DNA from: a phage | DNA length: 64,000 bases | Reading direction: 5' to 3' (one strand) | Sequence record: PZ347775.1 | Shown here: in pieces, positions 1 through 64,000 of the stretch | Numbering within the stretch: the stretch's first letter is position 1 | How the letters are laid out: every line of letters starts with the position of its first letter | Translations under genes and position numbers: made by a program | The notes under the pieces: model-generated | The model's database searches: none | What the model was told of the DNA's origin: nothing | What the model saw: the letters and a program-made list of their open reading frames with translations, nothing else

Positions 1-64
1 TATAACAGGACCTATTAATACATCAGTAGGAATTAGCTGGCGCTTTAATTCATACTTCAACGGT

Positions 65-673
65 TTACTTGGAAGGTATAGTGATGGTTTTGACATATTC
101 TCTACATTCCTTAACAAATTTTTCTAGTAATAAATCACTTTCAAAATTAGGATTTTCCACTAATTTATCAAAAAGATCATCAACAATATTCAAGATATTT
201 CTTTTACTAAGAATACGTTTATTTTCATGTTTCGTTTCAGAATCAACTATAAGAGTAAAGAAATATTTCTTTCCCTGAAATTTTACTGTAGTATCAATAT
301 AGAATAAATTTGACTTTTGTAAGTTACGTTTAAACCATGCGTCACTTAAACTATAAACACCGAGATAATCAAAATCGTCGTTTAAATAACATACTGTCCA
401 TTCAGGAGAAATGAAATCAGTAAATTCAACATCAAAATCACACGTCAATGAATGAATTGATTCAATACTGTTAATAAGTATTCCAGGGCGTATTAAAGAC
501 TTTTTACCTCTAGAAAATCTTCCAGAAAGACTTTCATCAGTTTCATATGAAGACCCCCAATAGTAATTACGTCCTTCTGCCATACGTTTAAGAGCATTTA
601 GTAATTGGTCTGGAACATCAACCTGTCTTTGGAACTCTTCAAACATTGAATTGAAATCACTTTGCATTTTCAT
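65..673 (-). CDS. hypothetical protein (202 aa), early region
   Basis: Intact ORF in the same orientation as neighbouring early genes; no motif recognised. Confidence 0.5.
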   Translation of the reverse strand: MKMQSDFNSMFEEFQRQVDVPDQLLNALKRMAEGRNYYWGSSYETDESLSGRFSRGKKSLIRPGILINSIESIHSLTCDFDVEFTDFISPEWTVCYLNDDFDYLGVYSLSDAWFKRNLQKSNLFYIDTTVKFQGKKYFFTLIVDSETKHENKRILSKRNILNIVDDLFDKLVENPNFESDLLLEKFVKECREYVKTITIPSK

Positions 674-693
674 TCCTATTTACTCCAAGTAAT

Positions 694-709
694 AGGGGCC
701 GAAGCCCCT
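694..709 (-). terminator. stem-loop AGGGGCCGAAGCCCCT (identical copies at 41438 and 61702)
   Basis: Perfect GC-rich inverted repeat with 4-nt loop, in intergenic gap after ORF 715-1308. Confidence 0.35.
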
Positions 710-714
710 TATCA

Positions 715-1308
715 TTATTTCAGAGAATTAATGTATTCCTGAACATCGGCAGAGGTAGTTTCAACCCCAGAAATATTACCATTAAAGGTTTCAACTCGAG
801 CAAGGGTATCTTCAATATCAACCTTAGTCAGTGCTGCAATTTCAACTACATCATCAGCAGTACTAATTCCAAGGGCATTTGCCGCACGAGTTTCACGGAT
901 ATATTCCAATTTAACTGCAAGTTCTTGGCGAGCATCATCTAACTCAACTACTTTCTTGGCGATTTCAATTCGCATTTCAGCATAACCGTCAGCTTTAGTA
1001 GTCAACTGTTCAGCTGTTCGACGATATAGTAAACCGAGTTTAGCATGCATTGTTACATCTTGACCTTCGGAAAGAAGTTTTCGAATTTCACGCTCTTTTG
1101 ATTCAGCCTGTCGATTCTTTTCGATAACAAGTTCACGAATACGTTTTTCTTCATTAATAGATTTAACAGAAGCAGTTTTTAGATCTTTAATTTTATCAAG
1201 CAGTTTTGCTGCTGCAGCAGTATACTGTTCTTCAACAGATAGATTTTTAGCCATAGCAGAACCAAGTTTAGTGCGAATAAACTCAACAATTTTCTTCAGT
1301 GTGTTCAT
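715..1308 (-). CDS. coiled-coil protein (197 aa), possibly PspA/IM30-like
   Basis: Heptad-rich, charged helical sequence of PspA-like length; resemblance is by eye only. Confidence 0.5.
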
Positions 1309-1351
1309 AGTATTTCCTTAGGTTAATTGAGATTTAAAATCCGTGGGAGTA

Positions 1352-1528
1352 TTATACTCCAAAGAGTTTATAAACTATTTCGACATCGCCTTTTGCTGCT
1401 TTATAACCTTCAGCCCAGGATACAACCGAATTTTTATCTGAAGATTCAAACTCTGGCATTGGGCTTTCACCAATATTCACGCAGTATGTTTCTTCATTCT
1501 CGTCGAACCAAATAATTAAAGTAGTCAT
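1352..1528 (-). CDS. small hypothetical protein (58 aa), not in ORF track
   Basis: ATG preceded by GGAGAAATAA Shine-Dalgarno; fills gap between two minus-strand genes. Confidence 0.4.
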   Translation of the reverse strand: MTTLIIWFDENEETYCVNIGESPMPEFESSDKNSVVSWAEGYKAAKGDVEIVYKLFGV

Positions 1529-1602
1529 TTATTTCTCCGTTTCTGTATTTGTTTTGATAAGTCTATAATAACACCATCCTTGGTGTTTGTACATCATTAT
1601 TT

Positions 1603-1908
1603 TTAATTTTTCCAACTTAACAACTTGTAGTGTCCTTCATTCATACGTGGTTTATCCCAAGAAATACTAATATATGATTCACTGTCAATAGAAGTCGCCG
1701 GGTTTTTCTCTACCGTAAGACCTTCACTTTCCAGCCATTCAATAGTATTTGCGCATAAATCTGAAGAACACCTCATCGGAAACCGGCAAGATTTTTCACC
1801 TTTAGCTGCAGTGTTATACATCTTTTCTAAAATACGCTTTTGCACGTTTTTAAAAATAGTTTCAGCAGATTCTTCAGATTTTTTATTCAGTTCAATATAA
1901 AGACTCAT
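1603..1908 (-). CDS. hypothetical protein (101 aa; start moved to internal Met)
   Basis: Track ORF 1603-1935; the first ATG lies upstream of the predicted transcription start of the early promoter at 1934-1963, so the Met at 1908 is preferred. Confidence 0.45.
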   Translation of the reverse strand: MSLYIELNKKSEESAETIFKNVQKRILEKMYNTAAKGEKSCRFPMRCSSDLCANTIEWLESEGLTVEKNPATSIDSESYISISWDKPRMNEGHYKLLSWKN

Positions 1909-1933
1909 AACATTCTTCTCATTAATAGGGCTC

Positions 1934-1963
1934 ATAATATCTCAATCATGAGCCTGTGTAAAC
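1934..1963 (-). promoter_or_regulatory. T4 early-type promoter (TTTACA, 17 bp, TATTAT)
   Basis: Minus strand -35 TTTACA and -10 TATTAT with exact 17-bp spacer. Confidence 0.5.
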
Positions 1964-2227
1964 TTATTTCATATTATTGAAATATTCTTCTGCGATTTCG
2001 TCGTTATCATGGTAAACTTTAGAAGACAGTTTAACATAACCTTCAGCAGTGAACATGTTAATCACAACCTTTACAGTATACCACTGACCATCTTCATTAC
2101 CCATTACTGCATAGGTTTCAAACATCGGATGGTCAGGACCGATAACTTTAATATCATTCACTGTACGACCGAAATCTTCTGAAACGCATTTCATAAAGAA
2201 GTTGAACAGTTCGCCGTAATTATCCAT
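1964..2227 (-). CDS. hypothetical protein (87 aa; start at internal Met with GGAG SD)
   Basis: Track ORF 1964-2290 overlaps the promoter at 2271-2300; Met at 2227 has SD GGAGAATAAA. Confidence 0.5.
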   Translation of the reverse strand: MDNYGELFNFFMKCVSEDFGRTVNDIKVIGPDHPMFETYAVMGNEDGQWYTVKVVINMFTAEGYVKLSSKVYHDNDEIAEEYFNNMK

Positions 2228-2270
2228 TTTATTCTCCAAGTTGTTTTCTGTATCAGTAGTTGATAGTTGT

Positions 2271-2300
2271 ATAGTACCACGGAAAAACATGGATGTAAAC
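2271..2300 (-). promoter_or_regulatory. T4 early-type promoter (TTTACA, 17 bp, TACTAT)
   Basis: Minus strand -35/-10 hexamers with 17-bp spacer. Confidence 0.5.
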
Positions 2301-2437
2301 AGTTTTGTGAAAAAATTTTAAAAAGTTTTAGGGAATTCTAGGGAAGGGATGGGCAATTAAAGGATAGGATAATATATTATAAAGGGTATAAACTAAATGA
2401 TGCCTAGAGAGGCGCGGAAAGGCCTAGATACCAAAAA

Positions 2438-2458
2438 GCCCCAACCTTTTGGTCGGGG
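2438..2458 (-). terminator. rho-independent terminator hairpin (GCCCCAACC..GGTCGGGG) with U-run
   Basis: Hairpin followed by T-run on the minus-strand transcript, just downstream of ORF 2468-2941; near-identical copy at 2992-3015. Confidence 0.5.
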
Positions 2459-2467
2459 TTAAGAATG

Positions 2468-2941
2468 TTATTTGATTTGTTTAGCAGACCAAATGCGGTC
2501 TTTAATAATTTTTTGGATGTCTTCAACATACTCAAGAGAGTGAACATGTGGATTATCTTTGAAACTATAGGCACGGGCTAACTTTTGGCCTTCGGTTTTG
2601 ATTACTAAAAGCTCTTTAAGGATAGCTTCATACTTAGCGATAATTCCTTTAACAATATTTTTTTCTTGTGTAGCTTTAGGATCTGCTTTAGGAGCAGGTT
2701 TACCCGAAGCCTTTGCAAAAGCAGCACCAGTAGCAACTAAACTTTTCCAGGCCATACTAACCGCATTTCCCGTAAATCCTTCGGCTTTCATATCACGAGC
2801 AAATTGGAATCGTGATTCATCGGAAGCATCTTTATAGGAATATTTACCCGCGGCAATGGCAGCTTTTGCAACAGCTTGAATTTCAGTGCTAGATGCTTCA
2901 TTTAACACCGCTTCATTTAAAAATTGAGCATATGATTTCAT
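2468..2941 (-). CDS. internal-protein-like protein with capsid targeting sequence (157 aa)
   Basis: N-terminus MKSYAQFLNEA matches the T4 internal-protein CTS pattern MK(T/S)(Y/F)xEF(I/L)xEA; SD AGGAAATAAG; late promoter upstream. Confidence 0.6.
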   Translation of the reverse strand: MKSYAQFLNEAVLNEASSTEIQAVAKAAIAAGKYSYKDASDESRFQFARDMKAEGFTGNAVSMAWKSLVATGAAFAKASGKPAPKADPKATQEKNIVKGIIAKYEAILKELLVIKTEGQKLARAYSFKDNPHVHSLEYVEDIQKIIKDRIWSAKQIK

Positions 2942-2977
2942 CTTATTTCCTGTTTTAATTCGTGGTTTTAATATACT

Positions 2978-2985
2978 TATTTATA
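2978..2985 (-). promoter_or_regulatory. T4 late promoter TATAAATA
   Basis: Exact TATAAATA on minus strand about 40 nt upstream of ORF 2468-2941. Confidence 0.5.
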
Positions 2986-2991
2986 CTAAAA

Positions 2992-3015
2992 AGCCCCAAC
3001 CTTTCGGTCGGGGCT
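2992..3015 (-). terminator. rho-independent terminator hairpin, second copy of the 2438-2458 element
   Basis: AGCCCCAACCTTTCGGTCGGGGCT followed by T-run on minus-strand RNA. Confidence 0.5.
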
Positions 3016-3059
3016 AAGCCTTGCGGCAACCTTGTCGGGGTTCCACCTGCTAAGGCAAG

Positions 3060-3125
3060 TGTTTGTACGAAACGCCGGGATTCGAACCCGGTTATTAAGC
3101 AGTTGACGCTACTTAATATTTTTAA
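3060..3125 (-). other. tRNA-like T-arm hairpin (CCGGG-TTCGAAT-CCCGG) plus adjacent hairpin; candidate stable RNA or tRNA remnant
   Basis: Perfect T-stem/T-loop consensus on minus strand, but no acceptor or anticodon arm could be folded. Confidence 0.25.
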
Positions 3126-3326
3126 AAGGCCATATCTCGACCATATCCGAACGTTCCGTCAAAAACGCTACTCGGCTTACGGCAAAGATATTTCCTCGAA
3201 TCGATAATTCTGTGCGCCGTTTCTGCTGTGATGTAAGGGGATATTAATAAATCATAAAGATTTATTAAGACCAGTCCTTACACAGGGAACATCAGTCCGA
3301 CGACTTACCGGTAGCGACCCGGTTTC

Positions 3327-3677
3327 TTAATATTCTTTTAAAGCATCAATCTGTTCACGACGTTTACGCCATAAATCAATTGCTTCATACGCAGATTCAG
3401 CATTTCGAATTGGACGGCATTTATATAAAGACTCGTGATTTTGATATTGCGTAGATAACGTAATTTTATCTAAAAGGTCTTTACGTTCAAAGTATTCGTA
3501 ACCATCTAAGCCAAATGAACGATTTTTGAGAAATTGCCAATGACCATATTCGTTTTCGACATAAACATAATCCGCGTGTTGATAAAGCAAATTAATTACA
3601 CGTTCAGAAATAACAGTGTCATTGTGATTAAAATAAAATGTTAAATCATGAACTACTAAATAAACATTACCTTTCAT
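3327..3677 (-). CDS. hypothetical protein (116 aa) directly downstream of tRNA-Arg
   Basis: ORF with SD GAGGAAAAT before ATG. Confidence 0.5.
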   Translation of the reverse strand: MKGNVYLVVHDLTFYFNHNDTVISERVINLLYQHADYVYVENEYGHWQFLKNRSFGLDGYEYFERKDLLDKITLSTQYQNHESLYKCRPIRNAESAYEAIDLWRKRREQIDALKEY

Positions 3678-3693
3678 ATTTTCCTCACTTAAT

Positions 3694-3769
3694 TGGTCGA
3701 GGCAGTAGGGATCGAACCTACGACCTAGGACTTAGAAGGTCCTTGCTCTTCCTTCTGAGCTATGCCCCG
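3694..3769 (-). tRNA. tRNA-Arg (anticodon UCU)
   Basis: Manual cloverleaf: acceptor CGGGGCA/TGCCTCG, D-stem GCTC/GAGC, anticodon stem AGGAC/GTCCT, loop CTTCTAA, T-arm GTAGG-TTCGATC-CCTAC, CCA encoded. Confidence 0.85.
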
Positions 3770-3773
3770 TAAT

Positions 3774-3849
3774 TGGGGTGACCGATGGGAGTCGAACCCA
3801 TGACTACGAGAATCACAATCTCGAGTTCTACCAACTGAACTACGGCCAC
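3774..3849 (-). tRNA. tRNA-His (anticodon GUG); no G-1 encoded
   Basis: Acceptor GTGGCCG/CGGTCAC, anticodon stem CGAGA/TCTCG, loop TTGTGAT, T-arm ATGGG-TTCGACT-CCCAT, discriminator C, CCA encoded. Confidence 0.8.
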
Positions 3850-3963
3850 ATTAATACCTACTCCAACAATCAAGATGTCTTCACACGAAATTAAGAGAAG
3901 AGTGATCAGTTCAACCCCGATAATCGCGTCAAGTAGATATTAATGTGACAGTTGTCACAAATT
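3850..3963 (-). other. 114-nt spacer inside tRNA array with hairpin TGTGACA..TGTCACA; candidate small stable RNA or tRNA remnant
   Basis: Non-coding gap between tRNA-His and tRNA-Asn, much longer than other inter-tRNA spacers; contains a palindrome. Confidence 0.25.
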
Positions 3964-4038
3964 TGGCGGACGTGATAGGATTCGAACCTATAACCAATCG
4001 CTTAACAGGCGATCGCTCTGCCATTGAGCTACACATCC
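3964..4038 (-). tRNA. tRNA-Asn (anticodon GUU)
   Basis: Acceptor GGATGTG/CACGTCC, D-stem GCTC/GAGC, anticodon stem ATCGC/GCGAT, loop CTGTTAA, T-arm ATAGG-TTCGAAT-CCTAT, CCA encoded. Confidence 0.85.
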
Positions 4039-4042
4039 AAAT

Positions 4043-4129
4043 TGGTGGGGAGTGATGGAGTCGAACCACCCGAGTCGCAATGACAATGGATTTACAGTCC
4101 ACACCGCTACCTCTACGGGATAACTCCCC
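4043..4129 (-). tRNA. tRNA-Tyr (anticodon GUA), long variable arm
   Basis: Acceptor GGGGAGT/ACTCCCC, anticodon stem GTGGA/TCCAT, loop CTGTAAA, long variable arm, T-arm GGTGG-TTCGACT-CCATC, CCA encoded. Confidence 0.8.
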
Positions 4130-4142
4130 TTAATTCTTAATT

Positions 4143-4217
4143 TGGTGGCCCTGGGTGGAATTGAACCACCATCTGGCGATTATGAGTCGCTTGCTTGAAC
4201 CTTCCAGCTACAGGGCC
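4143..4217 (-). tRNA. tRNA with CAU anticodon (elongator Met or lysidine-type Ile)
   Basis: Acceptor GGCCCTG/CAGGGCC with G1-C72 (so not initiator-like), anticodon loop CTCATAA, T-loop TTCAATT, CCA encoded. Confidence 0.75.
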
Positions 4218-4218
4218 T

Positions 4219-4294
4219 TGGTGCTGATTGACGGAATCGAACCGCCGACCTTCTCATTACAAGTGAGTTGCTCTACCTACTGAGCTAAATCAGC
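4219..4294 (-). tRNA. tRNA-Thr (anticodon UGU)
   Basis: Acceptor GCTGATT/AATCAGC, D-stem GCTC/GAGC, anticodon stem ACTCA/TGAGA, loop CTTGTAA, T-arm GGCGG-TTCGATT-CCGTC. Confidence 0.85.
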
Positions 4295-4299
4295 AAAAC

Positions 4300-4389
4300 T
4301 GGCGGAGGCGATAGGATTTGAACCTATGAGTCGCCGGAGCGACTGCCGGTTTTCAAGACCGGTGCATTAAACCACTCTGCCACGCCTCC
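4300..4389 (-). tRNA. tRNA-Ser (anticodon UGA), long variable arm
   Basis: Acceptor GGAGGCG/CGCCTCC, anticodon stem CCGGT/ACCGG, loop CTTGAAA, long variable arm, discriminator G. Confidence 0.85.
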
Positions 4390-4391
4390 AG

Positions 4392-4465
4392 TCTCCATAC
4401 AAGGATTTGAACCTTGGACCTCCTGATCCCAAATCAGGCGCTCTACCAAACTGAGCTACACGGAG
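4392..4465 (-). tRNA. tRNA-Pro (anticodon UGG); CCA not encoded; 2 nt from tRNA-Ser
   Basis: Acceptor CTCCGTG/TATGGAG (two G-U pairs), anticodon stem CCTGA/TCAGG, loop TTTGGGA, T-arm CAAGG-TTCAAAT-CCTTG. Confidence 0.8.
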
Positions 4466-4475
4466 TAAATTAAAT

Positions 4476-4549
<74 letters not shown>

Positions 4550-4554
4550 AAATT

Positions 4555-4641
4555 TGGTGCGAGAAGTGGGACTCGAACCCACAAGGAAATCATTCCGCAG
4601 CATTTTAAGTGCTGTGCCTTTACCAATTTGACCATTCTCGC
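4555..4641 (-). tRNA. tRNA-Leu (anticodon UAA), long variable arm
   Basis: Acceptor GCGAGAA/TTCTCGC, anticodon stem AGCAC/GCTGC (one mismatch), loop TTAAAAT, T-arm GTGGG-TTCGAGT-CCCAC. Confidence 0.85.
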
Positions 4642-4642
4642 G

Positions 4643-4715
4643 CTGGGAATAAAGGACTCGAACCTTTGCATCCTGGAATCAAAATCCAGTGCCTTACCAA
4701 CTTGGCTAATTCCCA
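4643..4715 (-). tRNA. tRNA-Gln (anticodon UUG); CCA not encoded; 1 nt from tRNA-Leu
   Basis: Acceptor TGGGAAT/ATTCCCA, anticodon stem CTGGA/TCCAG, loop TTTTGAT, T-arm AAAGG-TTCGAGT-CCTTT, discriminator G. Confidence 0.85.
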
Positions 4716-4784
4716 ATTATTAACAAAGGCTCTCAAGCAAGAACCCTTGATGATAGAGGGTATTAATCAGTGCGATATGAGTTA

Positions 4785-4811
4785 ATAATAACAAATAATT
4801 CTTAAAGCATA
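4785..4811 (-). promoter_or_regulatory. MotA-dependent middle promoter (MotA box TGCTTTA, 12 bp, TATTAT) upstream of tRNA array
   Basis: MotA box and -10 on minus strand; near-identical ~35-bp copy at 63930-63964 upstream of gene 31. Confidence 0.5.
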
Positions 4812-4812
4812 T

Positions 4813-5100
4813 TTACCATTTATGATAATACATATTTATGATGCATTCAAGACCCAAAGGATTCTTGAAAATATCATATTCAAGAGGACCTTTTTCTGTT
4901 TCAATAAAGAAATCAAAGTTAACTGTATTAAATTTACGATCTTCCTTTACTAATTTAACCTGCGAAGATGAACGATCAATGTAAACCTTTTCAACTTCAA
5001 AACATGTTAAAATGCCATAATCATTAATCAAGGCTTTAGCTGCTTCTTGATCATATTTATATCCATTTTCAACAGACGATACTTTTGCATAAAGAATCAT
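4813..5100 (-). CDS. hypothetical protein (95 aa)
   Basis: Intact ORF packed tail-to-head with 5103-5507. Confidence 0.5.
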   Translation of the reverse strand: MILYAKVSSVENGYKYDQEAAKALINDYGILTCFEVEKVYIDRSSSQVKLVKEDRKFNTVNFDFFIETEKGPLEYDIFKNPLGLECIINMYYHKW

Positions 5101-5102
5101 TA

Positions 5103-5507
5103 TTAACCTTTATCAACAATAGTGTGAGTATGGACATTTACAATTTGCCACCAATCGAAACTATCGCCAAATCGTTTTGATTTATTGTCTTCAATAATTT
5201 GACGTAATTCATCTTCTGTTTCAGCATACGCAATCAAATCATCATATCCACCGCAAGGATAATAATTATCGCCTGCAAACAAAAGAAAATTTACTTTAGA
5301 TGGGTCTACATAATAATGCTCTTTAGGATATTTAGTTCCTTTCCAATCAGTTACTTCAACATAACGGTAAGAAAATCCATTTTTACTTTCAACCCAACTC
5401 CACGCTTCAAAAGGAGTATTAAAAACTCTATCAGGTATTAAATTACCTTCAAAATGAGAAGGATTTGCATAATCCCCAGCATAAACATAATATTCGTTAA
5501 TATTCAT
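5103..5507 (-). CDS. hypothetical protein (134 aa)
   Basis: Intact ORF abutting 5508-5693. Confidence 0.5.
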   Translation of the reverse strand: MNINEYYVYAGDYANPSHFEGNLIPDRVFNTPFEAWSWVESKNGFSYRYVEVTDWKGTKYPKEHYYVDPSKVNFLLFAGDNYYPCGGYDDLIAYAETEDELRQIIEDNKSKRFGDSFDWWQIVNVHTHTIVDKG

Positions 5508-5693
5508 TTATTCACCTTTAGAAATTTTATCCATAACGATAGCAATTAAACCAATTAAAAATGCTACTACAAGTGAAAATACATTTTCTGCTGTAGTTAA
5601 TAATCCGCATATAAATCCAACAAACATTGAAAAACTAAAAGCGGAAGCAGAAATTGCAATAGCAACATTTCGAATTAATTCACAACGTTTCAT
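5508..5693 (-). CDS. small hydrophobic (membrane-like) protein (61 aa)
   Basis: SD GAGGAG before ATG; protein is mostly hydrophobic. Confidence 0.5.
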   Translation of the reverse strand: MKRCELIRNVAIAISASAFSFSMFVGFICGLLTTAENVFSLVVAFLIGLIAIVMDKISKGE

Positions 5694-5722
5694 TTTATTC
5701 TCCTCAGTAGTTGATAGGGTAA

Positions 5723-5752
5723 TAATATCACTACCCCATCTAAAAGTAAACG
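5723..5752 (-). promoter_or_regulatory. T4 early-type promoter (GTTTAC, 17 bp, TATTAT)
   Basis: Minus strand hexamers with 17-bp spacer; heads the operon running through the tRNA array. Confidence 0.5.
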
Positions 5753-5761
5753 GTTTATAAA

Positions 5762-6070
5762 CTATTTTATTCCGCGTGATGCAATTGTGTTCTGCCGTTT
5801 AACACCAGTTTGTTTAAAGTCATGATTGTCGATTTGATCGGTACGAGCAACACCGAATGATGATTTAATCTTAGCTTTAGATCCTTTAGTTATAGAAATA
5901 AACATCTCGGAAGCCCCTTTCTTAAAGTCCGAGGCGATTACTTCAACGCCGTTCTTAGCAAGTGACCTCAGAATTGCCTCCGCGTACTCATCATCAAGAC
6001 TCGCCTGAGTATTAATAACGAATGTCTTTGGTGCAGTCGCTTCATTGATAAATTCTTGATATGTTTTCAT
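5762..6070 (-). CDS. ipI: internal protein I-like protein with capsid targeting sequence (102 aa from MKTYQEF)
   Basis: N-terminus MKTYQEFINEA is the classical CTS; gene sits at the T4 ipI position next to 57B; own early promoter. Confidence 0.7.
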   Translation of the reverse strand: MKTYQEFINEATAPKTFVINTQASLDDEYAEAILRSLAKNGVEVIASDFKKGASEMFISITKGSKAKIKSSFGVARTDQIDNHDFKQTGVKRQNTIASRGIK

Positions 6071-6104
6071 TTTGATTTCCATTTAGTTTTGTTTTGATAG
6101 GGTA

Positions 6105-6134
6105 ATAGTATCACAACTAAACCACCGTGTAAAC
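6105..6134 (-). promoter_or_regulatory. T4 early-type promoter (TTTACA, 17 bp, TACTAT)
   Basis: Minus strand hexamers with 17-bp spacer and TG extended -10. Confidence 0.55.
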
Positions 6135-6137
6135 AAT

Positions 6138-6410
6138 TTATTTTAAATAAATTGCATATTTTTTATAACCAGCCGTCTCGTGACGCAGACCTTTTTCATT
6201 AGCAAAGCGTTCAATATTATTAATTTGATTCTGATCAAGTTCTGAAATATCAAATACAAAAAAGTTTCGTTTATTTCCTAACGTTACATGATTCGTCAAA
6301 TCAATGTTATAAAGATGATTTATATTATCAATCATAGTCTTAACAGATTTGCTAATTTTTACTTCTTCATTAAGAGCAGATTCAACGATAAACTCTTTGA
6401 AAGTTTTCAT
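6138..6410 (-). CDS. CTS-bearing internal-protein-like protein (90 aa), unrelated in sequence to the ipI-like neighbour
   Basis: N-terminus MKTFKEFIVESA matches CTS pattern; SD AGGAAAATAAA; own early promoter. Confidence 0.6.
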   Translation of the reverse strand: MKTFKEFIVESALNEEVKISKSVKTMIDNINHLYNIDLTNHVTLGNKRNFFVFDISELDQNQINNIERFANEKGLRHETAGYKKYAIYLK

Positions 6411-6440
6411 TTTATTTTCCTAATTAATTTTGATGAGGTA

Positions 6441-6470
6441 ATAGTATCACTACCTCATCAACGTGTAAAC
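6441..6470 (-). promoter_or_regulatory. T4 early-type promoter (TTTACA, 17 bp, TACTAT) with inverted repeat around the -10
   Basis: Minus strand hexamers with 17-bp spacer; GATGAGGTA/TACCTCATC flank the -10. Confidence 0.55.
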
Positions 6471-6482
6471 AACTTTGTGAAA

Positions 6483-7179
<697 letters not shown>

Positions 7180-7180
<1 letters not shown>

Positions 7181-7893
7181 TATAGTACCTTTAGTGTATT
7201 TTTAATTTTAGAAAAAAGTTCTTCAAGAGAACCATCGTTTGTAATTACTAAATCGCCATCACGAATTGGCAATCCAGCTTCTGTAATATGAGTATCATTG
7301 GATTTTTGACCAGGACGAACTACATGAATTACTGTAGCACCCATCGCCCTAGCCGCATCCATTTCATGATCTTGACGAGTATCAGGAACGATATAATAAT
7401 CATAACCTGAGTTAAATTTATCAAGATAATCTAAAGCAAATAATTTTACCCAATACATGCGGTCGAAGTTATTAACAATCAAATCCGTACCTAGGGCTTG
7501 CATCAGACGACGGACTGACCATTGATCTTCAATATTATTTATAACGTCAGTAATCTTGTTAAATGCTACGAAATTAACTGCGTCATCAAAAACAAACACA
7601 CCTTTAATTGGGCTTTTACTATTAAGATAGCAAAATGCTTGTTCCATAATCGTAATTACTTCTAATTTAGTCAGATTTAAATTAGTTTCACGATCATAGT
7701 CAATTCCTTCAAACTCTTTACGAGTTAAACAAGGATAGCCAGTGTTTGCTGCAAATACGCCCCATGCATAAGCCAATGCATCTTTAATAGGACCAGCAAG
7801 TTGATATTTAACTGCAGAATAATTATTCATGATAAAATCTGCAGTAGTATCTTTTCCACTACGCTTTACACCACTTAAAAAGATTAGTTTCAT
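7180..7893 (-). CDS. 1: gp1 deoxynucleoside monophosphate kinase (237 aa)
   Basis: P-loop GVKRSGKDT; sequence recognised as T4 gp1. Confidence 0.95.
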
Positions 7894-7918
7894 ATGTTTC
7901 TCCTCAAATTTAGTTAAG

Positions 7919-7942
7919 ATTATAACACATGAAACTGAAGCA
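7919..7942 (-). promoter_or_regulatory. MotA-dependent middle promoter (TGCTTCA, 11 bp, TATAAT) for gene 1
   Basis: MotA box and -10 on minus strand in the gene 3 / gene 1 gap. Confidence 0.45.
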
Positions 7943-8473
7943 TTAAACTTCTGCTATAATTTTGCCATCTTTTTCTACTTGAAAATACGTATAAGGAATC
8001 GTTGCTGTGCATACTAAGGCTGGGTCTGAATCTTCTGTGTAGCTAAATTCTACTTCAGACAGGTCAGAAACCCAGGGCTTATAAAAATTTATTGACATCA
8101 CGATTTCAGTTTTACTATTATCTAAAATGTAAAGCGTAATGTATTCAGGACCTGTTTTTTGGGCAGTATTTTCGCCTGTAAGATAGTTGCTAGTTCCTAG
8201 CATCCATTCATACATTCCTATCCACGACTTAAGTTCTTCATCAACTATAAATCTCACAATGAGTGGGTCGTACTCAAATGTAACACCTGGACGTTGTGCT
8301 CGGCCTAGTCCAAACGGCCCAGTCACGGTATCAGTAACAGGTATCCTAATTCCCGGAATAGGAACTGACTGAGCATTTAAAGTAAAAGCAGATGTAGTAT
8401 TACTATGCGGTATTGATACTACAAAGTTAGTTGTATTTGCTTGGTTAAAAATTTGTTGTAGTGCTTGCGACAT
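7943..8473 (-). CDS. 3: gp3 tail sheath stabiliser / tail completion (176 aa)
   Basis: Track ORF 7943-8554; start set to Met giving the T4 length of 176 aa. Confidence 0.85.
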   Translation of the reverse strand: MSQALQQIFNQANTTNFVVSIPHSNTTSAFTLNAQSVPIPGIRIPVTDTVTGPFGLGRAQRPGVTFEYDPLIVRFIVDEELKSWIGMYEWMLGTSNYLTGENTAQKTGPEYITLYILDNSKTEIVMSINFYKPWVSDLSEVEFSYTEDSDPALVCTATIPYTYFQVEKDGKIIAEV

Positions 8474-8579
8474 ATATTCCTCATAATGCTTCATAGATGT
8501 TAGTGGTATAATGGGTCTAAGTCTCTTCCATTCAATTCCAATTAGAACAAACAATAGAAAAGAATGGAAGATAATAGAA

Positions 8580-9404
8580 TTAGATATTTGACCAGACTTT
8601 GTTTGCAGAGAAACGTTTTCCTTTTGAAACGAACTGCTGAAGTGGCATTAACACAACGTTCGCCCAGTCTTTCGGGGCGATTTCAACAAGGCTACCCATA
8701 ATATTACCAGGTATATATGCCTTAATCATTTGGTCTGCACCCCTAAATCCTTTCACTTGACTCCAATCAATTTTTAATTTCGTTTTATTAGTAATAGTAG
8801 GTGTATTCGAATATTGCTTTAAAAGCTCTTCTAGAAATTGCTGACGAGCTTTAGGTGGAATATAGTGCAAGTTCAATCCGTACATTAAATTATGTTTACC
8901 TAAACCAAGGTAAATTATCAAAGGAAATTTATCCCAGTAAGGAAGAGTTTCCTTGTGTTTAGCATCATAAGCAAAAGCATATATTCGTCCCGGCTGCGGG
9001 CGAACAACTTTATGTCCTTTTACCTGCTTAATAGTTTCAGCAAACCACTTTCTGGTTTTATTATTAATTGCTGCACCTTCATTACGAATTTTATCACGCA
9101 ATGTTTGCCTGAATGAATTTATCATAAGCAGTTGTCTTTCTTGCTTATTGAGTTTATTCATTGGTTTTGATTCAAGCTTTTGAATCTTTTCAGCCGTTTT
9201 AATTCCTGAAGCATATTTTGACATTGCCGAAGTAAACGTAGAGTATTTGATTCCTCTTTCTTCAGCAAATTGCTTTCCTGTCATTCCTTTTGCTTTGGCC
9301 TTTCTGTATTCAAGACCTATCTGAATCCATTTCTTTTCATTTAATGATTGCTTAACCTTTGGAACTTGGGGAGTGCTTTCATTAATTATTTGAAAAATAG
9401 CCAT
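8580..9404 (-). CDS. 2: gp2 DNA end protector (274 aa)
   Basis: Length and position as T4 gp2. Confidence 0.9.
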
Positions 9405-9856
9405 TATGCCCCCTTAAAGCCAAGAGCTCTTAATCCATCTTCTGTTAGAATTCTAAATTTTATTCCACGCTTTTCAGCTAAAGCTTGAGCTGCTTTCCAT
9501 TTGTCAGTATTAACGGAATATGTATAAATTTCATTCATAAATCTTTTCTTCGCTGCAGTTGTTAGATGTGCTGGTTTAACTGGTGGTTGTGTTTCTTTTT
9601 TAGGCTTTATTTCAATAAAAAATTCTTGTCCAGAAGAATCTTTCATCCAAATATCCATGAAGTATCTACGTTTTTTCCCTTCTGCATTACAAAAATAAGG
9701 AATTACTGCTGTTTCACTACCCCATGCAATAATTTCTGGATTTTTATCTAACCATTCAAAAAAGAATTTTTCCCAATTTGATCTATACGTAATTTTTTTA
9801 GGGTCACCTCTATATTTTGATATATTTTTAGGAACCCATTTTCCAGAATATGCCAT
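9404..9856 (-). CDS. 4: gp4 head completion protein (150 aa)
   Basis: Length and position as T4 gp4. Confidence 0.9.
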
Positions 9857-9867
9857 TGGATTCTCCT

Positions 9868-9875
9868 TATAAATA
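9868..9875 (+). promoter_or_regulatory. T4 late promoter TATAAATA for gene 53 (a second TATAAATA on the opposite strand serves gene 4)
   Basis: Exact TATAAATA motifs on both strands in the divergent 4/53 gap. Confidence 0.55.
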
Positions 9876-9903
9876 GATAATATATTTATAAACAGGAGGG
9901 CCC

Positions 9904-10494
9904 ATGCTCTTTACATTTTTTGATCCGATTGAATATGCGGCCAAAACGGTGAATAAAAACGCGCCGACTATTCCTATGACAGATATTTTTAGAAACTATA
10001 AAGACTATTTCAAACGTGCTCTTGCAGGATACCGCTTACGTACTTATTATATTAAAGGTTCACCACGCCCGGAAGAATTAGCAAATGCTATATATGGAAA
10101 TCCGCAGTTGTATTGGGTTTTATTGATGTGTAATGATAATTATGATCCGTATTATGGATGGATTACTTCGCAAGAAGCTGCTTATCAAGCATCTATACAA
10201 AAATACAAAAACGTAGGTGGAGACCAAATAGTATATCATGTGAATGAGAACGGTGAAAAATTTTATAATTTAATATCATACGATGATAATCCATATGTTT
10301 GGTATGACAAAGGCGATAAAGCTAGAAAATATCCTCAATATGAAGGAGCACTTGCTGCGGTCGATACGTATGAAGCTGCTGTTCTTGAAAATGAAAAACT
10401 TCGTCAAATAAAAATAATAGCAAAATCAGACATCAATTCATTTATGAACGACCTTATACGTATAATGGAGAAATCTTATGGAAATGATAAGTAA
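9904..10494 (+). CDS. 53: gp53 baseplate wedge (196 aa)
   Basis: SD AGGAGGG; length as T4 gp53. Confidence 0.9.
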   Translation: MLFTFFDPIEYAAKTVNKNAPTIPMTDIFRNYKDYFKRALAGYRLRTYYIKGSPRPEELANAIYGNPQLYWVLLMCNDNYDPYYGWITSQEAAYQASIQKYKNVGGDQIVYHVNENGEKFYNLISYDDNPYVWYDKGDKARKYPQYEGALAAVDTYEAAVLENEKLRQIKIIAKSDINSFMNDLIRIMEKSYGNDK

Positions 10495-12205
10495 TAACCT
10501 TAATTGGTTTGTTGGTGTTGTTGAAGATAGAATGGACCCATTAAAATTAGGTCGTGTTCGTGTTCGTGTAGTTGGTCTGCATCCACCTCAAAGAGCACAA
10601 GGCGACGTAATGGGTATTCCAACTGATAAATTACCATGGATGTCGGTTATTCAACCTATAACTTCTGCAGCAATGTCTGGAATTGGAGGCTCCGTTACTG
10701 GTCCGGTAGAAGGAACTAGAGTTTATGGTCATTTTTTAGACAAATGGAAAACTAACGGAATTGTCCTTGGCACATATGGCGGAATAGTTCGCGAAAAACC
10801 TAATAGACTTGAAGGATTTTCTGACCCAACTGGACAGTATCCTAGACGTCTAGGAAATGATACTAACGTATTAAACCAAGGCGGAGAAGTAGGATATGAT
10901 TCGTCTTCTAATATTATCCAAGATAGCAATCTAGACACTGCGATAAATCCTGATGATAGACCACTATCAGAAATTCCAACTGATGATAATCCAAATATGT
11001 CAATGGCTGAAATGCTTCGCCGTGATGAAGGATTAAGACTAAAAGTTTATTGGGATACTGAAGGATATCCGACAATTGGCATTGGTCATCTTATCATGAA
11101 GCAACCAGTTCGTGATATGGCCCAAATTAATAAAGTTTTATCAAAACAAGTTGGTCGTGAAATTACCGGAAATCCAGGTTCTATTACAATGGAAGAAGCG
11201 GTAGCTTTATTTGAACGTGATTTGGCTGATATGCAACGTGACATTAAATCGCATTCTAAAGTTGGCCCAGTTTGGCAAGCAGTTAATCGTTCTCGTCAAA
11301 TGGCATTAGAAAATATGGCATTTCAGATGGGTGTTGGCGGTGTAGCTAAATTTAACACAATGTTAACTGCTATGTTAGCCGGAGATTGGGAAAAAGCATA
11401 TAAAGCTGGTCGTGATTCATTGTGGTATCAACAAACAAAAGGCCGTGCATCCCGTGTTACCATGATTATTCTTACAGGGAATTTGGAATCATACGGTATT
11501 GAAGTGAAAACACCGGCTAGGTCTTTGTCAGCAATGGCTGCTACTGTAGCAAAGTCTTCTGATCCAGCTGACCCTCCTATTCCGAATGATTCGAGAATTT
11601 TATTTAAAGAACCTGTTTCTTCATATAAAGGTGAATATCCGTATGTTCACACAATGGAAACTGAAAGCGGTCATATTCAGGAATTTGACGATACCCCGGG
11701 ACAAGAACGATACAGATTAGTTCATCCGACTGGAACATATGAGGAAGTATCACCGTCAGGAAGAAGAACAAGAAAAACTGTTGATAATTTGTATGATATA
11801 ACAAATGCTGATGGTAATTTTTTGGTAGCTGGCGATAAAAAGACTAACGTCGGTGGGTCAGAAATTTATTACAACATGGATAATCGTCTCCACCAAATAG
11901 ATGGAAGCAATACAATATTTGTACGTGGCGATGAAACTAAGACAGTTGAAGGTAATGGAACTATCCTAGTTAAAGGTAATGTTACTATTGTAGTTGAAGG
12001 TAATGCTGACATTACAGTTAAAGGGGATGCTACTACTTTAGTTGAAGGAAATCAAACTAATACAGTAAATGGAAATCTTTCTTGGAAAGTTGCTGGGACA
12101 GTTGATTGGGACGTTGGTGGTGATTGGACAGAAAAAATGGCATCTATGAGTTCTATTTCATCTGGTCAATACACAATTGATGGATCGAGGGTTGACATTG
12201 GCTAA
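10478..12205 (+). CDS. 5: gp5 baseplate hub spike with lysozyme domain (575 aa)
   Basis: N-terminus MEMISNNLNWFVGVVEDRMDPLKLGRVRVRVVGLHPP and C-terminal VEGN beta-helix repeats. Confidence 0.95.
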   Translation: MEMISNNLNWFVGVVEDRMDPLKLGRVRVRVVGLHPPQRAQGDVMGIPTDKLPWMSVIQPITSAAMSGIGGSVTGPVEGTRVYGHFLDKWKTNGIVLGTYGGIVREKPNRLEGFSDPTGQYPRRLGNDTNVLNQGGEVGYDSSSNIIQDSNLDTAINPDDRPLSEIPTDDNPNMSMAEMLRRDEGLRLKVYWDTEGYPTIGIGHLIMKQPVRDMAQINKVLSKQVGREITGNPGSITMEEAVALFERDLADMQRDIKSHSKVGPVWQAVNRSRQMALENMAFQMGVGGVAKFNTMLTAMLAGDWEKAYKAGRDSLWYQQTKGRASRVTMIILTGNLESYGIEVKTPARSLSAMAATVAKSSDPADPPIPNDSRILFKEPVSSYKGEYPYVHTMETESGHIQEFDDTPGQERYRLVHPTGTYEEVSPSGRRTRKTVDNLYDITNADGNFLVAGDKKTNVGGSEIYYNMDNRLHQIDGSNTIFVRGDETKTVEGNGTILVKGNVTIVVEGNADITVKGDATTLVEGNQTNTVNGNLSWKVAGTVDWDVGGDWTEKMASMSSISSGQYTIDGSRVDIG

Positions 12206-12239
12206 TATACTTCCAATGAGCGCTGATTTAGGAGAATCC

Positions 12240-12734
12240 ATGGAAGGTTCTTCTATCGACGTCACCTTTACCGCTCAATTAGAAACAGGTGAAACGTTAG
12301 TATCTATAAATATAACTAGTTACGAAGAAACTCCTGGGGTTTTAGTAGAAGAAAATCGTTTATATGGAACGTATGAATCTGTATTTGGATTTGGAAATGA
12401 TGCGTTGAAATATCGTTTAGATAATGAATTTAAAACCGCTGCTTCATGGGAAGACCTTCCAACTGATTCTAATACTCAGTTATATTTATGGAAAGCTCCT
12501 CAAAACCTCCAGAAGACATTCACTTACGAAGTAACATTAATATATGACTACCAAGAACAAGGTGAATCTGGAGGTTCTGGCAGTAATTCTAGGTCATCTT
12601 CTGATACTACTGAACCAACGAATCCTCCAGCTCCAATAAGAAAAACTCTTGTTAAAAATTACACAAAAACTATAGTTGGAAATTGGAGTCGTTGGGCTAA
12701 TAAATTGAGAAGCTATGTGTATGAGAGGCCATAA
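12240..12734 (+). CDS. 5.1: gp5.1-like hypothetical protein (164 aa; start at Met with GGAG SD)
   Basis: Track ORF 12177-12734 overlaps gene 5; ATG at 12240 has SD GGAGAATCC. Confidence 0.6.
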
Positions 12735-13028
12735 ATGTCAGGATTAAGTTATGATAAGTGTGTTACTGCCGGCCATGAAGCATGGCCTCCAACAGTTGTG
12801 AATGCTACGCAAAGTAAAGTATTCACTGGAGGAATTGCTGTTCTCGTAGCAGGTGATCCAATTACAGAACATACAGAAATTAAAAAGCCATATGAAACAC
12901 ATGGCGGAGTGACACAACCTAGAACTTCTAAGGTATATGTCACTGGAAAGAAAGCTGTTCAAATGGCTGATCCAATATCATGCGGTGATACTGTGGCTCA
13001 GGCATCATCTAAAGTATTCATTAAATAG
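12735..13028 (+). CDS. 5.4: gp5.4 PAAR-repeat spike tip protein (97 aa)
   Basis: 97-aa protein [19 protein letters not shown]... with conserved Cys/His pattern. Confidence 0.9.
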
Positions 13029-13036
13029 GATTTAAA

Positions 13037-15019
13037 ATGGCAAATACCCCTGTAAATTATCAATTAACAAGAACAGCAAATGCTATTCCCGAGATATTCG
13101 TCGGGGGCACATTTGCTGAAATAAAACAAAACCTCATTGAATGGCTTAATGGTCAAAATGAATTTTTGGATTATGATTTTGAAGGCTCAAGATTAAACGT
13201 TCTGTGTGACCTTTTGGCTTATAATACATTGTACATTCAGCAGTTTGGTAATGCTGCCGTGTATGAAAGCTTTATGCGTACTGCTAACTTACGTAGTTCA
13301 GTAGTTCAAGCGGCACAAGATAATGGATATTTACCTACTTCAAAATCAGCTGCTCAAACTGAAATTATGCTAACTTGTACAGACGCATTGAATAGAAATT
13401 ACATTACTATTCCTCGTGGTACTCGCTTTTTAGCATATGCAAAAGATACTTCAGTTAATCCTTACAACTTTGTATCTACTGAAGATGTTATTGCTATTCG
13501 TGATAAAAATAACCAATATTTTCCACGTTTAAAATTGGCCCAGGGACGTATAGTAAGAACTGAAATCATTTATGATAAATTAACACCTATTATCATTTAT
13601 GACAAAAATATTGATAGAAACCAGGTTAAATTATATGTTGATGGAGCGGAATGGATTAACTGGACAAGAAAGTCAATGGTTCATGCTGGTTCTACATCAA
13701 CAATTTACTACATGCGTGAAACTATTGATGGAAATACTGAGTTTTATTTTGGTGAAGGTGAGATTTCTGTTAATGCGGCAGAAGGAGCATTGACTGCTAA
13801 TTATATTGGGGGTCTTAAACCTACCCAGAACTCTACGATTGTTATTGAGTACATCAGTACTAACGGCGCAGATGCGAATGGCGCAGTCGGATTTTCATAT
13901 GCAGATACATTGACAAATATAACTGTCATCAACATTAATGAAAATCCAAACGATGACCCAGATTTTGTTGGGGCAGATGGCGGCGGCGATCCAGAAGATA
14001 TTGAACGTATTCGTGAATTGGGTACTATTAAACGCGAAACCCAGCAACGCTGCGTAACTGCGACTGACTATGATACATTCGTTTCAGAGAGATTTGGTTC
14101 TATTATTCAAGCCGTTCAGACTTTCACTGATTCTACTAAACCTGGTTATGCATTTATTGCTGCTAAACCTAAATCAGGATTGTATTTAACTACTGTGCAG
14201 CGTGAAGATATTAAAAATTATCTCAAAGATTATAATTTAGCACCTATTACACCATCAATTATTTCTCCTAATTATCTTTTCATTAAGACTAATTTAAAAG
14301 TCACATATGCTTTAAATAAGCTGCAAGAATCTGAACAGTGGCTTGAAGGTCAAATAATTGATAAAATTGACCGCTATTATACTGAAGATGTAGAAATTTT
14401 TAACTCGTCTTTTGCCAAGTCTAAGATGTTAACTTATGTAGATGATGCAGATCATTCTATCATTGGTTCATCAGCGACTATTCAAATGGTTCGTGAAGTA
14501 CAAAACTTCTATAAAACGCCTGAAGCAGGTATTAAATACAATAATCAAATAAAAGATCGTTCTATGGAATCTAATACGTTTTCATTTAATTCTGGACGAA
14601 AAGTTGTGAATCCTGATACTGGTTTAGAAGAAGATGTATTATATGACGTTCGCATAGTATCAACAGACCGAGATTCTAAAGGAATTGGTAAAGTTATTAT
14701 TGGTCCATTTGCTTCTGGCGATGTTACAGAAAATGAAAACATTCAGCCGTATACAGGCAACGATTTTAACAAATTAGCAAATTCTGATGGACGCGACAAA
14801 TACTATGTTATCGGTGAAATAAATTATCCAGCTGATGTGATTTACTGGAATATCGCTAAAATTAATTTAACATCTGAAAAATTTGAAGTTCAGACCATTG
14901 AATTATATTCTGACCCAACAGATGATGTTATTTTTACTCGCGACGGTTCACTGATTGTATTTGAAAATGACTTACGTCCACAATACTTAACTATCGATTT
15001 GGAGCCTATATCACAATGA
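13037..15019 (+). CDS. 6: gp6 baseplate wedge (660 aa)
   Basis: Length and order as T4. Confidence 0.95.
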   Translation: MANTPVNYQLTRTANAIPEIFVGGTFAEIKQNLIEWLNGQNEFLDYDFEGSRLNVLCDLLAYNTLYIQQFGNAAVYESFMRTANLRSSVVQAAQDNGYLPTSKSAAQTEIMLTCTDALNRNYITIPRGTRFLAYAKDTSVNPYNFVSTEDVIAIRDKNNQYFPRLKLAQGRIVRTEIIYDKLTPIIIYDKNIDRNQVKLYVDGAEWINWTRKSMVHAGSTSTIYYMRETIDGNTEFYFGEGEISVNAAEGALTANYIGGLKPTQNSTIVIEYISTNGADANGAVGFSYADTLTNITVININENPNDDPDFVGADGGGDPEDIERIRELGTIKRETQQRCVTATDYDTFVSERFGSIIQAVQTFTDSTKPGYAFIAAKPKSGLYLTTVQREDIKNYLKDYNLAPITPSIISPNYLFIKTNLKVTYALNKLQESEQWLEGQIIDKIDRYYTEDVEIFNSSFAKSKMLTYVDDADHSIIGSSATIQMVREVQNFYKTPEAGIKYNNQIKDRSMESNTFSFNSGRKVVNPDTGLEEDVLYDVRIVSTDRDSKGIGKVIIGPFASGDVTENENIQPYTGNDFNKLANSDGRDKYYVIGEINYPADVIYWNIAKINLTSEKFEVQTIELYSDPTDDVIFTRDGSLIVFENDLRPQYLTIDLEPISQ

Positions 15020-18000
15020 CAGTAAAAGCACCTTCAGTCACTAGTCTCAGAATTTCCAAGTTATCCGCAAATCAGGTGCAAGTACGCTGGGATGACGTTG
15101 GTGCTAATTTCTACTATTTTGTAGAAATCGCTGAGACAAAAACAAACTCGGGGGAAAATCTCCCGAGTAATCAATACAGATGGATTAACTTAGGATATAC
15201 TGCAAATAACAGCTTCTTTTTTGATGATGCTGACCCGTTGACATCATACGTTATTAGAGTAGCTACAGCTGCGCAAGATTTTGAGCAGTCTGATTGGATT
15301 TATACCGAAGAGTTTGAAACTTTTGCTACAAATGCTTATACATTTCAAAACATGATTGAAATGCAATTAGCTAATAAATTCATTCAGGAAAAATTTACTC
15401 TTAATAATTCTGATTATGTCAATTTTAATAATGACACTATAATGGCTGCATTAATGAATGAATCATTTCAGTTCAGCCCATCATATGTTGACGTTTCATC
15501 AATAAGCAATTTTATTATTGGTGAAAATGAGTATCATGAAATACAGGGTTCTATTCAGCAAGTATGTAAGGATATTAACCGAGTTTATTTGATGGAATCA
15601 GAAGGGATTCTATACCTTTTTGAGCGTTATCAACCTGTAGTTAAAGTATCCAATGATAAAGGACAAACTTGGAAAGCTGTAAAGCTCTTCAATGACCGCG
15701 TAGGATATCCTTTATCTAAGACAGTATATTACCAATCTGCGAACACAACATACGTTCTAGGATACGACAAGATTTTCTATGGCCGCAAATCGACTGATGT
15801 TAGATGGTCAGCTGACGATGTCAGATTTAGTTCTCAGGATATAACATTCGCTAAACTTGGCGACCAATTACATTTAGGATTTGATGTAGAAATTTTTGCT
15901 ACTTACGCAACTTTGCCAGCGAATGTATATCGCATTGCAGAAGCTATTACTTGCACCGATGATTACATTTATGTTGTCGCCAGAGACAAAGTTAGATACA
16001 TAAAAACAAGCAATGCACCCATAGATTCTGATCCATTATCTCCAACATATTCGGAAAGGCTTTTTGAACCTGATACAATGACTATAACCGGAAATCCTAA
16101 AGCAGTATGCTATAAAATGGATTCTATCGGTGATAAAGTTTTTGCTCTTATTATTGGTGAAGTTGAAACATTAAATGCTAATCCTAGAACATCAAAAATA
16201 ATTGATTCTGCTGATAAAGGAATATATGTTTTAAATCATGACACAAAAACATGGAAAAGAGTTTTTGGCAACACTGAAGAAGAAAGAAGACGTATTCAAC
16301 CAGGGTATGCGAATATGTCAACTGATGGTAAATTAGTTTCTCTATCATCGAGCAATTTTAAATTTTTAAGTGATAATGTTGTTAATGACCCTGAAACTGC
16401 AGTAAAATATCAGTTAATCGGTGCTGTTAAATATGAATTTCCTCGTGAATGGTTAGCTGATAAGCATTATCATATGATGGCATTTATAGCAGATGAAAAG
16501 TCTGATTGGGAAACTTTTACTCCTCAGCCGATGAAATACTATGCAGAACCATTCTTTAACTGGTCTAAAAAATCTAACACACGTTGTTGGATAAACAACT
16601 CTGATAGGGTTGTAGTAGTTTATGCTGATTTAAAATACACTAAAGTTATAGAAAATATTCCGGAAACATCACCAGATAGATTAGTTCATGAATATTGGGA
16701 TGATGGCGATTGTACTATAGTAATGCCAAATGTTAAATTCACTGGATTTAAAAAATATGCATCTGGGATGCTTTTCTATAAAGCCTCTGGCGAAATAATT
16801 TCTTACTATGATTTTAACTATCGTGTTAGAGACACTGTCGAAATTATTTGGAAGCCAACTGAAGTATTTTTAAAAGCATTTTTACAAAACCAAGAGCATG
16901 AAACTCCTTGGTCGCCCGAAGAAGAGCGTGGATTAGCTGACCCTGATTTAAGACCATTGATTGGCACAATGATGCCTGATTCTTATTTGTTACAGGATTC
17001 GAATTTTGAGGCATTTTGCGAAGCATATATTCAGTATCTTTCTGATGGATATGGAACCCAGTATAATAATTTACGAAATTTAATTCGTAACAAATATCCA
17101 CGAGAAGAGCATGCATGGGAATATTTGTGGTCAGAGATATATAAAAGAAACATTTATTTAAATGCTGACAAACGCGATGCTGTTGCAAGATTTTTCGAAT
17201 CACGTAGCTATGATTTTTATTCTACTAAAGGAATTGAAGCATCATACAAATTTCTTTTTAAAGTTCTTTATAATGAAGAGGTTGAAATTGAAATTGAATC
17301 TGGGGCTGGTACTGAATATGATATAATCGTTCAATCTGATTCTTTGACTGAAGACTTAGTAGGACAAACGATTTATACAGCCACAGGAAGATGTAATGTT
17401 ACTTATATAGAAAGAAGCTATTCTAATGGTAAATTGCAATGGACCGTAACTATTCATAATCTTTTGGGAAGATTGATTGCCGGTCAAGAAGTTAAAGCAG
17501 AAAGACTTCCTAGTTTTGAAGGCGAAATTATTCGTGGCGTTAAAGGAAAGGATTTGCTTCAAAACAATATAGACTATATTAATAGAAGTAGATCATACTA
17601 TGTAATGAAAATTAAATCCAATTTACCTTCTTCCCGCTGGAAATCTGACGTTATTCGTTTTGTTCATCCAGTAGGATTTGGATTTATAGCAATTACCCTT
17701 TTAACAATGTTTATTAATGTTGGTTTAACTCTTAAACATACAGAGACTATAATTAATAAATACAAAAACTATAAATGGGATTCTGGATTGCCTACTGAAT
17801 ACGCTGATAGAGTAGCTAAATTGACTCCAACTGGAGAAATTGAGCATGATTCAGTAACAGGCGAAGCAATTTATGAGCCTGGCCCAATGGCTGGCGTAAA
17901 ATATCCTCTTCCTGGTGACTATAATGCTGAAAATAATAATTCAATATTTCAAGGTCAATTGCCGTCTGAACGACGTAAATTAATGAGTCCTTTATTTGAT

Positions 18001-18114
18001 GCATCTGGAACAACATTTGCACAATTTAGGGATTTAGTTAATAAACGTCTAAAAGATAATATAGGAAATCCAAGAGACCCTGAAAATCCAACACAGGTTA
18101 AAATAGATGAATGA
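15016..18114 (+). CDS. 7: gp7 baseplate wedge initiator (1032 aa)
   Basis: Length and order as T4. Confidence 0.95.
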   Translation: MTVKAPSVTSLRISKLSANQVQVRWDDVGANFYYFVEIAETKTNSGENLPSNQYRWINLGYTANNSFFFDDADPLTSYVIRVATAAQDFEQSDWIYTEEFETFATNAYTFQNMIEMQLANKFIQEKFTLNNSDYVNFNNDTIMAALMNESFQFSPSYVDVSSISNFIIGENEYHEIQGSIQQVCKDINRVYLMESEGILYLFERYQPVVKVSNDKGQTWKAVKLFNDRVGYPLSKTVYYQSANTTYVLGYDKIFYGRKSTDVRWSADDVRFSSQDITFAKLGDQLHLGFDVEIFATYATLPANVYRIAEAITCTDDYIYVVARDKVRYIKTSNAPIDSDPLSPTYSERLFEPDTMTITGNPKAVCYKMDSIGDKVFALIIGEVETLNANPRTSKIIDSADKGIYVLNHDTKTWKRVFGNTEEERRRIQPGYANMSTDGKLVSLSSSNFKFLSDNVVNDPETAVKYQLIGAVKYEFPREWLADKHYHMMAFIADEKSDWETFTPQPMKYYAEPFFNWSKKSNTRCWINNSDRVVVVYADLKYTKVIENIPETSPDRLVHEYWDDGDCTIVMPNVKFTGFKKYASGMLFYKASGEIISYYDFNYRVRDTVEIIWKPTEVFLKAFLQNQEHETPWSPEEERGLADPDLRPLIGTMMPDSYLLQDSNFEAFCEAYIQYLSDGYGTQYNNLRNLIRNKYPREEHAWEYLWSEIYKRNIYLNADKRDAVARFFESRSYDFYSTKGIEASYKFLFKVLYNEEVEIEIESGAGTEYDIIVQSDSLTEDLVGQTIYTATGRCNVTYIERSYSNGKLQWTVTIHNLLGRLIAGQEVKAERLPSFEGEIIRGVKGKDLLQNNIDYINRSRSYYVMKIKSNLPSSRWKSDVIRFVHPVGFGFIAITLLTMFINVGLTLKHTETIINKYKNYKWDSGLPTEYADRVAKLTPTGEIEHDSVTGEAIYEPGPMAGVKYPLPGDYNAENNNSIFQGQLPSERRKLMSPLFDASGTTFAQFRDLVNKRLKDNIGNPRDPENPTQVKIDE

Positions 18115-19111
18115 TTCAAGTGTTATCTATCGTGCGATAGTTACTTCAAAATTTAGAACAGAAAAAATGTTGAATTTTTATAATTCAATTGGAAGTGGTC
18201 CGGATAAAAACACTATCTTTATCACATTTGGAAGATCAGAACCATGGTCATCAAATGAAAATGAGGCGGGCTTTGCCCCGCCTTATCCCACTGATTCTGT
18301 ATTAGGTGTAACTGATATGTGGACACATATGATGGGAACAGTAAAGGTTCTTCCATCAATGCTTGATGCTGTTATTCCTCGCAGAGATTGGGGAGATACT
18401 AGATATCCGGATCCATACACATTTAGAATTAACGATATTGTAGTGTGTAACTCAGCTCCTTACAATGCTACTGAATCAGGCGCAGGCTGGCTAGTATATC
18501 GTTGTTTAGATGTTCCTGATACTGGAATGTGTTCAATAACATCTTTAACTGATAAGGATGAATGCCTCAAATTAGGTGGAAAATGGACTCCTTCTGCTAG
18601 GTCAATGACTCCTCCTGAAGGTCGAGGAGACGCGGAAGGAACAATCGAACCCGGCGACGGATATGTTTGGGAATATCTTTTTGAGATTCCGCCTGATGTA
18701 TCTATAAATAGATGCACGAATGAATATATCGTGGTTCCTTGGCCTGAGGAATTAAAAGAAGACCCGGCTAGATGGGGGTATGAAGATAATCTCACTTGGC
18801 AACAAGATGATTTTGGATTAATTTACCGTGTTAAGGCAAATACTATCCGTTTTAAAGCATATTTAGATTCAGTTTATTTTCCTGAAGCTGCACTGCCGGG
18901 AAATAAAGGATTTAGACAAATATCAATAATCACGAATCCTCTTGAAGCTAAAGCTAATCCAAATGACCCAAACGTTAAAGCTGAAAAGGATTATTATGAT
19001 CCGGAAGATTTAATGAGGCATTCGGGCGAAATGATTTATATGGAAAATAGGCCACCTATTATCATGGCAATGGATCAAACAGAAGAAATCAATATTCTGT
19101 TTACATTTTAA
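18107..19111 (+). CDS. 8: gp8 baseplate wedge (334 aa)
   Basis: Length and order as T4. Confidence 0.95.
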   Translation: MNDSSVIYRAIVTSKFRTEKMLNFYNSIGSGPDKNTIFITFGRSEPWSSNENEAGFAPPYPTDSVLGVTDMWTHMMGTVKVLPSMLDAVIPRRDWGDTRYPDPYTFRINDIVVCNSAPYNATESGAGWLVYRCLDVPDTGMCSITSLTDKDECLKLGGKWTPSARSMTPPEGRGDAEGTIEPGDGYVWEYLFEIPPDVSINRCTNEYIVVPWPEELKEDPARWGYEDNLTWQQDDFGLIYRVKANTIRFKAYLDSVYFPEAALPGNKGFRQISIITNPLEAKANPNDPNVKAEKDYYDPEDLMRHSGEMIYMENRPPIIMAMDQTEEINILFTF

Positions 19112-19116
19112 CTTAA

Positions 19117-19140
19117 GGGAGCCCATGGGCTCCCTTTTTC
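19117..19140 (+). terminator. rho-independent terminator (GGGAGCCCATGGGCTCCC plus T-run) after gene 8
   Basis: Perfect hairpin followed by TTTTTC. Confidence 0.6.
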
Positions 19141-19142
19141 TT

Positions 19143-19150
19143 TATAAATA
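19143..19150 (+). promoter_or_regulatory. T4 late promoter TATAAATA for gene 9
   Basis: Exact motif 25 nt upstream of gene 9. Confidence 0.6.
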
Positions 19151-19174
19151 CTATAAACTCATAAGGAAACCGCT

Positions 19175-20041
19175 ATGTTCATTCAAGAACCAAAGAAATT
19201 GATTGATACCGGCGAAATTGGTAACGCTTCTACTGGTGATATCTTATTCGACGGTGGTAATAAAATTAATAGTGATTTTAACGCAATTTATAACGCGTTT
19301 GGCGATCAACGCAAAATGGCAGTAGCAAATGGCACTGGAGCAGATGGCCAAATTATCCATGCTACTGGATATTATCAAAAACACTCTATTACAGAGTACG
19401 CAACTCCAGTAAAAGTTGGCACTAGGCATGATATTGATACCTCTACTGTAGGTGTTAAAGTTATCATTGAAAGAGGCGAACTCGGCGATTGTGTTGAATT
19501 CATTAACTCAAATGGATCAATATCAGTTACTAATCCTTTAACAATTCAAGCTATTGATTCAATTAAAGGTGTTTCGGGTAATTTAGTAGTAACTAGTCCA
19601 TATAGTAAAGTTACTTTACGCTGTATTTCATCTGATAATTCTACATCGGTTTGGAACTATTCTATTGAAAGTATGTTTGGGCAAAAGGAATCACCAGCTG
19701 AAGGTACATGGAATATTTCTACAACCGGATCAGTTGATATTCCACTATTTCATCGCACTGAATACAATATGGCTAAATTGTTAGTTACATGCCAATCAGT
19801 AGATGGAAGAAAAATTAAAACAGCAGAAATAAATATTCTTGTGGATACTGTTAATTCAGAGGTAATTTCTTCTGAATATGCTGTCATGCGAGTTGGTAAT
19901 GAAACCGAAGAAGACGAAATCGCTAATATTGCATTTAGTATTAAAGAAAATTATGTAACGGCGACTATAAGTTCTTCAACTGTCGGTATGAGAGCAGCAG
20001 TTAAAGTTATCGCTACGCAGAAAATCGGGGTGGCTCAATAA
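19175..20041 (+). CDS. 9: gp9 baseplate wedge / long tail-fibre socket (288 aa)
   Basis: Length and order as T4. Confidence 0.95.
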   Translation: MFIQEPKKLIDTGEIGNASTGDILFDGGNKINSDFNAIYNAFGDQRKMAVANGTGADGQIIHATGYYQKHSITEYATPVKVGTRHDIDTSTVGVKVIIERGELGDCVEFINSNGSISVTNPLTIQAIDSIKGVSGNLVVTSPYSKVTLRCISSDNSTSVWNYSIESMFGQKESPAEGTWNISTTGSVDIPLFHRTEYNMAKLLVTCQSVDGRKIKTAEINILVDTVNSEVISSEYAVMRVGNETEEDEIANIAFSIKENYVTATISSSTVGMRAAVKVIATQKIGVAQ

Positions 20042-21849
20042 TGAAACAAAATATTAATATCGGTAATGTTGTAGATGATGGTACCGGTGACTACCTGCGT
20101 AAAGGTGGTATAAAAATAAATGAAAACTTTGATGAGCTTTATTATGAACTCGGTGATGGTGATGTTCCATATTCAGCCGGTGCCTGGAAAACTTATGATG
20201 CTTCATCAGGACAAACATTAACAGCAGAATGGGGAAAATCATACGCTATTAATACATCTTCTGGAAGAGTGACTATAAATCTTCCAAAGGGTACAGTTAA
20301 TGATTACAACAAGGTAATTAGAGCCAGAGACGTATTTGCTACATGGAACGTTAATCCAGTTACACTAGTAGCTGCTTCCGGTGATACGATTAAAGGGTCT
20401 GCAGTACCAGTTGAAATTAATGTTCAATTCAGTGATTTAGAACTAGTGTATTGTGCCCCAGGACGTTGGGAATATGTCAAAAATAAACAAATTGACAAAA
20501 TTACCAGTTCAGACATTAGTAATGTAGCTCGTAAAGAATTTTTAGTCGAAGTCCAAGGACAAACGGACTTTTTAGATGTTTTCCGTGGAACTAGTTATAA
20601 TGTAAATAACATCAGAGTAAAACATCGCGGTAACGAATTGTATTACGGTGATGTATTTAGCGAAAACAGCGATTTTGGCTCTCCGGGCGAAAATGAAGGT
20701 GAATTAGTTCCTCTTGATGGATTTAATATTCGATTAAGACAGCCTTGTAATATTGGTGACACTGTTCAAATCGAAACATTTATGGATGGTGTATCGCAGT
20801 GGAGAAGTTCATATACAAGACGTCAAATTAGATTGTTAGATTCAAAATTAACGTCAAAAACTTCTCTAGAAGGAAGTATTTACGTTACTGATTTATCAAC
20901 AATGAAATCAATTCCATTTTCTGCTTTTGGATTAATTCCAGGAGAACCTATTAATCCTAACTCTCTTGAAGTTCGTTTTAATGGAATTTTGCAGGAATTG
21001 GCTGGCACAGCTGGAATGCCATTATTTCATTGTGTTGGTGCCGATTCAGACGATGAAGTAGAATGCTCTGTTTTAGGTGGAACTTGGGAACAATCTCATA
21101 CCGATTATTCAGTTGAAACTGATGAAAACGGCATACCGGAAATTTTACATTTCGATAGAGTATTTGAGCATGGTGACATTATCAATATCACCTGGTTTAA
21201 TAATGATTTGGGTACATTATTAACAAAAGATGAGATTATTGATGAAACCGATAATCTCTATGTATCGCAAGGGCCGGGAGTAGATATTTCTGGTGATGTA
21301 AATTTAACAGACTTCGATAAAATTGGTTGGCCAAATGTAGAAGCAGTTCAATCTTATCAACGCGAATTTAATGCTGTTTCAAATATCTTTGATACGATTT
21401 ATCCTATTGGAACTATATATGAAAACGCTGTTAATCCAAACAACCCTGTTACATATATGGGATTCGGCTCATGGAAATTATTTGGGCAAGGAAAAGTTTT
21501 AGTTGGATGGAATGAAGATATTTCGGACCCTAACTTTGCTCTAAATAACAATGATTTAGATTCTGATGGAAATCCTTCGCATACTGCAGGTGGAACAGGT
21601 GGTTCTACTTCTGTTACATTGGAAAATGCTAATCTTCCTGCAACTGAAACAGATGAAGAAGTTCTAATAGTTGATGAAAATGGATCAGTCATTGTTGGTG
21701 GGTGTCAATACGATCCAGATGAATCCGGTCCAATTTACACTAAATACCGTGAAGCTAAAGCATCTACTAACTCTACTCATACTCCGCCAACATCAATAAC
21801 TAACATTCAACCATATATTACAGTTTATCGTTGGATAAGGATTGCATAA
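20041..21849 (+). CDS. 10: gp10 baseplate wedge / tail pin (602 aa)
   Basis: Length and order as T4. Confidence 0.95.
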
Positions 21850-22508
21850 TGAGTTTACTTAATAATAAAGCGGGAGTTATTTCCCGCTTAGCAGATTTTC
21901 TTGGTTTTAGACCTAAAGCTGGTAATATAGACGTAATGAATCGTCAATCAGTTGGGTCAGTGACAATTTCTCAATTAGCGAAAGGATTTTATGAACCTAA
22001 CGTAGAATCAGCTATTAATGATGTTCATAATTTTTCTATAAAAGACGTTGGTACAATTATTACTAATAAAACTGGTGTTTCTCCTGAGGGTGTTTCTCAA
22101 ACTGATTATTGGGCATTTTCAGGAACTGTGACAGATGATTCGCTTCCTCCTGGTTCTCCTGTTACTGTATTAGTATTTGGTCTTCCAGTTTCAGCAACAA
22201 CCGGAATGACAGCTATCGAGTTTGTTGCCAAAGTTCGCGTTGCACTGCAAGAAGCTATTGCGTCATTTACTGCTATCAACTCATATAAAGACCATCCAAC
22301 AGATGGTAGTAAATTAGAAGTTACTTATTTAGATAATCAAAAACATGTATTAAGCACATATTCTACATATGGAATAACTATTTCGCAGGAAATTATTTCT
22401 GAGTCTAAACCTGGCTATGGTACATGGAATTTATTAGGCGCACAAACTGTAACTTTAGATAATCAGCAGACTCCTACAGTATTTTATCATTTTGAGAGAA
22501 CAGCATGA
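21849..22508 (+). CDS. 11: gp11 baseplate wedge / short-fibre attachment (219 aa)
   Basis: Track ORF 21831-22508; start set to [10 protein letters not shown] at the TAATG overlap with gene 10. Confidence 0.9.
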
Positions 22509-24088
22509 GTAATAATACATATCAACACGTTTCTAATGAATCTCGTTATGTAAAATTTGATCCTACCGATACAAATTTTCCACCAGAGATTACTGATGTT
22601 CAGGCTGCTATAGCAGCCATTTCTCCTGCTGGCGTAAATGGAGTTCCTGATGCATCGTCAACAACAAAGGGAATTTTATTTCTTGCCACTGAACAGGAAG
22701 TTATAGATGGAACTAATAATACCAAAGCAGTTACACCAGCAACGTTGGCAACAAGATTATCATATCCAAACGCAACTGAAACTGTTTACGGATTAACAAG
22801 ATATTCAACCGATGATGAAGCCATTGCTGGAGTTAATAATGAATCTTCTATAACTCCTGCTAAATTTACTGTCGCCCTTAATAATGCCTTTGAAACTCGT
22901 GTTTCAACTGAATCATCAAATGGGGTTATTAAAATTTCATCTCTACCACAAGCATTAGCTGGTGCAGATGATACTACTGCAATGACTCCATTAAAAACAC
23001 AACAGTTAGCTGTTAAATTGATTGCGCAAATTGCTCCTTCTAAAAATGCTGCTACAGAATCTGAACAAGGCATAATTCAGTTAGCTACAGTAGCACAGGC
23101 TCGTCAGGGAACTTTAAGAGAAGGATACGCAATTTCTCCTTATACGTTTATGAATTCTACTGCTACTGAAGAATATAAAGGCGTAATTAAATTAGGAACA
23201 CAGTCAGAAGTTAACTCGAATAATGCTTCTGTTGCGGTTACTGGCGCAACTCTGAATGGTCGTGGTTCTACGACGTCAATGAGAGGCGTAGTTAAATTAA
23301 CTACAACCGCCGGTTCACAGAGTGGAGGCGATGCTTCATCAGCCTTAGCTTGGAATGCTGACGTTATCCACCAAAGAGGCGGTCAAACTATTAATGGAAC
23401 ACTTCGCATTAATAACACACTTACAATAGCTTCAGGTGGAGCAAATATTACCGGAACAGTTAACATGACTGGCGGTTATATTCAAGGTAAGCGTGTCGTA
23501 ACACAAAATGAAATTGATAGAACTATTCCTGTCGGAGCTATTATGATGTGGGCCGCTGATAGTCTTCCTAGTGATGCTTGGCGTTTTTGCCATGGTGGAA
23601 CTGTTTCAGCGTCAGATTGTCCATTATATGCTTCTAGAATTGGAACAAGATATGGCGGAAGCTCATCAAATCCCGGATTACCTGACATGCGTGGTCTTTT
23701 TGTTCGTGGTTCTGGTCGTGGCTCTCACTTAACAAATCCAAATGTTAATGGTAATGACCAATTTGGTAAGCCTAGATTAGGTGTAGGTTGTACCGGCGGA
23801 TATGTTGGCGAAGTACAAAAACAGCAGATGTCTTATCATAAACATGCTGGCGGATTTGGTGAATGGGATGATGCTGGAGCATTTGGTAATACCCGCAGAT
23901 CAAATTTTGTCGGTACACGCAAAGGACTTGACTGGGATAACCGTTCATACTTCACTAATGACGGATATGAAATTGACCCAGCATCACAACGAAATTCCAG
24001 ATATACATTAAATCGTCCCGAATTAATTGGAAATGAAACACGTCCATGGAACATTTCTTTAAACTACATAATTAAGGTAAAAGAATGA
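22505..24088 (+). CDS. 12: gp12 short tail fibre (527 aa)
   Basis: Length and order as T4. Confidence 0.95.
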
Positions 24089-25548
24089 CAGATATTGTAC
24101 TGAATGACTTACCATTCGTTGACGGCCCTCCTGCAGAGGGCCAGAGCCGCATTTCCTGGATTAAAAACGGCGAAGAAATATTAGGAGCTGACACACAATA
24201 TGGAAGTGAAGGCTCAATGAATAGACCTACAGTTTCTGTACTAAGAAATGTTGAAGTTCTTGATAAAAACATTGGAATACTTAAAACATCTTTAGAAACC
24301 GCAAATAGTGATATTAAAACAATTCAGGGCATCTTAGATGTATCTGGTGATATTGAAGCTTTGGCCCAAATAAGTATCAATAAAAAGGATATTTCTGACC
24401 TCAAAACGCTAACCAGTGAACACACAGAAATATTAAATGGAACTAATAATACGGTTGACAGTATTCTTGCCGATATTGGTCCATTTAACTCCGAGGCCAA
24501 CTCTGTATACAGAACAATCAGAAATGATTTACTGTGGATAAAGCGTGAACTTGGACAATACACTGGTCAAGATATTAATGGTCTTCCTGTTGTAGGAAAT
24601 CCTAGTAGTGGAATGAAGCATCGTATTATTAATAATACCGATGTCATTACTTCACAGGGAATACGTTTAAGCGAATTAGAAACAAAATTTATTGAATCTG
24701 ATGTAGGTTCTTTGACTATTGAAGTTGGTAATCTCCGTGAAGAGCTTGGACCTAAACCACCATCATTTTCACAAAACGTTTATAGCCGCTTAAATGAAAT
24801 TGACACTAAACAGACAACAGTTGAGTCTGACATTAGCGCTATTAAGACCTCAATAGGATATCCAGGAAATAATTCGATTATCACGAGTGTTAATACAAAC
24901 ACTGATAATATTGCATCTATTAATTTAGAGCTAAATCAAAGTGGAGGTATTAAACAGCGTTTAACCGTTATTGAAACTTCTATTGGTTCAGATGATATTC
25001 CTTCGAGTATTAAAGGTCAAATCAAAGATAATACGACTTCAATTGAAGCTCTAAATGGAATCGTCGGTGAAAACACTTCATCCGGTTTAAGAGCGAATGT
25101 TTCGTGGTTAAACCAAATTGTTGGAACTGATTCTAGCGGTGGACAACCTTCTCCTCCTGGGTCTCTTTTAAACCGAGTTTCTACAATTGAAACTTCTGTT
25201 TCAAGCTTGAACAACGATGTTCAGAACCTACAAGTAGAGATTGGTAATAACAGCACAGGAATTAAAGGGCAAGTTGTAGCATTAAATACTTTAGTAAATG
25301 GAACTAATCCAAACGGTTCAACTGTCGAAGAACGTGGATTAACCAATTCAATAAAAGCTAACGAAACCAACATCGCATCAGTTACACAAGAAGTGAATAC
25401 AGCCAAAGGTAGTATATCTTCTCTGCAAGGTGATGTTCAAGCTCTACAAGAAGCAGGTTATATTCCTGAAGCTCCAAAAGATGGTCAAGCTTACGTTCGT
25501 AAAGACGGCGAATGGGTATTACTTTCTACCTTTTTATCACCAGCATAA
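24085..25548 (+). CDS. wac: fibritin (whisker antigen control, 487 aa)
   Basis: Long heptad coiled coil and foldon-like C-terminus [27 protein letters not shown]. Confidence 0.95.
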
Positions 25549-25551
25549 CAT

Positions 25552-25567
25552 GGGGCCGCAAGGCCCC
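25552..25567 (+). terminator. stem-loop GGGGCCGCAAGGCCCC after wac
   Basis: Perfect 6-bp GC stem; weak T-run, so may be a processing or stability element. Confidence 0.35.
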
Positions 25568-25580
25568 AAAGGATTTTTAA

Positions 25581-27282
<1,702 letters not shown>

Positions 27283-27323
27283 TAAATATTATAAACTAAT
27301 TAAAGCCCAGATTAGGAGAAATC

Positions 27324-30464
<3,141 letters not shown>

Positions 30465-30492
30465 TATTAAAGCATATTAAAGAGGATTAAAA

Positions 30493-32472
30493 ATGACTTT
30501 ATTATCTCCGGGCATTGAGCTCAAAGAAACTACGGTTCAAAGCACCGTGGTTAATAACTCTACTGGTACAGCAGCTTTGGCCGGTAAATTCCAGTGGGGT
30601 CCTGCTTTTCAGATTAAACAGGTTACAAATGAAGTAGATTTAGTTAATACTTTTGGTCAACCAACCGCTGAAACTGCTGACTATTTTATGTCTGCGATGA
30701 ATTTCTTGCAGTACGGAAATGACTTACGAGTAGTTCGTGCTGTTGATAGAGATACCGCTAAAAACTCATCGCCAATTGCTGGTAATATTGAATACACAAT
30801 TTCTACCCCAGGTAGTAACTACGCGGTTGGAGATAAAATCACGGTCAAATATGTTTCAGATGATATTGAAACTGAAGGTAAAATTACTGAAGTAGACGCA
30901 GATGGAAAAATTAAGAAAATTAATATTCCTACTGCAAAAATTATCGCTAAAGCGAAAGAAGTAGGCGAATATCCAACACTAGGTTCTAACTGGACTGCGG
31001 AAATTTCTTCATCTTCCTCTGGTTTAGCTGCAGTAATAACTCTTGGAAAAATTATTACTGATTCTGGTATTTTATTAGCTGAAATTGAAAATGCTGAAGC
31101 TGCTATAACAGCTGTTGATTTTCAGGAAAATCTTAAAAAATATGGAATTCCAGGAGTAGTAGCTCTTTATCCAGGCGAGTTGGGCGATAAAATCGAAATT
31201 GAAATCGTATCTAAAGCTGACTACGCAAAAGGGGCTTCTGCATTACTTCCAATTTATCCAGGTGGCGGAACGCGCGCATCTACTGCCAAAGCAGTGTTTG
31301 GATATGGACCACAAACTGATTCACAGTACGCTATTATAGTTCGTCGCAATGATGCTATTGTTCAAAGCGTTGTTCTTTCAACGAAGCGTGGTGAAAAAGA
31401 TATTTACGATAGTAACATCTATATTGATGACTTTTTCGCAAAAGGTGGTTCAGAATATATTTTCGCAACTGCACAAAACTGGCCAGAAGGCTTCTCTGGA
31501 ATTTTAACTCTGTCTGGCGGATTATCATCAAATGCTGAAGTAACAGCAGGAGATTTGATGGAAGCTTGGGACTTCTTTGCTGACCGCGAATCTGTTGATG
31601 TTCAGTTGTTTATTGCGGGTTCTTGCGCCGGCGAATCTTTAGAAACAGCATCTACTGTCCAAAAACACGTCGTTTCAATTGGTGATGCTCGCCAAGACTG
31701 CTTAGTATTGTGCTCTCCTCCGCGTGAAACTGTAGTTGGAATTCCTGTAACTCGTGCTGTTGATAACTTAGTCAATTGGAGAACTGCAACAGGTTCATAC
31801 ACTGATAATAACTTTAATATCAGTTCAACCTATGCGGCAATTGATGGTAACTATAAGTATCAGTATGACAAATATAATGATGTGAATCGTTGGGTTCCAT
31901 TAGCAGCTGATATTGCTGGTTTATGCGCAAGAACTGATAACGTTTCTCATACTTGGATGTCTCCAGCTGGTTATAATCGTGGCCAGATTCTTAACGTTAT
32001 TAAACTTGCTATTGAAACTCGCCAAGCTCAGCGCGACCGTTTATACCAAGAAGCTATTAACCCGGTAACTGGCACAGGTGGCGATGGTTACGTATTGTAT
32101 GGTGATAAAACAGCTACTTCTGTTCCTTCTCCGTTTGATCGTATTAACGTTCGTCGTCTGTTTAATATGTTGAAAACGAATATCGGACGTAGTTCAAAAT
32201 ATCGTTTGTTCGAATTAAACAACGCGTTTACTCGTTCATCATTCCGCACAGAAACTGCCCAGTACTTGCAGGGAATTAAAGCTCTCGGTGGAATTTATGA
32301 ATATCGTGTAGTTTGCGATACAACAAATAACACTCCGTCAGTAATTGATAGAAATGAGTTTGTTGCAACATTCTACATCCAACCGGCTAGAAGCATTAAC
32401 TACATTACCTTAAACTTCGTAGCAACTGCTACTGGTGCAGATTTCGATGAGTTAACTGGTCTTGCAGGTTAA
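30493..32472 (+). CDS. 18: gp18 contractile tail sheath (659 aa)
   Basis: Length and order as T4. Confidence 0.95.
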   Translation: MTLLSPGIELKETTVQSTVVNNSTGTAALAGKFQWGPAFQIKQVTNEVDLVNTFGQPTAETADYFMSAMNFLQYGNDLRVVRAVDRDTAKNSSPIAGNIEYTISTPGSNYAVGDKITVKYVSDDIETEGKITEVDADGKIKKINIPTAKIIAKAKEVGEYPTLGSNWTAEISSSSSGLAAVITLGKIITDSGILLAEIENAEAAITAVDFQENLKKYGIPGVVALYPGELGDKIEIEIVSKADYAKGASALLPIYPGGGTRASTAKAVFGYGPQTDSQYAIIVRRNDAIVQSVVLSTKRGEKDIYDSNIYIDDFFAKGGSEYIFATAQNWPEGFSGILTLSGGLSSNAEVTAGDLMEAWDFFADRESVDVQLFIAGSCAGESLETASTVQKHVVSIGDARQDCLVLCSPPRETVVGIPVTRAVDNLVNWRTATGSYTDNNFNISSTYAAIDGNYKYQYDKYNDVNRWVPLAADIAGLCARTDNVSHTWMSPAGYNRGQILNVIKLAIETRQAQRDRLYQEAINPVTGTGGDGYVLYGDKTATSVPSPFDRINVRRLFNMLKTNIGRSSKYRLFELNNAFTRSSFRTETAQYLQGIKALGGIYEYRVVCDTTNNTPSVIDRNEFVATFYIQPARSINYITLNFVATATGADFDELTGLAG

Positions 32473-32507
32473 TACGGTGCATTCTAAAGGCCTGTTTCGG
32501 CAGGCCA

Positions 32508-32574
32508 TATAAATACACTATATCCTTAATTCTTTAATTCTATATGCCCTAGGTTAAACATAGGGATATAAATA
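32508..32574 (+). promoter_or_regulatory. two T4 late promoters (TATAAATA at 32508 and 32567) with stem-loops, upstream of gene 19
   Basis: Two exact motifs; hairpins GGCCTG..CAGGCC and CCCTA..TAGGG. Confidence 0.5.
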
Positions 32575-32588
32575 CTACAGAGGCTAAT

Positions 32589-33080
32589 ATGTTTGTAGAT
32601 GATGTAACACGAGCGTTTGAATCTGGTGATTTTGCTCGACCTAACTTATTCCAAGTAGAAATTTCTTATCTTGGACAAAATTTTACGTTTCAATGTAAAG
32701 CCACTGCTTTACCAGCTGGTATTGTAGAAAAAATTCCAGTCGGATTTATGAACCGTAAAATTAACGTAGCAGGCGATCGTACATTCGATGACTGGACTAT
32801 TACAGTAATGAATGACGAGGCGCATGATGCACGTCAGAAGTTTGTTGACTGGCAAAGCATTGCTGCTGGGCAAGGAAACGAAATTACTGGTGGAAAACCG
32901 GCAGAGTATAAAAAGAGTGCTATTGTACGCCAATATGCTCGTGACGCTAAAACTGTAACAAAAGAAGTCGAAATTAAAGGCCTGTGGCCTACTAACGTGG
33001 GTGAACTTCAGTTAGATTGGGATTCAAACAATGAAATCCAAACCTTTGAAGTAACTCTCGCTCTCGATTATTGGGAATAA
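32589..33080 (+). CDS. 19: gp19 tail tube (163 aa)
   Basis: Length and order as T4. Confidence 0.95.
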   Translation: MFVDDVTRAFESGDFARPNLFQVEISYLGQNFTFQCKATALPAGIVEKIPVGFMNRKINVAGDRTFDDWTITVMNDEAHDARQKFVDWQSIAAGQGNEITGGKPAEYKKSAIVRQYARDAKTVTKEVEIKGLWPTNVGELQLDWDSNNEIQTFEVTLALDYWE

Positions 33081-33112
33081 AATGAATGGGGAGAAATCCC
33101 CATCCTGCTTAA

Positions 33113-34737
<1,625 letters not shown>

Positions 34738-34738
<1 letters not shown>

Positions 34739-34992
34739 TGGAAGGTTTAATTGAAGCTATTAAATCAAACGACCTCGTAGCCGCTCGTAAATTATTTGCT
34801 GAAGCCATGGCTGCAAGAACGATTGATTTAATTAAAGAAGAAAAAATCGCTATCGCTCGTAATTTCTTAATTGAAGGTGAAGAACCTGAAGACGAGGATG
34901 AAGATGAAGATGATGACGAAGATAGCGATGATAAAGACGACAAAAAAGACAAAGACTCTGATGAAGATGACGAAGACGAGGATGATGAATAA
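34738..34992 (+). CDS. 67: gp67 prohead core protein with poly-acidic tail (84 aa)
   Basis: Position between 20 and 68; C-terminal Asp/Glu run. Confidence 0.85.
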
Positions 34993-35417
34993 TGCTTCTG
35001 ATCCCTGAAACTCATGAATTAGTTCTCGAGAATGTCGAAGCACTTATTCCTGAAGCACAGGGTCGCTTTGACGAATTGTCTTCTGCTTTAAATAAAGACG
35101 ATATAAATACAATTATCGAGAATATGCTTGATGATGAAACTGATTTAGCAGTTGCATTAGCTTCTATTAATGAAAACATGCCGTTAAATGAATTCATTGT
35201 TAAGCACGTTTCAGCTCGTGGTGAAATTACACGTACTAAAGATCGCAAAACACGCGAACGTAATGCATTTCAAACCACTGGGCTGTCTAAAGCAAAACGT
35301 AGACAAATTGCTCGCAAAGCTACCAAAACGAAGATTGCCAATCCAGCAGGTCAATCTCGTGCTCAGCGTAAGCGTAAAAAAGCTCTTAAACGCCGTAAAG
35401 CATTAGGATTAAGCTAA
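34992..35417 (+). CDS. 68: gp68 prohead core protein (141 aa)
   Basis: Length and order as T4. Confidence 0.9.
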
Positions 35418-36055
35418 TGAATGAACCCCAATTATTAATTGAAACTTGGGGTCAACCTGGCGAAATTATTGATGGCGTGCCAATGCTTGAATCCCACGAT
35501 GGAAAAGACCTAGGTTTAAAACCGGGTTTATACATCGAAGGAATATTCATGCAAGCAGAAGTCGTCAATAGAAATAAACGTCTTTATCCAAAACGCATAT
35601 TAGAAAAAGCGGTAAAAGACTATATCAATGAGCAAGTTTTAACTAAACAAGCTCTCGGAGAATTAAATCATCCTCCACGCGCTAATGTTGACCCGATGCA
35701 AGCCGCTATCATTATAGAAGATATGTGGTGGAAAGGAAATGACGTATACGGACGAGCTCGTGTTATTGAAGGTGACCATGGTCCTGGAGATAAATTAGCA
35801 GCTAATATTCGTGCCGGATGGATTCCAGGAGTTTCTTCTCGTGGATTAGGTTCATTGACTGACACAAATAAAGGTTATCGTATCGTAAACGAAGGATTCA
35901 AATTAACTGTAGGTGTTGATGCAGTATGGGGTCCAAGTGCTCCAGATGCATGGGTAACTCCTAAGGAAATTACCGAATCACAGACGGCGGAAGCCGATAC
36001 AAGTGCCGATGACGCCTATATGGCTCTCGCAGAGGCCATGAAAAAAGCGTTATAA
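35417..36055 (+). CDS. 21: gp21 prohead core protease (212 aa)
   Basis: Length and order as T4. Confidence 0.95.
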   Translation: MNEPQLLIETWGQPGEIIDGVPMLESHDGKDLGLKPGLYIEGIFMQAEVVNRNKRLYPKRILEKAVKDYINEQVLTKQALGELNHPPRANVDPMQAAIIIEDMWWKGNDVYGRARVIEGDHGPGDKLAANIRAGWIPGVSSRGLGSLTDTNKGYRIVNEGFKLTVGVDAVWGPSAPDAWVTPKEITESQTAEADTSADDAYMALAEAMKKAL

Positions 36056-36058
36056 ATA
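36051..36058 (+). promoter_or_regulatory. T4 late promoter TATAAATA for gene 22
   Basis: Exact motif overlapping the gene 21 stop. Confidence 0.55.
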
Positions 36059-36085
36059 TTATTATCTAAACAACAGGACTACAAA

Positions 36086-36895
36086 ATGCTTAAAGAACAA
36101 CTGATTGCCGAAGCGCAGAAAATTGATGCTTCCGTTGCTCTTGATAGTATTTTCGAATCAGTTAATATTTCTCCGGAAGCAAAAGAAACTTTCGGCACTG
36201 TATTCGAAGCTACCGTCAAGCAGCACGCCGTTAAATTAGCTGAATCTCATATCGCTAAAATTGCTGAAAAAGCAGAAGAAGAAGTAGAAAAAAATAAAGA
36301 AGAAGCCGAAGAAAAAGCTGAGAAGAAAATCGCTGAGCAAGCTTCTAAATTCATCGACCATCTTGCGAAAGAATGGCTCGCTGAAAATAAATTAGCAGTT
36401 GATAAAGGCATCAAAGCCGAACTGTTTGAATCCATGCTTGGTGGATTAAAAGAGCTCTTTGTTGAACACAACGTTGTTGTTCCAGAAGAATCAGTTGATG
36501 TTGTGGCTGAAATGGAAGAAGAGCTGCAAGAACATAAAGAAGAATCAGCTCGTCTGTTCGAAGAACTCAATATGCGCGACGCATATATCAATTATGTGCA
36601 GCGTGAAGTGGCATTGAGCGAAAGTACTAAAGATCTGACTGAGTCTCAAAAAGAAAAAGTCTCTGCTCTGGTCGAAGGTATGGATTATTCAGATGAATTC
36701 TCAAGTAAATTGAGTGCCATCGTAGAAATGGTGAAGAAGTCTAATAAAGATGAAAGCACTATTACTGAGGGTATAAATACTCCTGATACTGAAGCAGCCG
36801 GACTGAATTTCGTCACTGAAGCTGTAGAAGATAAAGCTGCACCTGGTGCAGAAGATATTGTAAGTGTATATGCGAAAGTCGCATCTCGTTTCTAA
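36086..36895 (+). CDS. 22: gp22 prohead core scaffold (269 aa)
   Basis: Acidic helical protein; length as T4. Confidence 0.95.
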   Translation: MLKEQLIAEAQKIDASVALDSIFESVNISPEAKETFGTVFEATVKQHAVKLAESHIAKIAEKAEEEVEKNKEEAEEKAEKKIAEQASKFIDHLAKEWLAENKLAVDKGIKAELFESMLGGLKELFVEHNVVVPEESVDVVAEMEEELQEHKEESARLFEELNMRDAYINYVQREVALSESTKDLTESQKEKVSALVEGMDYSDEFSSKLSAIVEMVKKSNKDESTITEGINTPDTEAAGLNFVTEAVEDKAAPGAEDIVSVYAKVASRF

Positions 36896-36913
36896 TTTTA
36901 AAGGTTAACACAA

Positions 36914-38479
36914 ATGACTATCAAAACTAAAGCTGAACTTTTGAACAAATGGAAGCCATTACTGGAAGGTGAAGGTTTACCGGAAATTGCTAATAGCAAA
37001 CAAGCGATTATCGCTAAAATCTTTGAAAACCAGGAAAAAGATTTCCAGACAGCTCCAGAATACAAAGACGAAAAAATCGCTCAGGCGTTCGGTTCTTTCT
37101 TAACAGAAGCTGAAATCGGTGGTGACCACGGTTACAATGCTACTAACATCGCTGCAGGTCAGACTTCTGGCGCAGTAACTCAGATTGGTCCGGCTGTTAT
37201 GGGTATGGTACGTCGTGCTATTCCTAACCTGATTGCTTTCGATATTTGCGGTGTTCAACCGATGAGCAGCCCGACCGGTCAGGTATTCGCACTGCGCGCA
37301 GTATATGGTAAAGATCCGATCGCTGCCGATGCTAAAGAAGCATTCCACCCAATGTATGGTCCAGACGCAATGTTCTCTGGTCAGGGTGCTGCTAAGAAAT
37401 TCCCAGCTCTGGCTGCTAGCACACAAACTACAGTAGGTGATATCTATACTCACTTCTTCCAGGACACTGGTACTGTATATCTGCAGGCTTCTGTTCAAGT
37501 AACAATCGATGCTGGCGCGACTGATGCAACTAAATTAGATGCTGAAATTAAAAAACAAATGGAAGCTGGTGCACTGGTAGAAATCGCTGAAGGTATGGCT
37601 ACTTCTATCGCTGAACTCCAGGAAGGTTTCAACGGTTCTACCGATAACCCATGGAATGAAATGGGCTTCCGTATCGATAAGCAAGTTATCGAAGCTAAAT
37701 CTCGCCAGCTGAAAGCTGCTTACTCTATCGAATTAGCACAAGACCTCCGCGCTGTTCACGGTATGGATGCTGATGCTGAACTGTCTGGTATTCTGGCTAC
37801 CGAAATCATGCTGGAAATCAACCGTGAAATTGTTGATTGGATTAACTACTCCGCACAGGTTGGTAAATCTGGTATGACCCTGACTCCGGGTTCTAAAGCT
37901 GGTGTATTTGACTTCCAGGATCCAATTGATATTCGTGGTGCTCGCTGGGCGGGTGAATCCTTTAAAGCTCTGTTGTTCCAGATTGACAAAGAAGCAGTTG
38001 AAATTGCTCGTCAGACCGGTCGTGGTGAAGGTAACTTCATTATCGCTTCCCGTAACGTAGTTAACGTTCTGGCTTCAGTTGATACTGGCATTTCTTATGC
38101 TGCACAGGGTCTGGCTACCGGCTTCAACACTGATACTACCAAGTCAGTATTTGCTGGTGTTCTGGGTGGTAAATACCGTGTATATATCGATCAGTATGCT
38201 AAACAGGATTATTTCACTGTAGGTTATAAAGGTCCGAACGAAATGGATGCTGGTATTTACTATGCTCCATATGTAGCTCTGACTCCGCTGCGTGGTTCCG
38301 ATCCGAAGAACTTCCAACCAGTAATGGGATTCAAAACTCGTTACGGTATCGGTATCAACCCATTTGCAGAATCCGCTGCTCAGGCTCCGGCTTCTCGCAT
38401 CCAGAGCGGTATGCCTTCTATTCTGAATAGCCTTGGTAAAAACGCTTACTTCCGCCGTGTATATGTTAAAGGTATCTAA
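36914..38479 (+). CDS. 23: gp23 major capsid protein (521 aa)
   Basis: Sequence recognised as near-identical to T4 gp23. Confidence 0.97.
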   Translation: MTIKTKAELLNKWKPLLEGEGLPEIANSKQAIIAKIFENQEKDFQTAPEYKDEKIAQAFGSFLTEAEIGGDHGYNATNIAAGQTSGAVTQIGPAVMGMVRRAIPNLIAFDICGVQPMSSPTGQVFALRAVYGKDPIAADAKEAFHPMYGPDAMFSGQGAAKKFPALAASTQTTVGDIYTHFFQDTGTVYLQASVQVTIDAGATDATKLDAEIKKQMEAGALVEIAEGMATSIAELQEGFNGSTDNPWNEMGFRIDKQVIEAKSRQLKAAYSIELAQDLRAVHGMDADAELSGILATEIMLEINREIVDWINYSAQVGKSGMTLTPGSKAGVFDFQDPIDIRGARWAGESFKALLFQIDKEAVEIARQTGRGEGNFIIASRNVVNVLASVDTGISYAAQGLATGFNTDTTKSVFAGVLGGKYRVYIDQYAKQDYFTVGYKGPNEMDAGIYYAPYVALTPLRGSDPKNFQPVMGFKTRYGIGINPFAESAAQAPASRIQSGMPSILNSLGKNAYFRRVYVKGI

Positions 38480-38494
38480 TCTTTGACGATTTAA

Positions 38495-38520
38495 GGGACC
38501 TTCGGGTCCCTTTAGTTGTT
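38495..38520 (+). terminator. rho-independent terminator (GGGACCTTCGGGTCCC plus T-run) after gene 23
   Basis: Perfect hairpin with UUCG loop followed by T-rich tract. Confidence 0.6.
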
Positions 38521-38527
38521 TTTATGG

Positions 38528-38535
38528 TATAAATA
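38528..38535 (+). promoter_or_regulatory. T4 late promoter TATAAATA for gene 24
   Basis: Exact motif upstream of gene 24. Confidence 0.55.
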
Positions 38536-38562
38536 AATCATATAAACCAAAAGGAAAGCGCA

Positions 38563-39846
38563 ATGGCTAAAATCAACGAACTTCTGCGCGAATCAACCAC
38601 AACGAATAGCAACTCAATCGGTCGCCCAAATCTCGTTGCTTTGACTCGCGCTACCACTAAATTAATATATTCTGACATTGTAGCAACGCAAAGAACTAAT
38701 CAACCTGTTGCTGCTTTTTATGGTATCAAATACCTTAACCCAGATAACGAATTTACGTTTAAAACTGGTGCTACTTACGCTGGCGAAGCTGGATATGTAG
38801 ACCGAGAACAAATCACAGAATTAACAGAAGAGTCTAAATTAACTCTCAATAAAGGCGATTTATTCAAATATAATAATATCGTTTATAAAGTATTAGAAGA
38901 TACACCATTTGCTACCATTGAAGAAAGCGATTTAGAATTAGCTCTTCAGATTGCAATTGTTCTTTTAAAGGTTCGTCTATTTTCTGACGCAGCGTCAACG
39001 AGCAAATTTGAAAGCTCTGATAGCGAAATTGCGGATGCTAGATTCCAGATTAATAAATGGCAAACCGCAGTTAAATCTCGTAAACTTAAAACTGGCATTA
39101 CGGTTGAATTAGCACAAGATTTAGAAGCAAATGGATTCGATGCTCCTAATTTCTTGGAAGATTTGCTTGCAACTGAAATGGCAGATGAAATCAATAAAGA
39201 TATTCTGCAGTCTTTGATTACAGTATCAAAACGTTATAAAGTTACAGGAATTACTGATACTGGATTCATTGATTTGAGTTATGCATCTGCACCTGAAGCT
39301 GGTCGTTCATTATACCGAATGGTATGTGAAATGGTTTCGCATATCCAAAAAGAATCAACTTATACTGCAACGTTCTGTGTTGCTTCAGCTCGTGCCGCTG
39401 CGATTCTTGCTGCATCAGGTTGGTTAAAACATAAACCAGAAGATGACAAATATCTTTCACAAAATGCCTACGGGTTCTTAGCTAATGGTTTACCGCTTTA
39501 TTGCGATACTAACAGCCCATTAGATTATGTAATCGTTGGTGTAGTAGAAAATATCGGTGAAAAAGAAATCGTCGGATCAATTTTCTATGCTCCGTATACA
39601 GAAGGTCTTGACTTAGATGACCCTGAACATGTAGGTGCATTTAAAGTTGTAGTTGATCCAGAAAGTTTGCAGCCATCTATCGGTTTATTGGTTAGATATG
39701 CTTTATCTGCAAATCCTTATACTGTAGCAAAAGATGAAAAAGAAGCAAGAATAATTGATGGTGGAGACATGGATAAAATGGCGGGTCGTTCAGATTTGTC
39801 TGTTTTATTAGGTGTTAAGCTACCAAAAATTATCGTTGATGAATAA
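38563..39846 (+). CDS. 24: gp24 head vertex protein (427 aa)
   Basis: Length and order as T4. Confidence 0.95.
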   Translation: MAKINELLRESTTTNSNSIGRPNLVALTRATTKLIYSDIVATQRTNQPVAAFYGIKYLNPDNEFTFKTGATYAGEAGYVDREQITELTEESKLTLNKGDLFKYNNIVYKVLEDTPFATIEESDLELALQIAIVLLKVRLFSDAASTSKFESSDSEIADARFQINKWQTAVKSRKLKTGITVELAQDLEANGFDAPNFLEDLLATEMADEINKDILQSLITVSKRYKVTGITDTGFIDLSYASAPEAGRSLYRMVCEMVSHIQKESTYTATFCVASARAAAILAASGWLKHKPEDDKYLSQNAYGFLANGLPLYCDTNSPLDYVIVGVVENIGEKEIVGSIFYAPYTEGLDLDDPEHVGAFKVVVDPESLQPSIGLLVRYALSANPYTVAKDEKEARIIDGGDMDKMAGRSDLSVLLGVKLPKIIVDE

Positions 39847-39851
39847 AACAA

Positions 39852-39869
39852 AGGGACCGAAAGGTCCCT
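39852..39869. terminator. bidirectional terminator hairpin (AGGGACCGAAAGGTCCCT) between convergent gene 24 and rnlB
   Basis: Perfect hairpin with T-runs on both sides. Confidence 0.55.
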
Positions 39870-39874
39870 TTTAT

Positions 39875-40879
39875 TTAACTTACCAATTCAATCCAAGCCG
39901 GACGAAGCACATCTTGTACCATTTTAACTAATTCCTTTTTAATCAAAGAAGGATTATCTGCTTGAGTTAGAGTAATACCTTCACGAGAAGTTTCTTCCAA
40001 AATATCTTGAACAGTTAGCCCCATCACCTTTCCAAAATCTTTTGGACCAATTTCGCCAATTTTAGAAATAACGTTATTTACTCGGTTCAGTGTAACATAG
40101 CAAGCTAAAATTCCCAGCAATTTATTATCAGCTTCTGACAACTCAACTTTAGCTTTAATAGGCTTATCAGACTTTTTCTTTTCGCTAAATTTAGAGTTCT
40201 TGCATTTAATCGCTACACGATTGCCATTAGGCATCCAAGAAGGATAACAAGGTTTCAATACATATCCTTCAGCAGTAAATACTTCGCCTTTTGCTTCGGC
40301 ATTCCAAACGCATTTATTTGCATCAACTAATCCAGCATGGTCTACCGTAAAATTATAATCTTGGACAACAGAATCTAAATCGTTTGGCAATTTAATAAGC
40401 TCTTCAAATTTACCACGACCCAAAAGTGGAGCCATTTTAAATTTGAATGTATTACAGAATGATTCCATCATATAATCATCGACATAAGTCACATCACCAC
40501 TTTCTGTAGTAACAATAATGTCAAATACATAAAAATCTTTATCACCATAATCAACATTCTTCTGAATGCCAGGTCCAGCGAATTCGCCGAAGACTTGATA
40601 AGATACAACTGCCGAAGTTTCCATAATATCTTGTACAGCTTTAATGGAATCAGCGTAATTCTTTAGAATAATTTCATACCCAAAGAAATCTTCAGCAGGA
40701 AGAATAGGACCAGTACGTTTAGCACAAGTTACTTTATCACGCTCAATAATCAATGAAAAGTTTGTACCATGAATCTTTTCACGAGCTACCCATTCGCCGC
40801 CAGTCAATCCTAAACTGTAGAGTTTTTCAATGAATTTAGAATTGTAATGATTTTCAAGACTGCTATACTTTTTAAACAT
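39875..40879 (-). CDS. rnlB: RNA ligase 2 (334 aa)
   Basis: Nucleotidyltransferase motif I around KIHGTN; length as T4 Rnl2. Confidence 0.9.
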
Positions 40880-40888
40880 AATTAATCC

Positions 40889-41167
40889 TCAAAATGTAAT
40901 TTCTAACCAATCACCATCACGCTGATCACTATTGACTTTAAAGCTAAATCCTTCTTTTCTCAGCCAATCACCAATTTCTTCAGTAATCAATTTATCGCGA
41001 GCAGTACAATAATAACTAAAATATGTTTTACCTTGTTCAGCTGCTTTATTAGCAAGTTCCGAAAAATCTTTAATAAAACATTCTAGTTTAAACTGTTTAC
41101 TTTTAAGTGCTTTTTCGCGTAATTGATTAGCAAAAGATTCATTTTCATAAAGATCATACTGTTCCAT
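40889..41167 (-). CDS. hypothetical protein (92 aa), 24.2 position
   Basis: ORF between rnlB and hoc. Confidence 0.6.
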   Translation of the reverse strand: MEQYDLYENESFANQLREKALKSKQFKLECFIKDFSELANKAAEQGKTYFSYYCTARDKLITEEIGDWLRKEGFSFKVNSDQRDGDWLEITF

Positions 41168-41369
41168 TTTTCACCTTTTTATTAATATGTCTTTTTCTAT
41201 AGACAACTTTTTCTCGAGTCTCAAATTTATTCTTAGCAGTCATAGCTCGAGCCCAAAATACAGCCACTTCTTTCGCCTGCAAGTTCAATTCACGAGCAAT
41301 TTCAATGAATGACTTTCCAGACTCATGAAGAGTAAACACCACAACCTCAGTTCTCATAATCAATCTCAT
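41154..41369 (-). CDS. hypothetical protein (71 aa), 24.3 position
   Basis: ORF overlapping the start of the previous ORF. Confidence 0.55.
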   Translation of the reverse strand: MRLIMRTEVVVFTLHESGKSFIEIARELNLQAKEVAVFWARAMTAKNKFETREKVVYRKRHINKKVKNGTV

Positions 41370-41437
41370 GTTATCGAGTTGATGCCATTATATACAACGT
41401 TTTCTGATTGTGTCTTGCGTGCTTTCAAAATGAAGAA

Positions 41438-41453
41438 AGGGGCCGAAGCCCCT
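41438..41453 (-). terminator. stem-loop AGGGGCCGAAGCCCCT just after hoc
   Basis: Identical to the hairpins at 694 and 61702. Confidence 0.4.
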
Positions 41454-41457
41454 GAGA

Positions 41458-42588
41458 TTATGGATAGGTATAGATGATACCAGTTTCTAAAGCAGTTTTA
41501 TGAATGATGTATCCATTGCGCGATTCTTGAACATCAACTTCTGGATAGTCTTTCATCATCTTCTGAAGAGTGTAACGATGCAAGTAGTACTTACTATCTG
41601 GGTCGTCAGTTTTCCAATCTTTACCTTCTTCAGTCATTTTTTGGATTTCATCCATAACCCACCAACCGCACCAGATGTAAGCTGAAGTGCGATGTGGAAG
41701 AGGATGAACATAAGGTAATTCACCTTCTGGTTCCGGAGCAACTTTATCAGTTACCTGAACTTGACCTTCTGCTGTGATAGTTTTGCTATCATAGTCAGTT
41801 GCTGTAACGACAGCAGTAACTTCAATAGTTTGACTTCCAATAGATGATGTATCAACGGTGTATACATTAGTTGACCCTTCTACTGGAGAAGAATCTTTCT
41901 TCCATGAATACTCAATTTGCGCTTCTTCTGGAGCATCAGTGACATTAGCAGTAAATGTAGCTGAAGCATCTTGCTGAACATTAATAGAAGGAGGAGTCAA
42001 TGTAACCTGTGGATTCATTGTCTTCTTATTAACAGTCAGTGATACTTCATTAGAAGTAACTTCCTTTGCATCATAATCTGTTGCGGTTACTTGAGCCACA
42101 CACTTAATTCTTTTTACCCCGCTTTCGGCAGGAGTGTAATTGAACGTAGCGTTAGTTGCTTCGCCCACAGGAGAATCATCTACATACCATTGATAAGTAG
42201 CAGACGCTCCAACCGGTTGAGAAGCTAAGGCAGCAGTAAATTGAACTGGGGTTCCAATTACTCCAGCTGAAGGACTATCTGGAGTTACTGCCAAAGTAGT
42301 TGTCTGTGTCTTATTTTGAACTGTGATAGTTGTAGTAGCTTCTGCTGTTTCAGCTTCAGCTTCTGGAACTGTATTTGTTGCAACTACTTTAATAGTCTTT
42401 TGACCGGCAGGTCCTTTTAGTACATAACTAAAAGTTGCTTCAGCTCCATCTTGTGGAACATCATCTACAGTCCAAGCATAGGTAATAGTTCCGCCTCCAG
42501 TTTCACCACTGGGTGTAGCAGTAAACTGCTGAGTCTGATCTATAACTCCAGTAGGTGTTTTAGGAGTTATATCAACTGTAAAAGCCAT
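41458..42588 (-). CDS. hoc: Hoc, highly immunogenic outer capsid protein (376 aa)
   Basis: Tandem Ig-like domains and C-terminal capsid-binding region; length as T4. Confidence 0.9.
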   Translation of the reverse strand: MAFTVDITPKTPTGVIDQTQQFTATPSGETGGGTITYAWTVDDVPQDGAEATFSYVLKGPAGQKTIKVVATNTVPEAEAETAEATTTITVQNKTQTTTLAVTPDSPSAGVIGTPVQFTAALASQPVGASATYQWYVDDSPVGEATNATFNYTPAESGVKRIKCVAQVTATDYDAKEVTSNEVSLTVNKKTMNPQVTLTPPSINVQQDASATFTANVTDAPEEAQIEYSWKKDSSPVEGSTNVYTVDTSSIGSQTIEVTAVVTATDYDSKTITAEGQVQVTDKVAPEPEGELPYVHPLPHRTSAYIWCGWWVMDEIQKMTEEGKDWKTDDPDSKYYLHRYTLQKMMKDYPEVDVQESRNGYIIHKTALETGIIYTYP

Positions 42589-42597
42589 AAGTTATCC

Positions 42598-43278
42598 TTA
42601 TTTTAATGTTACGAAAGAAGAGTTGCGTGTTTCACGAATTAAAACTGATCCGTCGCGGTTAATGTAATAAATTAAGCTAAATAAAGTTTGGTGTGCTGAC
42701 GCGTGTTCAAAACTAGTTGGGTGAGATTTCCAATCCGGAGTTTCAGCAATCCACTGGTAAATCCACCAAGGAACAGTACAGAATCCTGGATTTTTTCCAA
42801 TCAGCTGAAGATTCGGACTAAAGTTTTCCGGAAGAGTAAATACAGACGGCTTTTCAGATTCAATAATCTCAGCTACGGCCTGCTCGAATTTTTCTTCAAC
42901 AAAAGGAGTATCTTCAATCAAAACATCGGTATTTTCAGGAATTTTATCCTTTTCTACTACTTCAATTTTAATGTCAGATTTAACCGGAGAATCAATCAGA
43001 AGTGCTGCTTCTGGATTGACTTCTTCATCGTCATATTTTAATCCTTCTGCAGCATCAGCAGCATTAATTAAGTCTTTAATAGATAACCCATCAGTCTCTG
43101 GCATAGGTTCACTAGCGAGCTTCTGGAGGGCTTCTTCAATATCAGCAACGATATTATCAAAAGATTTATTCTTTTTGACCTTTATACCAAACTGTTCAGC
43201 ATATTCAGCTAATTTAGCTTTAGCTTCTTTATTATCATCAAGAGCCTTCAGCTCTGCAATATAATCTTTATCTATCAT
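42598..43278 (-). CDS. inh: Inh, inhibitor of prohead protease (226 aa)
   Basis: Length and position as T4. Confidence 0.85.
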   Translation of the reverse strand: MIDKDYIAELKALDDNKEAKAKLAEYAEQFGIKVKKNKSFDNIVADIEEALQKLASEPMPETDGLSIKDLINAADAAEGLKYDDEEVNPEAALLIDSPVKSDIKIEVVEKDKIPENTDVLIEDTPFVEEKFEQAVAEIIESEKPSVFTLPENFSPNLQLIGKNPGFCTVPWWIYQWIAETPDWKSHPTSFEHASAHQTLFSLIYYINRDGSVLIRETRNSSFVTLK

Positions 43279-43291
43279 AATATTTCCTCAG

Positions 43292-43299
43292 TATAAATA
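43292..43299 (+). promoter_or_regulatory. T4 late promoter TATAAATA upstream of uvsW
   Basis: Exact motif in the inh / uvsW divergent gap. Confidence 0.5.
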
Positions 43300-43328
43300 T
43301 AGATATATTTATTACATGGTATTTAGAC

Positions 43329-44840
43329 ATGACTGACATTAAAGTACATTTTTATGATTTTAGTCACGTGAGAATTGATTGTGAAGAAAGTACATTTCAT
43401 GAACTCCGTGATTTCTTTAGCTTTGAAGCTGATGGGTATCGTTTTAATCCGAAGTACAAATATGGCCACTGGGATGGACGAATCCGTCTTTTAGATTATA
43501 ATCGCCTTCTTCCATTTGGTTTAGTCGGGCAAATTAAAAAGTTCTGTGATAACTTTGGCTATAAAGCCTGGATTGACCCACAGATTAACGAAAAAGAAGA
43601 ATTATCAAGAAAAGATTTTGATGAATGGCTTTCTAAGTTAGAAATCTATTCAGGAAATAAAAGAATTGAACCGCACTGGTATCAAAAAGATGCAGTGTTC
43701 GAAGGATTAGTTAATCGTCGTAGAATTCTTAATCTTCCAACATCCGCAGGTAAATCATTAATTCAAGCTTTGCTTGCACGTTATTATTTGGAAAATTATG
43801 AAGGTAAAATTCTTATCATTGTTCCAACAACTGCTCTGACAACTCAGATGGCTGATGACTTTGTTGACTATCGTTTATTCAGTCATGCAATGATAAAGAA
43901 AATCGGTGGTGGAGCATCAAAAGATGATAAATATAAAAATGATGCACCGGTCGTTGTTGGTACATGGCAAACTGTAGTAAAACAACCGAAAGAATGGTTC
44001 TCACAGTTTGGAATGATGATGAATGATGAATGCCATCTTGCTACAGGAAAAAGTATTTCATCTATCATATCAGGTTTAAATAACTGCATGTTCAAATTTG
44101 GTCTATCAGGTTCATTACGTGATGGCAAAGCTAATATCATGCAGTATGTTGGAATGTTTGGTGAAATATTTAAGCCAGTAACGACTTCTAAATTAATGGA
44201 AGATGGACAAGTAACTGAGTTAAAAATTAATAGTATTTTTCTTCGCTATCCTGATGAGTTCACTACTAAATTAAAGGGAAAAACTTACCAAGAAGAAATA
44301 AAAATTATTACTGGGCTCAGTAAAAGAAATAAATGGATCGCTAAATTAGCTATTAAACTTGCACAAAAAGATGAAAACGCTTTTGTCATGTTTAAACACG
44401 TATCGCACGGTAAAGCTATTTTCGATTTAATTAAAAATGAATACGATAAAGTTTATTACGTATCAGGGGAAGTTGATACCGAAACACGCAACGTAATGAA
44501 AACCCTAGCTGAAAACGGTAAAGGAATAATTATAGTAGCTAGTTATGGTGTATTTTCTACTGGTATTTCAGTTAAAAATCTGCATCACGTTGTTTTAGCG
44601 CACGGTGTTAAATCTAAAATTATTGTATTGCAAACAATAGGTCGCGTATTACGTAAGCATGGTTCTAAAACAATCGCAACAGTCTGGGACCTCATAGATG
44701 ATTGCGGTGTTAAGCCAAAATCTGCTAATACGAAAAAGAAATACGTTCATTTGAACTATCTTTTAAAACATGGCATTGATCGTATTCAGCGCTACGCAGA
44801 TGAAAAATTTAATTACGTAATGAAAACAGTTAATTTATAA
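43329..44840 (+). CDS. uvsW: UvsW DNA helicase (503 aa)
   Basis: Walker A PTSAGKS and DECH box. Confidence 0.95.
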   Translation: MTDIKVHFYDFSHVRIDCEESTFHELRDFFSFEADGYRFNPKYKYGHWDGRIRLLDYNRLLPFGLVGQIKKFCDNFGYKAWIDPQINEKEELSRKDFDEWLSKLEIYSGNKRIEPHWYQKDAVFEGLVNRRRILNLPTSAGKSLIQALLARYYLENYEGKILIIVPTTALTTQMADDFVDYRLFSHAMIKKIGGGASKDDKYKNDAPVVVGTWQTVVKQPKEWFSQFGMMMNDECHLATGKSISSIISGLNNCMFKFGLSGSLRDGKANIMQYVGMFGEIFKPVTTSKLMEDGQVTELKINSIFLRYPDEFTTKLKGKTYQEEIKIITGLSKRNKWIAKLAIKLAQKDENAFVMFKHVSHGKAIFDLIKNEYDKVYYVSGEVDTETRNVMKTLAENGKGIIIVASYGVFSTGISVKNLHHVVLAHGVKSKIIVLQTIGRVLRKHGSKTIATVWDLIDDCGVKPKSANTKKKYVHLNYLLKHGIDRIQRYADEKFNYVMKTVNL

Positions 44841-44865
44841 GGGCTTCGGCCCTTTGGAGAAAAAG

Positions 44866-45096
44866 ATGTTACTAGAATTTAAACAATTTCTTTATGAAGC
44901 TTCTATTGATGAATTTATGGGTAAAATTGCCTCTTGCCAAACATTAGAAGGTCTAGAAGAACTTGAAGCTTATTATAAGAAAAGAGTTAAAGAAACTGAA
45001 TTAAAAGATACTGATGACATCTCCGTGAGAGATGCTTTGGCAGGAAAAAGAGCTGAATTAGAAGATTCAGACGATGAAGTAGAAGAAAGCTTTTAA
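44866..45096 (+). CDS. uvsW.1: UvsW.1 (76 aa)
   Basis: Track ORF begins at a TTG; the ATG at 44866 has SD GGAG and is preceded by hairpin GGGCTTCGGCCC. Confidence 0.8.
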   Translation: MLLEFKQFLYEASIDEFMGKIASCQTLEGLEELEAYYKKRVKETELKDTDDISVRDALAGKRAELEDSDDEVEESF

Positions 45097-45151
45097 ATTA
45101 AAAAAGGCCCAACCAAAAAGGAAGGGCCAAAACTATAGACTAAAGGTCACA

Positions 45152-45319
45152 CTATAGCAAAAGTTGTGTTTCATTTAATTGTTCTTCCGAACTTTCTGAA
45201 ACTGGTAGTTCTTTAATGTAATTATAGCAAGGCCCAGGATGTACAGGACCTTTGTCTGTTTCAACAACCAATGCAGAATCGATTGGAGTTTTACAGACAA
45301 CACAAATCTTATCTGACAT
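45152..45319 (-). CDS. small Cys-containing protein (55 aa), not in ORF track
   Basis: SD GAGGAG 6 nt before ATG; protein MSDKICVVCKTP...HPGPCYNY has a CxxC...C pattern. Confidence 0.5.
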   Translation of the reverse strand: MSDKICVVCKTPIDSALVVETDKGPVHPGPCYNYIKELPVSESSEEQLNETQLLL

Positions 45320-45347
45320 GATTGTCTCCTCTAAATTATATATCTAT

Positions 45348-45572
45348 TTATATAACTCTCATATGCATATCAATGCCCATATCTTTAGAATAAAAATATT
45401 CATCAAGATATCCGGCAAATTTTCCTTTAATATAAAGGACATCTTCACCGCATGGGTGGTCGGCCAGGATACGAATATCCTGACGCTTGAGATTATACTT
45501 TTTCATTAAGAATTGAATTTCCGTTTCGAATTCTTCTTCATAATTAAAAGCATCATCAATGCTATATTTCAT
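45348..45572 (-). CDS. small protein downstream of uvsY (74 aa)
   Basis: ORF abutting the uvsY stop. Confidence 0.6.
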   Translation of the reverse strand: MKYSIDDAFNYEEEFETEIQFLMKKYNLKRQDIRILADHPCGEDVLYIKGKFAGYLDEYFYSKDMGIDMHMRVI

Positions 45573-45985
45573 TATTTTCCAGCCTCAAATGCTCGCATGT
45601 CTTGAATATGCTTAATAGCAAATCCGCGTGATTTAATAGCATCAAGAGCTCCGCTACAGAAATCCAATAAAATTCCCCAATATTGTAATGAAGTATCAAC
45701 TTTTAAAACATCCTTATCAGCTGATAGAACTGTCTTCATTTCTGATTTCTCATAACGATCCATACTAAATTCATCACCATCTCCTCGTCCCGAGTAGTAG
45801 TCTAATTTAGCTTTAAGAGCAACTTTTTTCTGTGCGTCAATTCTAAGCATTTCCTTTTTAATACTTGAATGCTTATTGAGCCATTTACTATATAACATCA
45901 CATTATTAGCTGCTTCATACTGTAATTTAGTCGAATCTATAAACACATCTTTCTTCAATTCTTCTTGAAGATCTTCTAATCTCAT
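45572..45985 (-). CDS. uvsY: UvsY recombination mediator (137 aa)
   Basis: Sequence and length as T4 UvsY. Confidence 0.95.
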   Translation of the reverse strand: MRLEDLQEELKKDVFIDSTKLQYEAANNVMLYSKWLNKHSSIKKEMLRIDAQKKVALKAKLDYYSGRGDGDEFSMDRYEKSEMKTVLSADKDVLKVDTSLQYWGILLDFCSGALDAIKSRGFAIKHIQDMRAFEAGK

Positions 45986-46025
45986 ATTGTTCTCTATTCA
46001 ATTGTTATTGGATGGACTTAGATTC

Positions 46026-46051
46026 ATTATACCACGTTTACGCGTGAAGCA
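46026..46051 (-). promoter_or_regulatory. MotA-dependent middle promoter (TGCTTCA, 13 bp, TATAAT) for uvsY
   Basis: MotA box and perfect -10 on minus strand between gene 25 and uvsY. Confidence 0.5.
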
Positions 46052-46450
46052 TTATACTCTATTACTGGAAGCCAATTGCAGTTTTATCTGCTCAATATCA
46101 TCAGGGTTATCGATGACCGAAAAGCGTATTTCTACTATCAGAGTATAATCATCATAAACCGGTATTACATTAACTGCTAATTTATCAATACGTGGCTCGT
46201 AGTTTCTTACTGCGCTTTCGATGTTACGCTCAACTGTATCAGCAGTAAGAGGAGTCATATTCTCAAAAAGCTGATCAGATAAATCGCATCCAAATTCTGG
46301 GTCAAAAGGTCTCGACCCTTTTCTGGTTGTAATAATTCCTAAAAGGCTATTTTTAATTGACCTTAATCCAAGAGATCTAGAAACATCTTTGTCCCAATCC
46401 ATTTTCATTTCTGGGTCAATGTCAGAATAAAGCTTATTAATATTTGCCAT
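46052..46450 (-). CDS. 25: gp25 baseplate wedge (132 aa)
   Basis: Length and order as T4. Confidence 0.95.
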   Translation of the reverse strand: MANINKLYSDIDPEMKMDWDKDVSRSLGLRSIKNSLLGIITTRKGSRPFDPEFGCDLSDQLFENMTPLTADTVERNIESAVRNYEPRIDKLAVNVIPVYDDYTLIVEIRFSVIDNPDDIEQIKLQLASSNRV

Positions 46451-47076
46451 TACAATAGCTCAAAGAATTCTTTGAGTCCTCTTATTACATGAGCGTGAGT
46501 TTTTCCACACTCTGGACACTTAATTGGAACAGCCAAATAAACAGTAGGCTTTAAAAGCATATCTTTTATAGCTACAATATCTGACTCTGTGATGATAGAA
46601 TATAAATCTTCCAGTTCCTTTTCATTTAAGTCTTCAACTGGAATGCTTTCCCCGTTAGCATGAATCGTTTCTATGCATGATACTATCATGTGGGCTATAT
46701 TTTTATCATCAAAAATTTTAGGGTAATGGAACTTAATTTTAATGTCACCCAGTGTATACCAGAGGTCTTCTGGTGCATCTATCTGTGTATGTAATAGATT
46801 TATATGGGTTGGTATTTCAGTTCCACAGGTGCACTTCCAGGAGTTTTCATGATTAACTTCTCCAAGAGAATGTGCCCATAAATGAATCAGCAGTAGTTCT
46901 GATTCTTGGCGGTTTAAATCTTTTGCATTTGTGCAGTCTTTGATTAGCTTTTTAACGATCTCTTCGACTGAACCGTTCTTTTTAGCAGTAATAAGTTCTA
47001 GATATTCTTTAAGAGTAAATGCGCGACAGTTGATTATTTTAGAACCAACTCTCACGTCAAATTTGTATTCATACAT
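46450..47076 (-). CDS. 26: gp26 baseplate hub (208 aa)
   Basis: Length and order as T4. Confidence 0.9.
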
Positions 47077-47097
47077 ATTTAGCTCCTTTATTTATCA

Positions 47098-47109
47098 TAT
47101 TTATAAATA
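47098..47109. promoter_or_regulatory. overlapping divergent late promoters (TATAAATA on both strands) between genes 26 and 51
   Basis: TATTTATAAATA contains the motif in both orientations. Confidence 0.5.
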
Positions 47110-47126
47110 GAATAAAAGGAGCATCT

Positions 47127-47876
47127 ATGGCAAACATTATTCGTTGTAAATTACCAGATGGTGTTCATCGTTTTAAACCATTTACGGTAGAAGATTATCG
47201 AGATTTTTTGTTAGTTCGAAACGATATAGAACATCGGTCACCACAAGAACAAAAAGAAATAATTGCTGATTTAATTGCTGATTATTTTGGAGACTATCCG
47301 AAGACTTGGCAACCATTTATATTTTTGCAGGTATTTGTAGGGTCAATAGGTAAAACTAAAGTACCGGTCACATTTGTATGTCCAAAATGTAAAAAAGAAA
47401 AGACAGTTCCATTTGAAATATATCAAAAAGAATTAAAGGAACCTGTTTTTGATGTAGCTAATGTTAAAATTAAATTAAAGTTTCCTTCTGAGTTTTATGA
47501 AAATAAAGCAAAGATGATTACTGAAAATATTCATTCTGTTCAAGTAGATGAAACATGGTATGATTGGAAGGAAATTAGCGAATCAAGTCAAATAGAACTT
47601 GTTGATGCAATCGAGATAGAAACATTAGAAAAAATTCTCGATGCAATGAATCCTATTAATTTAACATTGCATATGTCGTGTTGTAATAAGTATGTAAAAA
47701 AATACACTGATATAGTAGATGTATTTAAGCTATTAGTTAACCCAGATGAAATATTTACTTTTTATCAAATTAATCACACACTCGTAAAAAGTAATTATAG
47801 CTTAAATTCAATAATGAAAATGATTCCTGCCGAGCGCGGATTCGTATTAAAACTGATTGAGAAGGATAAACAATAA
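47127..47876 (+). CDS. 51: gp51 baseplate hub assembly catalyst (249 aa)
   Basis: Length and order as T4. Confidence 0.9.
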
Positions 47877-49051
47877 TGAGTATGTTGCAACGCCCAGGAT
47901 ATCCAAATCTCAGCGTTAAATTATTTGATAGCTACGACGCTTGGAGTAATAATAGATTTGTTGAATTAGCTGCTACTATTACCACATTAACTATGCGGGA
48001 TTCTCTTTATGGCCGAAATGAAGGAATGCTGCAGTTTTATGATTCTAAAAATATCCATACAAAAATGGATGGAAATGAAATAATTCAGATTTCTGTAGCT
48101 AATGCAAACGATATTAATAATGTTAAAACACGAATTTATGGATGTAAGCATTTTTCCGTGTCAGTAGATTCAAAGGGTGATAACATCATTGCTATTGAAT
48201 TGGGAACTATTCATTCTATAGAAAATCTTAAATTTGGCAGACCGTTTTTCCCTGATGCAGGTGAATCTATAAAGGAAATGCTTGGCGTCATTTATCAAGA
48301 TCGCACGTTATTAACTCCAGCAATAAATGCTATAAATGCTTATGTTCCTGATATTCCATGGACTAGCACATTTGAAAACTATTTGTCGTATGTTAGAGAA
48401 GTTGCTCTAGCTGTAGGAAGTGACAAATTTGTATTTGTGTGGCAAGACATCATGGGAGTTAACATGATGGACTATGATATGATGATAAATCAAGAACCGT
48501 ATCCAATGATTGTCGGTGAGCCATCTTTAATAGGTCAATTCATCCAAGAATTAAAATATCCATTAGCATATGATTTCGTTTGGTTGACTAAATCGAATCC
48601 TCACAAACGTGACCCAATGAAAAACGCTACTATCTATGCGCATTCATTTTTAGATTCTTCATTGCCAATGATTACTACAGGAAAGGGCGAAAACTCTATT
48701 GTAGTGTCAAGATCAGGTGCTTATTCTGAAATGACTTATAGGAACGGGTATGAAGAAGCTATTCGTCTTCAAACTATGGCACAATACGATGGTTATGCTA
48801 AATGTTCTACTGTCGGTAATTTTAACTTGACACCTGGCGTTAAAATTATTTTTAATGATAGTAAAAACCAATTTAAAACAGAATTTTACGTTGATGAAGT
48901 CATCCATGAATTATCCAATAATAATTCAGTAACTCATCTATATATGTTCACTAATGCAACGAAACTGGAAACAATAGACCCAGTTAAGGTTAAAAATGAA
49001 TTTAAATCTGATACTACCACTGAAGAAAGTAGTTCTTCCAATAAGCAATAA
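47876..49051 (+). CDS. 27: gp27 baseplate hub (391 aa)
   Basis: Length and order as T4. Confidence 0.95.
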
Positions 49052-49529
49052 AGAAGTTTCTATTCCTAAAATGGGTCTTAAACACTATAACATTTTAAAA
49101 GATGTTAAAGGTCCTGATGAAAATTTAAAACTTTTGATCGATTCTATTTGTCCAAATTTATCACCGGCAGAAGTTGATTTCGTTTCTATTCATTTATTGG
49201 AATTTAATGGAAAGATTAAATCTCGTAAAGAAATAGATGGTTATACTTATGACATTAATGATGTTTATGTATGCCAAAGATTGGAATTTCAATACCAAGG
49301 AAATACATTTTATTTTAGACCGCCTGGAAAATTTGAACAATTTTTAACTGTGAGCGATATGTTATCCAAATGCTTGCTTAAGGTCAATGATGAAGTTAAA
49401 GAAATTAATTTTCTTGAGATGCCAGCATTCGTTTTAAAATGGGCAAATGATATTTTTACAACTTTAGCAATTCCTGGCCCTAATGGTCCAATAACCGGAA
49501 TTGGCAATATTATTGGATTATTTGAATGA
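48996..49529 (+). CDS. 28: gp28 baseplate hub distal subunit (177 aa)
   Basis: Length as T4; overlaps the end of gene 27. Confidence 0.85.
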
Positions 49530-51298
49530 AAAAGCCACAAGAAATGCAAACGATGCGTAGAAAAGTTATTTCAGATAATAAACCAACACAGGAAGCGGCT
49601 AAATCCGCTTCTAACACTTTATCTGGACTTAACGATATATCTACGAAATTGGATGATGCTCAAGCTGCTTCTGAATTAATTGCTCAAACTGTCGAAGAAA
49701 AATCGAATGAAATAATTGGAGCAATTGACAACGTAGAAAGCGCAGTGAGTGATACTACTGCCGGTTCTGAGTTAATTGCTGAAACTGTCGAAATTGGCAA
49801 TAATATTAATAAAGAAATCGGTGAATCACTCGGGAGCAAATTAGATAAATTAACAAGTTTACTAGAACAAAAAATTCAGACAGCTGGAATTCAACAGACG
49901 GGAACTAGTTTAGCTACGGTTGAAAGCGCTATTCCTGTTAAAGTTGTTGAGGATGATACAGCTGAATCTGTGGGTCCTTTATTACCGGCTCCTGAAGCAG
50001 TTAATAATGATCCTGATGCTGATTTTTTCCCTACCCCTCAGCCAGTTGAACCTAAACAAGAATCGCCAGAAGAAAAACAGAAAAAAGACGCATTTAACTT
50101 AAAATTATCTCAAGCTTTAGATAAATTAACGAAGACTGTTGATTTTGGATTTAAGAAATCTATTTCAATTACTGATAAAATATCAAGCATGCTATTTAAG
50201 TATACCGTCAGTGCTGCTATTGAAGCTGCTAAAATGACTGCAATGATATTGGCTGTTGTTGTTGGAATAGATCTGCTGATGGTTCACTTTAAATATTGGT
50301 CAGATAAATTTTCGCAGGCTTGGGATTTGTTTAGTTCAAACTTTACTAAATTCTCTAGCGAAACCGGAACATGGGGTCCTTTATTACAGAGCATCTTTAG
50401 TTCTATTGATGAAATTAAAAAATTCTGGGAAGAGGGAGATTGGGGCGGTTTGACGGTAGCTATTGTAGAAGGGCTTGGAAAGGTTCTTTATAATTTAGGT
50501 GAACTTATTCAATTAGGTATGGCTAAATTATCTGCGGCAATTCTTCGAGTCATTCCTGGTATGAAGGATACTGCTGATGAAGTAGAAGGAAGAGCACTAG
50601 AAAATTTCCAAAATTCTACTGGAGCATCTCTCAATAAAGAAGACCAGGAAAAAGTTGCAAATTATCAAGATAAACGAATGAACGGAGACCTTGGTCCGAT
50701 AGCAAAAGGATTAGATAAAATTGCTAATTGGAAAACTCGTGCATCTAACTGGATTCGTGGCGTTGATAATAAAGAAGCACTAACTACCGACGAAGAACGC
50801 GCAGCAGAAGAAGAAAAATTAAAGCAACTTTCACCAGAAGAAAGAAAAAATGCTTTAATGAAGGCTAATGAAGCTCGGGCCGCGATGATTCGTTTTGAAA
50901 AATATGCTGATTCAGCTGATATGAGTAAAGACTCAACGGTTAAATCAGTTGAAGCTGCCTATGAAGACCTTAAAAAACGGATGGATGACCCGGATTTAAA
51001 TAATTCACCGGCAGTTAAAAAAGAACTTGCTGCTAGATTTTCTAAAATTGATGCTACTTATCAAGAGCTCAAGAAAAATCAGCCTAATGCCAAACCTGAA
51101 ACTTCTGCTAAATCGCCAGAAGCAAAACAAGTCCAGGTAATAGAAAAGAACAAAGCACAGCAAGCTCCTGTTCAACAAGCATCTCCTTCGATCAATAATA
51201 CTAATAACGTTGTTAAGAAAAATACTGTCGTTCATAATATGACACCCGTAACGAGCACGACTGCTCCTGGTGTATTTGATGCGACTGGAGTTAATTAA
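49526..51298 (+). CDS. 29: gp29 tail length tape measure / hub (590 aa)
   Basis: Length and order as T4. Confidence 0.95.
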   Translation: MKKPQEMQTMRRKVISDNKPTQEAAKSASNTLSGLNDISTKLDDAQAASELIAQTVEEKSNEIIGAIDNVESAVSDTTAGSELIAETVEIGNNINKEIGESLGSKLDKLTSLLEQKIQTAGIQQTGTSLATVESAIPVKVVEDDTAESVGPLLPAPEAVNNDPDADFFPTPQPVEPKQESPEEKQKKDAFNLKLSQALDKLTKTVDFGFKKSISITDKISSMLFKYTVSAAIEAAKMTAMILAVVVGIDLLMVHFKYWSDKFSQAWDLFSSNFTKFSSETGTWGPLLQSIFSSIDEIKKFWEEGDWGGLTVAIVEGLGKVLYNLGELIQLGMAKLSAAILRVIPGMKDTADEVEGRALENFQNSTGASLNKEDQEKVANYQDKRMNGDLGPIAKGLDKIANWKTRASNWIRGVDNKEALTTDEERAAEEEKLKQLSPEERKNALMKANEARAAMIRFEKYADSADMSKDSTVKSVEAAYEDLKKRMDDPDLNNSPAVKKELAARFSKIDATYQELKKNQPNAKPETSAKSPEAKQVQVIEKNKAQQAPVQQASPSINNTNNVVKKNTVVHNMTPVTSTTAPGVFDATGVN

Positions 51299-51306
51299 GG
51301 AATAAT

Positions 51307-52401
51307 ATGGCAATTGTTAAAGAAATAACTGCTGATTTAATTAAAAAGTCCGGTGAGAAAATTTCAGCCGGACAGAGTACTAAATCAGAAGTAGCAACTA
51401 AAACATACACTGCCCAGTTTCCAACTGGGCGTGCTAGTGGTAATGACACTACAGGGGACTTCCAGGTAACAGATCTATATAAGAATGGATTATTATTTAC
51501 TGCATACAATATGTCATCTAGGGATTCTGGAAGTCTTAGATCGATGAGATCTAACTACTCTTCTTCATCTTCGAGTATTTTAAGTACAGCTAGAAACACT
51601 ATTAGTAGTACAGTATCAAAACTATCAAATGGATTAATATCAAACAATAATTCAGGAACAATAAGTAAAGCTCCTGTGGCAAATATTCTTTTACCGAGAT
51701 CTAAATCTGATGTTGATACATCATCACATAGATTTAATGATGTTCAAGAAAGTCTTATCAGCAGAGGCGGAGGTACTGCTACTGGTGTGTTAAGTAATAT
51801 TGCTTCAACTGCAGTATTTGGGGCACTGGAAAGTATAACACAAGGTATAATGGCTGATAATAATGAACAGATTTATACGACAGCCAGAAGTATGTATGGT
51901 GGTGCTGAGAATAGAACTAAAGTGTTTACATGGGATTTGACTCCACGTTCAACAGAAGATTTGATGGCTATTATTAATATCTATCAATATTTTAACTATT
52001 TTTCTTATGGTGAAACGGGCAAATCTCAATATGCTGCTGAAATAAAGGGGTATTTAGATGATTGGTATCGTTCTACATTAATTGAACCTTTATCTCCGGA
52101 AGACGCAGCTAAAAATAAAACACTATTTGAGAAAATGACATCGAGTTTAACTAACGTTCTAGTAGTTTCAAACCCGACAATTTGGATGGTGAAAAACTTT
52201 GGTGCAACATCTAAGTTTGATGGAAAAACGGAAATATTTGGCCCATGCCAAATACAGAGCATCAGATTTGATAAAACACCTAATGGTAACTTTAACGGAT
52301 TAGCTATTGCTCCAAACCTCCCTAGTACATTTACTCTTGAGATTACTATGAGAGAAATTATCACGTTAAACCGTGCTTCTTTATATGCGGGGACTTTTTA
52401 A
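51307..52401 (+). CDS. 48: gp48 baseplate tail-tube cap (364 aa)
   Basis: Length and order as T4. Confidence 0.95.
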   Translation: MAIVKEITADLIKKSGEKISAGQSTKSEVATKTYTAQFPTGRASGNDTTGDFQVTDLYKNGLLFTAYNMSSRDSGSLRSMRSNYSSSSSSILSTARNTISSTVSKLSNGLISNNNSGTISKAPVANILLPRSKSDVDTSSHRFNDVQESLISRGGGTATGVLSNIASTAVFGALESITQGIMADNNEQIYTTARSMYGGAENRTKVFTWDLTPRSTEDLMAIINIYQYFNYFSYGETGKSQYAAEIKGYLDDWYRSTLIEPLSPEDAAKNKTLFEKMTSSLTNVLVVSNPTIWMVKNFGATSKFDGKTEIFGPCQIQSIRFDKTPNGNFNGLAIAPNLPSTFTLEITMREIITLNRASLYAGTF

Positions 52402-53366
52402 TGTATTCTTTAGAGGAATTTAATAATCAAGCAATAAACGCAGATTTCCAACGTAATAATATGTTTAGCTGCGTTTTTGCGACAACTCCATCAACTAAAA
52501 GCTCTTCGTTGATAAGTTCAATTAGCAACTTTTCTTATAATAACTTGGGTCTAAATTCAGATTGGTTAGGATTGACTCAAGGCGATATTAATCAGGGAAT
52601 TACCACGCTAATTACTGCTGGCACACAAAAACTGATAAGAAAATCAGGGGTTAGTAAATATCTTATTGGTGCCATGAGTCAACGTACAGTTCAAAGTTTA
52701 TTGGGCTCATTTACAGTTGGTACATATTTAATTGACTTCTTTAACATGGCATATAACTCATCTGGATTGATGATATATTCCGTAAAAATGCCAGAGAATA
52801 GATTATCCTATGAAACTGACTGGAACTATAATTCTCCTAATATTCGTATAACTGGGAGAGAATTAGACCCTTTGGTTATTTCATTTAGGATGGATTCAGA
52901 AGCTTGTAACTATCGTGCAATGCAAGACTGGGTTAATGCTGTTCAAGACCCAGTAACTGGACTGCGTGCTTTGCCGCAAGATGTCGAGGCAGATATTCAG
53001 GTTAATCTTCATGCTCGTAATGGATTACCTCATACTGCGGTGATGTTCACCGGATGCATTCCAGTGTCAGTGAGTGCTCCTGAGTTATCATATGATGGAG
53101 ATAACCAAATAACTACATTTGATGTTACTTTTGCGTATAGAGTCATGCAGGCTGGGTCAGTTGATAGACAAGCTGCGCTTGAATGGCTTGAATCTGCTGC
53201 TATAAATGGCATTCAAAGCGTTCTCGGAAATAGTGGAGGTGTTACTGGATTATCTAATTCGCTTTCACGACTTAGTAGATTAGGAGGAACTGCGGGAAGC
53301 ATTTCAAACATTAATACTATGACGGGAATTGTCAACTCGCAAAGTAAAATATTAGGAGCAATATAA
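52401..53366 (+). CDS. 54: gp54 baseplate tail-tube initiator (321 aa)
   Basis: Length and order as T4. Confidence 0.95.
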   Translation: MYSLEEFNNQAINADFQRNNMFSCVFATTPSTKSSSLISSISNFSYNNLGLNSDWLGLTQGDINQGITTLITAGTQKLIRKSGVSKYLIGAMSQRTVQSLLGSFTVGTYLIDFFNMAYNSSGLMIYSVKMPENRLSYETDWNYNSPNIRITGRELDPLVISFRMDSEACNYRAMQDWVNAVQDPVTGLRALPQDVEADIQVNLHARNGLPHTAVMFTGCIPVSVSAPELSYDGDNQITTFDVTFAYRVMQAGSVDRQAALEWLESAAINGIQSVLGNSGGVTGLSNSLSRLSRLGGTAGSISNINTMTGIVNSQSKILGAI

Positions 53367-53370
53367 CAAT

Positions 53371-53400
53371 GGGGACCGAAAGGTCCCCATATTTTTATTT
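53371..53400. terminator. terminator hairpin (GGGGACCGAAAGGTCCCC plus T-run) between gene 54 and the convergent alt-region operon
   Basis: Perfect 7-bp GC stem and T-run. Confidence 0.55.
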
Positions 53401-53685
53401 ACGGAATGAAATAAAAGCAGCAACTGAAGCAACTAAACTGTCTTCAATATAAACTTCAATTTTTACTGGAGCTTCTGACTCAAATTTACCTGTTACTACA
53501 CCTTGGAAAATACTTTCAGTCTGTTCTGGCTTTGAAAAATTTTCAGAAGGAAAAATTCCGAACTTTTTATCTGTTCCAAAAATTTTGATAAATTCATCAT
53601 AAACTGCTTCATTAAAAGCATTATCAGCAGGAATAACGCCTTCAACTACAAGTTCTTGACCTAAAAAGCGCAAAGAAGATTTCAT
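53395..53685 (-). CDS. hypothetical small protein (96 aa) at the distal end of the alt operon
   Basis: ORF with its own early-type promoter at 53717-53746. Confidence 0.6.
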   Translation of the reverse strand: MKSSLRFLGQELVVEGVIPADNAFNEAVYDEFIKIFGTDKKFGIFPSENFSKPEQTESIFQGVVTGKFESEAPVKIEVYIEDSLVASVAAFISFRK

Positions 53686-53716
53686 TTTATGTTCCTCATG
53701 TTATGTCAGTAAAACT

Positions 53717-53746
53717 ACTATAACACAACACGAGGGACTTGTAAAC
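53717..53746 (-). promoter_or_regulatory. T4 early-type promoter (TTTACA, 17 bp, TATAGT)
   Basis: Minus strand hexamers with 17-bp spacer, overlapping the end of the Alt-like gene. Confidence 0.5.
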
Positions 53747-55803
53747 TACATCTTGAACTTTTTAGACATTCCGTTGATGTTAACCAAAGAAGCCAAGATT
53801 TGAGAAACTTCGTTTTCCTCTTCTTTTGATTCTTCTACAAGGAATTGATTAAACCCAGCCATTGGACGAACTTCACCAGTTTCCATCAGATGATCGCCAT
53901 CATATACCGATTCTTCTAATTGTTCAGAAGGAGGAACGATTGTGCCTTCGATTAGATACTTGTTATAAGCAGTTTCTTTCATCATGTACGTGCTTACTTT
54001 ATTAATCTTCAACAAAATTCCACGCGGTAAAATAACTTCAGCTTCTGATGGAAATCCTGATAAATGACCTGGAACGATAACTTTAATTCGCTCAGCTCCT
54101 TTTATTACCATACCTACGCTAGTTTCAGCATCTTCATTAGCATATGCAGAATGACTACCCATATGCATTAAATCTTCAGCATCAACAGAACCTTCTCCTT
54201 CACCAGAAAATACTGCACTGGAATCATCTAGAGCCATATAGTTTTTACCATGCTCACCGAAGATATTTGGTTTAAGCGATGTTGATACGAAGTTCTTGAA
54301 ATAGAACATTTTATTTTCAATATTATGGCGTAAAGTTTTAAAGGTAACTTCTTGTCCACGATAAAGCGTAGTTCCTGGAGGAAGAACTGAACCTTTAGCG
54401 AATGCAGAATCCATTGTCTCGATGTGTTTAATAGCTCGTTCCATGTATTCTTCACGGGTAGAATCTGGTTTACCCAAGAGGAACGAGTTCATTTCAACAT
54501 ATGAATCTGCACAATAATCTTCAATTACATCAGACTCAGCCTGAGTCAGTCCTTTTGGAGTTACTTCGGTGCTTGCGTATTCATATGCCTGAGCAGCAGA
54601 TTCATTAATCAATTTATAAATGCCATTCATGACAAATTGAATAATAGCTACTTTTTCGTCTGGCGTGGCTTTAGAACCTTTAACTAAATCATTGATAATT
54701 TTCTTAATAACATCAAAGCTATTAGAAATATTAATGTCAGCGAGATCGCTCAAAATTTTATCGGTTTTATAATCAAAAAATTCTTTATTCTTTAAATATT
54801 CTTGAGAACCTTGATGTGTTATATCGCTCTGCAGTCTGATAGACGGATCACGTAAACGTGCATGGGCCAATGCAATATGATTTCGGAAGCTTTCTAGTTC
54901 ATAATCGTTAGATTTAAAACGAGAAGCACTTCTCATACCACCGATAGCTCCTTTGCCGAAGTTTGAACCAATCTGAATAACACCAGAGTTCATTGGTCCT
55001 TCTGCTTTATATACCGGAACTTTAGATTCAAACTCTTGATATTTCTTGGCAGCGAAGCTATCGCCTTGAAGTGAAGCATCGACAGTAGAGTATTGAGCTT
55101 GTGCTGCTAATCGACGACTAATTTTAGTTTTCTGAATAACAGCTTGATCCGTGCGCTTATCATTTTCTAAAGCAATAGAAGCGGCAACAGCAACAGCTTT
55201 AGGAACAGCATTACCTGTTTTAACGTCTACATAAACATCACCAACCTTTGATTCAACTTTTGTGAATAACTCAGTTGAAATAGGAGGTACACCTGGAATG
55301 TCTTCTAAATTGGCATTTTTACGGTAAACCATAATATATGCATACTTTTTATCATAATCCCAGATTTCCTTTAAAAGAACATATCGACCTGCTCCTTTAG
55401 TACGTACTAAACGGTCAGCAATAACTTGCATTTGACGAGCTGCGCCATTTGTTTTACTTTTTAGTACGCGGAATAGGCATGCGTCAATTTTATACTGTTT
55501 CATTGTTTGAAGAGCAGTATCAAAAACCGCATTAATAACACCAATTGGATTTCCACCCAAGTTTTTAAGTTTAACTAATGATAATTTCTCATTAACACCT
55601 ATCATTACGATATGCATCATTTTATCGCCTGGCTTAACGTTTTTATTTGTATCACCGCCAGAGGTGTATGTACAAAATCTAAATCCAGGAAGCACACTTT
55701 CTTCACCGGCTTGAATAGCAAAAATTTGAGGTATTTTATGCTTAGGATTTAAGTTAACAACCGGCGCCGAAGCGCCGTCAAATAATTCTGTAATAAGTTC
55801 CAT
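53746..55803 (-). CDS. Alt-like ADP-ribosyltransferase, paralog A (685 aa)
   Basis: N-terminus MELITELFDG; R-S-ExE motifs (LYRGQ, FVSTSL, EAEVILPRG); N-terminal third closely similar to paralog B, middle third diverged. Confidence 0.85.
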   Translation of the reverse strand: MELITELFDGASAPVVNLNPKHKIPQIFAIQAGEESVLPGFRFCTYTSGGDTNKNVKPGDKMMHIVMIGVNEKLSLVKLKNLGGNPIGVINAVFDTALQTMKQYKIDACLFRVLKSKTNGAARQMQVIADRLVRTKGAGRYVLLKEIWDYDKKYAYIMVYRKNANLEDIPGVPPISTELFTKVESKVGDVYVDVKTGNAVPKAVAVAASIALENDKRTDQAVIQKTKISRRLAAQAQYSTVDASLQGDSFAAKKYQEFESKVPVYKAEGPMNSGVIQIGSNFGKGAIGGMRSASRFKSNDYELESFRNHIALAHARLRDPSIRLQSDITHQGSQEYLKNKEFFDYKTDKILSDLADINISNSFDVIKKIINDLVKGSKATPDEKVAIIQFVMNGIYKLINESAAQAYEYASTEVTPKGLTQAESDVIEDYCADSYVEMNSFLLGKPDSTREEYMERAIKHIETMDSAFAKGSVLPPGTTLYRGQEVTFKTLRHNIENKMFYFKNFVSTSLKPNIFGEHGKNYMALDDSSAVFSGEGEGSVDAEDLMHMGSHSAYANEDAETSVGMVIKGAERIKVIVPGHLSGFPSEAEVILPRGILLKINKVSTYMMKETAYNKYLIEGTIVPPSEQLEESVYDGDHLMETGEVRPMAGFNQFLVEESKEEENEVSQILASLVNINGMSKKFKM

Positions 55804-55806
55804 GAT

Positions 55807-57903
55807 TTATCCTTGAACGAACTTGTAAGGCATGTTTGTAATATCTATGCAAGACGCAATAATTCCAAGAGATGATTCTACTTTTTGTTTAACATTTGAT
55901 GAAACAAATGATGCAAAGTCAACTCTGTCTTCTATTTCAATATCACCTGTCATTGCAACTACTTCACCAGTTTCCATTAGACGGTCACCGTCATAAATGA
56001 CTGATTCGGTGAGTTCTTCCGTAGTCATAACTTCAGCTTGAATGAGTTTTGTATTATTAGATGTTGTTCCGTCGTTATTAGAAGCATCAGTTATTTTATT
56101 AACTTTGACCATCAATCCGCGTGGTAGAATAACTTCAGCTTCTGTTGCTATTCCGAGACTTCCTGGATATACAACATTAACTTTATGAGCTCCATCAATT
56201 GCCCATCCTATTTGAACTTTAACGTATTCAGGATTTTCTTTATACGCTCTTATTTCGTTTGGATTAATAGTTATTCCTTCTTCATTTTTATCAACTGTTA
56301 ATTCATTACGAGCTTCTGGTTCTAAAAGACCAATACCAGCATGTGTAATTCCAAAACGTCCAAAAATGATAGGAGTTAAAGAAGTAGATACAAAATTTCT
56401 GAAATAGAACACTTTATTTTTAACTAGTGCTTCGTATATAGGAGCAGTCATACTTTGTGCACGATAAACTGTAATGCCTTCCGGTATACGGTCACCATTT
56501 TCAAAAGCTGAATCTAAGTTATTTATAGCAGATTCAATTTCTTTTTCACTCATTACATCATATCGTTCTGGATTGTAGCGTCCTAAAAGAAGATTATTGA
56601 TGTCAGTATATCCTGAACCACAATACTCTCTAATGCCGCGCTTTTGTGATGGAGTATATTTAGAACCATCACGGGCAATAGTAATATCAATCATTGGACC
56701 TGCACCAATTCCAGAAAAGCTATAAATCATTCGTTTGAGGAATTTAGTTTTTGCTGCGTTCCAGGAATTTTTAGTTATTTCTTCCCAGACTTCATCTGGC
56801 TGTCCTTTACGGGTTTTATTATGTTTATCAAGCCAAGTATCTTTATATTCTTCAAAGAATTTATTAATAGCTGCTGCATACTTCTCTAAACATTTTATTG
56901 AAGTAGTTGGTTCATTTTTGATCGCATTAAGAATTACATCTTTAATTTTTTCAGAAACTTCATTAACCTCACTTTTTGAAAAGAATTTATAATCATAGTG
57001 AAGTTCATCTGCAGTTCCTTCGGCAATAATTTTTGCTGCCTTAGTTTTAGAAGCCAATGAATTAATTCCAAGTTTCATTTCTTCTGCTTCGGGAATTAAA
57101 GGAGCGGTAGCAGGTTTATTGAAATTAGCTGCGGTAGATTCATACTTCTGGAATAATTCACTTTCAAATCTAGAAGATTCCAATGACTGACTTTGTGCAA
57201 TTGCTCTACGGGAAATTTTAACTTTAACGATTACAGCTTGGTCAGAACGTTTATCATTTTCTTGCGCAATAGATGCAGCAATTGCCTCATTTTTAGTTAC
57301 TTGAGCTCCAGTATCTTTATTGATATAAACATCACCGACCTTCGATTCAACTTTAGTAAAGAGCTCGGTGCTAATTTCCGGAACTCCTGGAATGTCTTCT
57401 AGTGATACATTTTTGCGATGTATAAGAATATATGCATACTTTTTATCGTAATCCCAGAGTTCCTTAAGAAGGACGTATCTGCCACCCGAACGACTACGGA
57501 TAAGTCTATCAGCAATAACTTGAATTTGTCGAGCTTGACCAGCAGTTTTAGACTTAAGAATACGGAGCATACAGGCATCAATTTTATACTGACGCATCGT
57601 CTGCATTGCAACAGTAAAAACTGAATTGATGTAATTAATTGGGCTTGGACCGAGACCTTTCAATTTAGCAATTGAACCTTTAGCAGTTAATGTAAAAGGA
57701 ACAATATGCATCATTTTATCGCCCATTTTTAAATCGCGATTAGTATCACCTCCAGATGTATAGGTACATAAACGAAAGCCTGGTTGTTCAATTGCGTCAT
57801 CAACATGAACTGAAAAAATTTGCGGTATTTTCTTCTTTGGATTTAAGTTTGTAATCGGAAGAGTAGTATCTTCGTCAAATAATTCTGTAATAAGTTCCAT
57901 CAT
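55807..57903 (-). CDS. alt: Alt ADP-ribosyltransferase, paralog B (698 aa), the copy nearest gene 30
   Basis: N-terminus M-MELITELFDED; R-S-ExE motifs (VYRAQ, FVSTSL, EAEVILPRG); late promoter and SD upstream. Confidence 0.9.
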   Translation of the reverse strand: MMELITELFDEDTTLPITNLNPKKKIPQIFSVHVDDAIEQPGFRLCTYTSGGDTNRDLKMGDKMMHIVPFTLTAKGSIAKLKGLGPSPINYINSVFTVAMQTMRQYKIDACMLRILKSKTAGQARQIQVIADRLIRSRSGGRYVLLKELWDYDKKYAYILIHRKNVSLEDIPGVPEISTELFTKVESKVGDVYINKDTGAQVTKNEAIAASIAQENDKRSDQAVIVKVKISRRAIAQSQSLESSRFESELFQKYESTAANFNKPATAPLIPEAEEMKLGINSLASKTKAAKIIAEGTADELHYDYKFFSKSEVNEVSEKIKDVILNAIKNEPTTSIKCLEKYAAAINKFFEEYKDTWLDKHNKTRKGQPDEVWEEITKNSWNAAKTKFLKRMIYSFSGIGAGPMIDITIARDGSKYTPSQKRGIREYCGSGYTDINNLLLGRYNPERYDVMSEKEIESAINNLDSAFENGDRIPEGITVYRAQSMTAPIYEALVKNKVFYFRNFVSTSLTPIIFGRFGITHAGIGLLEPEARNELTVDKNEEGITINPNEIRAYKENPEYVKVQIGWAIDGAHKVNVVYPGSLGIATEAEVILPRGLMVKVNKITDASNNDGTTSNNTKLIQAEVMTTEELTESVIYDGDRLMETGEVVAMTGDIEIEDRVDFASFVSSNVKQKVESSLGIIASCIDITNMPYKFVQG

Positions 57904-57923
57904 ATCCTCTCTAGTGTTTATTC

Positions 57924-57931
57924 TATTTATA
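57924..57931 (-). promoter_or_regulatory. T4 late promoter TATAAATA upstream of alt
   Basis: Exact motif on minus strand about 20 nt upstream of the alt start. Confidence 0.5.
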
Positions 57932-57937
57932 AAATTA

Positions 57938-57955
57938 AAGGCCCGAAGGCCTTTA
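57938..57955 (-). terminator. stem-loop AAAGGCCCGAAGGCCTTT between the 62-aa ORF and alt
   Basis: Perfect hairpin immediately upstream of the late promoter. Confidence 0.4.
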
Positions 57956-58141
57956 ATAATCTAATGGTAAGAGAGTACGGTATATTTCAAACTTCGGACC
58001 TTTTTCATAGGCATCAAATGTTTCTGTAAATTTATTATAAGCATATGCATCTACAAATTCGAGAATGACTTGTGATACAGAAGTAGAAACATCTCCACCT
58101 TCTTTTTGAGCAATGACAATTGTTTCTAAGTAAGCTTTCAT
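57953..58141 (-). CDS. hypothetical small protein (62 aa) between DNA ligase and alt
   Basis: ORF overlapping the ligase stop by 4 nt (translational coupling). Confidence 0.5.
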   Translation of the reverse strand: MKAYLETIVIAQKEGGDVSTSVSQVILEFVDAYAYNKFTETFDAYEKGPKFEIYRTLLPLDY

Positions 58142-59601
58142 AGACCAGTTACCTCATGAAAATCACCAAATACATCCTCGAATGTATTAGCTTTAGTTTT
58201 ATCTTCACGTAAACGAATCGCAATCGGAAGAAATAATTTAACGTAATCAGTGCGGCCGTCAGATTTTAACCAACCATTGCATTCGCACTCTAGAATTTTT
58301 CCAATATAATAATTTTGGTTTTCCATAATGCGAGTACGGTCAAGTTCATGTGATTTTACACCGGCTTTATCTTTTAAGCCTGAACCAGCATTCACTTTAA
58401 TTTTTCCACACTCTGATTCAAGAATAAATCCACCGGCTTTAGTAGGGTCTTTACGGTGAGGATAAATTCCTACAATTTTTAAATCAACATCAATTACTTC
58501 TTTAAATTTATAGAGATTTTTTGAACGAGCATTTTCCCACAATCCATCGGTATTTTTGAGAATAATACCTTCAAGACCTTGGTCAATATATTTTTTATAA
58601 ATTACCTTAGCTTCATCTAGGTTATTTACTACCTGGTTTTCAATTAAAATTACTTTATCATATCCTGATGTCATTTGTTCTAGTTTAGAAAAACGTACAT
58701 CATATTTCAAACGAAATGCAGGAAGACCGTATATTTCTACCAACGGGACATAATCCCAGACCTGAAACTTCATGCATTGAGCTTCTTTTTCAGAAATGGT
58801 TCCCTTTAAAGATTTATTGGCGATTCCATTAGAAGTAGTACGAGATTCCGCTACTTCGGCGAATTCTTTAGCTTTACTAATTTCAGGATAAGCATCAAAA
58901 AGAAAATCTAGGCCTTCTGGTTCCTTTTTAACTTGCTCATGGTATACCAATTCGCCATCAATTAACACACCTTCTGGATGAATCTGGCGGGCTTCAGCAG
59001 TCATTTTGATTAACTCTTCCTTAAGAAGATCTAATCCTAGATATTCATTACCAGCTCGTGATAAAAGACGAACATCATCTAATTCATCGCCTCGGACTTC
59101 AGCAAAACACCGAGCTCCATCTGCTTTTAACTGCGCAAAGGCTGGAAACTTGATATTCTTATTAATGCCCTTTTCATCATAAGAACTTGCCAGCATTTGA
59201 GGTTGTTCAGGAATTAAACCTGGCCAAACTTTATTTGCAATAGATACTGAAGCACCGCATTCAAGGTCTCGCATCATAACTCGACGCAAAACTTCAACAT
59301 CATCCTTTTTACCATCAGTGATATATCCAGTTAATTCCTCAATTGCAGCATTTCCAGTCAATTTCCGAGTAGCTAACGTGAATTCAATGAAGTCGAGCAT
59401 ATCTGTAAGAGTCAACATTCCAAAACTCTGGGTAGCAATACCAGGTTTAGGCCATTTCTTGATATAATACTGTAACCCACGAGAATAAGTTAGACGATAT
59501 ACTCGTTTAAGCAATTCATTATCTTTATTCTTTTCAAGAATTGCTTGCTTCTGCTTAGTTGATCCAATAGATGCTATTTCATTCAGAATTTTAAGAATCA
59601 T
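58138..59601 (-). CDS. 30: gp30 ATP-dependent DNA ligase (487 aa)
   Basis: Adenylation lysine motif in FAQLKADGARC; sequence recognised as T4 DNA ligase. Confidence 0.97.
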   Translation of the reverse strand: MILKILNEIASIGSTKQKQAILEKNKDNELLKRVYRLTYSRGLQYYIKKWPKPGIATQSFGMLTLTDMLDFIEFTLATRKLTGNAAIEELTGYITDGKKDDVEVLRRVMMRDLECGASVSIANKVWPGLIPEQPQMLASSYDEKGINKNIKFPAFAQLKADGARCFAEVRGDELDDVRLLSRAGNEYLGLDLLKEELIKMTAEARQIHPEGVLIDGELVYHEQVKKEPEGLDFLFDAYPEISKAKEFAEVAESRTTSNGIANKSLKGTISEKEAQCMKFQVWDYVPLVEIYGLPAFRLKYDVRFSKLEQMTSGYDKVILIENQVVNNLDEAKVIYKKYIDQGLEGIILKNTDGLWENARSKNLYKFKEVIDVDLKIVGIYPHRKDPTKAGGFILESECGKIKVNAGSGLKDKAGVKSHELDRTRIMENQNYYIGKILECECNGWLKSDGRTDYVKLFLPIAIRLREDKTKANTFEDVFGDFHEVTGL

Positions 59602-59867
59602 TGTTCATCCTTCAGAGTTTGATTTACAGCTCTATTATAAATCAATTCATCATTAAGCTCAGTCAAAGACTTATGATATGTAGTTCTAACTTTATTTCCT
59701 TGCATCCAGTGCTTGACGTAAATGAAACCTTGCTCTACACATTTTTTAAAAATTCGTTCGTCTTTTTGAGCTCGGAATTCTGGATTGCATCTAAAAAATT
59801 GATTTACGTGACCGTAATCACGCGTAGTATTACCTTCATTTTCATAAATAGTGTGAACGACAAACAT
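59598..59867 (-). CDS. hypothetical protein (89 aa), 30.1 position
   Basis: ORF overlapping the gene 30 start. Confidence 0.6.
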   Translation of the reverse strand: MFVVHTIYENEGNTTRDYGHVNQFFRCNPEFRAQKDERIFKKCVEQGFIYVKHWMQGNKVRTTYHKSLTELNDELIYNRAVNQTLKDEQ

Positions 59868-60730
59868 TAGAATGCTCCTTGGAAAATATTATCACCACTA
59901 GTAAATCTATTAAAATACCCTGCATCACCAGGCTTAGTATAACTCCACGTATGGAATGGATTCATATGATACGGGTGTGTATAATATGGATTATATGGAT
60001 GTGTATAATATGGATTATACGGATTAAATCCAGGAGTTCTCCAGGTAGTGTTCCAACGAAAAGAATCGTTTTTAACCATCTTCTCAATTACATCTTTTAT
60101 AGCTTTTTCACTATCAAAACTTTCTTTATTTTCCTTCGGTGAAAAAAGTTTATTTTCTACATCATTCCATGTATAAACTCGCTGAGCAGTTTTTGGAATA
60201 TTGTCACGCTCTCCTCGCGCCATCCAATAAACAGGAACATTTAATATTTCATTCGCATGATCGCAATGGTGAGCAAGATCGTCAATATAACAAATTACGT
60301 TATATTTCTCTTTTGCCTTTTTGAATAACTCTTCTTTTGAAGAATCATGACCACACATCATTACTTCTGAGAAGGCACCAGGAAAAAGAGCATTCAAATT
60401 AAATTGACGATTCAACAGAGCGTCAATAGAATCACCTAATGCTGTAACAGCTACAAAATTATAATCTTCTTTTAATTTGTTAATTACACACAGTGCATCT
60501 TTATATGGAGACAAATAACGAATAAAATCTGAACGATTGTATTTTTCAATTAACTTGACGCCAAGTTCTTCATCACAATTAAAGAGTTTACCCGGAGAAA
60601 TAAATTTCTCATCTTGGATCATTTTTAAAATATGTTCTAACGGAAGATTATATTTCTGAGCAAAATAAGGAAGGCCTGATTGCCAGCTTAAACATACTCC
60701 ATCAATATCAGTCAAAATAGTAGGCTTCAT
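59867..60730 (-). CDS. HAD-superfamily-like hydrolase (287 aa) with repeated C-terminal octapeptide, 30.2 position
   Basis: HAD motif I ILTDIDGV and DD motif IDDLAHH; C-terminal YNPYYTHP x2. Confidence 0.6.
   Translation of the reverse strand: MKPTILTDIDGVCLSWQSGLPYFAQKYNLPLEHILKMIQDEKFISPGKLFNCDEELGVKLIEKYNRSDFIRYLSPYKDALCVINKLKEDYNFVAVTALGDSIDALLNRQFNLNALFPGAFSEVMMCGHDSSKEELFKKAKEKYNVICYIDDLAHHCDHANEILNVPVYWMARGERDNIPKTAQRVYTWNDVENKLFSPKENKESFDSEKAIKDVIEKMVKNDSFRWNTTWRTPGFNPYNPYYTHPYNPYYTHPYHMNPFHTWSYTKPGDAGYFNRFTSGDNIFQGAF
59977..60024. repeat. 2 x 24-bp direct tandem repeat (23/24 identical) within the HAD-like gene
   Basis: GTGTATAATATGGATTATATGGAT / GTGTATAATATGGATTATACGGAT. Confidence 0.8.
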
Positions 60731-61185
60731 AGAGAGTCTCTTAATAGGTTTAACACATCAATAAATTCAGCTTCGGTTAGTATTGTATCATCTTTTGTTA
60801 GACCACTAGCCATGCTGTGCTTCAAAACTTTTCCTTTCGAGGCTTGTAATGCATCACGAAAGCCCCTGTTTTGGATCGCTGCTTCAAAATATGCATTTGT
60901 GTATAATTCTTTCCATGCTTCGGAATATCTTGAAAACGGAGTTCCAAGCCAGAACAACGTGCCACGGTCCTGAGCTCTTGCATAAGACCTTCCAGCTTGT
61001 TGGGCGGCAAGCCCGGATAACCCAAATATGCGTCTTTGCTGTTCAACATTTTTCACCTTGCATCCTTGGAGGAATCCTTCGAGACCTCCAAATTGGATAC
61101 CGTCCATAACAAAAGGCCATTGGGCGAAATTACTTAATGCACATGATGGCCATCTAAAATTGCTTCTAATCTCTAACTCAGACAT
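60727..61185 (-). CDS. NADAR/YbiA-like (DUF1768-type) protein (152 aa), 30.3 position
   Basis: N-terminal block ALSNFAQWPFVMDGIQFGGLEGFLQGCK resembles the YbiA/NADAR signature; assignment from memory of the family. Confidence 0.55.
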   Translation of the reverse strand: MSELEIRSNFRWPSCALSNFAQWPFVMDGIQFGGLEGFLQGCKVKNVEQQRRIFGLSGLAAQQAGRSYARAQDRGTLFWLGTPFSRYSEAWKELYTNAYFEAAIQNRGFRDALQASKGKVLKHSMASGLTKDDTILTEAEFIDVLNLLRDSL

Positions 61186-61393
61186 CTTTAATACTTATAA
61201 TTTCAATATCAGCCCAATGACCATAACTTGGTAAACGGTCTTCAATAGATAATCCGCCATCATATTTAAGCATTTTAATTGTCATAATATATGGCTCTAA
61301 ATGGTCTTCAGTGAGCGGAGAGACATCAGTCACACGATAAGTAACTTCGACCATTTCCGTGCCCAGTAATTTCTGGATTAATTTCTTAAACAT
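61178..61393 (-). CDS. hypothetical protein (71 aa)
   Basis: ORF in minus-strand early operon. Confidence 0.5.
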   Translation of the reverse strand: MFKKLIQKLLGTEMVEVTYRVTDVSPLTEDHLEPYIMTIKMLKYDGGLSIEDRLPSYGHWADIEIISIKDV

Positions 61394-61397
61394 TTTA

Positions 61398-61685
61398 TTA
61401 AAATCTCATCTGAAAACCGTGTGATTTAACATTACCGCCGCCGATATCAGAAATGTTAATTTCACGCGCAATTGAAGGGTCAATGTCAATTTCACGATTA
61501 AGTTTAGTGATAGCTAAAGTATCGCGGCCATTTACAGTACGGAACTCTAAAGGGCAGACTACATTAACATAGTTTTTAATCGATTCACTAGTAGGCTGCA
61601 AATGAGCAGGAAGGTCTTTAGGTGCCTTAGAGAAAACCACTTCACAGAAATTTTTGCGGGTATCAAAATAAGTAGTCATAAACAT
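61398..61685 (-). CDS. hypothetical protein (95 aa)
   Basis: ORF with SD GAGGAAAATA. Confidence 0.55.
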   Translation of the reverse strand: MFMTTYFDTRKNFCEVVFSKAPKDLPAHLQPTSESIKNYVNVVCPLEFRTVNGRDTLAITKLNREIDIDPSIAREINISDIGGGNVKSHGFQMRF

Positions 61686-61726
61686 AGTATTTTCCTCAGT
61701 AAGGGGCCGAAGCCCCTCATTTTATT

Positions 61727-62092
61727 TTAAATATCAAATTCGTTAAGAACTACATCAAAGATTGCTTCAAGATGCTCAGGTTTAGCTCTGTTACTCAGAA
61801 TATGACGAATCCAAGTTTTAACCAGAAGCTTGCGATTAACGCCATTCCAGCAAGGATGAGTCCCTAAATCACGTTGACGAAAATCATCATCCAAAGCGAT
61901 TTTAAAAGAAGAACCTTCTTTCGTGATTGAAACCGTAATGCCATTTTCAAATCGCATATAAACGTAGTTAGGAGTCATATACTGTTCAATTTCGCATACT
62001 GATCCATTTTGATGTTTCCAAAGGCAGATAGTATCAATAGAACCTGCAATACCGTTAGAAACATATTTACGTTCAAAGTTGATGTAGTTCAT
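61727..62092 (-). CDS. hypothetical protein (121 aa)
   Basis: ORF with SD GGAGAATAAA. Confidence 0.55.
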   Translation of the reverse strand: MNYINFERKYVSNGIAGSIDTICLWKHQNGSVCEIEQYMTPNYVYMRFENGITVSITKEGSSFKIALDDDFRQRDLGTHPCWNGVNRKLLVKTWIRHILSNRAKPEHLEAIFDVVLNEFDI

Positions 62093-62160
62093 TTTTATTC
62101 TCCGAGATGTTTAATTGCGGTACAGGTATATAATATCATATCCTGTACCAAAGTAAACAA

Positions 62161-62493
62161 TTATTTTACTACTTTCCAGTGCTGCATGTCAAGTTTACCA
62201 ACTTTTTTCATCTTCTCAATTAAGCGTTCGGCACGTTGGCGAGCTGTAACATAATACCATTCACCCAATTCATTTTGTTCAATTTTTCCAACGATTACTG
62301 TATTCAATTCATAAATCCAACCAGTAAAGAAATTATGAACTTGGATTGTAAAGGTGAAATCTGTTCCCATACCTTCTGTTGTTTCTACTTCAATAATATC
62401 ACCTTCAACTGCCATTAAGAACCACATAGTTTCATCATATTTACCATTGAAGCATTTAGTTTTAACTGTGGCGTTCAGATTAATCGTTTTCAT
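62161..62493 (-). CDS. hypothetical protein (110 aa)
   Basis: ORF with SD AAGGAGAATAAA and early promoter upstream. Confidence 0.55.
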   Translation of the reverse strand: MKTINLNATVKTKCFNGKYDETMWFLMAVEGDIIEVETTEGMGTDFTFTIQVHNFFTGWIYELNTVIVGKIEQNELGEWYYVTARQRAERLIEKMKKVGKLDMQHWKVVK

Positions 62494-62520
62494 TTTATTC
62501 TCCTTTGTTTGTGTAAGATA

Positions 62521-62550
62521 ATACTATCACAAAGGAACCATACTGTAAAC
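62521..62550 (-). promoter_or_regulatory. T4 early-type promoter (TTTACA, 17 bp, TAGTAT)
   Basis: Minus strand hexamers with 17-bp spacer. Confidence 0.5.
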
Positions 62551-62603
62551 AACTTTGTGCAATCTTTGGAAAATAAAAAAGGACTCCCGAAGGAGTCCTC
62601 AAC

Positions 62604-62780
62604 TTATGCTTTCTGCTTACCAAAACGAGAAGCATCATCTCGAAGAACCGCACGTGCTCGACGCATGATCTTCTCAACAGTTTGATTGATACGAGAGTTC
62701 GACCCACGCTTGTAGCCAGCGCGTTTAGAATCACCAACTTTCTTTTCAACTGCTTTCTTTGCTTTAACTTGTTTTGCCAT
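62604..62780 (-). CDS. small lysine/arginine-rich basic protein (58 aa from MAKQVKAKK)
   Basis: Track ORF 62604-62822 has no SD at the first ATG; the Met at 62780 has an AAGAGA purine tract upstream. Confidence 0.5.
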   Translation of the reverse strand: MAKQVKAKKAVEKKVGDSKRAGYKRGSNSRINQTVEKIMRRARAVLRDDASRFGKQKA

Positions 62781-62822
62781 TATAAATTCTCTTTTAAATG
62801 AAAATGCAGGACTTATTGGCAT

Positions 62823-63176
62823 TGCCTGCGCAAGCCCTCAAGGGGAACATAGGTTTTGGATATTTAACGACAGGATAACCATAAACCCGTCATCATACCT
62901 TATAGCTCTTATCTGTTGCACACCGTTAGCTTAAAGGTTCCGGGTCCGATTTCTCGAGGATAAGATATATACTGATGGATATATAGGCCTTGAGGCGTAC
63001 TCCCGATTGGCCATCACCTCGGGGTAGCATGCACTTGCCGCTATAAGAATAACATTCAAGAGGTACACCGTAAAACTGCCGGGGTCTTAAAACTATAATG
63101 ATTCGCAAATCATTAATCAGACAGTTCGACGGCTCCTCGTTTTAACTTCACACTAAGGCAGTGACTCTCCAATAAA
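62823..63176 (-). other. about 350-bp non-coding, GC-richer region with long-range inverted repeats; candidate structured RNA
   Basis: No convincing ORF on either strand; CCTCAAGG at about 62834 is complementary to CCTTGAGG at about 63033; several other GC-rich complementary segments. Confidence 0.3.
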
Positions 63177-63425
63177 TTACTTCAGTGTTACCACAAAGTG
63201 ACGAACTGCTTTTCGTGCGGCAGAAGCCAGAGGCTTAGCATATTTAAGTTCATCTTTTTCCTGAAGCTCAGCAGCTAATGCAGTTTGAGCAGGATTCAGA
63301 TGTTTGAAATAACGAAGGATTTCAAGAGCTTCGGCTTCAACATCAATAGATGCACCATAGTTTTCGTGACCATTATTCCATGCGTTTCGTTGCAGTTCAA
63401 GAGCGTGTTGTAATTGTTTAATCAT
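63177..63425 (-). CDS. rIII: rIII lysis-inhibition accessory protein (82 aa)
   Basis: 82-aa protein MIKQLQHALELQRNAW...; position upstream of gene 31 as in T4. Confidence 0.8.
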   Translation of the reverse strand: MIKQLQHALELQRNAWNNGHENYGASIDVEAEALEILRYFKHLNPAQTALAAELQEKDELKYAKPLASAARKAVRHFVVTLK

Positions 63426-63572
63426 TTAAAAATTCTCGTTAGAGATTAAAACTCGGTAGTCACGTTCTTCTGAATTTCATCTTCTTTCGACAGATCTCTC
63501 AGTTGTAGACTACCACGTAGAATTGTTCGGTTAACTTATTATTCCGACACCCAATTCATATTATTATTTATA

Positions 63573-63908
63573 TCACTTATAAAGACACGGAATAGCTTTA
63601 TAGTGACAGGTAACGAATTTTTGTTTAATTTCTTTTGGCTGCTTAAGACCCAGAGCTACAAAAGGATGCGGAACGTTTCGAATTTGACCAACTGGAAGAG
63701 AAGTCAAATCACCAACTTCGCAGAAACCTTCAGGAACATCAGGACCAACAGAGTGAATTACACATAGTTCAGGAACTTCACCTTGGACACGTTTACCGAT
63801 AATAAGTCCTGATTCTGTAACTTCTTCATCACCGGCTTGTGCAGGTTCAGAAACTAAAATAACATATTCACCGACAGCACGAATTGGTAGCTGTTGTACT
63901 TCAGACAT
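63573..63908 (-). CDS. 31: gp31 GroES-like co-chaperonin (111 aa)
   Basis: 111-aa protein; position and length as T4 gp31. Confidence 0.9.
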
Positions 63909-63937
63909 CGTTTTTCCTTTTTGTTAACAGATGAGTT

Positions 63938-63964
63938 AATAATAACAAATAATTCTTAAAGCAT
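63938..63964 (-). promoter_or_regulatory. MotA-dependent middle promoter (TGCTTTA, 12 bp, TATTAT) for gene 31
   Basis: Near-identical copy of the element at 4785-4811. Confidence 0.5.
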
Positions 63965-64000
63965 TTATTTACCAATAAATTGAAGCAAATGCTCAACTTT

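Follow-up and report, generated by a model that had tools for sequence, protein, structure and literature searches.

What kind of protein is encoded between the tRNA operon and gene e.8 of this T4-like phage, and what is the significance of the two near-identical terminators that enclose its gene? In the current study, we examined this locus in the window (the whole stretch of phage DNA analyzed, 64,000 nucleotides of record PZ347775.1), which belongs to a Tequatrovirus of the RB18/AR1 group; the top match is Escherichia phage ECO07P3 (99.9%), and AR1 and RB18 match at ca. 95%. Comparison with annotated T4 and AR1 gave the minus-strand gene order as tRNAs, a 116-amino-acid (aa) ORF, rnaD, rnaC, the 157-aa gene, e.8, e.7, e.6, and e.5 (Table 1). 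On balance, we hold it to be likely that the 157-aa ORF encodes an internal protein that is packaged into the head, injected, and most probably directed against a host defense.

Table 1. Features of the e.8-rnaC region of the window
Feature	Position	Strand	Remarks
e.8 homologue, 87 aa	1964-2227	minus	Conserved downstream neighbor; used as anchor and divergence control
Early-type sigma-70-like promoter of e.8	2271-2299	minus	TTTACA-17-TACTAT, with TG; downstream of the cassette
Repeat plus gene unit	2428-3018	minus	Between rnaC and e.8
Direct-repeat copy 1	2428-2463	minus	Holds the gene's own intrinsic terminator
Copy-1 stem-loop	2458 to 2439	minus	CCCCGACC-AAAA-GGTTGGGG, then CTTTTTGG; -15.1 kcal/mol
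CDS, 157 aa	2468-2941	minus	17.2-kDa precursor; phrog_2280; begins MKSYAQFLNEAVLNEASS
Capsid-targeting-sequence-like propeptide, codons 1-15	2897-2941	minus	MKSYAQFLNE-AVLNE-A; two L-N-E gp21-type sites
Shine-Dalgarno AGGAAA	2946-2951	minus	4 nt before ATG; read directly from the sequence
T4-type late promoter TATAAATA	2978-2985	minus	2 nt past the upstream T-run, 36 nt before ATG
Direct-repeat copy 2	2983-3018	minus	Holds the tRNA/rnaD/rnaC operon terminator
Copy-2 stem-loop	3015 to 2992	minus	AGCCCCGACC-GAAA-GGTTGGGGCT, then TTTTT; -20.3 kcal/mol
rnaC homologue (species 1 RNA)	3066-3204 (approximate)	minus	Placed by eye from the T4 annotation
rnaD and rnaC homologues	ca. 3066-3326	minus	Absent from Rfam
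116-aa ORF	3327-3677	minus	
11 tRNA genes	3694-4715	minus	
Uncut N terminus			SY[A/T]QFLNEAVLNEASSTEIQAVAK (allelic A/T); K2-tryptic peptide of the uncut form, SYTQFLNEAVLNEASSTEIQAVAK
Expected new N-terminal peptides if cut			AVLNEASSTEIQAVAK (after E10); ASSTEIQAVAK (after E15)

A conserved gene and its late promoter

ORF 2468-2941 is a real gene. It has counterparts in AR1 (ar1_137), fD1 (g140), fPS-90 (g136c), and RB32 (RB32ORF132c), and by tblastn it was found in 512 phage records, always as a single copy; 336 of these records match at 95% identity or more and ca. 100 at 60 to 80%, and partial matches extend to Klebsiella phages. Purifying selection acts on the gene, as revealed by a Nei-Gojobori comparison with five diverged alleles, in which dN/dS was ca. 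0.1 overall and 0.04 to 0.10 in the C-terminal half. There was no signal of positive selection, the pairwise dN/dS values lying between 0.04 and 0.34 in all regions, with dS often saturated. The conservation is at the codon level and in the minus-strand frame, which rules out a noncoding stretch or an antisense ORF at 2598-2837 on the plus strand. Public databases uniformly label the family "hypothetical," "uncharacterized," or "phage protein," and phrog_2280, the PHROGs group that includes the 157-aa protein, is listed there as of "unknown function."

The first-pass annotation had assigned the gene a late promoter of its own, and we came to the same view. The motif TATAAATA is present nine times on the minus strand of the window, where ca. 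4.5 copies would be expected, and taken alone it is weak evidence. This copy, read from 2985 to 2978, gains significance because it abuts the T-run of the upstream terminator and because its position is conserved in eight related loci, where the motif lies 34 to 46 nt upstream of the homologous ORFs. No sigma-70-like site was found on the minus strand between 2941 and 3015. Moreover, the annotators of fPS-90 independently predicted a late promoter before g136c, the full predicted order in that phage being terminator, late promoter, g136c, terminator, g135c, terminator, early promoter, and e.8, with the early promoter at the same place before e.8 as in the window.

The operon upstream is predicted to be insulated from the 157-aa gene by a strong terminator. 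We propose that transcripts of the tRNA/rnaD/rnaC operon would halt at the hairpin at 3015-2992 and that the abutting TATAAATA would drive the 157-aa gene late only, during prohead assembly. Read-through into e.8, which has its own early promoter, would then be blocked by the terminator at the end of the gene, itself a duplicate of the upstream hairpin.

Leader, particle association, and protein body

The clearest clue to the nature of the protein lies in its first residues. In the T4 internal protein IPIII, residues 1 to 10 are enough for head targeting, even of foreign proteins; positions 4 and 7 matter for targeting, positions 8 and 10 matter for processing, and the gp21 protease cleaves after the Glu of L/I-x-E (PMC9026906, a review of work from the Black laboratory). 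The window protein has Y4 and F7 at the targeting positions (MKxYxxF is also found in T4 IPII and IPIII and in AR1 Ip4), and its leader ends in a gp21 motif, L8-N9-E10, followed by A11. As far as sequence matching goes, then, the leader fits all four mapped positions of the capsid-targeting sequence (CTS) and the gp21 rule. A second gp21-type site, L13-N14-E15 followed by A16, is the product of a 5-residue tandem duplication (FLNEA-VLNEA) that is lacking in the 153- and 154-aa alleles, and elsewhere in the protein L/I-x-E recurs just once, at E110. A regular expression for the leader matched only 3 of the 497 candidate Met starts in the window, and the other two are ORFs 5762-6070 and 6138-6410 of the ipI locus, both of which match "internal head protein" entries in PHROGs. 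Leader and L-x-E site are retained in family members with as little as ca. 36% identity, and K2 and F7 are conserved at 90% or more across the family. The product calculated after cleavage is 142 to 147 aa long (15.5 to 16 kDa), with a pI of 9.5 to 9.6 and no Cys; the pI values of T4 IPI, IPII, and IPIII and of Ip4 are 8.9 to 9.5. From these features, we infer that the leader acts as a CTS and that the protein is cleaved and injected.

A homologue of the protein has been detected in a purified particle preparation. Yersinia phage fD1 (HE956711 = NC_027353, phiD1) has a locus of the window type, in which the product of g140 shares 98% identity with the protein studied here. In LC-MS/MS of fD1 particles purified by ultracentrifugation, g140 reached the strict threshold for the mark "PPAP," which calls for two or more peptides and a mean spectral count of 2 or higher, and its neighbors g138 and g139 (e.8) were without the mark (PMC8309999, Table S3). 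The same table gives "No" for g140 under the heading "similar protein expressed by T4." The PPAP set is broad, however, comprising 113 to 137 of 277 gene products (DenV, lysozyme, NudE, and rIIA among them) plus 672 host proteins. Since it holds many nonstructural proteins, the mark denotes expression and copurification and is not proof of encapsidation. The data (PXD026812) were searched as fully tryptic, which makes them blind to leader removal.

These findings bear on one alternative that we regard as quite improbable, namely, that the protein is a late cytoplasmic product that is never packaged, its leader being an inherited 5′ module and the particle hit a contamination from the lysate. 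Such a protein could have come down with the plainly nonstructural members of the fD1 PPAP set, and it would have neither a promoter of the canonical ip type nor a body related to that of any proven IP, both of which hold for the 157-aa protein. However, the first 10 residues of IPIII package foreign proteins, and the leader in this family keeps every critical residue down to ca. 36% identity, a degree of conservation that would hardly be expected unless targeting and cleavage were under selection; moreover, the adjoining e.8 and g138 products were not detected in the particles. If the protein is packaged, as we favor, residues MKSYAQFLNE would serve as a CTS that docks it on the scaffolding core, and the gp21 prohead protease would cut after E10 and/or E15 to leave a basic, helical protein of 15.5 to 16 kDa in the head. 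The internal-protein-like character that the first-pass annotation had read from the start MKSYAQFLNEA is thus upheld by the four CTS positions, the gp21 rule, the small, basic mature form, and the homologue that copurified with particles.

Beyond the leader, the protein resembles little else. A Pfam search found no domain above threshold, as might be expected from the earlier remark that the body has no recognizable domain. By BLASTP, similarity to T4 IPI, IPII, and IPIII and to AR1 Ip4 was confined to the leader, and body homology to known IPs was dropped as a candidate because the match consisted of the leader only. A profile search of 1.84 billion representatives returned 14 matches, all of them from the phage family or of low complexity. 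The AlphaFold model (pLDDT 71) is all helical, with two predicted domains: a four-helix N domain (ca. 18-71) and a long C-terminal helical hairpin (88-154), between which a Pro/Ala/Lys linker at 76-87 (KPAPKADPKA) is disordered in the model. Against the PDB, Foldseek gave no informative match (best E = 1.2); in BFVD, it returned only the protein's own family. The same plan of leader, N domain, linker, and helical tail recurs in leader-bearing proteins of 187, 205, and 177 aa that are encoded at the same locus in other phages and also belong to phrog_2280, even where BLASTP similarity is slight. In members from Klebsiella and Yersinia phages, the C-terminal half has been swapped for another.

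A packaged protein of this kind need not have a host target. It could instead do a structural or physical job, as a component of the prohead core or as a counterion or organizer of the DNA; its basic character (pI 9.5) would suit that role, as would the long hairpin of helices and the flexible linker of Lys, Pro, and Ala. So would the strong purifying selection (dN/dS of 0.04 to 0.10 in the C-terminal half) and a late-only promoter, as is found for true core proteins, and the fact that T4 manages without the gene is what a dispensable filler would allow. We nevertheless think this unlikely. All three T4 IPs were once deemed fillers and are now specific GmrSD inhibitors, and deep allelic classes in near-identical backgrounds, together with tandem paralogues, fit diversification driven by a target better than they fit a general physical role. 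For a protein that is injected, the more probable course would be that the mature form enters the host along with the DNA and there most probably neutralizes a first-line defense; analogy points to a type IV, GmrSD-like nuclease that depends on DNA modification.

Terminator repeats, the empty site of T4, and allelic exchange

The near-identical hairpins that had been noted on both sides of the gene proved to be parts of a longer direct repeat of 36 nt, with 92% identity between the copies and a spacing of 555, that includes flanks outside the stem (ATAC..., ...TAAG). Both copies score as intrinsic terminators on the minus strand only. Because the stem has a G·U wobble pair on that strand (an A·C mismatch on the plus strand) and a U-run follows, we take the hairpins to be terminators of minus-strand genes. 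The 24-mer AAAGCCCCAACCTTTYGGTCGGGG has exactly two occurrences in the 64-kb window (2435-2458 and 2990-3013) and none in 100 dinucleotide-preserving shuffles, and allowing up to 3 mismatches revealed no further copy of the hairpin in the window. The hairpin was also considered as a dispersed mobile element; only six IMG/VR stretches match it, all but one of them the same locus, and the idea was rejected.

The repeat is best understood by comparison with T4, in which a single hairpin lies just downstream of rnaC and is followed by e.8, the 157-aa gene being absent. The copy in T4 is the counterpart of copy 2, the terminator of the tRNA/rnaC operon; its left flank is that of copy 1 and its right flank that of copy 2, each matching to the base. 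Given this junction, the late promoter, the gene, and one terminator (555 bp) constitute an exact repeat-bounded polymorphism. Probed with the T4 junction, ca. 79 records gave a contiguous match, and most of the remaining ca. 525 gave a split one. The comparison across T4-like genomes that had been suggested for this locus thus yields presence or absence exactly at the repeat, with T4 and ca. 79 records empty.

It might be argued that the two terminators are independent functional look-alikes and that the repeat had no part in the T4 difference. In favor of such independence, a different terminator follows the gene in Mosigvirus-like loci, and the downstream breakpoint of allelic exchange (see below) falls inside the ORF and not at the hairpin. 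Three observations weigh against it: the identity spans 36 nt at 92% and includes the non-stem flanks, the T4 junction neither gains nor loses a base, and an additional gene in SH-2-type phages is also joined at terminator ends. We therefore consider independent origins very unlikely. The additional gene, present in 165 records, encodes a leader-bearing protein of 187 aa and is situated after the 157-aa gene and before e.8. It ends in a different terminator of its own, and it too is joined at the GGG(G/C)CTTTT ends of terminators.

Which state came first? In 10 of 10 e.8-anchored IMG/VR loci (e.8 identity of 80 to 100%), the slot holds at least one leader-bearing phrog_2280 gene, and the slot genes sit behind the terminator-TATAAATA junction. 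The locus is polymorphic: its alleles fall into several classes, and some phages have a second paralogue. In the Mosigvirus-like loci, the gene is followed by an unrelated terminator hairpin, AAAGCCCCGTCTGGGGCTTT, so that the bracket of identical hairpins is limited to one lineage. Since phrog_2280 occupies the slot across Tevenvirinae, in every related locus examined, parsimony suggests that presence of the gene is probably ancestral and that the empty site of T4 is probably a repeat-mediated deletion; the 36-nt terminator repeat would permit clean loss of the whole unit. The notion of a recent swap-in does not survive this comparison, given that the occupied loci include those of diverged Mosigvirus-like phages.

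Exchange of alleles at the locus is nonetheless real. The e.8 protein of L012, one of the related loci, is 100% identical to that of the window, and the gene-wise dS is 0.087 for e.8 versus 0.88 for the 157-aa gene. In a sliding window, identity to L012 is 98% before the upstream hairpin and promoter, falls to 66% precisely there, stays at 50 to 85% across most of the ORF, and is regained (94 to 98%) at ca. 2525, some 20 codons before the stop and not at the downstream hairpin. An independent pair, L014 and L015, shows the same divergent island: the 157-aa gene alone diverges, and the neighboring 187-aa gene and both flanks are 90 to 100% identical. Cross-genus transfer of that 187-aa neighbor, which had been suspected from identities of 98% versus 75%, was discarded when the flanks proved equally similar. 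A divergent gene within near-identical flanks means that old alleles move between young backgrounds. The breakpoints of exchange are the terminator/promoter on the upstream side and the conserved 3′ end of the ORF on the downstream side. Of the proposal that the gene is a module swapped between hairpins, then, the exchange itself and the upstream break at the hairpin stand, and the downstream break has to be moved into the 3′ end of the ORF. Several deeply diverged alleles would thus have been moved by recombination between otherwise near-identical genomes.

Relation to known internal proteins and significance

That polymorphic, CTS-bearing Ips form an injected antirestriction arsenal, and that regulatory repeats bound such cassettes, is well established. 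The class comprises IPI, IPII, and IPIII and the polymorphic Ip4 to Ip10 and beyond (Repoila et al. 1994; Mullaney & Black 1996; Bair et al. 2007; Silas et al. 2025). Like these, the 157-aa protein has a leader of the MK(T/S)(Y/F)x(E/Q)F(I/L)xE type with a gp21 L/I-x-E site; it is small, basic, and nonessential (T4 lacks the gene), with a body unrelated to those of other IPs; its gene lies in a hypervariable locus with allelic classes, tandem paralogues, and bracketing regulatory repeats; and a homologue copurifies with particles. A leucine at leader position 8 and, in the window allele, a duplicated LNEA site set it apart. It differs also in its place, between e.8 and rnaC and not at ipI (57B-trna.4) or ipII/ipIII (denV-e), the T4 ip genes having been described as lying in "two distinct loci" (PMC12373910), to which we would add the e.8-rnaC gap as a third, and in its family, since it falls in phrog_2280 and not in phrog_2667, phrog_7673, or phrog_3155, which are labeled "internal head/virion protein."

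A further difference concerns expression. T4 ipI, ipII, and ipIII, AR1 Ip4, and the pair of genes at the ipI locus of the window have early-type GTTTACA-N17-TAnnAT promoters, and TATAAATA is absent within 110 nt upstream of these six genes. With a late promoter only, the 157-aa gene is not regulated like the canonical ip genes. In the window's ipI locus, three 48-nt early-promoter repeats (5709-5756, 6092-6139, and 6428-6475) bracket the two ip genes in the classical PeSL arrangement (Arbiol et al. 2010, PMC2839356; Comeau et al. 2014, PMC4122927). The 157-aa gene shares with the PeSL/PmSL cassettes a border of composite stem-loop plus promoter in a hyperplastic region, and its repeats likewise bound indels among close relatives, the T4, window, and SH-2 junctions all lying in terminator repeats. 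Unlike theirs, its promoter is the late TATAAATA and not an early or middle one, only the stem-loop part is duplicated, the hairpin is not dispersed (two copies in 64 kb), and the downstream hairpin is no breakpoint in the allele comparisons.

As to function, each of T4 Ip1, Ip2, and Ip3, which have only the leader in common, inhibits a distinct GmrSD type IV enzyme (PMC12373910); IPIII acts on ECOR17. The 157-aa protein has no sequence similarity to Ip1, Ip2, or Ip3 past the leader by BLASTP, and its best structural match in the PDB is the poor one given above; no known inhibitor was matched in sequence or in fold. Because Ip1 to Ip3 are themselves without homology to one another, however, similarity to them is not function defining. 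IPI*, the structurally characterized GmrSD inhibitor, is a 76-residue alpha/beta protein, unlike the all-helical, two-domain fold predicted here; delivery route and class of function are presumed to be alike in the two. By this analogy, an antidefense function is plausible. In a screen of ip4 to ip10, a set that may or may not include the 157-aa gene, there were no reproducible hits against 15 GmrSD groups (Silas et al.), and for this reason the target could lie outside GmrSD. A more far-reaching possibility, which we put forward tentatively and think somewhat doubtful, is that the e.8-rnaC gap is a third Tevenvirinae ip locus, home to a single modular family, phrog_2280 (CTS leader, variable N domain, Pro/Lys linker, and conserved helical hairpin), that is expressed strictly late and includes tandem paralogues, and whose deeply diverged alleles represent specificity classes of injected inhibitors acting on defenses beyond those countered by Ip1 to Ip3, possibly not GmrSD enzymes at all.

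Three aspects of this work appear to be new, with the proviso that earlier mention in the literature is possible: the phrog_2280 family as a candidate Ip, an ip locus apart from the two of T4, and a bracket of terminator and late promoter in place of PeSL early-promoter units. They come at a time when the T4 internal proteins have been recast (in 2025) from head fillers to injected, specific inhibitors of type IV restriction, as demonstrated for Ip1 to Ip3, and when most other Ips are still without a target. The family is present in ca. 500 Tequatrovirus and Mosigvirus genomes, including those of model and therapy-candidate phages; carriers include AR1, RB18, RB33, RB51, several BASEL phages, and the Yersinia phages fD1 and fPS-90. 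T4, since it lacks the gene, is a natural null background for gain-of-function tests. In this locus, the terminator/late-promoter repeats do what the PeSL early-promoter repeats do at other ip loci, and recognition of the protein as an Ip would add a testable determinant of host range and a third hypervariable ip locus to the biology of these phages.

Repeats and leaders at the ipI locus

In the window, the layout of the ipI locus is textbook PeSL-like: both of its internal-protein genes are enclosed by three 48-nt early-promoter units that share 69 to 81% identity. The two genes also share a shorter, 40-nt repeat, made up of their leaders and ribosome-binding regions. The leader of the window's 157-aa allele contains a tandem five-residue duplication (FLNEA-VLNEA), giving it two gp21-type sites, where the leaders of the 153- and 154-aa alleles have one. 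A similar second site (...ES-ALNE-E) is found in the unrelated ipI-locus gene at 6138-6410, and the 205-aa protein of a related locus, L017, likewise has one (FLNESVLNEA).

Coordinates of the repeats, genes and matches discussed (window unless stated)
Feature	Position	Strand	Detail
FLNEA-VLNEA duplication	2897-2926		codons 6-15 of the 157-aa ORF
rnaD homologue	about 3211-3326		adjoins the locus of the 157-aa gene
116-aa ORF	3327-3677	minus	MKGNVYLVVHDL...; AR1 ar1_139; between tRNA-Arg and rnaD
tRNA cluster	3694-4715		11 genes: Arg, His, Asn, Tyr, Met/CAU, Thr, Ser, Pro, Gly, Leu, Gln
48-nt units	5709-5756, 6092-6139, 6428-6475		3 copies; early-type promoter GTTTACA...GTGATACTAT
ipI-locus internal-protein genes	5762-6082, 6138-6410	minus	
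40-nt repeat	6041-6080, 6381-6420		
187-aa gene	2063-2626 of L003 (Shigella phage SH-2)		MKTYAEFLTE|A; phrog_2280; also in L014, L015, L021
Hairpin match	8609-8631 of L009		exact, 23 nt

The tRNA-rnaD stretch and the terminator hairpin

Because tRNA-Arg directly abuts rnaD in T4, we regard the 116-aa ORF as a further indel in the same hyperplastic stretch. The window's tRNA cluster has 11 genes, compared with 8 annotated in T4, and no segB-type homing endonuclease interrupts it; T4 has segB, and segD lies within the AR1 cluster. In the T4-like phage BW-1 evolved on ECOR34, one convergent rnaD SNP is reported in all lines (PMC12685909). BW-1 has the same locus as the window, with the 187-aa gene in addition. 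The rnaC region is labelled as a 94-nt tRNA-Lys(ttt) in the annotation of phage G29. The terminator hairpin recurs in L009, a large (251-kb) and otherwise unrelated IMG/VR viral contig, where it sits between unrelated ORFs; a chance origin of this exact 23-mer is unlikely.

The tandem gene and exchange within the family

The second leader-bearing gene, of 187 aa, is present in tandem in 165 phage records, and it has a different terminator of its own and, in place of a full late promoter, just a near-match (AATAAATA). In phage G29 this gene is frameshifted and annotated as two ORFs, and some phages carry a truncated 157-aa gene; the two genes are therefore dispensable. Three family proteins from Yersinia phage fHe-Yen9-01 and Klebsiella phages (P0010, P0011 and P0013) keep the leader and N-domain at about 50 to 58% identity, with a C-terminal half that is longer and different. 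This pattern of retention and replacement shows that domains are shuffled within phrog_2280.

Follow-up and report, generated by a model that had tools for sequence, protein, structure and literature searches.

The analyzed stretch of DNA (hereafter, the window; 64,000 nucleotides of the phage sequence record PZ347775.1) is a segment of a Tequatrovirus (T4-like) genome. The 801 bases around the two genes considered here are 99.8% identical to the corresponding sequence of Escherichia phage ECO07P2, and parts of these 801 bases are matched by 603 phage records, named mostly for Escherichia or Shigella phages. The two genes, denoted ip9 and ip7 for the reasons given below, are encoded in the minus strand, the coding strand for all genes in this region, and occupy the interval between gene 57B and trna.4 that is known as the ip locus of T4, as judged by synteny with T4 and RB32. 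A preliminary description of the window had called both ORFs and placed the one at 5762–6070 at the position of ipI, and in these respects it was accurate. The order along the direction of transcription is gene 1 (dNMP kinase), 57A, 57B, ip9, ip7, trna.4, trna.3, trna.2 and the tRNA array. The features of the locus are the following:

6483–6938, minus strand: gene 57B, the upstream edge of the ip locus (Pfam PF23474, Acb1, 2.6e-60; synteny with T4 and RB32)
6138–6410, minus strand: ip9, 90 amino acids and a stop codon (ORF read from the sequence)
5762–6070, minus strand: ip7, 102 amino acids and a stop codon, 309 nt (ORF read from the sequence)
5508–5693, minus strand: trna.4 homologue, 61 amino acids, hydrophobic, the downstream edge of the ip locus (phrog_1692, 6e-35; synteny)
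3694–4715: tRNA array, 11 genes, between the ORF at 2468–2941 and the ip7/ip9 pair

The product of 57B belongs to the Acb1 family of anti-CBASS phosphodiesterases (Pfam PF23474). For ip7, the longest ORF starts at the ATG at 6082 (MEIKMKTYQEF), but this start was rejected in favor of the ATG at 6070 because, in the alignment of the leaders, the latter is preceded by TGGA, the equivalent of a Shine-Dalgarno sequence, and because the same 309-nt gene is annotated in ECO07P2. The Shine-Dalgarno sequence of ip9 is AGGA at 6421–6418.

Each of the two genes, as well as trna.4, is preceded by an early promoter that is embedded in a copy of one 48-nt direct repeat (family D3):

6441–6469, minus strand: early promoter of ip9, TTTACA (6469–6464), 17 nt, TACTAT (6446–6441) (sequence reading, scan, pattern enrichment)
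6105–6133, minus strand: early promoter of ip7, TTTACA (6133–6128), 17 nt, TACTAT (6110–6105) (sequence reading, scan, pattern enrichment)
5722–5750, minus strand: early promoter of trna.4, TTTACT, 17 nt, TATTAT, closing the ip cassette array downstream
6428–6475, unstranded: 48-nt promoter repeat, copy 3 (PeSL-like), with a 14-bp hairpin at 6430–6461 (-18.1 kcal/mol, z -4.7)
6092–6139, unstranded: 48-nt promoter repeat, copy 2, before ip7, with a degenerate hairpin (fold z -0.55)
5709–5756, unstranded: 48-nt promoter repeat, copy 1, with a 12-bp hairpin at 5713–5740 (-16.1 kcal/mol, z -3.3)

All three promoters include the TG of an extended -10 element (at -15/-14). The T4-type promoter pattern and the copies of the 48-nt repeat exceed the chance expectation: GTTTAC-N15-TGNTAYTAT has six matches in the whole window, compared with 0.11 expected, and a generic sigma-70 scan of the ip region shows no enrichment (19 sites found, 16 expected). 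The hairpins in copies 1 and 3 enclose the -10 box; intrinsic terminators were considered and rejected as an interpretation of these structures because no T-run follows them on either strand. An exact copy of the late-promoter motif TATAAATA is found immediately upstream of neither ip9 nor ip7; on the minus strand, the nearest copy is at 7536–7543, inside gene 1. Therefore, the supply of the two proteins at the prohead stage would rest on read-through or on the persistence of protein made early.

Both predicted proteins start with a capsid targeting sequence (CTS). The N-terminus of the ip7 product is MKTYQEFINE followed by A, with the CTS codons 1–10 at 6041–6070, and that of the ip9 product is MKTFKEFIVE followed by S, with the CTS codons at 6381–6410. 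In the IPIII CTS, as shown by amber-suppressor experiments, an aromatic residue at position 4 and F at position 7 are involved in prohead targeting, and I or L at position 8 and E at position 10 direct processing by gp21 (PMC9026906). Both proteins of the window contain the aromatic residue at position 4, F7, I8 and E10, and these four targeting and cleavage positions are retained in every member of both families. The gp21 motif L/I-x-E is represented by INE10 in the ip7 product and by IVE10, with a possible second site LNE15, in the ip9 product. When all six frames of the 64-kb window are scanned for the CTS signature, exactly three ORFs are found to start with it, which bears out the earlier count of three such ORFs around the tRNA array. 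The third of these ORFs and the head genes relevant to CTS processing are the following:

2468–2941, minus strand: third CTS-type ORF, 157 amino acids, MKSYAQFLNE followed by A (motif scan; phrog_2280, unknown function)
35417–36055, plus strand: gp21, prohead protease, expected to cleave off the CTS after I-x-E (Pfam Peptidase_S77, 1.5e-111)
36086–36895: gp22, scaffold, adjoining gp21
36914–38479: gp23, adjoining gp22

The ORF at 2468–2941 is present in 512 phage records and is labeled 'hypothetical' in 25 of 25 records among the matches listed. The preliminary description assigned an exact early promoter to each of the three CTS ORFs; this holds for ip7 and ip9 (TTTACA-17-TACTAT in both) but not for the third ORF, which has instead the late-promoter motif TATAAATA at 2978–2985 on the minus strand. 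The bodies of the 90-aa and 102-aa proteins are unrelated, as had been stated, given that the BLASTP alignment between the two covers residues 1–11 only.

Comparison with protein families leaves hardly any doubt, so far as identity can be judged from sequence, that the 102-aa and 90-aa proteins are the known T-even internal head proteins Ip7 and Ip9, names that are about thirty years old. The 102-aa protein is 95–96% identical to Ip7 of RB15 and RB32 across all 102 residues (95.7% identical to the T2 ip7 product) and matches phrog_2667, 'internal head protein', over its full length (3.2e-42). The 90-aa protein is 79–80% identical to Ip9 of RB15 and RB32 across all 90 residues and matches phrog_7673, also 'internal head protein', at profile positions 1–90 of 90 (9.4e-56). 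Both families are narrow, comprising 14–17 clusters (90% identity) in a set of 5.8 billion proteins; the Ip7 homologues include the source name Ip7, and several of the 17 clusters of Ip9 homologues are labeled Ip9 or internal head protein. In tblastn searches, the Ip7 body was detected in 284 phage records and the Ip9 body in 182, many of the latter annotated as Ip9 or internal head protein. In the RefSeq records of MX01, IME340 and RB32, both genes are annotated as encoding internal head proteins. Thus, this gene pair is already known, and it resides in a hyperplastic ip locus flanked by early promoter repeats of the PeSL type.

The structural models of both proteins are based on shallow alignments. 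In the AlphaFold2 model of Ip9 (pLDDT 78), the CTS forms a helix that is followed by a linker and, at residues 21–88, by a domain of the alpha-beta-beta-alpha-beta-beta order, so that the protein can be described as the CTS, the possible LNE15 site and a 72-aa alpha/beta body. The Ip7 model (pLDDT 68 overall) contains a ferredoxin-like beta-alpha-beta-beta-alpha core at residues 15–72 (block-mean pLDDT about 74–86), and the tail at residues 83–102 is basic, disordered, nearly invariant and rich in lysine and arginine: HDFKQTGVKRQNTIASRGIK. The predicted mature Ip7, with ten residues removed, has a mass of 10.0 kDa and a pI of 9.7, and the predicted mature Ip9 has a mass of 9.3 kDa and a pI of 8.0, or 8.8 kDa and 9.0 if also cut at LNE15. 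Neither protein matches known anti-defence proteins in sequence or fold, the results of the Pfam, PADLOC and PDB searches being empty or marginal. Specifically, Pfam yielded only sub-threshold matches for both proteins (DUF7412 on the CTS; AHD); PADLOC gave no match for Ip9 and, for Ip7, a Csn2 match (E 0.006, 14 bits) that was judged to be noise; and, in sequence searches of the PDB, the Ip9 family profile had no match and the Ip7 profile retrieved just two designed proteins (E~0.7–0.9).

The organization of the locus is modular. A cassette consists of the repeated early promoter of about 48 nt, a Shine-Dalgarno sequence, ten CTS codons and an unrelated small body, and between the same repeats, different phages carry different gene sets in the 57B–trna.4 interval: ipI in T4, ip5-ip9-ip7 in RB32 and ip9-ip7 in the window, with ip5-ip9-ip7-ip8 at the ip locus of RB15. 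The leader of the window ip9 together with the first seven codons is 98% identical (94/96) to the leader of RB32 ip5 and 93% identical (90/97) to that of T4 ipI, compared with 76% identity to the leader of RB32's own ip9; from codon 8 on, the sequence is ip9-like (11/15, versus 6/15 for ip5). These identities imply that the promoter, the Shine-Dalgarno sequence and the MKTFKEF codons of the first slot are fused in frame with the ip9 body, with ip5, which is absent from the 57B–trna.4 locus of the window, missing. The recombination junction of the window ip9 is thus located inside the CTS codons (codon 7/8). Similarly, the leader of the window ip7 shows only 63% identity to the RB32 ip7 leader whereas the body from codon 8 matches at 14/15, a discrepancy that fits modular exchange via the repeated promoter/CTS homology. 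Under such a mechanism, the repeated promoter and CTS sequences would supply the homology for recombination, and cassettes would be swapped, added and deleted between phages.

Apart from the exchanged segments, the locus closely resembles that of RB15 and RB32, with the same protein lengths (102 and 90 amino acids), the same order of ip9 followed by ip7 and the same location between 57B and trna.4. The differences are that the window lacks ip5, the gene ahead of ip9 in RB15 and RB32; that the window ip9 has a leader and seven codons of the ip5/ipI type, with MKTFKEF instead of MKTYQEF; that the window ip7 starts with MKTYQEF rather than MKTFKEF; and that the body of the window Ip9 has diverged by about 20%, mainly at residues 19–45.

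Modular exchange via repeated promoter/CTS sequences was reportedly recognized already by Repoila et al. in 1994, who are credited with it by later papers. Indeed, the architecture of promoter repeats and CTS cassettes is already known from earlier descriptions (Repoila 1994; the PeSL papers), and PMC4122927 connects the IP locus of Repoila 1994 with exchange of the PeSL type. The three promoters of the window fit the T4/PST PeSL consensus, TTTACW-N17-TAYWAT (PMC4122927), and the resemblance to PeSLs (promoter-early stem-loops; Arbiol 2010; Comeau, Arbiol & Krisch 2014) extends to a repeated early promoter flanking variable small genes, and to repeats that apparently act as a recombination substrate at the boundaries of exchanges between related phages. 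As for the stem-loop, strong hairpins are present in two of the three copies and none in the copy before ip7; unlike in the PeSLs, they surround the -10 box, and the junction lies downstream of the promoter, in the CTS codons. This position of the junction is a minor new detail, and so are the CTS-less homologues of Ip9.

These homologues were found by tblastn combined with an exhaustive phmmer search, in which the Ip9 body had nine matches at E<=0.001 among 1.84 billion representatives, indicating that the Ip9 family is small. Free-standing ORFs of 72–74 amino acids that correspond to the Ip9 body are encoded in the siphophages SHAK7858, JSSK01, UTEC10 and Klebsiella D1, with genomes of about 44 kb, where they are 50–58% identical to various Ip9s, as well as in Seuratvirus (SHIN8, KS_A3; 37–47% identity); examples are gp0056 of SHAK7858 and CDS0081 of SHIN8. 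The surrounding ORFs are small and hypothetical, with primase/helicase genes nearby, and we read these sites as early regions. In Kuttervirus, an Ip9 domain is found near the C-terminus of a protein of 755–861 amino acids (28–39% identity). A Foldseek search of Ip9 against BFVD gave one significant match, to an unnamed protein of 535 amino acids that may be related to the large protein of the Kuttervirus type; the other matches were weak. The free-standing versions start where the Ip9 body starts, past the CTS and linker, and two distant representatives have divergent CTS-like starts, MKFNEFLTEA and MKSFKEYLTES. Taken together, these observations suggest that the Ip9 domain is portable and the CTS an addition to it; the domain comes in three forms, namely, free-standing and CTS-less, as a C-terminal domain in Kuttervirus, and fused to the CTS in T4-like phages. 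The CTS-less homologues in the presumed early regions of unrelated siphophages point to an early intracellular role for the Ip9 body. That this body is a portable counter-defence domain of 72 residues, specific neither to T4-like phages nor to hmC DNA, is a tentative proposal to which we assign a rather low probability.

With regard to function, Ip1, Ip2 and Ip3 each block one distinct variant of the GmrSD type IV enzymes, with no cross-protection, whereas the further Ips, 'at least 10' in number, are uncharacterized (PMC12373910). Full-text literature searches found no experiment on the function of Ip7 or Ip9, and the BrxU paper contains nothing on Ips beyond a citation of IPI*. The best overall explanation, and a strongly favored one, is that the window carries an ip locus with two known cassettes for packaged, injected proteins that probably block host defence. 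The likely sequence of events starts with transcription of ip7 and ip9, each from its own early promoter and probably, in addition, by late read-through; the CTS would attach the two proteins to the gp22 scaffolding core inside the prohead, and gp21 would cleave after I-N-E10 in Ip7 and after I-V-E10 and/or L-N-E15 in Ip9. The mature Ip7 (~10 kDa, pI 9.7) and Ip9 (~9 kDa, pI 8–9) would then stay inside the head together with the DNA and enter the next host with it, ahead of any gene expression. There, by analogy with Ip1–3, their most likely activity would be to bind a protein of a host defence and render it inactive. The individual parts of this scheme differ in strength. By analogy with the T4 proteins, Ip7 and Ip9 are very probably packaged, processed and injected; the same analogy tips the balance only somewhat towards inhibition of host defence as their function; and an enzyme of the GmrSD type is a possible but rather doubtful target.

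Among the alternatives, the one that fares best, even if improbable, is that Ip7 and Ip9 serve the head mainly as structural parts or in association with its DNA, for charge neutralization, DNA packing or ejection, and lack a specific host target. The basic character of both mature forms and the conserved lysine/arginine-rich disordered tail of Ip7 are compatible with such a role, as is the presence in the T4 head of ~1000 internal protein molecules embedded in DNA (PMC3012670). However, the ip locus is hypervariable among otherwise near-identical phages, which is better explained by an arms race than by a structural need, all three T4 Ips have proved to be specific inhibitors (PMC12373910), and the Ip9 body occurs without the CTS in phages that have no T4-type heads. 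It is very unlikely that the two proteins act solely as ordinary early cytoplasmic proteins, with the CTS-like start being a relic of recombination and no packaging involved. Although this reading would account for the presence of early promoters and the lack of a late-promoter motif immediately upstream of both genes, and the Ip9 body functions without the CTS in other phages, it is hard to reconcile with the conservation of the four CTS positions in every family member despite the exchange of CTS DNA between cassettes, and with the 93% identity of the ip9 leader to that of T4 ipI, whose product, IPI, is known to belong to the core and head (PMC9026906).

The preliminary description further suggested that the 102-aa protein, Ip7, resembles IpI, and proposed alignment of both proteins to T4 IpI, IpII and IpIII as a check. 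The alignments detect the N-terminal targeting region and no similarity of the bodies: against IpI, they span only the 26–32 N-terminal residues of the two proteins (the N-terminal ~30 residues for Ip7, pairwise BLASTP E 0.001), and against IpII and IpIII, the significant alignments include only the first 11–20 residues. Hence the resemblance of Ip7 to IpI is limited to the targeting peptide, and even the CTS is of the IpII/IpIII type, being identical in 10 of 11 positions to MKTYQEFIAEA of these proteins; the leader of the IpI type and the MKTFKEF start belong to Ip9. The mature bodies of Ip7 and Ip9 show no detectable sequence similarity to T4 IPI*, so that homology with the IpI family is not indicated for either protein. 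The propeptide of IpI consists of 19 residues and is cut after ITE, compared with the ten residues expected for Ip7 and Ip9. What the window does share with T4 IpI/IPI* is the genomic slot, the type of promoter leader and, as predicted for Ip7 and Ip9, the gp21-cut N-terminal propeptide and a mature protein of small size that enters the host along with the DNA (PMC3012670). Under these circumstances, it appears highly unlikely that Ip7 belongs to the IpI (IPI*) family as a divergent member and inhibits the same two-subunit GmrS/GmrD type IV restriction enzyme in the same way: the shared ipI locus, kind of targeting peptide and small basic character are outweighed by the confinement of the similarity to the N-terminus, by the Ip7 family profile matching no PDB chain at E<=0.5, IPI* included, and by the strict target specificity of the known Ips, with no cross-protection (PMC12373910). 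Compared with T4 IpII and IpIII (Ip2 and Ip3, inhibitors of the ECOR21 and ECOR17 GmrSD variants), Ip7 has a similar CTS, and both window proteins probably follow the same logic of injected, target-specific inhibitors (PMC12373910). However, the T4 genes lie in a locus between denV and e, the bodies are unrelated, and function has been demonstrated for the T4 proteins, compared with the function by analogy of Ip7 and Ip9. Finally, the proposal of the 90-aa protein as a candidate for a new injected effector has to be abandoned, and the probability that it is an unrecognized one is negligible: many GenBank records, including that of the closest genome, ECO07P2, do label Ip9 'hypothetical protein', but the identity to Ip9 of RB15 and RB32, the end-to-end match to phrog_7673 and the 182 phage records make it a known internal protein, the very finding that the preliminary description had named as contrary to its proposal.

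The ip7/ip9 pair as such is therefore of little value as a discovery. Nevertheless, given the activity of Ip1–3 against GmrSD, Ip7 and Ip9 are obvious candidates for further injected anti-restriction proteins, and the window provides a clean two-cassette allele for testing both, whereas the CTS-less homologues of Ip9 offer a means to separate the function of the domain from packaging. If the Ip9 body is indeed a portable counter-defence domain, T4-like phages would have turned an early gene into one for a pre-loaded, injected protein by in-frame recombination within the ten CTS codons, and the codon 7/8 junction would be the footprint of that recombination. The target of Ip9 would then be a defence that is widespread among enterobacteria, not a nuclease specific for glucosyl-hmC.

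The ip9 gene of the window begins as a gene of the first slot, that is, the position directly after 57B. Its leader and first seven codons are of the first-slot type, with 98% identity to ip5 of RB32 and 93% identity to ipI of T4, the change to ip9 sequence occurs at codon 8, and ip5 itself is absent from the ip locus; therefore, a recombination junction lies within the codons of the capsid targeting sequence (CTS). The aligned segments are:

6375-6485, minus strand: ip9 leader and start, aligned with L001:3498-3608 and L004:5844-5955 (RB32 ip5 and T4 ipI loci)

A further rearrangement product of the ip locus is the 77-aa protein of Escherichia phage OLB35 (P0031), annotated as ‘ip7 protein', in which Ip7 residues ~28-72 are joined to Ip9-type residues ~58-90, and the CTS is lacking at the annotated start.

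Two of the three early promoters have the -10 box enclosed by a hairpin:

6430-6461 and 5713-5740, minus strand: hairpins (12-14 bp) around the -10 box

Between the two hairpins, one pair is altered on both sides, from A-T to G-C, and another is changed from G-C to G-T. A role as terminators was rejected for these hairpins; they may represent a recombination hotspot or regulate read-through RNA.

The Ip9 body (residues 19-90) belongs to a small family, with only 9 representatives among 1.84 billion proteins (phmmer, E<=0.001), and homologues without a CTS are present beyond the T4-like phages:

6141-6356, minus strand: Ip9 body, with homologues at L005:3007-3225, L006:2992-3216 and L007:2941-3240, loci outside the T4-like phages

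In the ~44-kb phages SHAK7858, JSSK01 and UTEC10, and likewise in Seuratvirus (SHIN8, KS_A3), the homologue is a CTS-less ORF of 72-74 aa that looks to be situated in an early region, and in Kuttervirus, a protein of 755-861 aa carries the domain as its C-terminal part.

The third CTS-type ORF, found in 512 phage records, belongs to the RB32ORF132c family (phrog_2280) and is named ‘hypothetical' in 25 of 25 among the matches listed; it appears to be the only one of the three without an internal-protein annotation:

2468-2941, minus strand: third CTS-type ORF, 157 aa, starting MKSYAQFLNE/AVLNE/A

In place of an early promoter, an exact late-promoter motif, TATAAATA, is located ~37 nt upstream (2978-2985), and two 36-nt terminator hairpins, 92% identical, flank the ORF on both sides (2428-2463 and 2983-3018).

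The nearby tRNA array contains genes for Arg, His, Asn, Tyr, Met, Thr, Ser, Pro, Gly, Leu and Gln, compared with 8 tRNA genes in T4, and there is no segB homing endonuclease within it:

3694-4715, minus strand: tRNA array, 11 genes
3327-3677, minus strand: 116-aa ORF (phrog_3355), after tRNA-Arg

An in-frame ATG precedes the ip7 start by four codons (MEIK-MKTYQEF; 6071-6082, minus strand), created where the usual Shine-Dalgarno AGGA is TGGA; if this ATG were used, the CTS would be buried behind four additional residues.

Gene 57B is labeled ‘RNA ligase' in RefSeq and PHROGs and matches the anti-CBASS phosphodiesterase Acb1:

6483-6938, minus strand: gene 57B, Pfam Acb1 match (2.6e-60)

The ip cassettes are therefore located directly downstream of another counter-defence gene.

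Follow-up and report, generated by a model that had tools for sequence, protein, structure and literature searches.

The 64,000-nucleotide window analysed here, a stretch of phage DNA (sequence record PZ347775.1), carries two Alt-type ADP-ribosyltransferase genes side by side, which raises the question of whether the second is an additional injected enzyme with its own role. In the ORF listing, two intact ORFs lie on the minus strand at 55807-57900/57903 (697/698 aa; copy 1) and 53746-55803 (685 aa; copy 2), separated by a gap of 3 nt (55804-55806), in agreement with a sequence-only reading that had described adjacent minus-strand ORFs of 698 and 685 aa. The gene order, i.e., DNA ligase (gene 30)/alt.1, the alt pair and alt.-3/gene 54, is the same as in T4, T2, T6 and JS10. 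Taken as one joint explanation, it is probable that the interval from alt.1 to alt.-3 is the ancestral two-gene alt locus of a Tequatrovirus (T4-like phage) and that copy 2 encodes another arginine ADP-ribosyltransferase, packaged in the head, injected and directed at different targets.

Layout and expression signals of the alt locus

Based on its ORF and homology, copy 1 (55807..57900, minus strand; the ORF from the first ATG reaches 57903) is alt itself, as a T2/T6-type allele of 697 aa. The encoded protein has 98.4% identity with T2 Alt and 99.0% with T6 Alt, compared with 70% for T4 Alt. Its N-terminal 240 residues are 100% and its tail 94% identical to those of T4 Alt, but the middle and the ART domain are only 33% and 64% identical, because copy 1 is the T2/T6-type allele. 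The Shine-Dalgarno sequence GAGG precedes the first ATG by 2 nt and the second by 5 nt, and the second ATG is the annotated alt start in T4, T2, T6 and ime09. Considering this spacing and these annotations, the copy 1 product is likely the 697-aa protein starting with MELITELFD at 57900. The earlier statement that both ORFs start with MELITELFD is correct for copy 2, but the 698-aa ORF reads MMELITELFD, and only the form from the second ATG starts as described.

T4-like genomes have a conserved terminator upstream of alt (PMC1524935). A G+C-rich hairpin, AAAGGCCTTCGGGCCTTT, followed by AATTTT was read from the sequence at 57937..57954 on the minus strand, overlapping the alt.1 stop codon. It is likely the terminator upstream of alt, although its T-run is short and a simple terminator scan did not pick it up. 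An exact match to the T4-type late promoter, TATAAATA, was found at 57924..57931 (minus strand), about 21 nt upstream of the alt start, and the same promoter is present in identical context in T4, T2, T6, ime09, SG1, NIC06P2 and metagenome contigs.

The Shine-Dalgarno sequence of copy 2, AAGGA (55810..55814, minus strand), lies within the final codons of copy 1, precedes the start codon of copy 2 by 6 nt, and appears as GTTCAAGGATAAATCATGG in the alignment of T4 with the window. The terminator scan revealed no terminator-like site between the two copies on the minus strand. No promoter of its own was found directly upstream of copy 2, and we infer that it is co-transcribed with alt. Directly after the copy 2 stop codon there is a candidate early-type promoter for alt.-3 (TTTACA, 17 nt, TG-TATAGT; 53717..53745, minus strand), assigned by consensus match only. 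The neighbouring alt.-3 gene (53395..53685, minus strand; 96 aa, DUF5498), which lies outside the Alt pair, was identified by PF17602 (E = 1.4e-64) and the T4 annotation. The minus-strand transcription unit ends at a bidirectional terminator hairpin, found by the scan on both strands between alt.-3 and gene 54 (53369..53390).

Distribution of copy 2 and its remnant in T4

Copy 2 (53746..55803, minus strand) is a full-length alt paralog, the intact form of T4 alt.-1/alt.-2 and the ortholog of JS10 altB. It has 98.0% identity with a 685-aa ORF of T2 and 98.1% with an ORF of T6, each adjoining alt. The sequence-only reading had implied that the second copy might be novel, but it matches annotated alt-region ORFs of the reference genomes T2 and T6, where it is a standard ORF, of ime09, RB3, RB6 and RB18, and of about 400 other records; among 500 matching Tequatrovirus records, 402 contain it at full length. 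It is often named "Alt-like RNA polymerase ADP-ribosyltransferase" in the databases, and many records list it only as a 'hypothetical protein'. Copy 2 is thus not new, and whatever reading is adopted, the databases already contain the gene pair. That reading had also considered that both copies might be standard, already-characterised ORFs of reference T-even genomes. Both are indeed standard ORFs, but no characterisation of the second was found in the literature covered. Koch and Rüger reportedly compared alt from T2, T4 and T6 in 1994. Our full-text literature searches, with the older alt papers (Koch & Rüger 1994, Koch 1995, Miller 2003) lying outside their coverage, found no study, virion proteomics or biochemistry of the second Alt paralog.

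In T4, the same gene at the same position is dead. The T4 alt.-1 and alt.-2 products align to residues 1-56 and 62-116 of copy 2, respectively, with 95-98% identity, and the PHROG families of these fragments match copy 2 far more strongly than copy 1. At the DNA level, two deletions separate T4 from the window, one of 1 bp and one of 1699 bp, the latter between 9-bp direct repeats, CTAAAAAGT. The first repeat (copy 2 nt 340-348; 55456..55464, minus strand) forms the left edge of the larger deletion and the second (copy 2 nt 2039-2047; 53757..53765, minus strand) its right edge, and an A5 run (55640..55644, minus strand) that is A4 in T4 marks the frameshift separating the remnant into alt.-1 and alt.-2. 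The T4 record describes alt.-1/alt.-2 as a duplication limited to the first part of alt, whereas our DNA comparison corrects this reading and identifies them as the remains of a full-length paralog after deletion. The T6 counterpart of copy 2 is annotated as an 'apparent insertion in alt.-2'.

Copy 2 was also lost in SG1, by the same deletion as in the T4 lineage, and in NIC06P2 by another route; the gene is dispensable. A phage bearing the pair encodes one Alt-type enzyme more than T4, as had been proposed. The count of "three ADP-ribosyltransferases" therefore holds for T4 and not for T-even phages generally: T2, T6 and about four-fifths of the sequenced Tequatroviruses have, besides Alt, another full-length enzyme of this type, seemingly built for delivery with the DNA.

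The same tandem pair is found between alt.1 and alt.-3 in JS10 (Dhakavirus), where the genes are annotated altA and altB. JS10 altA falls with copy 1 at 67% identity, and altB with copy 2, to which it is 48% identical, compared with 32% for copy 1. The JS10 pair is much more diverged, and altB encodes 707 aa with an acidic insertion before the ExE region. These groupings indicate that the two genes have coexisted since before the Tequatrovirus/Dhakavirus split. Copy 2 is under strong purifying selection over the whole gene including the ART domain (dN/dS 0.035-0.069, compared with 0.021-0.046 for copy 1).

The sole Alt gene of isolate ECML-134 joins the N-terminus of copy 1, up to about residue 157, to the copy 2 body including the catalytic part, and metagenome contigs carry a chimeric single Alt gene of the same structure. 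An assembly artefact behind these contigs is unlikely, as the two copies have no common 31-mers and the isolate genome is alike. Through their conserved ends, Alt genes can exchange or fuse catalytic modules by recombination.

Architecture, catalytic motif and gp21 sites

The two copies have a common architecture. A 6-residue MELITE propeptide (57883-57900 in copy 1 and 55786-55803 in copy 2, minus strand) is followed by a conserved alpha/beta domain that makes up the N-terminal part (about residues 15-225), then by a helical region and by an ADP-ribosyltransferase domain of C3/VIP2 type carrying R-S-ExE; the C-terminal tail starts at L-x-E. A BLASTP alignment gave 41% identity over 718 columns (E = 9e-158), a similarity far above chance. 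The identity is 68% in the N-terminal 240 residues, 18% in residues 241-420, 35% in the ART domain and 46% in the C-terminal tail. The sequence-only reading had likewise noted a highly similar N-terminal part of about 240 residues, a strongly diverged centre, an ITE gp21 site in both proteins and intact R-S-ExE signatures, and these points were all confirmed, with every quoted motif present. A recent duplication or gene conversion was rejected, as the N-terminal DNA of the copies is 59-77% identical and the longest common run is 27 nt.

The catalytic residues of copy 1 are R480 in VYRAQ (56461-56463), STS 505-507 (56380-56388) and EAE 587-589 (56134-56142), and those of copy 2 are R482 in LYRGQ (54358-54360), STS 507-509 (54277-54285) and EAE 587-589 (54037-54045), all on the minus strand. 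In copy 2 numbering, R482, S507, S509, E587 and E589 are invariant across 25 Alt-family sequences. Mutation of the second Glu of ExE inactivates T4 Alt (PMC11404850). Both copies match PF03496 (ADPrib_exo_Tox) above the Pfam threshold, with E-values of 1.7e-37 for copy 1 and 2.8e-20 for copy 2, and phrog_802 covers residues 1-696 of copy 1 (E = 2.9e-272) and the full length of copy 2 (residues 1-685, E = 1.8e-255). A Foldseek search using the AlphaFold model of copy 2 (mean pLDDT 74) revealed matches to Vis, C3, Certhrax, CDTa and VIP2 with probability 1.0. The confidence of the model is low in the STS-ExE loop (residues 514-519) and in the tail, and therefore it cannot inform on the substrate-binding surfaces.

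In T4 Alt, gp21 cuts at ITE-6 and LTE-619, giving a product of 68.2 kDa (PMC5694885), and our calculated mass for T4 Alt residues 7-619 is the same 68.2 kDa. Both sites are kept in both copies: ITE-6 is present in each, and the C-terminal sites, LTE-632 in copy 1 (56005-56013, minus strand) and LEE-631 in copy 2 (53911-53919, minus strand), fall in the same aligned column. The P1 Glu of both sites (E6 and E631 in copy 2) is invariant across the Alt family; this concerns the sites, cleavage at which is predicted.

These features bear on whether copy 2 is an injected enzyme at all. It might instead serve mainly in structure or in association with the core, its ART domain being inactive, or be poorly expressed and drifting to loss as in T4, which would fit its repeated loss and the many records that list it just as a 'hypothetical protein'. 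We consider this very improbable, because every catalytic residue is invariant, both gp21 sites are retained, dN/dS is 0.04-0.07 over the whole gene with the ART domain included, and the sole Alt gene of ECML-134 takes its catalytic part from copy 2.

For the N-terminal domain, PF26846 (N-terminal Tevenvirinae_ADPRT) appears in the precomputed annotation of the 99%-identical cluster P0001 and of the chimeras. A Pfam scan of this domain alone gave no match in the Pfam copy searched. NCBIfam yielded no matching family. A PDB sequence search found nothing for copy 2 or for the N-domain profile, and only weak matches to CdtA and iota toxin for copy 1. More speculatively, the N-terminal domain common to all Alt proteins may resemble the GNAT acetyltransferase fold, whose hallmark is an acetyl-CoA pyrophosphate-binding motif (Q/R-x-x-G-x-G/A), and may bind a ligand or catalyse a reaction of its own. 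When the divergent centre of copy 2 (215 aa) was searched against a large protein collection, nothing scored; since full-length orthologs are in the collection, this result is uninformative. A phmmer search with residues 241-420 against 1.84 billion cluster representatives gave zero matches, meaning at most that no relative of the helical region was detected beyond the Alt family; the likely cause is that natural chimeras join both paralogs in one 50% cluster with an Alt-type representative.

Proposed action of the two enzymes and related systems

In the mechanism that we propose, a single late transcript from the TATAAATA promoter ahead of alt would cover both copies, and both proteins would be placed in the prohead core, where the gp21 protease would trim both ends to give mature products with predicted masses of about 70.1 kDa (copy 1) and 69.1 kDa (copy 2). 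Both would then enter the host along with the injected DNA, and each would mono-ADP-ribosylate arginines of host proteins using NAD+. We infer the packaging, activity and targets of copy 2 from its sequence, an assignment that gains strength from the low dN/dS, the ECML-134 chimera and the conservation of the C-terminal gp21 site. The two enzymes most likely act on different host targets, considering that they are only 18% identical in the helical region and 35% in the catalytic domain and that the pair is older than the Tequatrovirus/Dhakavirus split.

Alternatively, copy 2 could be a redundant back-up or dosage copy, packaged and active on the same main targets as Alt (e.g., the RNA polymerase alpha subunit), in which case it would contribute amount or robustness and no new targets. 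The ExE motif of arginine type and the overall architecture are common to both copies, and natural genomes show losses on either side, as partial redundancy would permit: T4, SG1 and NIC06P2 have lost copy 2, and ECML-134 lacks the catalytic part of copy 1. However, the low identities just given, the distinct lineages traced through JS10 altB, and purifying selection that is equally strong on both genes make this explanation unlikely, as plain redundancy is seldom so long-lived. A third possibility is that copy 2 is active, but not on protein arginine with plain NAD+, e.g., in RNAylation with NAD-capped RNA or in the modification of nucleic acids or small molecules. According to a preprint, ModB, from the same Alt/VIP2 clade, links RNA chains to proteins (bioRxiv 10.1101/2021.06.04.446905), and Vis toxin, which gave the best structural match, has been crystallised with agmatine. 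Protein-arginine transferases are nevertheless the enzymes to which this ExE motif and C3/VIP2-like fold belong, and the sequence gives no hint of a nucleic-acid substrate, so this suggestion, made by analogy, is extremely improbable.

Returning to the reading with different targets, a more specific form of it is that copy 2 may be a fourth T-even ADP-ribosyltransferase, carried in the capsid and injected, with targets unlike those of Alt, possibly defence or toxin-antitoxin proteins, and that it stayed unstudied since the model phage T4 had deleted it. We put this forward tentatively, as a possibility a little short of an even chance. If copy 2 has its own targets, it would be an unexplored effector of host takeover or counter-defence in the first minute, and phages carrying the alt pair are widely used in therapy and biocontrol.

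T4 Alt (gpAlt, NP_049811) is a NAD+--arginine ADP-ribosyltransferase packaged in the head at about 40 copies. Both copies share with it the locus, the late promoter, the five-part architecture, the gp21 sites (ITE-6 and an L-x-E near residue 620-632) and R-S-ExE. Copy 2 is a paralog of T4 Alt, with 41% identity overall, 10% in the helical region and 35% in the ART domain. The T4 ModA and ModB proteins, of about 200 aa, lack the N-terminal domain and the gp21 sites, are encoded elsewhere in the genome, and are made early after infection, being neither packaged nor injected. ModA and ModB belong, as does the Alt pair, to the Alt/VIP2 R-S-E clade of ADP-ribosyltransferases (PMC5512222).

The C3, VIP2, iota, CDTa, Vis and Certhrax toxins have the same catalytic fold and motif (Foldseek probability 1.0, target-normalised TM about 0.6), but the bacterial ADP-ribosylating toxins have just 13-21% identity with the Alt proteins and are delivered by secretion or a binary pore instead of a phage capsid. 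Head-core cargo of the IPI/IPII type works similarly, being non-essential, trimmed by gp21, injected with the DNA and variable among related phages, and IPI and IPII counteract host restriction systems (PMC12373910, PMC9026906). These proteins, however, are small and basic, lack enzymatic domains and are unrelated to Alt in sequence.

The tandem alt genes of the window

The ORF listing, Pfam searches and comparison with the T4 annotation identified the window as a T4-like (Tequatrovirus) genome segment. Genes 29, 48 and 54 end at 53366 on the plus strand. On the minus strand, in order of transcription, lie DNA ligase (58138-59601), alt.1 (57953-58141), a 698-aa ORF (copy 1, 55807-57903), a 685-aa ORF (copy 2, 53746-55803) and alt.-3 (DUF5498; 53395-53685). 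The sequence-only reading had proposed that copies 1 and 2 are two full-length Alt-type ADP-ribosyltransferase genes in tandem. Both ORFs were recovered, 3 nt apart and with all of the motifs it quoted, and the two proteins were found to be 41% identical (E = 9e-158). The copy 1 ORF opens with two ATG codons; a GAGG ribosome-binding site precedes the first by 2 nt and the second by 5 nt. Because the second ATG is the annotated start of alt in T4, T2, T6 and ime09, the copy 1 product is likely a 697-aa protein starting there.

Copy 1 is 98.4% and 99.0% identical to the Alt proteins of T2 and T6, respectively, indicating that the window has the T2/T6-type allele of alt. Its identity with T4 Alt is 70% overall, with 100% over the N-terminal 240 residues, 33% in the middle, 64% in the catalytic domain and 94% in the tail. 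The alt gene comes in two strongly divergent alleles, the T2/T6 type (window 55807-57900) and the T4 type (T4 locus L001, 5455-7503). Of 539 matching phage records, 317 covered at least 80% of the T2/T6-type query, and the records that match copy 1 at its two ends only have the T4-type allele. The difference between the alleles looks like a cassette exchange between conserved flanks.

Origin, spread and loss of copy 2

DNA alignment with T4 shows that copy 2 is the gene annotated there as alt.-1 plus alt.-2. The window and T4 are near-identical over the first 345 nt of copy 2, and the near-identity resumes 8 nt before the copy 2 stop codon and continues onward. T4 lacks one A of the A5 run at window 55640-55644 as well as 1699 bp of copy 2; the missing segment is delimited by two CTAAAAAGT repeats (window 55456-55464 and 53757-53765). 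The T4 fragments alt.-1 and alt.-2 match copy 2 residues 1-56 (95%) and 62-116 (98%), respectively, and show only 58-62% identity with copy 1; their PHROG families matched copy 2 with E = 1e-38 to 1e-40 and copy 1 with E = 1e-19 to 1e-21. According to the T4 record's own note, the beginning of alt was duplicated long ago to give alt.-1/alt.-2, but the alignments show that they are the remnant of a complete paralog.

Copy 2 is widespread. T2 has a full-length 685-aa ORF in the same place, annotated "hypothetical protein; alt.-1"; the T6 counterpart is annotated "apparent insertion in alt.-2; also similar to alt", and that of ime09 is named alt.-2, "Alt-like RNA polymerase ADP-ribosyltransferase". 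Counterparts also occur in vB_SsoM_113, SF2-1, RB6, RB18 and many others. Copy 2 DNA was at least 80% covered in 402 of 500 matching records, and its specific middle and catalytic part was found in 330 records at a protein identity of at least 95%. The same tandem pair is present in Dhakavirus JS10, annotated as altA and altB since 2008. JS10 altA clusters with copy 1, at 67% identity, whereas altB clusters with copy 2, to which it is 48% identical as against 32% for copy 1; the duplication is therefore older than the split between Tequatrovirus and Dhakavirus. Paralogous alt duplications, one of them full-length, have been described for T4 alt.-1/alt.-2 and ORFs of RB49 and 44RR (Nolan et al. 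2006; PMC1524935). Because the pair is present in the reference genomes of T2, T6, RB phages and JS10, it is, as a sequence feature, already known, widely annotated as Alt-like and unsurprising to a T4 specialist, and the novelty implied for the second copy was not supported. A search of the accessible literature found no study of the second enzyme, probably because the model phage T4 has lost it.

Other phages have lost or fused one of the genes. Salmonella phage SG1 shares the copy 2 remnant of T4, although its alt is of the T2 type. In Tequatrovirus NIC06P2 (OZ035760, 4501-6567), the only Alt gene is a 688-aa fusion of the copy 1 body with the copy 2 3' end; it is a deletion product of recombination across the conserved C-terminal tails and represents a second, independent route of copy 2 loss. 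Several metagenome proteins carry a copy 1-type N-terminus on copy 2, switching near residue 54, 110, 194 or 226, and on two long contigs (L010 and L011, 5001-7061 in each) such a chimera is the sole Alt gene between alt.1 and alt.-3. The single Alt gene of the isolate Escherichia phage ECML-134 (JX128259, 2742-4802) combines a copy 1-type N-terminus with the copy 2 body, with the switch near residue 157 at a 21-nt stretch identical in both copies. Assembly artefacts are an unlikely origin of the chimeras, given that copies 1 and 2 have no 31-mers in common and that an isolate genome has the same structure. The single fusion genes with a copy 2 body show that the copy 2 catalytic module can be a phage's only one. 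Either catalytic module can be lost, and at least one was kept in every genome examined here. Such repeated loss of either module would fit partial redundancy of the two copies, the main alternative to their having different targets; the long-term maintenance of two distinct lineages argues against redundancy.

Predicted function and delivery of the two proteins

In comparisons with T2, vB_SsoM_113, SF2-1 and ime09, copy 2 had dN/dS values of 0.035-0.069 and copy 1 values of 0.021-0.046. Values were low throughout, catalytic domain included. Among 25 aligned Alt-family proteins, the catalytic Arg, both Ser residues of S-T-S and both Glu residues of E-x-E are invariant. Mutation of the second Glu of E-x-E, published as E577A, inactivates T4 Alt (PMC11404850). 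This residue is E576 in the 682-aa RefSeq T4 Alt (L001, 5455-7503), the authors having counted from the first (upstream) ATG; the 683-aa form starting there, used by several database entries, removes the offset. In the AlphaFold prediction for copy 2 (mean pLDDT 74), residues 15-225 form an alpha/beta domain, followed by a linker and, at 250-470, a helical region; the catalytic core, rich in beta structure, spans 480-622, and the tail is disordered. The top structural matches of this model were Vis, C3, Certhrax, CDTa and VIP2 (probability 1.0). The low dN/dS, the invariant catalytic residues and the toxin-like matches make it unlikely that copy 2 is inactive or unexpressed.

The T4 head core contains about 40 copies of Alt (PMC9958956), and cleavage of T4 Alt by gp21 at ITE-6 and LTE-619, to 68.2 kDa, has been shown by mass spectrometry (PMC5694885). 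The calculated mass of T4 Alt residues 7-619 is likewise 68.2 kDa, which validates our mapping of the gp21 sites. Across the family alignment, Glu6 never varies, nor does the Glu in the column of T4 E619. The predicted sites are ITE-6 and LTE-632 in copy 1 and ITE-6 and LEE-631 in copy 2, giving predicted mature masses of 70.1 and 69.1 kDa, respectively. A late promoter, TATAAATA, preceded by a hairpin at the alt.1 end, is located some 21 nt upstream of copy 1; its conservation extends to T4, T2, T6 and others. A good ribosome-binding site for copy 2 sits within the copy 1 end, no terminator was found before copy 2, and a bidirectional terminator ends the minus-strand unit after alt.-3. From the sequence, we infer that copy 2 is transcribed, packaged and cleaved. 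A second exact TATAAATA occurs on the minus strand inside copy 1 (56520-56527), within the codons for S-A-I-N-N and some 720 nt upstream of copy 2. This second site is kept in T2, T6, ime09, vB_SsoM_113 and NIC06P2, and may be a coding coincidence or an additional late promoter for copy 2.

In the best-supported reading, both proteins would be carried in the capsid, enter the host along with the phage DNA and ADP-ribosylate arginines of host proteins. Their target sets probably differ, because identity is 18% in the helical region and 35% in the catalytic domain, the pair is old and purifying selection is equal on both. A non-protein or RNA-linked substrate of copy 2 could be proposed only by analogy with ModB.

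The N-terminal domain and neighboring genes

The N-terminal domain common to all Alt proteins was modeled with confidence (pLDDT 84), and the structural neighbors of the model were mostly GNAT acetyltransferases with weak scores. An invariant K-x-x-G-x-A/G lies at the expected place of the GNAT acetyl-CoA motif. Profile comparison with PDB sequences and Pfam gave no sequence support for this link, and the modeled resemblance is a lead rather than a finding.

The alt.-3 gene (within 53395-53745) has a predicted early-type promoter of its own (TTTACA, 17 nt, TATAGT) right after the copy 2 stop codon. T4 mutants whose Alt.-3 is extended at the C-terminus escape the CmdTAC defence system (PMC11618068); in the window, alt.-3 encodes a product of normal length, 96 aa. 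The homolog of gene 30.2 (59867-60730) contains a 24-nt tandem repeat of 2.3 copies (59969-60024) that duplicates the peptide NPYYTHPY, and its product has 287 aa versus 278 aa in T4.

Follow-up and report, generated by a model that had tools for sequence, protein, structure and literature searches.

The question raised by this locus is whether phage genes that lie side by side also act in one pathway. In the window, which is the whole 64,000-nucleotide stretch analyzed (sequence record PZ347775.1), a sequence-only reading had pointed to a YbiA/NADAR-like open reading frame and a neighboring frame with HAD motifs beside a DNA ligase and two Alt transferases, and had proposed that they form a local cluster of nucleotide and ADP-ribose chemistry. 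Both frames and the motifs quoted from them were found where that reading had placed them (Table 1). The account favored here, to which a probability of roughly 0.85 is given, is that 30.3 is the ortholog of T4 AdfN, that 30.2 encodes a separate NT5C-like HAD phosphatase, and that their adjacency is lineage-specific and does not reflect a shared pathway.

The locus belongs to a T4-like phage of the genus Tequatrovirus, and its gene order is the same as in T4, running along the minus strand as 30.8, 30.7, 30.6, 30.4, 30.3, 30.2, 30.1, gene 30, alt.1, alt, and a second alt paralog. The 2-kb stretch around 30.3 and 30.2 was 98.3–98.6% identical to that of Shigella phages SH-1, SH-2, and A2, and ~94% identical to that of many other relatives. 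From 30.4 to the ligase, every gene overlaps its successor by 1–8 nt, an ATGA being common to 30.3 and 30.2. No terminator-like site was detected between 30.4 and the ligase in the terminator scan, and promoter-like and terminator-like matches across the region showed no excess over shuffled sequence in the scan. By their layout, the genes from 30.4 to the ligase look like a single co-transcribed, translationally coupled block.

Table 1. Features of the locus (positions refer to the window)
Feature	Position	Strand	Remarks
30.4	61178-61393	minus	
30.3 (adfN), predicted phage-type NADAR, 152 aa	60727-61185	minus	
30.3 codon E36, predicted catalytic	61080-61078	minus	
30.3 codon K43, predicted catalytic	61059-61057	minus	
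30.3 codon H123, predicted catalytic, phage-type	60819-60817	minus	
30.3', 75-codon other-frame ORF inside 30.3	60822-61049	minus	annotated in T4
30.2, putative HAD phosphatase, 287 aa	59867-60730	minus	
30.2 predicted N-terminal C1-capped HAD domain, residues 1-199	60133-60730	minus	
30.2 motif I, D8/D10	60709-60701	minus	
30.2 motif II, T96	60445-60443	minus	
30.2 motif III, K132	60337-60335	minus	
30.2 motif IV, D150-D151	60283-60278	minus	
30.2 C-terminal tail, residues 200-287	59867-60132	minus	
30.1 (DUF3045), between 30.2 and ligase	59598-59867	minus	PF11243 E=1e-63; T4 gene order
gene 30, ATP-dependent DNA ligase	58138-59601	minus	T4 gene order
alt.1, small ORF between ligase and alt	57953-58141	minus	
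alt, packaged Alt ADP-ribosyltransferase, 698 aa	55807-57903	minus	
second full-length Alt paralog, 685 aa	53746-55803	minus	

The products of 30.3 and 30.2 were assigned to families by profiles, transitive matches, and predicted structures; single-sequence PDB searches with the two proteins gave nothing significant, and neither had a match in NCBIfam or PADLOC. The 30.3 protein was 97% identical to T4 gp30.3 in a gapless alignment (both 152 aa), and the four differing residues (V82T, P89E, K106R, and I125M) leave the catalytic residues unaffected. In Pfam, the protein did not match the NADAR model PF08719 directly but matched PF08010 (Phage_30_3) with an E-value of 4e-69 (231 bits, cut-off 36). 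Homologs of 30.3 were collected (93) and 41 of them aligned; PF08719 was matched by 17 of the 41 (best 1.5e-7), and the family profile matched E. coli YbiA (2b3w; E=0.002) exactly on the N-terminal block in which the YbiA/NADAR likeness had been noticed, so that this likeness is borne out. Structure prediction pointed the same way: the AF2 model built with the family alignment (pLDDT 93.9) has the NADAR fold, a helical core between two small sheets. Across the 41 homologs, E36 and H123 were invariant and K43 was at least 90% conserved, with H123 (LKHSM) placed directly after the last predicted strand (residues 120–122). The protein is full length, ending in NLLRDSL, and its predicted C-terminal helix (residues 138–151) is intact, for which reason an active allele is to be expected.

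T4 AdfN (PF08010) occupies the same slot between 30.4 and 30.2, and has the same E36, K43, and H123 and the same predicted fold as 30.3. By its sequence, 30.3 is the ortholog of T4 AdfN and a minimal phage-type NADAR. At the third catalytic position, His is the hallmark of phage NADARs, while Glu is found in YbiA and Asp in DarG1 (PMC11543638, Schuller et al. 2023; PMC11125620). The 30.3 protein has this His, in contrast to the Asp of the DarG1 NADARs (BC4488 family; Geobacter lovleyi 8bat) and the Glu of the YbiA-type NADARs (E. coli YbiA 2b3w; Phytophthora 8bau). It is also a bare core that lacks the N-terminal extension of DarG1, and the T4 NADAR has been described as the core domain alone, without the extra elements of DarG1 (PMC12945103). 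Unlike DarG1, the phage NADAR is an orphan gene with no DarT toxin partner, and AdfN-T4 cannot substitute for DarG1 in uninfected cells.

For the enzyme activity and the DarTG1 phenotype of 30.3, this account relies on published studies of the T4 protein, which is 97% identical. The gene was renamed adfN by Johannesman et al. (Nat Commun 2025; PMC11825919). In that study, T4 required adfN for resistance to DarTG1, expression of adfN restored the plaquing of RB69 despite DarTG1, and purified AdfN stripped ADP-ribose off DarT1-modified DNA (PMC11825919). AdfN was impaired by E36A, by K43A, and by loss of the C-terminal helix, and the RB69 allele, which stops 15 residues early and has lost this helix, was inactive (PMC11825919). 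T4 gp30.3 was found to hydrolyse guanine-ADP-ribose in vitro (Toxins 2024, PMC11125620), and T4 NADAR activity has been reported on guanine-ADP-ribose in both DNA and RNA (PMC11125620, PMC12945103). The idea that a phage NADAR could reverse DNA ADP-ribosylation by DarT-type toxins has thus been confirmed by experiment for T4 AdfN (PMC11825919, PMC11125620, PMC12945103). As for the toxin, it stands for DarTG1, which targets guanine, but not for DarTG2, which targets thymidine and is not countered by AdfN (PMC11825919). The function of 30.3 as an anti-DarT NADAR is already known (published 2023–2025), and a reading of sequence alone can recover a real counter-defense gene, here a NADAR set against a DarT toxin.

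In the mechanism proposed here, the host toxin DarT1 would place ADP-ribose on the N2 of guanine in phage DNA and so block replication. AdfN would then cleave the N-glycosidic bond, by which ADP-ribose would be freed and guanine restored, and replication could resume. Catalysis would depend on E36, K43, and the phage-specific H123, and the C-terminal helix would be needed for full activity. A phage with an intact and probably active adfN should resist DarTG1. AdfN-T4 fails against DarT1 outside T-even infection: in uninfected cells it could not neutralise DarT1, T5 and Bas25 were rescued only slightly by it, and full function was seen in T-even infections (PMC11825919). The authors of that study proposed that AdfN-T4 needs an extra T-even phage protein (PMC11825919).

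The 30.2 protein (287 aa) was 90% identical to T4 gp30.2 (278 aa), the length differences all falling in the C-terminal tail. It had no match at E≤1 in Pfam or NCBIfam and none in PADLOC, and its PHROG family (phrog_420) has no function assigned. PF00702 was weakly matched by 10 of 34 close homologs (best 3.5e-4). Although a direct HAD match in Pfam was thus lacking, intact HAD motifs and a HAD fold were found. The four motifs come in the correct order in the alignment of the 34 homologs, in which D8, D10, and G11 of motif I (D8-I-D10-G-V) and K132 were invariant, and T96 and D150-D151 were at least 90% conserved; D8 and D10 were also invariant in 72 wider homologs. In the model, motif I sits at strand 4–8, T96 closes strand 91–96, helix 133–142 follows K132, and D150-D151 close strand 145–150, all within a Rossmann-like HAD core whose active site is covered by a large helical C1 cap. 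An Asp at position +2 of motif I is the mark of phosphatase-type HADs. Alignment and model together identify 30.2 as a genuine HAD-fold phosphatase with its predicted catalytic set intact and Asp at +2, and the HAD motifs reported earlier for this frame are upheld.

The substrate specificity of HADs is notoriously hard to predict from fold, and the nucleotidase assignment of gp30.2 comes from its nearest structure and sequence neighbors, several of which are only 'putative'. The match of the 30.2 family profile to dNT-1 (2jao) was marginal (E=0.07). An exhaustive profile search with gp30.2 yielded 1,339 cluster representatives, and the distant representatives P0330 and P0335 (~1e-20 to the gp30.2 profile) exceeded the gathering cut-off of Pfam NT5C (PF06941). 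This model was matched by 36 of 72 sampled relatives of gp30.2 and is not reached by the 30.2 protein itself. The joint profile of the sampled relatives matched 3bwv over its full length (E=2e-6) and human mitochondrial deoxyribonucleotidase at ~3e-3. Structural neighbors outside the protein's own family, drawn from a viral library, were mostly annotated as 5' nucleotidases, and a few GenBank depositors have labeled the 30.2 gene 'HAD-like hydrolase' or '5' nucleotidase'. Literature searches returned no paper mentioning gp30.2, and no experimental study was found.

From these relatives and the model, gp30.2 is most likely a nucleotide monophosphatase. It would be a separate, Mg-dependent DxD HAD phosphatase with a helical C1 cap, nearest to the NT5C 5'(3')-deoxyribonucleotidase clade. 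It would most likely dephosphorylate a small nucleotide-like phosphomonoester, for example a (deoxy)nucleoside monophosphate, this substrate being inferred, and would serve phage DNA and nucleotide metabolism beside the ligase. As a well-defined putative enzyme, gp30.2 is the only new leverage that the locus offers: knowledge of its substrate would supply a missing piece of T4 nucleotide metabolism, and it could also bear on why AdfN-T4 works only in T-even infections.

Compared with the NT5C family (PF06941; 3bwv; human cdN and mdN), gp30.2 has an extra C-terminal extension of ~90 residues that is mostly predicted to be disordered. This tail consists of one helix (residues 207–220) followed by a predicted-disordered stretch rich in Tyr, Pro, Asn, and His, and pLDDT was below 50 for residues 250–287. 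Compared with the T4 tail, it has an in-frame insertion of 30 nt and an in-frame deletion of 3 nt, and a 24-nt tandem repeat (2.3 copies, 59969-60024, minus strand) duplicates NPYYTHPY and gives one extra unit relative to T4. In other genera, the tail is absent or different, and from these comparisons it looks hypervariable between strains. Near the C-terminus of gp30.2 and after a variable linker, a motif of the form ~(G)-I-E-Y-L-x-R-Q-P-T-A was seen in representatives of several genera (P0028, P0039, P0051, P0057, and the T4-like P0001), and it has diverged to AGYFNRFTSG in the phage studied here; this motif may be a docking peptide for some partner. Among the distant relatives, P0245 (591 aa) and P0308 (660 aa) are much longer proteins in which the HAD domain forms the C-terminal part, preceded by 380–500 N-terminal residues that had no Pfam match, and such fusions might hint at the function of the HAD domain.

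For the question of the cluster, 77 loci encoding gp30.2 relatives were fetched from viral contigs and their flanks annotated. In 72 of the 77 loci, 30.2 had DNA ligase downstream in the same orientation, and in 68 the two were at most 600 nt apart. A NADAR gene was located upstream of 30.2 within 4 kb in 37 loci (directly adjacent in 22), the other 40 having none within this distance, and an Alt-like gene was present in the flanks of 56. With tblastn, 1,511 phage records were found to carry NADAR and 1,439 to carry gp30.2, and the genus counts for the two were almost the same. In Straboviridae the two genes are both near-core, and their co-occurrence therefore carries little weight. In the Karamvirus Cronobacter phage Pet-CM3-4, the NADAR gene lies among tRNA genes (70742-71191), and in the Jiaodavirus Klebsiella phage JD18, it lies in or near the tRNA region (57656-58105). 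In these two genomes, gp30.2 and the ligase are encoded near 126–130 kb and NADAR at ~58–71 kb, i.e., 55–70 kb apart, which suggests that the NADAR gene has moved within Straboviridae genomes. With NADAR this far off in other genera, the cluster is lineage-specific synteny and not a conserved module: the conserved partner of 30.2 is the ligase, and the adjacency of NADAR and Alt is a feature of the lineage. A conserved functional module of alt, ligase, HAD, and NADAR was accordingly rejected, and the functional cluster of ADP-ribose chemistry suggested by the sequence-only reading did not hold.

The relation between the two genes could nevertheless be closer than the synteny implies if gp30.2 and AdfN were a functional pair, with gp30.2 being either the T-even-specific factor needed in vivo or a processor of the released ADP-ribose or its breakdown products. 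The ATGA overlap suggests translational coupling, in 37 of the 77 loci, from several genera, a NADAR gene shares the strand of 30.2 and precedes it, and the genera in which the two are near-core coincide. The T4 NADAR is also core-only, without the extra elements of DarG1, and its full function in T-even infections alone has led to the proposal of an additional phage protein (PMC11825919). Against such a pair stand the 40 loci with no NADAR within 4 kb of 30.2, the distant position of NADAR in the tRNA region of Karamvirus and Jiaodavirus, and the much tighter linkage of 30.2 to the ligase (72/77), and phosphomonoesterase chemistry has no obvious role in N-glycosidic cleavage; the pairing is regarded as very unlikely. 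In another reading, gp30.2 is a DNA-end 3'-phosphatase that readies nicks for the adjacent ligase in the manner of the HAD domain of T4 Pnkp. The two are alike in having a HAD core and a DxD motif, in being phage-encoded, and in their link to nucleic-acid repair. Capped (C1) HADs, however, generally use small-molecule substrates, and capless ones such as Pnkp act on macromolecules. T4 Pnkp is capless and acts on polynucleotide ends, whereas the large helical C1 cap in the gp30.2 model favors a small molecule as substrate. In sequence and structure, gp30.2 is best matched by nucleotidases and not by Pnkp, and T4-like phages already encode Pnkp (pseT), so that an end-healing role is considered unlikely.

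With two Alt paralogs near the NADAR gene, and Alt-like genes in the flanks of 56 of the 77 loci, NADAR might instead mainly reverse or trim the phage's own Alt ADP-ribosylation of proteins or RNA and not DarT damage. Alt acts on arginine residues of proteins and so makes a linkage other than guanine-ADP-ribose, and the NADAR gene moves away from alt in other genera. The DarTG1 phenotype was shown directly by genetics (PMC11825919), the T4 NADAR has been reported to act on guanine-ADP-ribose, both in DNA and in RNA, and phage NADARs are absent from the cytidine-ADP-ribose removers in a 2026 Toxins summary table (PMC12945103). No NADAR assay on arginine-linked protein ADP-ribose was found in the published NADAR work consulted (PMC11825919, PMC11125620, PMC12945103, PMC11543638). 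The trimming of Alt products, which had also been put forward from the sequence, found no support, and we give it hardly any credence. The remaining alternatives concern counter-defense by gp30.2. It could be a nucleotidase that destroys a nucleotide-derived alarm or signal, such as the modified dNMP m6dAMP, as the host HAD phosphatase MisB dephosphorylates m6dAMP and thereby silences the Metis defense, and the nucleotidase-like gp30.2 is encoded among early-gene homologs and adjoins a known anti-defense gene. Wild-type T4, T2, and T6 nevertheless have 30.2 and remain restricted by Metis, and the mutations that allow escape from it lie in denA and not in 30.2; on these grounds gp30.2 was rejected as an anti-Metis m6dAMP phosphatase, and the alarm-destroying nucleotidase as such is judged highly improbable. 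Taken more broadly, as either the T-even-specific partner of AdfN or a phosphatase acting on nucleotide-derived host alarm or toxin products, with its variable, predicted-disordered tail docking a phage or host protein, a counter-defense gp30.2 is still distinctly unlikely. The preferred reading remains that of a known anti-DarT NADAR next to a separate nucleotidase-like phosphatase.

In relatives down to ~80% identical at the nucleotide level, the 30.3' frame was kept open (12 of 13), and its first ATG was lost in several of them. Synonymous variation of 30.3 was not reduced in the overlap (0.71 inside vs. 0.67 outside), and with the first ATG often lost, 30.3' was not supported as a constrained overlapping gene and showed no trace of selection. 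The two Alt transferases noted nearby are both present at full length, in tandem on the minus strand. The alt product was 70% identical to T4 Alt over its full length, with a single difference in the N-terminal ~245 residues and a diverged C-terminal catalytic half, and the second paralog, which was 41% identical to T4 Alt, is found at a site where T4 has only the decayed remnants alt.-1 and alt.-2. The small alt.1 product matched Pfam PF24647 'Phage blade protein' (E=2e-29), an unexpected name among early-gene homologs.

Follow-up and report, generated by a model that had tools for sequence, protein, structure and literature searches.

What occupies the spacer that follows rIII in a phage of the T4 type, if not a gene? 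The 64-kb window analyzed here, meaning the whole 64,000-nucleotide stretch of DNA, comes from a T4-like phage of the genus Tequatrovirus, and its best match across the region is Escherichia phage vB_EcoM_SA21RB (99.8–100% identity). A preliminary description of the window had singled out positions 62823–63176 as a GC-richer, non-coding region with complementary words far apart and had proposed a structured RNA, such as a regulatory RNA or a degenerate intron-like element, with a frameshifted gene remnant as the alternative.

The rIII-30.9 spacer and its conserved segment

Every gene around the spacer is on the minus strand. These are gp31 (63573–63908); rIII (63177–63425), which encodes the lysis-inhibition accessory protein and lies directly upstream of the spacer; gene 30.9 (62604–62780), which encodes a 58-aa basic protein (phrog_1427) and is the next gene downstream; and gene 30.8 (62161–62493). 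We took the spacer as 62781–63176, following the 58-aa form of 30.9 in the T4 reference annotation. A late-promoter motif, TATAAATA (63565–63572), is annotated in the near-identical phage SA21RB, and T4 rIII is transcribed from early, middle, and late promoters (PMC9409239). The spacer is GC-richer than the window, as first described, with a GC fraction of 0.444 at 62823–63176 compared with 0.363 for the whole window and 0.336 for gene 30.8, but the flanking genes are nearly as rich (rIII, 0.406; 30.9, 0.435). The open reading frames in the spacer are all 60 aa or shorter and have no PHROG match, in agreement with the earlier view that it holds no convincing gene.

In a sensitive blastn search of 50,697 phage genomes, parts of the spacer were matched in 1012 records and most of it in only 180 of them. 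T4, T6, and many other phages match it in two pieces and lack the middle. The middle piece of approximately 135 nt is 93–96% identical in Klebsiella and Enterobacter phages and 81% identical in an Erwinia phage, and alignment showed that this core is almost invariant, whereas its flanks cannot be aligned between genera. Relative to T4, the window carries an insertion of 150 nt bounded by a perfect 8-bp inverted repeat (62899–62906/63040–63047), and the ends of the structured RNA element coincide with both. The whole element spans 62899–63047 on the minus strand (148–149 nt; GC fraction of the core, 0.477) and matches its covariance model with 179.9 bits, the only copy within the 64-kb window. 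The conserved structure is therefore confined to these 148 nt and does not take in the whole stretch of about 350 nt that was originally put forward as the structured unit.

Small conserved hairpins make up the rest of the spacer as a patchwork, and they are ordered differently around the element in different genera. The leader of 30.9 has conserved hairpins and a U-rich tract just 5' of the ribosome-binding site. A match to the Rfam family Atu_C8 (31 bits, 62565–62648) is the 30.9 terminator hairpin and was the only notable local Rfam match. Consensus scanning detected neither a promoter nor a terminator belonging to the element itself, and the only terminator-like sites near it were 62579–62600 and 62626–62642. 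A weak promoter-like match noticed by eye (GTTTTAC..TATTCT) is not conserved in other genera.

Fold, strand, and tertiary contact of the element

Copies of the element were collected by conserved-word scans of IMG/VR, from rIII-anchored loci, by a metagenome scan, and from GenBank phages, giving 36 sequences, of which 27 are distinct. RNAalifold, applied to plain MAFFT alignments of 13 and of 21 sequences, returned the same fold both times. The consensus comprises seven helices, all given here in minus-strand sense: a closing stem (P1) opens without linker nucleotides into a four-way junction with the three arms P2–P3, P4, and P5, and the P5 arm branches into P6 and P7; P3, P4, P6, and P7 are hairpins.

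The 5' arm of P1 (63040–63047) is complementary to its 3' arm (62899–62906) at 8/8 positions. The sequence of P1 differs among genera with pairing kept; four of the five modeled pairs show compensatory changes, and one of them is AU in 15 sequences, GC in 10, GU in one, and UA in one. P2 is a 3-bp helix of GGC (63037–63039) with GCC (62986–62988) that is predicted only; its pairs never vary, so covariation speaks neither for nor against it. Between P2 and P3 lies an internal loop, one strand of which, AAGUGCAU (63029–63036), is unpaired in the consensus fold and nearly invariant across genera; the opposite strand is CUCAAG (62989–62994). Hairpin P3 (62995–63028) has arms at 63017–63028 and 62995–63010, and 7 of its 12–13 pairs show compensatory changes, with variants such as CCCGA/UCGGG, CUCUA/UAGAG (Serratia phage Muldoon), and CCGGAU/AUCCG (phage EcS1). 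The annotation of SA21RB treats P3 as an intrinsic terminator; P3 is followed by CUCAAGG and no U run.

Hairpin P4 (62966–62985) has arms at 62979–62985 and 62966–62972, and three of its seven pairs are compensatory (UAUAUA/UAUAUA, UAUACA/UGUAUA, UACACA/UGUGUA, and UAUUCA/UGAAUA). The P5 arm (62907–62965) is closed by a long-range helix of UCUUAUC (62959–62965) with GAUAAGA (62907–62913), again with compensatory changes in 3/7 pairs, for example UUCAUC/GAUGAG in Muldoon and UUCUAUC/GAUAGAA in EcS1. P5 encloses P6, P7, and an invariant linker, GCAACA (62914–62919). P6 (UCGA-GAAA-UCGG, 62946–62957) has compensatory changes in three of four pairs (CGA/UCG, UGA/UCA, CCA/UGG, and AGA/UCU), and its loop occurs as GAAA, GUAA, UAAA, or UAAU. 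P7 (62920–62945) has arms at 62941–62945 and 62920–62925 and a 15-nt loop (AACCUUUAAGCUAA..); a single pair is compensatory, changing from A-U to U-A in Erwinia phages, and the remaining pairs are invariant.

Compensatory changes were found in 14 of 44 pairs with 13 sequences and in 21 of 44 with 21 sequences, and they occur in every helix but the invariant P2. These counts carry the caveat that the homologues are relatives, that only 27 of them are distinct sequences, and that P2 and most of P7 show no variation. Standard pairs filled 98.6% of cells in the unfitted MAFFT alignment and 99.2% in the model-fitted one, compared with 27–43% when the 3' partners were slid by one to three columns on the MAFFT alignment (25–43% over all slid controls). 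None of 500 column shuffles reached the observed value on any of five measures. Serratia phage Muldoon and Escherichia phage EcS1 diverge most, with whole helix segments changed and pairing kept.

A scan for further consistent pairings revealed a contact between two of the hairpin loops: L3 (UGAUGG, 63011–63016) and L4 (CCAUCA, 62973–62978) can form a 6-bp kissing helix that is Watson-Crick in 21 of 21 distinct sequences, with compensatory changes in three of the six pairs. The two loops occur in four co-varying versions (UGAUGG/CCAUCA, CGAUGG/CCAUCG, CAAUGA/UCAUUG, and CUAUGG/CCAUAG). Two other tertiary contacts were considered and discarded. An 8-bp pairing of UGCAUGCU with GGUGUGCA is broken in Erwinia phages, and a GAAA tetraloop-receptor interaction fails because the P6 loop may also be UAAA or UAAU.

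Read on the minus strand, the alignment contains 60 G-U pairs and 10 non-pairs, compared with 69 non-pairs when read on the plus strand. This asymmetry indicates an RNA in the sense of rIII and argues against a DNA hairpin. Folding of the single sequence, on either strand and over the whole spacer, in contrast, shows nothing beyond chance (z relative to shuffles, −0.77 for the element and −1.16 for the spacer as a whole), so the case rests on comparison with relatives. That comparison of sequences establishes the fold, the strand, and the tertiary contact, and the strong covariation across homologous loci bears out the initial preference for a structured RNA over a spacer or a decayed gene.

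The element matches no catalogued class. None of the 4227 models of Rfam 15, which cover riboswitches, ribozymes, introns, sRNAs, tRNA, and tmRNA, matched a region overlapping it at E ≤ 10, in the window or in five homologous loci, and the group I and group II intron models likewise gave no match there at this threshold. ARAGORN called no tRNA or tmRNA at the element; its 11 tRNA calls all fall at 3694–4715. We consider it at least nearly certain that the element is a real structured RNA, conserved and belonging to a family absent from Rfam 15. The record of phage Marfa annotates two tiny open reading frames over the element. Records that call this stretch small open reading frames or a terminator are probably wrong.

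Distribution, conservation, and placement

The element is present in 400–401 of the 50,697 phage records, at one site each. All carriers examined are T4-like phages, and the hosts listed are nearly all Enterobacterales: Klebsiella (158), Escherichia (130), Enterobacter (27), and Shigella (26–27), followed by Yersinia, Citrobacter, Salmonella, Serratia, Erwinia, Raoultella, and Edwardsiella. One carrier is labeled as an Aeromonas phage, yet it belongs to the genus Karamvirus. Thirteen metagenome matches all aligned to the model. The element is absent from T4 and T6, and the covariance model found nothing in distant T4-like phages (loci L035 and L036, on contigs of 221–233 kb). No homologue was found in 5,426 E. 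coli genomes, and a strict two-block pattern had no match among 185,579 prokaryotic species represented by one genome each. A looser pattern gave four hits in these species genomes, approximately the number estimated by chance, and none was scored by the model at the pattern site. A 17-bit hit in a Desulfobulbia MAG was unrelated to the pattern site and was treated as noise.

Where the element occurs, its core is 92–96% identical to the window in most genera and 75–86% identical in Erwinia, Serratia, and Karamvirus phages and EcS1. At the same loci, identity to the window is 67–77% for rIII, 68–78% for gp31, and 74–90% for 30.9. The alleles of 30.9 are mosaic, which points to some exchange between phages at this locus that may add to the similarity of the core; part of its high identity could therefore stem from recent exchange.

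In every genome examined, rIII and 30.9 or its homologue flank the element, which is on the sense strand. Its exact position is variable. The distance from the rIII stop codon to the core ranges from 11 to 137 nt: 11 nt in Moonvirus and Roskildevirus phages, 12–27 nt in L019, Karamvirus, L011, and EcS1, and 83–137 nt elsewhere. P1 itself begins approximately 5 nt past the stop in the closest cases and 5–12 nt past it in several genera, which leaves no room for a promoter, so that the element must be co-transcribed with rIII there. From the core to the 30.9 ATG, the distance is 76–185 nt. The element precedes a GGUUAUC hairpin in the window, Cronus, and EcS1 and follows it in Klebsiella and Serratia phages. 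Phage L022 has a RIII protein that is 100% identical and an identical 30.9 leader, with a different 45-nt piece in the slot of the element. The shuffled order of modules and the alternative piece in L022 indicate that the element is a self-contained cassette and not part of a fixed leader. These data establish that the element is very strongly constrained in sequence, restricted in distribution, present as a single copy, and variably placed among the spacer hairpins.

Such a pattern recalls the PeSLs of T4-type phages, which Arbiol and colleagues are said to have described in 2010 as mobile cassettes of approximately 50–60 bp that combine an early promoter with a stem-loop. Like PeSLs, which are short non-coding intergenic modules shuffled between phages, the rIII-30.9 spacer is a patchwork of such pieces. 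A PeSL, however, is a simple hairpin with a promoter, whereas the element folds its 148 nt into several helices and a tertiary contact, has no detected promoter, and occupies one site per genome. T4 also makes two stable RNAs from its tRNA cluster, C and D (species 1 and 2), which are small, structured, non-coding, and of unknown function (Uzan and Miller, 2010; PMC3014915). The element, too, is a small, structured, non-coding RNA of a T-even-type phage, but it lies at another locus and is absent from T4, and no second copy or paralogue was found in the window, which includes the tRNA cluster. With tRNAs and tRNA-like structures it shares a four-way junction and arms that interact through their loops; unlike them, it is roughly double their length, lacks both an acceptor end and a T-loop motif, and is neither called by ARAGORN nor matched by an Rfam tRNA model.

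Possible roles of the element

That the unpaired nucleotides are nearly invariant in a fold so rich in junctions implies a specific partner that recognizes them. We tentatively favor, at slightly less than an even chance, a self-contained RNA that would act by binding such a partner. As we picture it from sequence comparison, 62899–63047 of the minus strand would be an independently folding domain of approximately 148 nt, made as part of the rIII transcript and probably trimmed out of that message at the AU-rich flanks. The conserved junction and internal-loop nucleotides would then bind one specific partner, which could be a protein of the host or the phage or a small ligand. The element is an optional cassette, present in many T4-like phages of Enterobacterales and missing from T4 and T6, and its benefit would be accessory and dependent on the host; it would not control a neighboring gene through an adjoining expression platform. 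Three observations favor this stand-alone RNA: the element is autonomous from neighboring modules, close relatives dispense with it, and the 30.9 leader is unchanged in phages that lack it. Against it are the lack of any promoter or terminator of its own in our scan and the unremarkable folding energy of the single sequence. In a bolder form, which is possible but which we regard as doubtful, the element would represent a new class of complex-folded phage RNA, either catalytic or a high-affinity binder of a factor from the host or the phage, that serves as an accessory factor in host takeover or counter-defense.

The strict position between rIII and 30.9 fits a cis-acting role equally well. 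In that case, the element would be a sensor or regulator within the rIII-30.9 transcript, riboswitch-like or protein-binding. When P1 and the junction fold, whether a ligand takes part or not, 30.9 would be read through, processed, or translated differently, or rIII mRNA would change in stability. Its constant sense-strand location between the two genes is in keeping with this, as are the hairpins and U-rich tract that precede the ribosome-binding site of 30.9. The combination of a variable closing stem, a conserved junction, and kissing loops is, by analogy, also the architecture of riboswitch aptamers and of some ribozymes. Purine and lysine riboswitch aptamers similarly have a P1 of variable sequence with pairing kept, conserved unpaired nucleotides in junctions and internal loops, a Watson-Crick loop-loop helix between arms, and a sense-strand site upstream of a gene. 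A conserved aptamer-like fold with covariation is indeed present, but it is a feature common to other structured RNAs. The likeness stops at the expression platform. No conserved platform adjoins P1: the spacing to 30.9 is variable, differing modules intervene, and their order changes. Close relatives without the element, such as L022 and T4, keep the same downstream leader. Furthermore, the element resembles none of the riboswitch families of Rfam in sequence or structure, and its gene context suggests no ligand. A cis-acting sensor is thus a credible but unlikely explanation.

Less probable is a self-cleaving ribozyme that would cut the polycistronic transcript after rIII. By analogy, a perfect four-way junction, conserved internal loops in the arms, a loop-loop contact, and nearly invariant unpaired bases would suit such an activity, and the element starts right behind the rIII stop codon in several genera. 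Natural hairpin, twister-sister, and hammerhead ribozymes show such junction and loop features. The hairpin and four-way twister-sister ribozymes are similar in their four-way junction, conserved internal loops, inter-arm contact, and size range. However, the element matches no covariance model of a known ribozyme family at E ≤ 10 and contains no recognizable catalytic-core motif; the proposal draws on architecture, and we consider it improbable.

The element might instead act at the level of DNA, as a cruciform, a site of recombination or replication, or a selfish mobile cassette with no function as RNA. Its presence or absence differs between very close relatives, its placement within the spacer is shuffled, and the mosaic 30.9 alleles show that recombination has occurred in the region. 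DNA hairpins, however, would lose pairing on both strands equally, whereas the 60 G-U pairs are confined to one strand, and covariation between loops is a feature of a folded single strand. The element is also present once per genome and never elsewhere, with no terminal duplication or associated enzyme. A purely DNA-level role is accordingly very improbable.

Even less weight can be given to a fold of the whole spacer of approximately 350 nt, held together by the distant words of the preliminary description, or to a degenerate intron. The words are indeed complementary, both CCTCAAGG (62836–62843) with CCTTGAGG (62988–62995) and CTCGAGG (62953–62959) with CCTCGGGG (63017–63024), and the minimum-energy fold of the single spacer sequence uses the first pairing. 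By chance, approximately 400 nt should contain about one perfect 8-mer inverted repeat (our own arithmetic, ~390^2/2 / 4^8). Neither pairing is kept in relatives, and the conserved helices are other ones than those originally proposed. One word of the first pair lies in the P3/P2 region and the other is a small local hairpin (CCC-loop-GGG) whose loop varies without compensation (UUGA, UCGA, UUCGA, or UUA); this hairpin is upstream of the element in some genera and is present in T4, which therefore keeps one partner without the other. The CTCGAGG/CCTCGGG helix would actually join one 5' strand from P6 with another from P3; of its 188 cells, 46 are non-paired when read as the minus strand and 19 as the plus strand, and no compensation is seen. 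The energy of the spacer is no better than that of shuffles, and the flanks cannot be aligned between genera, in contrast to a 135-nt core that is 92–96% identical in most. Nor did an intron-like nature find support, since no intron model matches and the element is 148 nt long in a non-coding spacer with no exon to restore.

The frameshifted gene remnant, or a very small gene, has a practically negligible probability: although a 60-aa open reading frame (62926–63108) and the two tiny Marfa calls overlap the element, all six frames are interrupted by one or more stop codons inside the element in every one of the 27 homologues, 1- and 2-nt indels occur among them, no PHROG matches, and the substitutions compensate one another in pairs.

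Among the conserved structured phage RNAs of unknown function, an established general kind, the element forms a new family. Full-text literature searches and Rfam 15 contained no description of it. A 2023 catalogue lists more than 10,000 candidate viral RNAs (PMC10690425); its text mentions neither rIII nor T4-like phages, and the element could be among its candidates. According to a recent report, RIII binds ribosomal protein S1 and restrains the RegB RNase (PMC9409239); a functional link of the element to RNA metabolism is therefore conceivable.

According to a 2010 review, no riboswitch or trans-acting regulatory RNA had been functionally characterized in T4, and its authors suggested that relatives of T4 might supply candidates (PMC3014915). 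The element is such a candidate, with unusually clean covariation evidence and with conservation far above that of the neighboring genes, in the T-even phages, which are among the best-studied viruses. It occurs in easily manipulated E. coli phages, and natural relatives without it, including T4, could serve as controls. If it does prove to be a catalytic or factor-binding RNA that serves in host takeover or counter-defense, it would be the first functional RNA of the T-even group that is neither a tRNA nor an intron.

Conserved and terminator-like hairpins around the RNA element

A second conserved hairpin lies beside the structured RNA of the rIII/30.9 spacer (the element; 62899-63047, minus strand). 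It occupies 62869-62891 on the minus strand, with a GACGGG..CCUGUC stem and a conserved loop containing GGUUAUC, and T4 also has a copy. The stem appears to co-vary, with GUGGA/UCCAC in homologous locus L027 and GUC-UAG/CUAGAC in L033. Depending on the genus, the hairpin falls either upstream or downstream of the element. The window contains the word GGTTATC 10 times against an expectation of 6.4, which is no enrichment.

Approximately 60 nt past the rIII stop codon, between rIII and the element, an AU-rich hairpin with eight uninterrupted base pairs, UAAUGAUU-UGCG-AAUCAUUA, precedes UAGUUUUAAG and makes up a weak terminator-like site (63086-63115, minus strand). This site is found in T4 too, and it was not called by the consensus terminator scan. 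A strong intrinsic terminator, GAGGACUCC-UUCG-GGAGUCCUU plus a U run, follows gene 30.9 (62565-62648, minus strand); because of it, the region produced a spurious, sub-threshold Rfam match to the Rhizobiales sRNA Atu_C8 (31 bits against a gathering score of 50).

Public records

Public annotations across the element look wrong. The "rho-independent terminator" in phage SA21RB (OL960580; L001 2703-2741, equivalent to 62982-63020 in the window) is actually P3, a hairpin within the element, and has no U tract. Two ORFs of 35-38 aa are annotated over the RNA in Marfa (MN044033; L003 2056-2263), and other records place as many as four "hypothetical proteins" there.

The Enterobacter phage SonariX record (PQ898399; L004), the taxonomy of which stops at "Viruses", carries a typical T4-like block, cd-31-rIII-RNA-30.9. 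It is labelled a partial genome, and its length of 248,734 bp suggests a chimeric or concatenated assembly. Elsewhere in the window, a tRNA cluster at 3694-4715 (minus strand) comprises 11 genes (Arg, His, Asn, Tyr, Met, Thr, Ser, Pro, Gly, Leu, and Gln), more than the eight tRNA genes of T4.

The start and ancestry of gene 30.9

A hairpin at 62806-62829 (minus strand), GCAGG..CCUGC followed by AUUUUCAUUU, lies shortly before the ribosome-binding site of 30.9 and may act as an attenuator or operator for this gene. Co-variation is seen in its stem, which reads ACUGG/CCAGU in other phages, and Klebsiella-type phages have a longer hairpin, GGGAGC..GCUCCC, in its place. The hairpin overlaps a 72-aa extended ORF (62604-62822); therefore, the ATG at 62780, which matches the T4 reference, is probably the true 30.9 start.

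The 30.9 gene (62604-62780) was compared with loci L004, L006, L018, and L007/L008/L015. The gene is mosaic: the window allele is 84-90% identical to Klebsiella and Enterobacter phage alleles, but identity drops to 71-74% for the alleles of phage contigs that have an rIII closer to that of the window (82-84%). This pattern points to recombination between genera in the rIII/30.9 region.
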